Shown here: piece by piece, positions 1 to 10,237 of the stretch
Layout of the letters: each line of letters opens with the position of its first letter
Numbering within the stretch: the stretch's first letter is position 1
DNA from: a virus
Lineage: Duplodnaviria > Heunggongvirae > Uroviricota > Caudoviricetes
DNA: 10,237 bases
IMG/VR virus record: IMGVR_UViG_3300032665_000013
Direction: 5' to 3' (one strand)
Made by a program: the position numbers and the translations under genes
Notes under the pieces: generated by a model
Told to the model about the DNA's origin: nothing
Databases searched by the model: none
Seen by the model: the letters and a program-made list of their open reading frames with translations, nothing else

Positions 1-212
1 TCTTTTATATTAGCGGCTGCTAATGCCCATTCTATCATTTCTTGAACGGCAACTCTATTTTTGAATTGACTTCTATGATATTCACACGATGCTTCAATTC
101 CTGTTGGATATTCTCCAATATAATGGATACCTTTTATCCCAGATTTATAGCATCCGGTGGTCTGGCCGCCGGGATGTTCACGAATAGGCCAAGATTCATA
201 CTTAATAGGCAT
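1..212 (-). CDS. Stand-alone RF-1/GGQ peptidyl-tRNA hydrolase domain protein (ArfB/PrfH-like), 3' end outside the window
   Basis: Not in the ORF track. Manual translation from ATG 212: MPIKYESWPIREHPGGQTTGCYKSGIKGIHYIGEYPTGIEASCEYHRSQFKNRVAVQEMIEWALAAANIK... It matches the release-factor domain-3 pattern PGGQ...H..PTGI...C...RSQ.KN. Confidence 0.8.
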   Translation of the reverse strand, partial: MPIKYESWPIREHPGGQTTGCYKSGIKGIHYIGEYPTGIEASCEYHRSQFKNRVAVQEMIEWALAAANIK

Positions 213-214
213 TT

Positions 215-538
215 TTAAAACCCTAGATAAAAATCTGTCGGATAATATAAAATTGGAAGTTTAGTAGCTTCAATTCGTTCGTCTATAGCAGAATTAATTG
301 AATTTCTTAATTCTTCTAATTTAGAAGCAAAGAACTCGTTGAATTTATTAGGAACCTCATATCCAAGATGTGGAAGTTCAAAATCTAATTTAGATCCTAC
401 TTGCCAAAAATCTTCATACTTAACAAGTTTGTCTTCATAATAATGAACTCTGGCTAGAAAAACTTTAGTCACAAAATTATGAAATCTATCTTTTTCAACA
501 ACGGCAACTAATCTAATTTCTGTTTTATGTAGACTCAT
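215..538 (-). CDS. Hypothetical protein (107 aa)
   Basis: ORF track 215..541; ATG at 538 preferred because AGGA lies upstream. No motif recognised. Confidence 0.7.
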   Translation of the reverse strand: MSLHKTEIRLVAVVEKDRFHNFVTKVFLARVHYYEDKLVKYEDFWQVGSKLDFELPHLGYEVPNKFNEFFASKLEELRNSINSAIDERIEATKLPILYYPTDFYLGF

Positions 539-554
539 CAATATATCCTAAATT

Positions 555-628
555 TGGTGCGGATGGGGAGAATCGAACTCCCGACTCAACACTGGCAATG
601 TCGCACGTTACCCCTACGCCACACCCGC
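555..628 (-). tRNA. tRNA-Gly(GCC), CCA encoded
   Basis: Acceptor GCGGGTG/CATCCGC, anticodon arm CGACA-TTGCCAG-TGTTG, T arm GGGAG-TTCGATT-CTCCC, discriminator A, CCA. Confidence 0.95.
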
Positions 629-1144
629 AATCCTAACTTGAGTTGTTCTATTTAAAGGAACTTGTCTAACATATTCACCTTCAGCTTTACGATTACTCCA
701 AGGCTTTAAATTATGTTCCAAAATTACCTTATCTTTGATAATAACAGCTCTAGTACATTCTTTATTCAACTGAACATAATATACACCATATTCATCTGCC
801 AATGGGTTAGGAATTTTAGAGGTGAAACTTTTTTCTCTTCGCCATTGGTGATCTTTTCGTTCAATACAATTAATTGCCCCGAATGGAAACGCAACATCAC
901 CTTGCCAATTACCGTGACGAACCTCGATTTCCCAACAATAAATTACTTCTCCATCTGAATTTAATGTAAGAAGATCGATGCCATGCTCATTTGCATTATC
1001 GATGGTCTTATATCCCTTAGCTTCAAATTGAAGATTCAAAAATTTACGAAATGCATCCCGCCCTTTTTTGTCATATGTATTATGTTCGACACGATCAAAC
1101 TTTTTAAGAGTGCCACGCATTCCCCGAGAAGTTGCTACTGTCAT
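614..1144 (-). CDS. Putative PD-(D/E)xK-fold nuclease (176 aa)
   Basis: Start moved to ATG 1144 (GAGGT SD 7 nt upstream; the 1192 start lies inside tRNA-Cys). Motifs GIDLL...WEIEVR resemble the D...(E)xK active site. The TAG stop lies inside tRNA-Gly. Confidence 0.65.
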   Translation of the reverse strand: MTVATSRGMRGTLKKFDRVEHNTYDKKGRDAFRKFLNLQFEAKGYKTIDNANEHGIDLLTLNSDGEVIYCWEIEVRHGNWQGDVAFPFGAINCIERKDHQWRREKSFTSKIPNPLADEYGVYYVQLNKECTRAVIIKDKVILEHNLKPWSNRKAEGEYVRQVPLNRTTQVRIAGVA

Positions 1145-1164
1145 ATCATATACCTCATAATAAA

Positions 1165-1250
1165 TGGAGAACCGGCGGGGTAACGCTCCCACTTACGCCT
1201 TTCGAAACAGTTTTGCAGACTGTTGCAAGGACTTCCTCACGCACCGGCTC
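1165..1250 (-). tRNA. Atypical tRNA-Cys(GCA) with a tRNA-Sec-like 8/4 fold
   Basis: Acceptor GAGCCGGT/GCCGGTTC, D arm GTGAGG-AAGT-CCTTGC, anticodon arm AACAGT-CTGCAAA-ACTGTT, 13-nt variable region, T arm G(T)GGG-AGCGTTA-CCCC, U73, CCA. Confidence 0.8.
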
Positions 1251-1258
1251 TGATTATA

Positions 1259-1287
1259 TGTATATATTATACAAAACCCTATGTCAA
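1259..1287 (-). promoter_or_regulatory. Sigma70-like early promoter upstream of tRNA-Cys
   Basis: TTGACA (1287-1282), 17 nt, TATACA. Two TATAAT hexamers lie nearby at non-standard spacing. Confidence 0.55.
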
Positions 1288-1295
1288 GAAATATT

Positions 1296-1721
1296 TCAGA
1301 TAAAAACTTTCAAAGCTTTTAAGTCCTCTCCAACGTTTTCTTCTTCGATTGGACCTATACCAAGACAAACCGTAGTAGGTTGACTAAATACCGTTACTCC
1401 GGCGTCAGTGACAAGCGAAGTTCCACATATATCTTTATATGCTGTTTGTAGTGTAACTAATTCCTCAATGGTTTCAACAGCTAAAGTTATTTTATATGCC
1501 TTCTCAGTATTTTGGTAAGCTAAAGCTTGCATAGCTGCACCCCAATTAGCTGGGGTATGAGCATTAGCGCCACCGCAGTCTAATATAACAGAATGAATTG
1601 CATCCCAATATGAATGAAGATATGCATGGCCAGCCATCGAAGCTAATTTACCACGATTACCATTCATTTTCTTTACAGATTCTTTTGCAAAGATACAATA
1701 CATCACAATTTTAGACATCAT
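1296..1721 (-). CDS. pth2: Peptidyl-tRNA hydrolase type 2 (Pth2)
   Basis: GKLASMAGHA, KITL, DAGVTVFSQPTTVCLGIGP match the Pth2 motifs GKxAAQxxHA and DAGxT...TxLGIGP. Confidence 0.9.
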   Translation of the reverse strand: MMSKIVMYCIFAKESVKKMNGNRGKLASMAGHAYLHSYWDAIHSVILDCGGANAHTPANWGAAMQALAYQNTEKAYKITLAVETIEELVTLQTAYKDICGTSLVTDAGVTVFSQPTTVCLGIGPIEEENVGEDLKALKVFI

Positions 1722-1893
1722 ATTTCCCTAATACCAACCGTTCAAATCCTCGTTTAGCTGCGGCCAAATCTTTCATGCCACATTCAAAACAAACTTCTTC
1801 ACTATTAGGTCCATACGGACGAGTTTCTGCAATTTTATGACAAAGATCGCATACTCCATCATCCTCTGGTTGGATAATTCCAAATCTACTCAT
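1711..1893 (-). CDS. Small putative Zn-binding protein (60 aa)
   Basis: CDLC...RPYGP...CFEC (two CxxC pairs); AGGA SD; 3' end overlaps the pth2 start. Confidence 0.8.
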   Translation of the reverse strand: MSRFGIIQPEDDGVCDLCHKIAETRPYGPNSEEVCFECGMKDLAAAKRGFERLVLGKYDV

Positions 1894-1909
1894 AATAAAT
1901 TCCTTAAAA

Positions 1910-2000
1910 TGGTGCGCCCGTCGAGACTTGAACTCGAACCAACCCCTAATCTGGGCATCCGGGATATAAATCCGGTCGTGCTACCTTACACTACAAGCGC
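1910..2000 (-). tRNA. tRNA-Ile(TAT) with long variable arm
   Basis: Acceptor GCGCTTG/CGGGCGC, anticodon arm CCGGA-TTTATAT-CCCGG (A:C closing mismatch), about 21-nt variable region, T arm TCGAG-TTCAAGT-CTCGA, A73, CCA. Confidence 0.75.
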
Positions 2001-2007
2001 ATTAATT

Positions 2008-2082
2008 TGGTGCATCTTGAAGGTTACGCTCCTTCTATTCCTGCGTGTCGGGCAGGTATGATAACTACTTCATCAAAGATGC
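2008..2082 (-). tRNA. tRNA-Val(GAC)
   Basis: Acceptor GCATCTT/AAGATGC, anticodon arm CCTGC-CCGACAC-GCAGG (C33 instead of U33), T arm GAAGG-AGCGTAA-CCTTC, A73, CCA. Confidence 0.85.
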
Positions 2083-2165
2083 ATTCATTATATAAACTGT
2101 GGGCTGATATGCGACTTTATATCAGTTTCCCTTGACTACCTCTAGGCGCTGTCAAGACCATTTTC

Positions 2166-2241
2166 TGGGGTGGTTAACGGGTAACGATCCCGTCACTTCG
2201 GCTTCACAGGCCGACATGTATCCATCAACACCTTAACCACC
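2166..2241 (-). tRNA. tRNA-His(GTG) with encoded G-1:C73
   Basis: Acceptor G-GTGGTTA/TAACCAC-C-CCA, anticodon arm TCGGC-CTGTGAA-GCCGA, T arm ACGGG-ATCGTTA-CCCGT. Confidence 0.92.
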
Positions 2242-2251
2242 ATAAAATATT

Positions 2252-2339
2252 TGGAGGACATTGTGGGTTCGAATCCCACTATGCTCTTTCGAGAACGGAT
2301 TAAGAGTCCGTTGCTTTCAACCTATTCCGCCATATGTCC
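2252..2339 (-). tRNA. Atypical type-II-like tRNA with Lys(CTT) anticodon
   Basis: Acceptor GGACATA/AATGTCC (A:A mismatch), anticodon arm ACGGA-CTCTTAA-TCCGT, variable arm CTC-GAAA-GAG, T arm GTGGG-ATTCGAA-CCCAC, U73, CCA. Confidence 0.75.
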
Positions 2340-2492
2340 ATTTAAATCTCTAATATTTGGTGACGTTCTGCGTATATGATCACTAAACTTTTCACCATAA
2401 ATACTTTCTGTTCTTACCCCGTTGATTTTCCACGGCTTACACGCCGTACATCCAGATCGTTGATTTTTACTTTTACCTCTTTTATGATGCAT
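2322..2492 (-). CDS. Small basic CxxC protein (56 aa)
   Basis: ATG 2492 with GAGGG SD (the track start at 2540 is inside tRNA-Arg). MHHKRGKSKNQRSGCTACKPWK... The TAG stop lies inside the Lys-anticodon tRNA. Confidence 0.6.
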   Translation of the reverse strand: MHHKRGKSKNQRSGCTACKPWKINGVRTESIYGEKFSDHIRRTSPNIRDLNGHMAE

Positions 2493-2510
2493 ATTTCCCT
2501 CATAAAATAA

Positions 2511-2592
2511 TGGTGCCCTAGGAGGGACTCGAACCCCCATACTCCAATTACGGCGTTGATGACCGCTTAGAAGGCGGGACCGATACTAGGGC
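2511..2592 (-). tRNA. D-arm-less tRNA-like gene with Arg(TCT) anticodon
   Basis: Perfect acceptor GCCCTAG/CTAGGGC, only an 8-nt linker where the D arm should be, CCGC-CTTCTAA-GCGG, 24-nt variable region, T arm GGGGG-TTCGAGT-CCCTC, A73, CCA. Confidence 0.7.
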
Positions 2593-2599
2593 ATTAAAA

Positions 2600-2788
2600 T
2601 TAAATCTTATCAAAAATATCGTCAATAATAACCATATCAATCCCATGATCACGATCATTTTTAACCACACCTCTTCGAATATTAATTTTATATTCGATCA
2701 ATGCTTCACGTATAACTTCTATTTCAATATTTGTAAATTCTTTAATAATTTGTTTACTTTGATTGGTGATGTCAACAATATTCGACAT
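2600..2788 (-). CDS. Hypothetical protein (62 aa)
   Basis: ATG overlaps the upstream TGA (TGATG); GGAG SD. Confidence 0.7.
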   Translation of the reverse strand: MSNIVDITNQSKQIIKEFTNIEIEVIREALIEYKINIRRGVVKNDRDHGIDMVIIDDIFDKI

Positions 2789-2955
2789 CACAAGCTCTCC
2801 AAAAAATTATTAGCACTATCCATCCAATCCATAACTTCTGGTTGAAGTTCTTCTCCTTGGCGTTTAGCATTAATCAATTCACAAAAACGAGTTTCGATTA
2901 TTGTGCGATTTTCATGCTTAAGATCTGGAAACTTGAAAACAAGAACTTCAGTCAT
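2788..2955 (-). CDS. Hypothetical protein (55 aa)
   Basis: ATG 2955 with AGGAG SD preferred over the track's TTG start at 2976. Confidence 0.7.
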   Translation of the reverse strand: MTEVLVFKFPDLKHENRTIIETRFCELINAKRQGEELQPEVMDWMDSANNFLESL

Positions 2956-3029
2956 AACTAGAACTCCTACACTCAAAATATAACGGAGGGTTCCTCAATC
3001 ATTAAATGATCCCCACCCACAATGAAAAC

Positions 3030-3106
3030 TGGCTCCCTAAACAGGATTCGAACCTGTAACAATCTGATTAACAGTCAGACGCCAGTACCAATCCGGCCCC
3101 TAGGGA
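3030..3106 (-). tRNA. tRNA-Asn(GTT)
   Basis: Acceptor TCCCTAG/TTAGGGA, anticodon arm TCTGA-CTGTTAA-TCAGA, T arm ACAGG-TTCGAAT-CCTGT, G73, CCA. Confidence 0.95.
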
Positions 3107-3123
3107 ATAAAACTTTCTAACTC

Positions 3124-3152
3124 TATATATAGTAGAATTTACTATATGTCAA
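3124..3152 (-). promoter_or_regulatory. Sigma70-like promoter at the head of the tRNA cluster
   Basis: TTGACA-17-TATATA, ending 18 nt upstream of tRNA-Asn. Confidence 0.65.
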
Positions 3153-3166
3153 CATATTTTTTTCTA

Positions 3167-3397
3167 TTATCCCATCAAAAGAGATGTGCCAAGAGCAAGA
3201 GCATCGTGAAAAGATAAATCAATATTACTTTTATATGTGGTAATATCGTTTTCTATTAGTTCATTTTGATATAAGCCATTCCCCAAATAATTTGTTCTTA
3301 CTACTACATGGGCAAACAAATTATTGGTAACAATCAACTTCAGTACAATTTCCCGGTCCAGTTCATTCATCCCTCGAACATATTCGATGTTAATCAT
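3167..3397 (-). CDS. Hypothetical early protein (76 aa)
   Basis: GAGGAG SD and a consensus promoter directly upstream. Confidence 0.8.
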   Translation of the reverse strand: MINIEYVRGMNELDREIVLKLIVTNNLFAHVVVRTNYLGNGLYQNELIENDITTYKSNIDLSFHDALALGTSLLMG

Positions 3398-3421
3398 AAA
3401 CTATCTCCTCTTGATGTGGCT

Positions 3422-3450
3422 ATTATACAAGAAGGGAGTATATGTGTCAA
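3422..3450 (-). promoter_or_regulatory. Consensus sigma70 early promoter
   Basis: TTGACA-17-TATAAT with an extended -10 TG. Confidence 0.85.
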
Positions 3451-3462
3451 CCATTAAAAACA

Positions 3463-3470
3463 CATAAATA
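3463..3470 (+). promoter_or_regulatory. T4-type late promoter (CATAAATA)
   Basis: One mismatch from T4 TATAAATA, upstream of the GGAG SD and ATG 3494. The identical octamer precedes the kinase gene. Confidence 0.65.
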
Positions 3471-3493
3471 TCAAAAATCGGAGATATATTTTA

Positions 3494-4312
3494 ATGAAAT
3501 CGTTCAAATCATTTATCAAATCATTTATCAAAAAAGCTATCTTAATAACTGCTGTGCCTACCCATGGCAAGCATGCCCAAGAAAAGCCACCAATTATAAC
3601 GGCAGAACCTGTTCATGGTAAACATGCTATAAAAGAAGACAATGACGCTTATTATGATTGGAATTACCATAACGATAATAGTCATCTTGGCAAAGATACA
3701 CAAGACGTTCATAATAAAATAAATCTATCTACGAATCAATTTAAAAAGAAACATGGATCAGCTAGTGTCGAACATCTCCATAATTATTCAGCATTTAGTC
3801 AAGATACTAATAGACACCTCATTCATAAAGCTGTAGGAGGAAAATCCCCCTTTGAAAATAATCTTGGACTGGATCCTGTCAAAAGAGAATCCAATGCTAA
3901 AGATATGGTTCATGGAGTTGATCATGCATTAAAAAATTCCAAACTTGACCATGATTTACATGTGTATCATGGAACTAATACATGGCACCCCGGAGAAGAA
4001 TCGGCTAAACATTCAGAAGGTATAGTGCATTTACCTACATATTTATCAACTTCGATTAGTAAATCTGTAGGTGTTGATTATACTCATCCACATACTAAAT
4101 TAGAAAATAAAGGTCATCATATTCTCCATATTCACCTCAAAAAAGGTCAACATGGGGCATATCTTGGTAACAATTCTTGTTTTGATGGAGAACATGAATT
4201 TCTGATGCCAAGAGATACAAAATTAAAGATTCATCCAGAACCAACTAAACTTAAATATGATGGTAATGATTTACATGTATGGCATGCACACGTAGTAGAC
4301 AACGAGGAATAA
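3494..4312 (+). CDS. His-rich ADP-ribosyltransferase 1 (VIP2/C3-like fold), putative internal virion protein
   Basis: NYS..SQDTNRHL helix, LHVYHG, YLSTS, GEHEFLMPR (ExE). 32 His in 272 aa. N-terminus MKSFKSFI. Confidence 0.85.
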   Translation: MKSFKSFIKSFIKKAILITAVPTHGKHAQEKPPIITAEPVHGKHAIKEDNDAYYDWNYHNDNSHLGKDTQDVHNKINLSTNQFKKKHGSASVEHLHNYSAFSQDTNRHLIHKAVGGKSPFENNLGLDPVKRESNAKDMVHGVDHALKNSKLDHDLHVYHGTNTWHPGEESAKHSEGIVHLPTYLSTSISKSVGVDYTHPHTKLENKGHHILHIHLKKGQHGAYLGNNSCFDGEHEFLMPRDTKLKIHPEPTKLKYDGNDLHVWHAHVVDNEE

Positions 4313-4314
4313 AT

Positions 4315-5187
4315 ATGAAGAATTTTAAAGATTACATGGTAGCTAATGAATTTGATGGTATTCCATTAATGCCAATTCCTACTCACGGAAAACATTCCAT
4401 CCCATCTGATTCGGAAGAAGATGATAAAATACCGATGATACCTGATATGGTACACGGTAAGCATTCATTTAAAGAAGAAAATGAGCATAATTTTCCTCCT
4501 GTCACAAAATCGGCAGCATGGTCTAGCCATAGCAATAATGAAAATTCTCATTTAGGAAACAATGTAGAAGAGGTGCATCAAAAATTAGACATGCCTCGTG
4601 AAAAATTCGAATCGACTCCCTCATATGACCACGTACATAATTATACTTGTAGCTCTAATAGATTAAATAAAAATCTTATTAAAAAAGCTAAAGGAATGGA
4701 TCCATTTAAAAGTGAAAAATGGGAAGACTCTGGTGTTAGACGAGATAAAAGACATCTAAAACAAGTTCATAACGAAAAAGTAAAGGACATAGACGAAGCA
4801 TTAAAACATCATACTCTTGACCATGATTTACATGTATACCATGGAACAGACGCTTTTAATCCAGATGAATTAGCCAAACAACATCCACAAAGAAAAATTA
4901 AATCAGCTGCATATATGTCAACATCTATCGACAAAGAGAAAGCTATGGGGTTTGCTGGTAAAGAGCCGGGAAATGCGGAACCATATCAGAGTGCCCATAG
5001 TGATTCCCATATTCTGCACGTTCATCTCAAAAAAGGACAACATGGAATGTATTTGGGTAGTCATAGTAATTTTGAAAAAGAAAAAGAATTTCTACTTCCT
5101 AGAAATACCACAATGAAAGTTCATCCAGAGCCAACTGTTATGGATAACGGAGTGAAGGTATGGCATGCACATGTGGTAGGGCGTTAA
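4315..5187 (+). CDS. His-rich ADP-ribosyltransferase 2, tandem paralog of ART1 (290 aa)
   Basis: ATG 4315 with GAGGA SD. NYT..S..LNKNL, LHVYHG, YMSTS, EKEFLLPR. 27 His in 290 aa. DNA identity with ART1 includes 30/32 nt at 3944-3975 vs 4816-4847. Confidence 0.85.
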   Translation: MKNFKDYMVANEFDGIPLMPIPTHGKHSIPSDSEEDDKIPMIPDMVHGKHSFKEENEHNFPPVTKSAAWSSHSNNENSHLGNNVEEVHQKLDMPREKFESTPSYDHVHNYTCSSNRLNKNLIKKAKGMDPFKSEKWEDSGVRRDKRHLKQVHNEKVKDIDEALKHHTLDHDLHVYHGTDAFNPDELAKQHPQRKIKSAAYMSTSIDKEKAMGFAGKEPGNAEPYQSAHSDSHILHVHLKKGQHGMYLGSHSNFEKEKEFLLPRNTTMKVHPEPTVMDNGVKVWHAHVVGR

Positions 5188-5507
5188 GCGGTTTCATCCT
5201 GCATTTCGAGGCCGTTCCACCATACTAGTCCATAAAATCTTTTCAAAATCTTGTCTTTTACACTATTCTTAAAATTCGGATAACTTATTTTATTGATGAT
5301 CGATTCTGATATAATATGGGCGAACAATTTTTTGCTCACACTAATACGATATGCATAATCGGAATTAGGAACCGTGTAAATTTCATTAATTCTTTCAGGG
5401 AAAACCGCTTCTAGGTGTTCCTTTCGTCGTGCCCTTACCATAAGAAAATCATGGTCATTACGATCTTCGACCGCAGATAAAAATCCATTATTCAAACAAA
5501 TCCACAT
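5184..5507 (-). CDS. Hypothetical protein (107 aa), probably co-transcribed with the kinase
   Basis: AGGA SD, 12 nt after the kinase stop. Its stop overlaps the ART2 stop (TTAA). Confidence 0.8.
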   Translation of the reverse strand: MWICLNNGFLSAVEDRNDHDFLMVRARRKEHLEAVFPERINEIYTVPNSDYAYRISVSKKLFAHIISESIINKISYPNFKNSVKDKILKRFYGLVWWNGLEMQDETA

Positions 5508-5519
5508 TATAAAAATTCC

Positions 5520-6218
5520 TCATTTATAAGAAGCTATCAATGCCTCTTTACGTTTATTAAAGTTATGGTGTAATTCTTTCCAATTGTCAAGCCCTGATGT
5601 AGAAAAAAGGTGATGTATGTGTTTATCGTCAATATTTTTAACAGCTTCTAACCCATGTTTTTCAGCTTCAGGATGATGCTTAAACACTGTGCTAAACACA
5701 TGACCAGACGCTTCATTATTGTTTCGTAAAGAATTCTTTTCAGCTATATCCGGACCATATTCTTTACCACCACCTCTAGCCCGAAAATGGAAAGATCCCC
5801 CATGATCTATTGCATGGAGGTTTCCAGTTTTATCATTATGAACAATATTATCATGCTCTAGCCCAACGATATCCCAATTTTTAGTCAATGTTGCGGCATG
5901 ATACATTTTTCCAATTTGATTAGCTTGGTGGTGATTAAGATTTTCAAATTCTTTTGGTTTCATTTGTCTAACATCTGAGTTCCATTTTGTCTTAATTCCA
6001 GATTTTTCGTGCATCTCTGGATTAACTGTATGAATTCCCATATGGTTATAAATTTTACCAGTAAGAGCCTCAGTCTTAGCTTGATCTGGATTAGCATAAT
6101 GCTTTACATAAAACTTATCACCTGTTTTACTATCCTGATGTACACCACCGGGATTCGATCCATATTGTGTACCTGAGACAGGTTTAAGTTCTTCTAAAAA
6201 CATACGAAAAGATTTCAT
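5520..6218 (-). CDS. His-rich HipA/PI3K-like kinase-fold protein (232 aa), putative internal virion protein
   Basis: ATG 6218 with AGGAG SD. GSNPGG loop, FYVK (Lys), TEAL (Glu), NWDIVGLEHDN (catalytic loop), IDHGG (DFG equivalent). 22 His in 232 aa. N-terminus MKSFRMFLEE. Confidence 0.75.
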   Translation of the reverse strand: MKSFRMFLEELKPVSGTQYGSNPGGVHQDSKTGDKFYVKHYANPDQAKTEALTGKIYNHMGIHTVNPEMHEKSGIKTKWNSDVRQMKPKEFENLNHHQANQIGKMYHAATLTKNWDIVGLEHDNIVHNDKTGNLHAIDHGGSFHFRARGGGKEYGPDIAEKNSLRNNNEASGHVFSTVFKHHPEAEKHGLEAVKNIDDKHIHHLFSTSGLDNWKELHHNFNKRKEALIASYK

Positions 6219-6235
6219 GAAATTCTCCTTTCTCA

Positions 6236-6243
6236 TATTTATG
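6236..6243 (-). promoter_or_regulatory. T4-type late promoter (CATAAATA) inside a hairpin upstream of the kinase SD
   Basis: Minus strand reads AATTCT-CATAAATA-TGAGAAAGGAGAATTTC-ATG. Confidence 0.65.
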
Positions 6244-6394
6244 AGAATTGAACTTCCTTGGCTTTTCCTTCTTTAACCTCTTTTCTTCGTTTAGATTGTT
6301 CTTTTCCTACGGCGGGATCCCTAATACTAATCCCGCCACTCCATTCATGGATATCCAACAATACACCTTTATAATTAGTATATTCATTCAACAC
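6239..6394 (-). CDS. Possible small ORF (51 aa, GTG/TTG start)
   Basis: Open frame (V)LNEYTNYKGVLLDIHEWSGG...KEVQFS fills the gap between genes. No SD or homology recognised. Confidence 0.3.
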   Translation of the reverse strand: MLNEYTNYKGVLLDIHEWSGGISIRDPAVGKEQSKRRKEVKEGKAKEVQFS

Positions 6395-6584
6395 TTAGAA
6401 AATCCCGGTATGGAAAAGGAATAGGCTCTGGGTAAGACGGAAATTTAATATAAACTGGTGCCCACAATATCACATGGGATTTGGTAATACTATCTACAAC
6501 CCCAATTTCGTCTCCAATAAACGGCATAGGATACCGACCATCGCTTCTTTTATTTTGGATAACTTTGTCACCAACTTTAACCAT
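6384..6584 (-). CDS. Small hypothetical protein, KOW/SH3-like start (66 aa)
   Basis: MVKVGDKV; GAGGAG SD; own promoter. Confidence 0.8.
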   Translation of the reverse strand: MVKVGDKVIQNKRSDGRYPMPFIGDEIGVVDSITKSHVILWAPVYIKFPSYPEPIPFPYRDFLSVE

Positions 6585-6608
6585 GATCTATCTCCTCTTG
6601 ATGTATTT

Positions 6609-6636
6609 CTTATACCATATTTTAAAAATATGTCAA
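6609..6636 (-). promoter_or_regulatory. Sigma70-like early promoter
   Basis: TTGACA-16-TATAAG. Its leader (ctatctcctcttgatgt on +) is identical over 17 nt to the leader upstream of ORF 3167-3397. Confidence 0.7.
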
Positions 6637-6641
6637 TATAA

Positions 6642-7127
6642 TTATCGAGGCAATTGTGTATTTTTTGTTTCTCTATAATCTCCAAATGAATGATCGAATT
6701 TAAATTCATATAGAAAATAAACGTTGCGAGCATAATCAGGTACAATACCGGGAGTAAATTCATATCCTAGCTGTTTAACTAACGCTTTCATAATTTGTTT
6801 GTCGTCTGTAGACATCTTACGTTCTTCTGGTAGGATTTGTCCCTCTTCGCCTACAGCAGGATGCGTATGTATAAAATACAACATACGACTATCATCTTCC
6901 CATGGAAGAGTCACACTTACACTAGAATCATTAAAAGAGGTGAAAATATTTGTAACTTTACAAATACCTTTGGATTCGTAAATAATAAATCCATGCTCAA
7001 ACCCATCTTCATGTGCCAACCTAGACGCTTCAATTGACTTTTCCATAAGAAGAGGTTGTGCATCACAAGCATATGCAGTGCTGGAACTAACAATAAGCAA
7101 AGTCATCCCTAAAATCATTTTAAACAT
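6642..7127 (-). CDS. Signal-peptide-bearing JAB/MPN-like (DUF4329-like) protein
   Basis: N-terminal MFKMILGMTLLIVSSSTAYA (K, hydrophobic core, AxA), then EHGFIIY...FIHTHP...MSTDD (E...HxH...SxxD). Confidence 0.65.
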   Translation of the reverse strand: MFKMILGMTLLIVSSSTAYACDAQPLLMEKSIEASRLAHEDGFEHGFIIYESKGICKVTNIFTSFNDSSVSVTLPWEDDSRMLYFIHTHPAVGEEGQILPEERKMSTDDKQIMKALVKQLGYEFTPGIVPDYARNVYFLYEFKFDHSFGDYRETKNTQLPR

Positions 7128-7153
7128 AATATACTCTCCTAATCAATGATTAT

Positions 7154-7181
7154 ACGTTACCATATTTTTAAAATATGTCAA
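7154..7181 (-). promoter_or_regulatory. Sigma70-like early promoter
   Basis: TTGACA-16-TAACGT; spacer nearly identical to that of the 6609-6636 promoter. Confidence 0.6.
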
Positions 7182-7195
7182 TAGATATTTTCAAA

Positions 7196-7921
7196 TTAGT
7201 TTGTAATACACAACATTTCAGAAGTGGTACGGGTCACCGCACGAGAAAGATTAACATTATTTGCCGTCTCTTGTCCCTTACGGTACGCTGAATAATCTTT
7301 CACAGTTGTAGACGTATTGGATTTGCGAAGCTTAATTCCATGTTCTGCAAAAGCATCTTCTACAATTTGATTCTTCAAAACCATCAAACTGGTTCCACCA
7401 CATGCCCGCATTTCATTAACATTTTCTGCCTTCATTTCGTTAATGCGACTTGCCAGCCTATAGCCCATACCTGTAATAAAAGAAGATGAGGTAGCACGAC
7501 GATTAGAACTATTAATCCAAGCCGGAGTTTTCTTAAACTTTTCTGTCTCATTTTTAATAGCATTATCAATGACATCATATAGATACTTGGCAACCAGAAT
7601 ATCATTCTCTTGGCCAAAGAAAGTATATCGTATACCGTCAAAACCACGATTGCTCCAAACTTTACAATTAGTAAAGCCTGCGATTGCAGAAAGGGCAAAA
7701 TAAACTCCATGGCGATGCTTAGAACCGGTATAAATTATTTCTGATACACAAGGTTCATCCCGAACTTCGACTTCATCCATGGAAAGGTTATATTGATTCA
7801 ACAACTTACCGACCATAAAAATTGCGGCCTCGGCTTCGGCCTCTGTACAACCGTTATCGATAGTCTTAGCAGCCAATGCACGGATACGGGCTTTGATATT
7901 TTCAATCTTGGTGTTGGTCAT
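7196..7921 (-). CDS. DUF2786-like domain protein (241 aa)
   Basis: N-terminal KIENIKARIRALAAKT...TEAEAEAA...KLLNQYNLS matches the DUF2786 pattern; GGAG SD. Confidence 0.8.
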   Translation of the reverse strand: MTNTKIENIKARIRALAAKTIDNGCTEAEAEAAIFMVGKLLNQYNLSMDEVEVRDEPCVSEIIYTGSKHRHGVYFALSAIAGFTNCKVWSNRGFDGIRYTFFGQENDILVAKYLYDVIDNAIKNETEKFKKTPAWINSSNRRATSSSFITGMGYRLASRINEMKAENVNEMRACGGTSLMVLKNQIVEDAFAEHGIKLRKSNTSTTVKDYSAYRKGQETANNVNLSRAVTRTTSEMLCITN

Positions 7922-7948
7922 GATGAAATCTCCGTCTTGTTGAAAATT

Positions 7949-7976
7949 GGTATATCAGATTTAAAATCTATGTCAA
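7949..7976 (-). promoter_or_regulatory. Sigma70-like early promoter
   Basis: TTGACA (overlapping the upstream gene's TGA), 16 nt, TATACC. Confidence 0.55.
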
Positions 7977-8338
7977 ATCATTTTTTCAATTTTTTCACAA
8001 ATTTTCAACATTTCCAGTCGAATTGTTTTTAGATTTCCATTATCCAAAATATTTGAAATTTCCTTCTTAATAAGATTACGATTTCTTTCATCCTGTTGGT
8101 TTTTAATCATTTCGGAATAGGTGTCTTCGGTCACAATATTCCAACTCCTAAAACTACTAAAAAGATTGATTTCGGAACAACGATTATTAAATTTAATTTC
8201 TTCTGGTCCTGATATAACAGTAATCCTTCCAGTAGGAGTCTTGTTTGTGACCTTACCTGTACGATACAGATCGTAAGGAGACCTCAGAAAAACAGTGTCG
8301 CCAACATTGATGGATTCGGTTGTGAACAATATGGTCAT
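7973..8338 (-). CDS. Hypothetical protein, KOW/SH3-like N-terminus (121 aa)
   Basis: INVGDTVFL...GKVTNKTPTGRITV; GAGGA SD. Confidence 0.8.
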   Translation of the reverse strand: MTILFTTESINVGDTVFLRSPYDLYRTGKVTNKTPTGRITVISGPEEIKFNNRCSEINLFSSFRSWNIVTEDTYSEMIKNQQDERNRNLIKKEISNILDNGNLKTIRLEMLKICEKIEKMI

Positions 8339-8364
8339 AGTTAATTCCTCTATCTATGAAGGTT

Positions 8365-8392
8365 CTTATATATTAAATAAAATCTTTGTCAA
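8365..8392 (-). promoter_or_regulatory. Sigma70-like early promoter
   Basis: TTGACA-16-TATAAG. Confidence 0.65.
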
Positions 8393-8403
8393 CACTTATT
8401 TTA

Positions 8404-8411
8404 TATAAATA
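8404..8411 (+). promoter_or_regulatory. Perfect T4 late promoter TATAAATA
   Basis: Exact consensus, followed by AAGGA and ATG 8420. Confidence 0.6.
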
Positions 8412-8418
8412 AGGATGA

Positions 8419-8763
8419 TATGGTAGGAAAAATAATCAAACCGGAATTCTATTAAATTTAACTGATGGTGGAGATGGCAATCATGGTCAGGTCCACACCT
8501 TAGAACGTAGGGAAAAACAATCAAAATTTATAAAGAATAATAATCCATCTTTTGATCCAAAGGTTAAACAAAAATTAACCAATAAAGACTATATGAAAAC
8601 TATAGAATATAAGCAAAAAATGAGTATACGCAAAAAAGGAACTATTTCCAAAACGAAAAGAAAAATAATATATAAAGATAAAGTATATTATGGATGGTCC
8701 GAATTTACAAAATTAACTGGAATTTCCAGATATTCTTTCAATAAATTTCTTCAAATGTCTTGA
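8419..8763 (+). pseudogene. 5'-truncated GIY-YIG homing endonuclease remnant (114 codons)
   Basis: Not in the ORF track. Open frame after TGA: YGRKNNQTGILLNLTDGGDG (end of the GIY-YIG domain), NUMOD3-like HTLERREKQS and YKQKMSIRKKG, HTH-like tail. No in-frame start until Met 8593. Confidence 0.75.
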
Positions 8764-9144
8764 ACTTATTCTAACAGTACACCAATCATTGAAATATTCG
8801 TTAGAGATTATAGCATCTCTAACGAATATTTCTTTTGTTTCTAGATAATTACACTCAGAAACAGAATAACACAGATGTAGTATTCGTCTATTAAATTCTT
8901 CCTTACCATAATTATCGACTGCCGCCAATAAAGCTGGTGAAGAGCCGTAATAATCTTTCCAATCAGATTCTTTTCTTATCTTCTTTTTTACACCTTTTAC
9001 CTGTTTGATTCCAGCAGCTGTAAAAAATTTTCTACCGATATACATTTTTCCTGTAGTAGGGTGAGTAATCAAATAAACAAACCCATACGGTTGAGGTGAA
9101 TAATCTTCCAAATTAAATTCATGACCTTTATAATACCAAGTCAT
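8713..9144 (-). CDS. GIY-YIG family nuclease (143 aa)
   Basis: GFVY...MYIGRK, YYGSS, YLE, EYFN motifs. Confidence 0.85.
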   Translation of the reverse strand: MTWYYKGHEFNLEDYSPQPYGFVYLITHPTTGKMYIGRKFFTAAGIKQVKGVKKKIRKESDWKDYYGSSPALLAAVDNYGKEEFNRRILHLCYSVSECNYLETKEIFVRDAIISNEYFNDWCTVRISSRHLKKFIERISGNSS

Positions 9145-9293
9145 TCTTCATCCTCTTTTTCTTCATCATCATCTTCTTCTTCGATGATAGAAGAACAAAA
9201 AGGACAATATTCTATGGGATAAAAACTTTCCGATACAACTCTAAATTCTGTGTCACAACTTGAACACGTTACCCAATTTCCAACTTTTGCCAT
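9141..9293 (-). CDS. Zn-ribbon protein with acidic tail (50 aa)
   Basis: Below the ORF-track cutoff. MAKVGNWVTCSSCDTEF...YCPFCSSIIEEEDDDEEKEDEE. ATGA overlap with the GIY-YIG gene. Confidence 0.8.
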   Translation of the reverse strand: MAKVGNWVTCSSCDTEFRVVSESFYPIEYCPFCSSIIEEEDDDEEKEDEE

Positions 9294-9763
9294 TTTGTTA
9301 CTAAAACTCCGCATTTCAATAAAAATTCTATACCATCTGTGGCATAGTCATCTTTATATATGACTTCAGAAATTTTAGCATTCTTTAGCAACTTAGCACA
9401 ATGAATGCAGGGGGCTAATGTAACAAAAGCAATAGCTCCCTCTGACGACTGATTAGAGGATGCTAACTTGGCGATGGCATTTTCTTCTGCATGGCTAACA
9501 GATGGATCCGTGACGAGTTTATAGCAACGTTCAAAAGTATCTGAATATGGAAAATCACAAAGATGATGGGATTTGTCTAATCGATTATAATAGACCTTAT
9601 ATTCGCAACAATTATCCCATCCGTTAGGAGTTCCATTGTATCCAAATGATAGTATATTACCGTCTTTTACAATAACACATCCAACTTTTCTACGCTCAGC
9701 GTATGATAGGGTGGCAGCATTTTCAGCTACCCCCATGAAAAAATCTACAAATTTCTTCTTCAT
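9269..9763 (-). CDS. cd: dCMP deaminase
   Basis: KVGCVIV, GYNGTP, HAEENA, PCIHC zinc motifs. Confidence 0.95.
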   Translation of the reverse strand: MKKKFVDFFMGVAENAATLSYAERRKVGCVIVKDGNILSFGYNGTPNGWDNCCEYKVYYNRLDKSHHLCDFPYSDTFERCYKLVTDPSVSHAEENAIAKLASSNQSSEGAIAFVTLAPCIHCAKLLKNAKISEVIYKDDYATDGIEFLLKCGVLVTKWQKLEIG

Positions 9764-9945
9764 TTAAAATTCTTATACAAAAAATTAGAAGATATAAAAT
9801 TATCTTTCCAATTCCAATCATCAAGAACCAATTGATTAAATGTGGTGTCGTCTATTTCAATAACATCTTCCACAGATAGCTCTAGCATGCGTATAGCCTT
9901 ATCATAACATTCCTTTCAATATTTCGCATAATTAGTTATCCCCAA
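9760..9945 (-). pseudogene. Truncated or interrupted hypothetical gene (42 aa from ATG 9888)
   Basis: Frame reads LGITNYAKY*KECYDKAIRMLELSVEDVIEIDDTTFNQLVLDDWNWK... with an in-frame TGA at 9916-9918. Its stop overlaps the cd start (ATGA). Confidence 0.45.
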
Positions 9946-9975
9946 ATATACCCTCTAAATCTACCCCCAACATAT

Positions 9976-10152
9976 TTATTCTCCTATCCATTTAATCTGA
10001 TTTAAAGGAAGGATTTTAATTTCTTCTTCCCCCTTATCATTCATTAATACAAATCTAACTCGGGATGAATTGGTAAAATTCTGATATTCAACGACATTCC
10101 AAATTTTACCCGAATCCTCCCAATTATCATTATCTATCCTTATTTGCTTCAT
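9976..10152 (-). CDS. Hypothetical protein (58 aa)
   Basis: MKQIRIDNDNWEDSGKIWNVVEY...KWIGE. ATGA overlap with the RNR stop; GGAGG SD. Confidence 0.7.
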   Translation of the reverse strand: MKQIRIDNDNWEDSGKIWNVVEYQNFTNSSRVRFVLMNDKGEEEIKILPLNQIKWIGE

Positions 10153-10237
10153 ATTTCACATCCTCCTCCTGCACAAGCTGCCTGTTCAGATAATTTGGTG
10201 TCATCATAATCCTCAACAACCTGCGTAAGATCTATAT
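10149..10237 (-). CDS. Ribonucleotide reductase large subunit, C-terminal end (probably class II)
   Basis: IDLTQVVEDYDDTKLSEQAACAGGGCEI*, the redox-active C-terminal Cys pair. The class cannot be fixed from 28 aa. Confidence 0.8.
   Translation of the reverse strand, partial: IDLTQVVEDYDDTKLSEQAACAGGGCEI

What the first reader, a model, noticed from the sequence alone, without database searches (positions are those of the whole stretch)
1165..1250. Phage tRNA-Cys with selenocysteine-tRNA-like 8/4 architecture and a bulged T stem
Seen: the 7/5 fold leaves two T-stem mismatches. The alternative gives an 8-bp acceptor, a 6-bp D stem with 4-nt loop, a 6-bp anticodon stem, an enlarged variable region and a 4-bp T stem with one bulged U. 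The anticodon is GCA and base 73 is U. Known: a 6-bp D stem with 4-nt loop is a tRNA-Sec hallmark; GCA and U73 are CysRS determinants; bacterial selC*-type tRNA-Cys has a bulged 8/4 branch. Inference: this is a selC*-like tRNA in a phage, possibly a nuclease-resistant Cys supplier or a UGA-readthrough adaptor.
Basis: partly seen in the sequence, partly recalled or inferred. Interest (0 to 1): 0.75.

Follow-up and report, generated by a model that had tools for sequence, protein, structure and literature searches.

The report
Phage cysteine tRNA with selenocysteine-like shape
A lake phage's only detectable cysteine tRNA gene follows the rare long-acceptor, short-T-stem plan of selenocysteine-type tRNAs and also carries the base pair that normally marks alanine tRNAs; it is an unusual variant of a known kind, not a new kind of molecule.

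Summary
Window 1165-1250, minus strand, is an 86-nt tRNA gene in a phage tRNA island. It has anticodon GCA, U73 and an encoded CCA. It has a 6-bp D stem with a 4-nt loop, a 6-bp anticodon stem and a 13-nt variable region. The T stem pairs fully only if the acceptor is extended.

ARAGORN and the Rfam tRNA model miss it. Its only Rfam hit is tRNA-Sec, at 29.8 bits, below the cut-off of 47.

I add four points:
- The acceptor carries G3·U70, the main AlaRS determinant.
- The same phage has a second Sec-like tRNA, Ser-UGA, scoring 47.9 bits.
- Two Actinomycetota tRNA-array tRNA-Cys genes share its exact segment layout. Rfam calls both tRNA-Sec.

It is not a selC* member. The variable arm is short, and no Sec machinery appears among the genes called across the roughly 32 kb of this phage that I read. 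UGA reading is unsupported.

Most likely it is the phage's working Cys decoder, delivered by EF-Tu. No expression data and no close homologues with compensatory changes were found.

The scan noted the identical RNA before, on another record (e1-5386579).

The parts
1165..1250 (-). Whole tRNA gene: 86 nt, 5' end at 1250, discriminator U73 at 1168, encoded CCA at 1167-1165.
   Evidence: Sequence. Rfam RF01852 hit at 1168-1251, 29.8 bits. 100% identical in 10 metagenome contigs.
1242..1250 (-). Acceptor 5' strand GAGCCGG plus U8 and G9. The 8th and 9th pairs are optional. G3 (1248) pairs with U70 (1171).
   Evidence: All 7, 8 or 9 pairs are standard. G3.U70 is seen in none of 21 other tRNAs of the island.
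1225..1240 (-). D arm: 6-bp stem GUGAGG/CCUUGC with 4-nt loop AAGU (1231-1234).
   Evidence: In the diverged strain, 1227 A>G turns G13.U24 into G13-C24.
1206..1224 (-). Anticodon arm: 6-bp stem and loop CUGCAAA. Anticodon GCA lies at 1216-1214.
   Evidence: The identical 21-nt arm occurs in three other phage tRNA-Cys.
1193..1205 (-). Variable region, 13 nt (UCGAAAGGCGUAA), with at most a 2-bp stem.
   Evidence: The variant in L032 changes C to U here.
1177..1192 (-). T arm G(U)GGG-AGCGUUA-CCCC. The T loop has A54, G55 and U58 in place of U54, U55 and A58.
   Evidence: The same 5' strand and loop occur in this phage's tRNA-Pro(UGG), L094:11356-11430.
1168..1176 (-). Acceptor 3' strand GCCGGUUC plus discriminator U73 (1168).
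1251..1287 (-). 5' flank element TTGACAT-A-GGGTT ... TACATATAAT, ending 2 nt before base 1. In about 40 kb it is shared only with the 5' flank of the phage's Sec-like tRNA-Ser(UGA).
   Evidence: It is not a standard sigma-70 promoter by spacing.

Best explanation
This is a functional phage-encoded tRNA that decodes the cysteine codons UGU and UGC. It is built on a non-canonical cloverleaf.

Shown by sequence:
- The 12-bp acceptor/T branch is in an 8/4 or 9/3 register instead of 7/5.
- The D arm is tRNA-Sec/allo-tRNA-like (6 bp, 4-nt loop).
- The anticodon stem is 6 bp and the variable region is 13 nt.
- The gene carries U73, anticodon GCA and an encoded CCA.

Inferred:
- It is transcribed with the tRNA island and processed like its neighbours.
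- It is charged with cysteine by the host CysRS through U73 and GCA.
- It is carried by EF-Tu, because the branch is 12 bp like the 8/4 and 9/3 allo-tRNAs that work in E. coli.
- The tetraloop D loop AAGU and the T loop AGCGUUA form the elbow through G19-C56. This loop style is shared with this phage's tRNA-Pro.

The shape most likely arose inside phage tRNA arrays by remodelling an ordinary tRNA-Cys. It may make the tRNA a poor substrate for host tRNA-targeting nucleases. That last step is conjecture.
For: - Gene context. It sits on the same strand as a phage island of 30 or more tRNAs, in the gap between a PTH2 gene and the next ORF.
- End features. Nearly all island tRNAs encode CCA, and so does this one.
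- Uniqueness. It is the only Cys-anticodon stem-loop with a tRNA-like context in the roughly 32 kb of the phage that I read.
- Helices. All helices pair perfectly in the 8/4 or 9/3 register.
- Model fit. The canonical tRNA model and ARAGORN fail; the Sec model is the only Rfam hit.
- A sibling. The same phage has a Sec-like tRNA-Ser(UGA) with an 8-bp acceptor and a 6/4 D arm, scoring 47.9 bits against a cut-off of 47.
- House style. This phage's tRNA-Pro has a tetraloop D loop AAGG and the identical T loop AGCGUUA with a perfect 5-bp stem.
- Same layout elsewhere. Two unrelated Actinomycetota tRNA-Cys genes (L217:132-216 and L214:6382-6467) have the same segment lengths and U73-CCA. Their minimum-energy folds are clean 8/4 and 9/3 cloverleaves. 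ARAGORN calls them tRNA-Cys and Rfam calls them tRNA-Sec at 50.9 and 47.1 bits.
- Natural variants keep pairs. U24>C makes G13-C24 in a strain whose flanks are 3-9% diverged. C>U in the variable region of L032 keeps G.U or lies in a loop.
- Literature. U73 and GCA are the major CysRS determinants (PMC9976931). 8/4 and 9/3 tRNAs are processed, charged and delivered by EF-Tu in E. coli, and a Sec-like selC* tRNA-Cys is cysteinylated by CysRS (PMC5389517).
Against: - No homologue with the same loops was found in IMG/VR or in the metagenome collection. So there is no true compensatory covariation for this lineage.
- The two natural variants are one-sided changes only.
- The 8/4, 9/3 and mismatched 7/5 registers cannot be told apart by sequence.
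- Thermodynamic folding gives the T arm low probability, and the z-score against shuffles is only -1.18.
- G3.U70 could divert the tRNA to AlaRS.
- The T loop lacks U54, U55 and A58.
- The host and its CysRS are unknown.
Confidence: 0.6

Rival explanations
1. Alanine or dual Cys/Ala identity. AlaRS charges the tRNA through G3.U70, so UGU/UGC codons are read partly or wholly as Ala during infection.
For: - G3.U70 is present. It is unique among the 21 other ARAGORN-called tRNAs of the island and absent from all other tRNA-Cys compared.
- G3.U70 is the main bacterial Ala determinant (PMC9976931).
Against: - The minor Ala determinants are all missing: U73 in place of A73, A2-U71 in place of G2-C71, and C4-G69 in place of G4-C69.
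- The full CysRS set (U73 plus GCA) is present and should compete well.
- The phage's own dCMP deaminase has a zinc-binding deaminase domain (Pfam). Its sequence shows HAE and PCxxC motifs. From general knowledge these cysteines bind the zinc, so faithful Cys decoding is needed.
- G-C to G.U is the commonest neutral stem change.
Confidence: 0.15
2. Decaying or non-functional tRNA gene. It is a former 7/5 tRNA-Cys whose T stem lost two pairs and whose loops drifted.
For: - Both standard tRNA finders miss it.
- Compared with the phage's tRNA-Pro T arm, only positions 64 and 65 differ, and these break two pairs.
- The chance that two random replacements could pair with U8 and G9 is about 1 in 4 (my estimate).
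Against: - Every other helix is perfect, and U33, A37, U73 and CCA are intact.
- The odd loops are shared with other intact tRNAs of the phage.
- No other tRNA-Cys was found in the island.
- The gene is identical in 10 contigs from different samples. It is nearly unchanged in two diverged strains, and their changes keep pairs.
- The same layout recurs in intact genomic tRNA-Cys genes.
Confidence: 0.15
3. A tRNA-like RNA with a non-decoding role, for example a decoy for a host tRNA nuclease or tRNA-binding defence protein, or a primer or regulator.
For: - The island also encodes an Rnl1-like RNA ligase, an AAA_33 domain protein (possibly a kinase), a metallophosphatase and two peptidyl-tRNA hydrolase candidates. 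This suggests conflict over tRNAs.
- A private 5' flank element is shared only with the other Sec-like tRNA.
Against: Nothing specific points to such a role. The complete decoding and charging features (anticodon loop, U73, CCA) are most simply explained by translation.
Confidence: 0.07
4. A true selC*/tRNA-Sec-type adaptor that works with a SelB-like factor or reads UGA.
For: The body is Sec-like and gives an Rfam Sec hit. Bacterial selC* tRNA-Cys may use SelB* (PMC5389517).
Against: - The anticodon is GCA, not UCA.
- The branch is 12 bp, not 13 bp.
- The variable region is short.
- No selA, selB or selD appears among the Pfam hits of the genes called across the roughly 32 kb read.
- The score is far below the Sec cut-off.
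Confidence: 0.03

Closest known systems
selC* tRNA-Cys of anaerobic bacteria (Mukai et al. 2017, PMC5389517)
   Same: U73 and the GCA anticodon. A 6-bp anticodon stem, a 6/4 D arm and an 8-bp acceptor with a shortened T stem. A possible single bulge in the 5' T-stem strand. It turns up as a tRNA-Sec look-alike.
   Different: - selC* has a long variable arm: 20-31 nt in about 80 examples recovered here, against 13 nt.
- selC* has canonical UGGU and UUCGAUU loops.
- selC* lives in genomes with Sec machinery, often upstream of selB*. This tRNA is in a phage island with none seen.
- Here the bulged base would be U50, not A51a.
Allo-tRNAs and the (8/4) tRNA-Ser and tRNA-His of phages (Mukai et al. 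2017)
   Same: A 12-bp branch in an 8/4 or 9/3 register. A long D stem with a tetraloop. Some carry G3:U70 and U73. They occur in phage tRNA clusters. This phage itself has an 8/4-type tRNA-Ser(UGA).
   Different: Allo-tRNAs have a long variable arm and Ser (or Ala) identity. In the paper read here and in my full-text searches, phage examples are given only for Ser and His. This one has Cys identity marks and a short variable region.
Short-variable-arm 8/4 and 9/3 tRNA-Cys in Actinomycetota tRNA arrays
   Same: An identical segment layout: 8 or 9 acceptor pairs, 2 or 1 linker, D 6-4-6, anticodon arm 6-7-6, variable region 13-14 nt, T stem 4 or 3, then U73 and CCA. They are extra copies inside tRNA arrays.
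   Different: - Their loops are canonical (UGGU, UUCGAUU).
- They have C3-G70 and no bulge.
- They are GC-rich, and their stem sequences differ wholly from this one's.
- Rfam scores them above the Sec cut-off (50.9 and 47.1 bits, against 29.8 here).
- The class is rare: it was found in 1 of 401 sampled genomes of the phylum, and that one was the query genome.
Canonical phage tRNA-Cys (L033:4986-5067; L001:1038-1113)
   Same: - L033 has a near-identical acceptor 5' strand plus UG, and a similar start and end of the variable region.
- L001 has an identical anticodon arm, a D loop containing AAGU and the T loop AGCAUUA.
   Different: Both fold as 7/5 with 4-bp D stems.

Membership tests
Canonical tRNA (Rfam RF00005, ARAGORN) | 7/5 cloverleaf with a 3-4-bp D stem and a T-psi-C loop, scoring at or above 29 bits. 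| tested here: not met
   No RF00005 hit at gathering. None was listed at E<=10 in the 221-nt scan. ARAGORN finds nothing here.
tRNA-Sec (Rfam RF01852) | Score at or above the gathering cut-off of 47 bits. | tested here: not met
   29.8 bits. Ordinary tRNAs reach 25-37 bits on this model alone.
tRNA-Sec | 6-bp D stem with a 4-nt loop, and a 6-bp anticodon stem. | tested here: met
tRNA-Sec | 13-bp acceptor/T branch (8/5 in bacteria), UCA anticodon, G73 and a long variable arm. | tested here: not met
   12 bp, GCA, U73 and a 13-nt variable region.
selC* tRNA-Cys | U73 with a GCA or UCA anticodon. | tested here: met
selC* tRNA-Cys | 8-bp acceptor and 4-bp T stem, in some with one bulged base. | tested here: inconclusive
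   The 8/4 fold with a bulged U is possible at -25.5 kcal/mol. The 9/3 fold without a bulge is better at -27.2 kcal/mol. There are no covariation or probing data.
selC* tRNA-Cys | Long, Sec-like variable arm. | tested here: not met
   13 nt here, against 20-31 nt with stable stems in the selC*-type genes recovered from genomes.
selC* tRNA-Cys | The genome carries selA/B/C/D, often with selB* downstream. | tested here: not met
   No such Pfam families appear among the genes called across the roughly 32 kb of the phage read. The whole phage genome could not be read.
Allo-tRNA (8/4 or 9/3) | 12-bp branch as 8/4 or 9/3, with a long D stem and a tetraloop. | tested here: met
   Sequence allows both registers with all pairs standard. 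This rests on sequence only.
Allo-tRNA (8/4 or 9/3) | Long variable arm giving Ser identity. | tested here: not met
   13-nt variable region with a stem of at most 2 bp.
tRNA-Cys identity set (bacteria) | U73 plus G34-C35-A36. | tested here: met
   Sequence. Determinants as listed in PMC9976931. Charging itself is not testable here.
tRNA-Ala identity set (bacteria) | G3.U70 (the major determinant). | tested here: met
   G at 1248 pairs with U at 1171.
tRNA-Ala identity set (bacteria) | A73, G2-C71 and G4-C69 (the minor determinants). | tested here: not met
   U73, A2-U71 and C4-G69.

The most novel reading that the evidence does not exclude
The tRNA is a deliberate identity hybrid. It pairs a Cys anticodon with the AlaRS mark G3.U70 on an 8/4 or 9/3 body. 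During infection it would recode some UGU/UGC codons to alanine, or keep those codons readable when Cys-tRNA is attacked or scarce. It would belong to a mobile class of short-arm 8/4-9/3 tRNA-Cys shared between phage tRNA islands and actinobacterial tRNA arrays.
Probability: 0.12. Interest if true: 0.85.

Novelty: new variant of a known kind. Interest (0 to 1): 0.55.

Why it matters
In the paper that defined them, non-7/5 tRNAs in phages are described only for serine and histidine. Sec-like tRNA-Cys (selC*) is described only in anaerobic bacteria that have selenocysteine machinery.

This gene extends the 8/4-9/3 design to a Cys-anticodon tRNA in a T4-like lake phage with no Sec context. It combines that design with the alanine determinant G3.U70. 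It also shows that standard annotation misses such genes: ARAGORN and the Rfam tRNA model missed three tRNAs of this island.

The session further turned up the same short-arm layout in actinobacterial tRNA arrays. This hints at a wider, mobile class.

If the tRNA is active, it offers three things:
- A natural test case for how CysRS, AlaRS and EF-Tu cope with a remodelled tRNA core.
- A test of whether phages reshape tRNAs to escape tRNA-directed defences.
- A possible orthogonal scaffold for genetic-code engineering.

Tried and rejected
- Synteny route. Relatives of the downstream 177-aa protein in IMG/VR (18 loci, 53-68% identity) have no tRNA-Cys at the matching place. Where they have a tRNA-Cys, it is canonical.
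- PTH2 relatives. They drop from 98% to 66% identity, so no intermediate relatives exist to give covariation.
- Loop-and-spacing pattern scans. IMG/VR and the metagenome collection gave only chance, non-tRNA hits. The window's own contigs are not in those two collections.
- GenBank phages. Megablast of the window found nothing. Blastn of the tRNA matched only the 19-nt anticodon arm of the canonical Streptomyces-phage tRNA-Cys. tblastn of the downstream protein found nothing.
- RNA evidence. No RNA holder was listed, and none was listed for kind rna.
- Read laying. It used DNA contigs only, and 22 differences were not shown. The tRNA may therefore carry more variants than the one listed.
- Cluster look-up. 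It gave no further PTH2 variants.
- Sec-model survey of four related phage contigs. It found class-II Ser, Tyr and allo-type tRNAs but no Sec-like Cys.
- Promoter. No sigma-70 site with standard spacing lies upstream.
- selC* covariance model. I considered building one to score the window. I dropped it because the ends and registers of the recovered genes were too mixed for a clean alignment.
- The whole phage genome is not held.

Full report
**What is there**

The finding lies on the minus strand. Read from window 1250 down to 1165, it is an 86-nt tRNA-like gene. It sits in the gap between a PTH2-type peptidyl-tRNA hydrolase gene (1296-1721, Pfam PF01981) and a 176/177-aa ORF (614-1144/1147).

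It has the same orientation as six neighbouring tRNAs called by ARAGORN and a seventh found by Rfam. The window is clearly phage DNA. It carries two ADP-ribosyltransferases, a SegE-type GIY-YIG endonuclease and a dCMP deaminase.

ARAGORN does not call the gene. The Rfam tRNA model does not reach its cut-off. A permissive scan of 221 nt lists one family only: tRNA-Sec RF01852, at 29.8 bits, E 2.6e-4, cut-off 47.

**Anatomy**

The segments are as follows:
- Acceptor GAGCCGG/CCGGUUC, 7 perfect pairs including G3.U70.
- U8 and G9, which can pair with G65 and C64.
- D stem GUGAGG/CCUUGC (6 pairs) with loop AAGU.
- No base 26.
- Anticodon stem of 6 bp with loop CUGCAAA.
- A 13-nt variable region.
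- T arm GUGGG-AGCGUUA-CCCCG.
- U73 and an encoded CCA.

A 9/3 fold without any bulge is also possible and is better by nearest-neighbour energy. The values are -27.2 (9/3), -25.5 (8/4) and -23.7 kcal/mol (7/5 with mismatches).

I add three things: the 9/3 alternative, the small size of the variable region, and G3.U70.

**How much weight the Sec hit carries**

When the Sec model is run without competition from the tRNA model, ordinary tRNAs of related phages score 25-37 bits. So 29.8 bits alone means little.

The informative part is the contrast. Normal tRNAs of this island score 40-76 bits on the tRNA model. For this gene the permissive scan lists only the Sec model, and no tRNA-model match.

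**Is it a live gene?**

There is no RNA evidence: no RNA run was listed. The case rests on sequence and comparison.

1. Every helix other than the base of the T stem is perfect. U33, A37, U73 and CCA are in place. Nearly all tRNAs of the island encode CCA.

2. I walked along the phage through metagenome contigs and read about 32 kb (about 22 kb before the window's start plus the window itself). This held 30 or more tRNAs. No other Cys-anticodon stem-loop with a tRNA-like context was found.

3. The odd loops are a house style of this phage, not decay.
   - Its tRNA-Pro(UGG), L094:11356-11430, was also missed by both finders. It has a tetraloop D loop AAGG and the very same T-arm 5' strand and loop, GUGGG-AGCGUUA, closed by a perfect 5-bp stem.
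   - tRNA-Val has the T loop AGCGUAA. His, Glu(CUC), Phe and Ser(UGA) have A54.
   - D loops containing AG go with G55 and D loops containing GG go with U55. This held in the few cases I looked at. The sample is small and the reading is an inference.

4. The gene is 100% identical in ten contigs from different lake samples.
   - A 98%-PTH2 relative (L032) differs by one C>U in the variable region.
   - A strain with 3-9% diverged flanks (run X21) shows window 1227 A>G. This is U24>C, turning G13.U24 into G13-C24 inside the 6-bp D stem.
   - These are one-sided changes that keep pairs. They are not compensatory double changes. 22 differences of that call were not displayed.

**Support for the non-7/5 plan from other genes**

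The same phage carries a second Sec-like tRNA, L094:5732-5817. It has anticodon UGA (Ser), an 8-bp acceptor, linker AA, D arm CUGUAG-CGGC-CUACAG and U73. It scores 47.9 bits on RF01852. This is the (8/4) tRNA-Ser type that Mukai et al. 2017 reported in phages (PMC5389517).

The two Sec-like tRNAs also share a 5' flank element, TT[GA]ACAT(A)GGGTT ... TACATATA(TA)AT. It occurs nowhere else in about 40 kb.

I ran a genome-wide pattern scan for a D loop UGGU, 12 nt, CUGCAAA and a canonical T loop. It recovered about 80 selC*-type tRNA-Cys genes. They come from the phyla where selC* was described (Nitrospirota, Bacillota, Thermodesulfobacteria, delta-proteobacteria) and also from Cloacimonadota.

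The same scan recovered a different, short-armed kind in Actinomycetota: Actinoplanes sp. KI2 (L217:132-216) and a Jatrophihabitantaceae MAG (L214:6382-6467).
- They have the same segment lengths as the window's gene: 8 or 9 / 2 or 1 / 6-4-6 / 6-7-6 / 13-14 / 4 or 3 / U73 / CCA. Their stem sequences are entirely different.
- Their minimum-energy folds are clean 8/4 and 9/3 cloverleaves.
- ARAGORN calls them tRNA-Cys. Rfam calls them tRNA-Sec at 50.9 and 47.1 bits.
- They lie in tRNA arrays. In Actinoplanes they are extra to a canonical tRNA-Cys.
- They are rare. The pattern matched only the query genome among 401 sampled genomes of the phylum.

This shows that the layout is a recurring natural tRNA-Cys design. 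It does not show common descent with the phage gene.

**Origin**

- The acceptor 5' strand plus UG, and the ends of the variable region, resemble a canonical 7/5 tRNA-Cys of a related phage (L033:4986-5067).
- The anticodon arm is identical to that of other phage tRNA-Cys.
- The T arm differs from the phage's own tRNA-Pro T arm only at positions 64 and 65 (AC to CG). These are the two changes that break 49:65 and 50:64 and allow 8:65 and 9:64.

By my estimate, about one random replacement in four would do the same. This alone is therefore weak evidence. It gains weight from the matching 6/4 D arm and the missing base 26, which always accompany longer acceptors in Sec-type tRNAs.

I read it as local remodelling within phage tRNA arrays, not as capture of a bacterial selC*.

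**Function**

- The identity marks U73 and GCA are the major CysRS determinants (PMC9976931).
- A Sec-like selC* tRNA-Cys is cysteinylated by CysRS. 8/4 and 9/3 allo-tRNAs are processed, charged and delivered by EF-Tu in E. coli (PMC5389517).
- The branch here is 12 bp, as in those tRNAs, not the 13 bp of bacterial tRNA-Sec.

I therefore take it to be the phage's Cys decoder for UGU and UGC (confidence about 0.6). Reading of UGA has no support: G34 reads U or C, and no selB-like gene appears among the called genes.

G3.U70 is a real complication.
- It is the main AlaRS determinant.
- It is unique among 21 other tRNAs of the island.
- Allo-tRNAs with it insert Ala in E. coli.
- Against a strong Ala identity, A73, G2-C71 and G4-C69 are all missing.
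- The phage's dCMP deaminase has a zinc-binding deaminase domain (Pfam). Its sequence shows HAE and PCxxC motifs. From general knowledge these cysteines bind zinc, so the phage needs faithful Cys decoding.

The island also encodes an Rnl1-like RNA ligase, an AAA_33 domain protein (possibly a kinase), a metallophosphatase and peptidyl-tRNA hydrolase candidates. This fits a phage under pressure from tRNA-directed defences. The idea that the odd shape evades a nuclease remains conjecture.

**Comparison and novelty**

It works like an 8/4 or 9/3 tRNA of the allo/selC* kind. It fails the selC* membership tests on the long variable arm and on the Sec context. It fails the allo-tRNA test on the long arm and Ser identity.

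The closest layout match is the short-arm actinobacterial tRNA-Cys found here. My full-text searches found no paper describing a Sec-like tRNA-Cys in a phage.

One other phage contig (L250:3086-3175) has a tRNA-Cys with a 6/4 D arm and an irregular acceptor.

I reached both points independently before seeing that note.

**Verdict**

It is a real, very probably functional gene and a new variant of a known kind. Its register (8/4 or 9/3), its expression and its amino acid remain untested.

Noticed in passing
L094:5732-5817 (same phage, about 10 kb before the window's start): A second Sec-like tRNA with anticodon UGA (Ser): 8-bp acceptor, 6/4 D arm, T loop AUCGACA, U73. It scores 47.9 bits on RF01852, just over the cut-off, and ARAGORN misses it. 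It is probably the 'Ser(TGA) tRNA with a 13-nt T-loop' of note e1-1858971.
   Followed up: partly
L094:11356-11430 (same phage): A tRNA-Pro(UGG) missed by both ARAGORN and Rfam. It has a 4-bp D stem with tetraloop AAGG and the T arm GUGGG-AGCGUUA-CCCAC, a near copy of the Cys T arm.
   Followed up: partly
window 1251-1287 (-) and L094:5692-5731: A shared 5' flank element, TT[GA]ACAT(A)GGGTT...TACATATA(TA)AT. In about 40 kb it occurs only in front of the two Sec-like tRNAs. The -35-like and -10-like hexamers are 22-23 nt apart, which is not sigma-70 spacing. It may be a phage-specific promoter or processing signal.
   Followed up: partly
window 2011-2082 (-), 2169-2240 (-); L092 and L094: Many tRNAs of this phage have A54 instead of U54: Val, His, Glu-CUC, Phe, Ser-UGA, Cys, Pro and Lys-CUU. 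Val, Cys and Pro also have G55. tRNA-Val(GAC) has C33 instead of the near-universal U33 (loop CCGACAC).
   Followed up: no
L092:10374-12647; L094:3090-4861: The tRNA island holds a T4 Rnl1-like RNA ligase (called as two ORFs of 136 and 270 aa), a metallophosphatase, a DNA-ligase-like gene, an AAA_33 domain gene (possibly a kinase) and Gad2-domain genes. This looks like a tRNA repair and anti-defence neighbourhood.
   Followed up: no
L217:132-216, L214:6382-6467, L161, L121 (Actinomycetota genomes): Short-variable-arm 8/4 or 9/3 tRNA-Cys(GCA) genes with a Sec-like D arm, inside tRNA arrays. In Actinoplanes they are extra to a canonical tRNA-Cys. Rfam scores them as tRNA-Sec above its cut-off. 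The phylum is not among those the selC* paper lists. Y-RNA-like hits below the cut-off lie beside the L214 array (L277:1952-2204).
   Followed up: partly
L001:946-1031 and L001:1038-1113 (IMG/VR phage, 61.9 kb): A tRNA-Tyr(GUA) with a 6-bp D stem and tetraloop (RF01852 43.5 bits), followed by a 7/5 tRNA-Cys with the T loop AGCAUUA. ARAGORN misses both.
   Followed up: partly
L250:3086-3175 (IMG/VR contig of 206.8 kb): Another phage tRNA-Cys(GCA) with a 6/4 D arm, a 6-bp anticodon stem, a 17-nt variable region, a 3-bp T stem and an irregular acceptor with a bulge.
   Followed up: no
L033:11928-12389 and L033:1549-1742: A related phage contig carries a GOLLD RNA (204 bits) and a group I intron (56 bits) inside its tRNA island.
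   Followed up: no
window 2514-2592 (-): Rfam calls a tRNA (32.3 bits) with only 4 nt in place of the D arm, anticodon UCU and a long variable region. Another finding covers it (e1-5399528).
   Followed up: no

Follow-up and report, generated by a model that had tools for sequence, protein, structure and literature searches.

The locus described here raises the question whether a phage may bring a set of protein-modifying enzymes into its host together with its DNA. T4 Alt, a head-packaged, Arg-specific ADP-ribosyltransferase, is the long-standing model of an enzyme injected in this way. The stretch of DNA that we analysed (hereafter the window; 10,237 nt of the IMG/VR virus record IMGVR_UViG_3300032665_000013, Caudoviricetes) encodes two ADP-ribosyltransferases (ART1 and ART2) and a kinase-like protein, which an earlier sequence-only reading had interpreted as late-expressed, capsid-tagged, His-rich effectors. 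Because a T4-type capsid-targeting sequence (CTS)-like tag was found on the two ARTs and on the kinase-like enzyme, the phage probably injects these enzymes ready-made with its DNA.

Locus layout and phage context

The T4-like type of phage was recognized from the genes td, nrdA, cd, rnlA and SegE and a tRNA cluster in the window, and was further supported by complete relatives. The gp21 protease domain PF03420, seen only in relatives, was present in all three complete kinase-carrying relatives examined, and one of these, G002, also encoded gp22 and gp23. All sequencing runs listed for the locus were lake or freshwater metagenomes, with no RNA run among them. In the overall explanation, which we hold with reasonable confidence, the phage is an uncultured T4-like phage of freshwater and the locus is of the internal-protein type. 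The locus adjoins the tRNA cluster, a position matching that of the T4 internal protein (IP) genes.

As proposed in the sequence-only reading, the genes form two convergent units, each headed by CATAAATA, with the stop codons of ART2 and orf107 overlapping at 5184-5187 (Table 1). The minus-strand unit contained, besides the kinase, a second, untagged gene, orf107. The proposed interruption of an early-gene region was correct for ART1 and ART2, the only genes here that run against their early-type neighbours, but not for the kinase unit, which is co-directional with them. In this the kinase unit resembles T4 ipI, ipII and ipIII, which lie next to the tRNA cluster and likewise on the early strand. 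A consensus sigma-70 promoter is directed at orf76 and the tRNA cluster, with the ARTs behind it, and marks where early-type transcription restarts.

Table 1. Features of the ART-kinase locus (positions in the window)
Feature	Position	Strand	Remarks
Sigma-70 consensus TTGACA-17-TATAAT	3422..3450	-	perfect, 12/12 positions
CATAAATA, T4-type late-promoter-like, heads ART1-ART2 unit	3463..3470	+	ends 23 nt before ATG 3494
ART1, 272 aa, C3/Vip2/Alt-type	3494..4312	+	PF03496 E 1e-12
ART1 leader, residues 1-48	3494..3637	+	MKSFKSFI, two HGKH[AS] repeats, ends at IKE
12-nt tandem duplication, 2.4 copies	3504..3532	+	gives KSFIKSFIK within ART1 tag
ART2, 290 aa, ART1 paralogue (41% identity)	4315..5187	+	PF03496 E 2e-17
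ART2 leader, residues 1-54	4315..4476	+	MKNFKDYM, two HGKHS repeats, ends at FKE (E54)
orf107, 107 aa, untagged, unnamed family, 2.8% His	5184..5507	-	conserved kinase-domain partner
Kinase-like protein, 232 aa, 9.5% His	5520..6218	-	AF2 pLDDT 91.5; CtkA match Z 16.6
Kinase CTS-like decapeptide MKSFRMFLEE	6189..6218	-	resembles T4 MKTYQEFIAE
Possible hairpin over kinase Shine-Dalgarno	6221..6256	-	MFE -16.4 kcal/mol, z -3.3
CATAAATA, late-promoter-like, heads kinase-orf107 unit	6236..6243	-	17 nt before ATG 6218

A megablast search with positions 3400-6300 against 50,697 phage records gave no nucleotide match, and protein matches of the ARTs in this collection were limited to MuF-type ARTs. 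No cultured phage of the collection carried the module. Adjacency of ART and kinase genes recurs among T4-like loci.

Late-promoter-like motifs and expression signals

Between the upstream CATAAATA motif and the ATG of ART1 lies a GGAG. The motif occurred three times in the window versus 1.41 expected, and 35 of 200 shuffles reached this number; enrichment by itself was therefore rejected as evidence, the count being within chance. Its weight derives instead from its position and from relatives. G002 carried NATAAATA 23-38 nt ahead of gp23, the gp22 scaffold and the gp18 sheath genes and also ahead of its ART operon and kinase, which supports the assignment as a late promoter, and at least nine distinct divergent relatives had NATAAATA 26-39 nt upstream of the start codon of the kinase gene. 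T4's own IP genes showed no ATAAATA within 60 nt upstream, and T4 is thus no precedent for this late-promoter placement. ART2 has no promoter of its own and is therefore predicted to be co-transcribed with ART1. The starts at 4315 and 6218 were chosen over longer ORFs from 4279 and 6236 because of Shine-Dalgarno sequences and the N-termini of homologues. A possible hairpin would mask the Shine-Dalgarno sequence of the kinase in read-through (early) but not in late-promoter transcripts. It is suggestive only: when accessibility was tested against shuffled upstream sequence, 18% of the shuffles for the window were equally low, which is not significant, and significance was reached in only 2-3 of 11 loci.

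N-terminal tags, predicted processing sites and composition

Targeting by the T4 CTS depends on aromatic residues 4 and 7, and processing by gp21, whose cleavage motif is L/I-x-E, on L/I at position 8 and E at position 10 (PMC9026906). T4 IPII and IPIII start with MKTYQEFIAE (PMC8442874; also read in the T4 record) and IPI with MKTFKEF (T4 record). The N-termini MKSFKSFI (ART1), MKNFKDYM (ART2) and MKSFRMFLEE (kinase) were exactly as first read, and all three contain F4 together with F7 or Y7. The processing residues differed: the kinase has L8 and E10, while ART1 has I8 and S10 and ART2 has M8 and A10. The proposed capsid tag was therefore upheld for the targeting aromatics, a pattern kept across both families, but the Glu at position 10 was missing from both ARTs. 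A tag pattern derived from these three N-termini matched exactly these three ORFs in the window versus 0.005 expected. Among 104 kinase homologues with the N-terminal consensus MKSFKQFIEE, position 4 was F in 84 and aromatic in 86, and position 7 was F or Y in 88. Of these homologues, 76 combined a hydrophobic residue 8 with E10, and 102 had some [LIVMF]xE between residues 6 and 13.

For the ARTs a candidate processing site lies at the end of a longer leader. The ART-family alignment showed [LIVMF]xE at the leader-end column in 21 of 22 members, with its E invariant, while the leader was otherwise variable and residues 35-60 of ART2 were predicted to be disordered. The tandem duplication within the ART1 tag was identical in four independently assembled contigs. 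In G002 the tag also starts two proteins encoded between a gp67-like gene and gp21.

The His contents given in the sequence-only reading were exact (11.8% in ART1, 9.3% in ART2 and 9.5% in the kinase), compared to 2.2% pooled over the 16 other ORFs of the window. The ARTs contain 11% Lys, and ART1 only 1.1% Arg.

The two ADP-ribosyltransferases

Both ARTs matched PF03496 above the curated cut-off, and the AF2 model of ART2 (pLDDT 82) had Certhrax, C3bot and Vip2 as its top Foldseek matches (E 3e-10), which confirmed the assignment of two ADP-ribosyltransferases with a C3/Vip2-like fold. The motifs VYHG, STS and ExE were located at residues 157-160, 185-187 and 233-235 (EHE) in ART1 and at residues 174-177, 202-204 and 256-258 (EKE) in ART2. 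S202, T203, E256 and E258 of ART2 were invariant among 22 diverged members, and the ExE motif suggests that ADP-ribosylation, if catalysed, would be Arg-specific. The canonical Arg of strand 1 was absent. In a profile alignment VYHG aligned to VYRG of C3larvin, placing a His at the position of the catalytic Arg, and this position was His or Ser in all 22 family members and in four further relatives. With this replacement in the R-S-E triad, NAD-dependent ART activity is uncertain. ARTs of the H-Y-E class have a His at the equivalent NAD-binding position.

The kinase-like protein and its companion orf107

The kinase claim was retained with a predicted fold as its sole basis, the AF2 model showing a bilobal CtkA/HipA/PI4K-like fold. 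The model aligned to Helicobacter pylori CtkA with an rmsd of 3.0 over 202 residues, and its next structural neighbours were CotH, PI4KII and HipT/HipA (Z 12-14). We recognized a Gly loop (GSNPGG, 20-25), K39, E50, NWD (114-116), HDN (122-124) and IDHGG (137-141). K39, E50, D116, D123, N124 and D138 were invariant in the kinase family and located in the expected secondary-structure elements, and would correspond to the ATP-binding Lys, helix-C Glu, catalytic-loop Asp/Asn and metal-binding Asp of the CtkA/HipA/PI3-4K branch. Searches against Pfam, PHROG and NCBIfam gave no match, and neither the single sequence nor a profile found anything meaningful in the PDB. The family nevertheless comprised 2589 clusters (50% identity) at E<=1e-10. 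The polyvalent kinase of PMC5512222 has lost the C-terminal subdomain and carries an insert between the catalytic His and Asp; membership in that clade was rejected for our protein, in which the helical C-lobe (helices 160-230) is present and H122 and D123 are adjacent.

The kinase domain was also found in much longer proteins, with 84 of the best 150 representatives exceeding 600 aa. A MuF-kinase-DRAT protein of 753 aa shared 32% identity with the kinase of the window (E 2e-36), the Pseudomonas phages Dolphis and Touem01 encoded proteins of about 1200 aa with a kinase domain and a C-terminal ART, and an ART was present in 8 of 10 sampled long kinase-domain proteins (polyvalent, 700-1200 aa). 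Some fusions also contained NUDIX. Kinase and ART seem to constitute a conserved effector pair that elsewhere is one polypeptide, MuF-fused or within polyvalent proteins, and their joint occurrence in such head proteins is the strongest new and independent support for packaged effectors at our locus.

In most of the related loci the gene orf107 immediately followed the kinase gene. Among the 50,697 phage records it occurred in nine phages only, all nine with the kinase domain, and in Mu-like prophages it was found beside MuF-kinase-DRAT proteins, after an RHH/RelB-like gene. It accompanied the kinase in all three settings, as separate genes, with MuF proteins and with polyvalent proteins. The family has more than 850 members and shows invariant residues, and no match was obtained in Pfam, PHROGs, NCBIfam or PDB. 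A hit to REase_II of PADLOC (E 0.003 over 78 residues) was disregarded as too weak, and a relation to HipS- or HipB-like antitoxins was dropped as there was no sequence support. Complex prediction of kinase and orf107 scored 0.00, which is evidence neither for nor against an interaction. In the proposed explanation orf107 would be a functional partner of the kinase, most likely acting as an inhibitor or off-switch.

Comparison with known systems

The locus resembles T4 IPI, IPII and IPIII in its N-terminal tag, the L/I-x-E at positions 8-10 of the kinase, the neighbourhood of the tRNA cluster and the presence of gp21 in relatives. It differs in that the predicted cargo consists of three enzymes of 232-290 aa, whereas the T4 IPs are small basic proteins with 1-2% His compared to 9-12% here, in that the ARTs carry a leader of 48-54 aa with HGxH[AS] repeats, and in that two of its genes are oriented the other way. 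With T4 Alt the ARTs share the branch of the ART superfamily (PHROG 802 'Alt-like', E 2e-5 for ART2, and E 3e-11 for an 839-aa paralogue in G002), the ExE motif, and head packaging with protease trimming, here predicted from sequence. In contrast to Alt, which is about 680 aa long, they have less than half its length, an IP-type CTS, two to four paralogues per phage and His or Ser for the catalytic Arg.

The kinase shares the Gly loop, Lys, Glu, D..DN loop and ID[HN]G with CtkA, HipA/HipT, PI4K type II and CotH by our putative mapping, but is a phage-borne, capsid-tagged protein of 232 aa with no detectable sequence similarity to them. T7 gp0.7 is made from the incoming genome, whereas the kinase described here is predicted to arrive pre-made, and the two families are unrelated. 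Both are phage kinases that target proteins of the host, or in our case are predicted to do so, in the first moments of infection (for gp0.7 see PMC5512222). MuF toxins and polyvalent proteins (PMC5576092, PMC5512222, PMC9503650) combine this kinase-like domain and an ART in one head protein (MuF-kinase-DRAT; Dolphis gp117 type), and orf107 is encoded nearby, where MuF immunity genes sit. Unlike these, the enzymes of the window are encoded individually and each bears a CTS, and the fused kinase domains are not His-rich (0.9% His).

The sequence-only reading had stated that this combination was not described. This held in so far as we found no paper on CTS-tagged ARTs together with this kinase, but the packaging of ARTs in phage heads and the occurrence of kinases in polyvalent proteins have both been covered in the literature (PMC9503650, PMC5512222). 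While packaged ARTs and the CTS are already known, the kinase family, its linkage to ARTs, the orf107 partner and the His-rich, Arg-poor make-up appear to be undescribed.

If the explanation given below is true, T4-like phages of a large, uncultured group inject an enzyme set comprising several ARTs with altered active sites and a kinase. To our knowledge no phage has been shown so far to carry a protein kinase in its virion. The absence of a Pfam model, the 2589 clusters and the linkage to ARTs in MuF and polyvalent proteins make the kinase-like domain a component of phage-host conflict that is widespread but unannotated. A sequence rule to predict virion cargo of metagenomic phages can be drawn from the CTS-like tag combined with the conserved cleavage site, and the orf107 family offers a candidate regulator or immunity protein.

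Proposed mechanism and alternative explanations

Those parts of the sequence-only reading that sequence data can address all held up. We consider it likely, taking the explanation as a whole, that the enzymes are CTS-loaded effectors injected with the DNA. Late in infection NATAAATA promoters would drive expression of the two Alt/C3-like ARTs and the CtkA/HipA-like kinase, and the CTS-like peptides would carry all three into the prohead core. A gp21-type prohead protease would then remove the tags, in the kinase after L8-E9-E10 and in the ARTs at the [LIV]xE that ends the leader. The mature enzymes would remain in the head, be ejected with the DNA and modify host proteins ahead of any phage gene expression, while untagged orf107 would stay outside the capsid.

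Packaging of these proteins is predicted from their sequences, and they might instead be late cytoplasmic, unpackaged enzymes whose shared N-terminus is a 5' cassette for recombination or efficient translation initiation. The lack of a position-10 Glu in ART1 and ART2 would fit this, as would the precedent of T4 ModA and ModB, which are ARTs without packaging (PMC9503650). We regard it as unlikely, given that conservation was at the peptide level and at the T4 targeting and cleavage positions in families diverged down to about 35% identity, that proteins from the head-morphogenesis module of G002 begin with this tag, and that kinase and ART domains are MuF-fused in other phages. It is similarly improbable that the ART-like proteins are a catalytically dead, His/Lys-rich, DNA-associated head filling like T4 IPII/IPIII, with the kinase alone possibly an enzyme. 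Their unusual composition and the absence of the canonical Arg from all sampled members point in this direction, but the STS, both Glu of ExE and other core residues were invariant across the 22 diverged members, which suggests purifying selection on an active site, and the His of H-Y-E ARTs offers a parallel for the replaced Arg.

A role inside the producing cell, with kinase and orf107 as a toxin-antitoxin-like or superinfection-exclusion pair and the ARTs as unrelated neighbours, seems very unlikely. The fold neighbours HipA/HipT are toxin kinases with small antitoxins, and orf107 is tightly coupled to the kinase and follows the RHH/RelB-like gene in Mu-like prophages. The kinase is, however, the best CTS match of the three and is embedded with ARTs in MuF and polyvalent head proteins, and an immunity function of orf107 would not conflict with injection, as MuF polymorphic toxins illustrate (PMC5576092).

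Beyond the injected-effector explanation itself, kinase, ART and orf107, joined by NUDIX in some fusions, might form one ADP-ribose-centred host-takeover system that is delivered pre-made by three head-loading routes (CTS, MuF and polyvalent proteins), a joint reading that we regard as doubtful. As parts of it, the kinase would act on the target of the ART or on the ADP-ribose mark, and the ART leader removed by the prohead protease would be a safety catch in cis. The Arg-poor, His-rich recoding, including that of the catalytic Arg, would be self-protection against Arg-specific ADP-ribosylation. Early in infection, read-through transcripts would yield orf107, the off-switch, but not the kinase; later both would be produced.

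Organization of the locus

The window is AT-rich (about 35% GC) and carries nearly all of its genes on the minus strand, including those for a dCMP deaminase, a SegE-type GIY-YIG endonuclease, a DUF2786/DUF7168 protein, Pth2, and six to seven tRNAs. Its two plus-strand ORFs encode predicted ADP-ribosyltransferases (ART1 and ART2) and converge on a minus-strand pair consisting of an ORF with a kinase-like predicted fold and its 107-aa neighbour orf107. ART2 and orf107 end in overlapping stop codons (TTAA at 5184-5187), which confirms the arrangement of two convergent units described in the sequence-only reading. Four lake metagenome contigs, each assembled independently, contained the 10-kb sequence at 99.9-100% identity, and all carriers were lake or freshwater metagenomes.

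Contigs with an identical kinase also encoded td, nrdA, cd, rnlA and a T4 Y07B-family gene, and the gp21 prohead protease family (PF03420) was found in each of the three complete relatives that carry the kinase. The locus starts 360 nt from a tRNA and is therefore analogous in position to the three internal protein (IP) genes of T4, which border the tRNA cluster, lie on the early strand and adjoin segB, e and nudE. A possible seventh tRNA (2514-2592, minus strand) scored 32.3 bits in Rfam, just over the gathering score, and was absent from the ARAGORN output. Upstream of the kinase unit, a 161-aa ORF (6642-7127, minus strand) with a signal- or lipoprotein-like N-terminus (MFKMILGMTLLIVSSSTAYAC) had no family match and was kept in all four identical contigs.

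Features of the locus (window coordinates) and of the kinase-like proteins (residue numbers)
Feature	Position	Strand	Remark
ART1	3494-4312	+	272 aa
ART2	4315-5187	+	290 aa
Kinase-like ORF	5520-6218	-	232 aa
orf107	5184-5507	-	107 aa
CATAAATA	3463-3470	+	23 nt 5' of ART1 ATG, GGAG/AGGAG in between
CATAAATA	6236-6243	-	17 nt 5' of kinase ATG, GGAG/AGGAG in between
Perfect sigma-70 consensus, TTGACA-17-TATAAT	3450-3422	-	directed toward orf76 and tRNAs, away from ARTs
Kinase Gly loop	G20-S-N-P-G-G25		invariant
Kinase Lys	K39		on strand 3, invariant
Kinase Glu	E50		in helix after K39 strand, invariant
Kinase motif	N-W-D116 ... H-D123-N124		ahead of next strand, invariant
Kinase motif	I-D138-H-G-G		invariant
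753-aa prophage protein, MuF	57-186
753-aa prophage protein, kinase	283-511		32% identity to window kinase, E 2e-36
753-aa prophage protein, DRAT-type ART	582-744

ADP-ribosyltransferases

Both ARTs matched PF03496 over the curated cut-off and the PHROGs "ADP-ribosyltransferase exoenzyme toxin" and, more weakly, "Alt-like RNA polymerase ADP-ribosyltransferase". An AF2 model of ART2 (pLDDT 82) showed structural matches to Certhrax, C3 exoenzymes, Plx2A and Vip2; family matches and the toxin neighbours of the model thus support the earlier assignment of two ADP-ribosyltransferases. In a profile alignment to C3larvin, from which active-site correspondence was taken, VYHG aligned with VYRG, YLSTSI with YLSTSI, and E-x-E-(F)LLPRNT with Q-x-E-LLLPRNT. 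Across 22 diverged relatives, S-T-S and ExE were intact and invariant, and the place of the R-S-E Arg was taken by His in 18 and by Ser in 4. Among the four ART paralogues of G002, a complete 162-kb relative, three had Ser at this position and the fourth was not resolved there. In C3-like and binary toxins ExE accompanies Arg-specific transfer. ARTs with His or Ser at the triad Arg position may still use NAD+; we place less confidence in ART catalysis than in packaging.

The G002 paralogues form one operon (stretch L078:8434-13386, 48.4-53.4 kb) with TATAAATA at its head. One of them, of 839 aa, matched the Alt-like PHROG 802 over a longer stretch and also gave HEAT-repeat-like matches.

Kinase-like protein and its fusions

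The third tagged protein had no sequence match in Pfam, PHROG, NCBIfam or PDB. Its model was confident (pLDDT 91.5, pTM 0.88) and matched Helicobacter pylori CtkA with Z 16.6 over 202 residues (rmsd 3.0), followed by CotH, PI4K type II, HipT/HipA, a Legionella Ser/Thr kinase, actin-fragmin kinase and LepB at Z 12-14, and PI3Ks at Z 10-11, so that the predicted fold agrees with the kinase proposed before. In a putative mapping onto the model, the invariant residues (see table) would sit where a kinase needs them. Among homologues, a GNAT acetyltransferase domain (PF13508/PF00583) is present in P0026 (338 aa), and one at L013:5290-6669 (459 aa) has a tagged 220-aa N-terminal extension of unfamiliar kind.

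A profile search of 1.84 billion representatives placed 2589 clusters in the kinase family at E<=1e-10, and 84 of the best 150 representatives were longer than 600 aa. Ten of these long proteins were sampled: seven carried PF03496 (one of them also NUDIX), one MuF and DRAT, one NUDIX alone, and one no known domain besides. In Pseudomonas phages Dolphis and Touem01 the kinase domain lies within proteins of about 1200 aa with a C-terminal PF03496 ART whose R-S-E is intact, and in Mu-like prophages (Syntrophaceae, Deltaproteobacteria MAG) it lies in the middle of a 753-aa protein whose gene adjoins the portal gene. Published work treats MuF fusion and polyvalent architecture as signatures of effectors delivered from the head (PMC5576092, PMC5512222, PMC9503650). 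Because kinase-ART fusions occur in both, the sequences indicate that the pairing is conserved across three delivery formats and that T4-like phages split it into separately tagged genes. Dolphis gp117 (L001:2051-5719, 1222 aa) is labelled in GenBank only as 'ADP-ribosyltransferase', its kinase-like domain being unannotated.

N-terminal tags and predicted packaging

T4 IPII and IPIII begin with the capsid targeting sequence (CTS) MKTYQEFIAE, and IPI with MKTFKEFTS, in the T4 record and likewise in PMC8442874. Residues 4 and 7 of the CTS serve targeting and residues 8 and 10 processing; gp21 cleaves after L/I-x-E, and T4 propeptides comprise 10-19 residues (PMC9026906). The N-termini in the window are MKSFRMFLEE (kinase), MKSFKSFIKS (ART1) and MKNFKDYMVA (ART2), reproducing the previously noted MKSFRMFLEE, MKSFKSFI and MKNFKDYM. 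The tag pattern matched these 3 ORFs and no others in the window, against 0.005 expected from shuffles, which is circular for the window, the pattern having been drawn from the same three, and it carried over to loci outside the window. Among 104 kinase homologues (consensus M-K-S-F-K-Q-F-I-E-E), position 4 was F in 84, position 7 F or Y in 88, and a hydrophobic residue 8 was combined with E10 in 76; 102 had some [LIVMF]xE in residues 6-13.

Behind the tag, ART family members have a variable, predicted-disordered leader in which a short repeat, a hydrophobic strand and then HGxH[AS], occurs one to three times. The leader ends in a Glu (E48 in ART1, E54 in ART2) that is the sole invariant residue of this region and follows [LIVMF]-x in 21 of 22 sequences, as would be expected of a gp21 cleavage site under selection. 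The leader would fit a long, IPI-like propeptide.

The ARTs of G002 start with the same tag, as do two proteins encoded between a gp67-like prohead gene and gp21 (L079:5881-7078, minus strand; MKTYKQLVSE, 289 aa, and MKSFKQFITE, 108 aa), where T4 has prohead-core genes. The PHROG match of the 289-aa protein is limited to its first 38 residues, so this PHROG may be defined by the tag.

Taken as far as sequence goes, the proposal of a tagged enzyme set delivered from the head is supported, and the ARTs and the kinase are probably head-packaged and injected. That the combination had not been described holds in part: ARTs packaged in heads, the CTS and variable IP loci have precedents, and CTS-tagged mini-ARTs with His or Ser for Arg, the unannotated kinase family, its systematic linkage to ARTs, its orf107 partner and the His-rich/Arg-poor composition appear undescribed in the searchable literature.

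Predicted transcription signals

As had been proposed, each unit starts at a copy of CATAAATA, a putative late-promoter motif of T4 type, shortly before its first ATG. The motif was found 3 times in the window against 1.41 expected, with at least 3 in 35 of 200 shuffles, which is chance level; its weight comes only from position and from comparison with relatives. In G002, gp23 (identified by PF07068, E 6e-153), gp22 scaffold, gp18 sheath and other structural-region ORFs have TATAAATA or VATAAATA 23-38 nt upstream, and so do the kinase and the operon of four ART genes. NATAAATA stands 26-39 nt 5' of the kinase ATG in nine or more distinct divergent loci; in others the kinase comes directly after an ART gene, within one operon. 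The T4 IP genes differ, with no ATAAATA found within 60 nt of them.

No CATAAATA motif was present at usable distance before ART2 and the gap after ART1 is 2 nt, so ART2 should be co-transcribed with ART1. The sigma-70 consensus faces outward, and the ART unit is therefore placed between two early-type units. Antisense within the 5' part of ART1 (3586-3605, minus strand), a hairpin that resembles a terminator and has a T-run could stop minus-strand read-through of the ART genes before the promoter at 3450.

The RNA upstream of the kinase in its read-through form is predicted to fold unusually stably (MFE -16.4 kcal/mol, z -3.3), and the putative late-promoter motif is part of that structure; the predicted late transcript is unstructured. 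Accessibility compared with shuffled upstream sequence was not significant in the window and significant in only 2-3 of 11 loci; a translation switch like that of the T4 e gene is possible, not established.

Amino acid composition

A recount returned the reported His contents of 11.8% (ART1), 9.3% (ART2) and 9.5% (kinase), against 2.2% pooled over 16 other window ORFs; Arg amounted to 1.1%, 2.8% and 2.6% against 5.0%. Mean His was 10.7% in the ART family and 9.4% in the kinase family, and hardly any long ORF of G002 exceeded 7.5% apart from the five locus proteins (7.8-9.9%). His-richness characterized the T4-like, separately tagged versions; the kinase domains of Dolphis and the prophages had 0.9% and the T4 IPs, unlike the window enzymes, 1-2%. 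Arg depletion is shared by the Dolphis polyvalent protein (1.1% Arg at 64% GC) and absent from the MuF-DRAT protein (9.7%). It possibly reflects avoidance of self-modification by an Arg-specific ART, which would then include the catalytic Arg.

orf107

The protein encoded by orf107 is untagged and unremarkable in composition, with 2.8% His and, as a family mean, 7.4% Arg. It belongs to an unnamed family of more than 850 members with invariant M1, W2, S11, R25, R27, F36, D50, Y51, R54, Y76, N78, F79, K80 and W96. The gene lies 10-60 nt after the kinase in most of the related loci, among them loci with kinase identity as low as 35%. In the phage collection it occurred in 9 records, all among the 20 with the kinase domain, about 2.5 kb downstream of that domain in eight and about 15 kb away in one. 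In prophages it stands beside the MuF-kinase-DRAT gene, after an RHH/RelB-like gene. We read orf107 as a putative non-packaged partner of the kinase, most likely, by analogy with MuF toxin systems, an inhibitor or immunity factor. In some Pseudomonadota a structural look-alike is fused to NUDIX. The unit of the Mu-like prophages (L085:4831-5603) comprises a 52-aa RHH/RelB-like gene, the orf107 homologue and a 95-aa gene, and is divergent from the MuF-kinase-DRAT gene.
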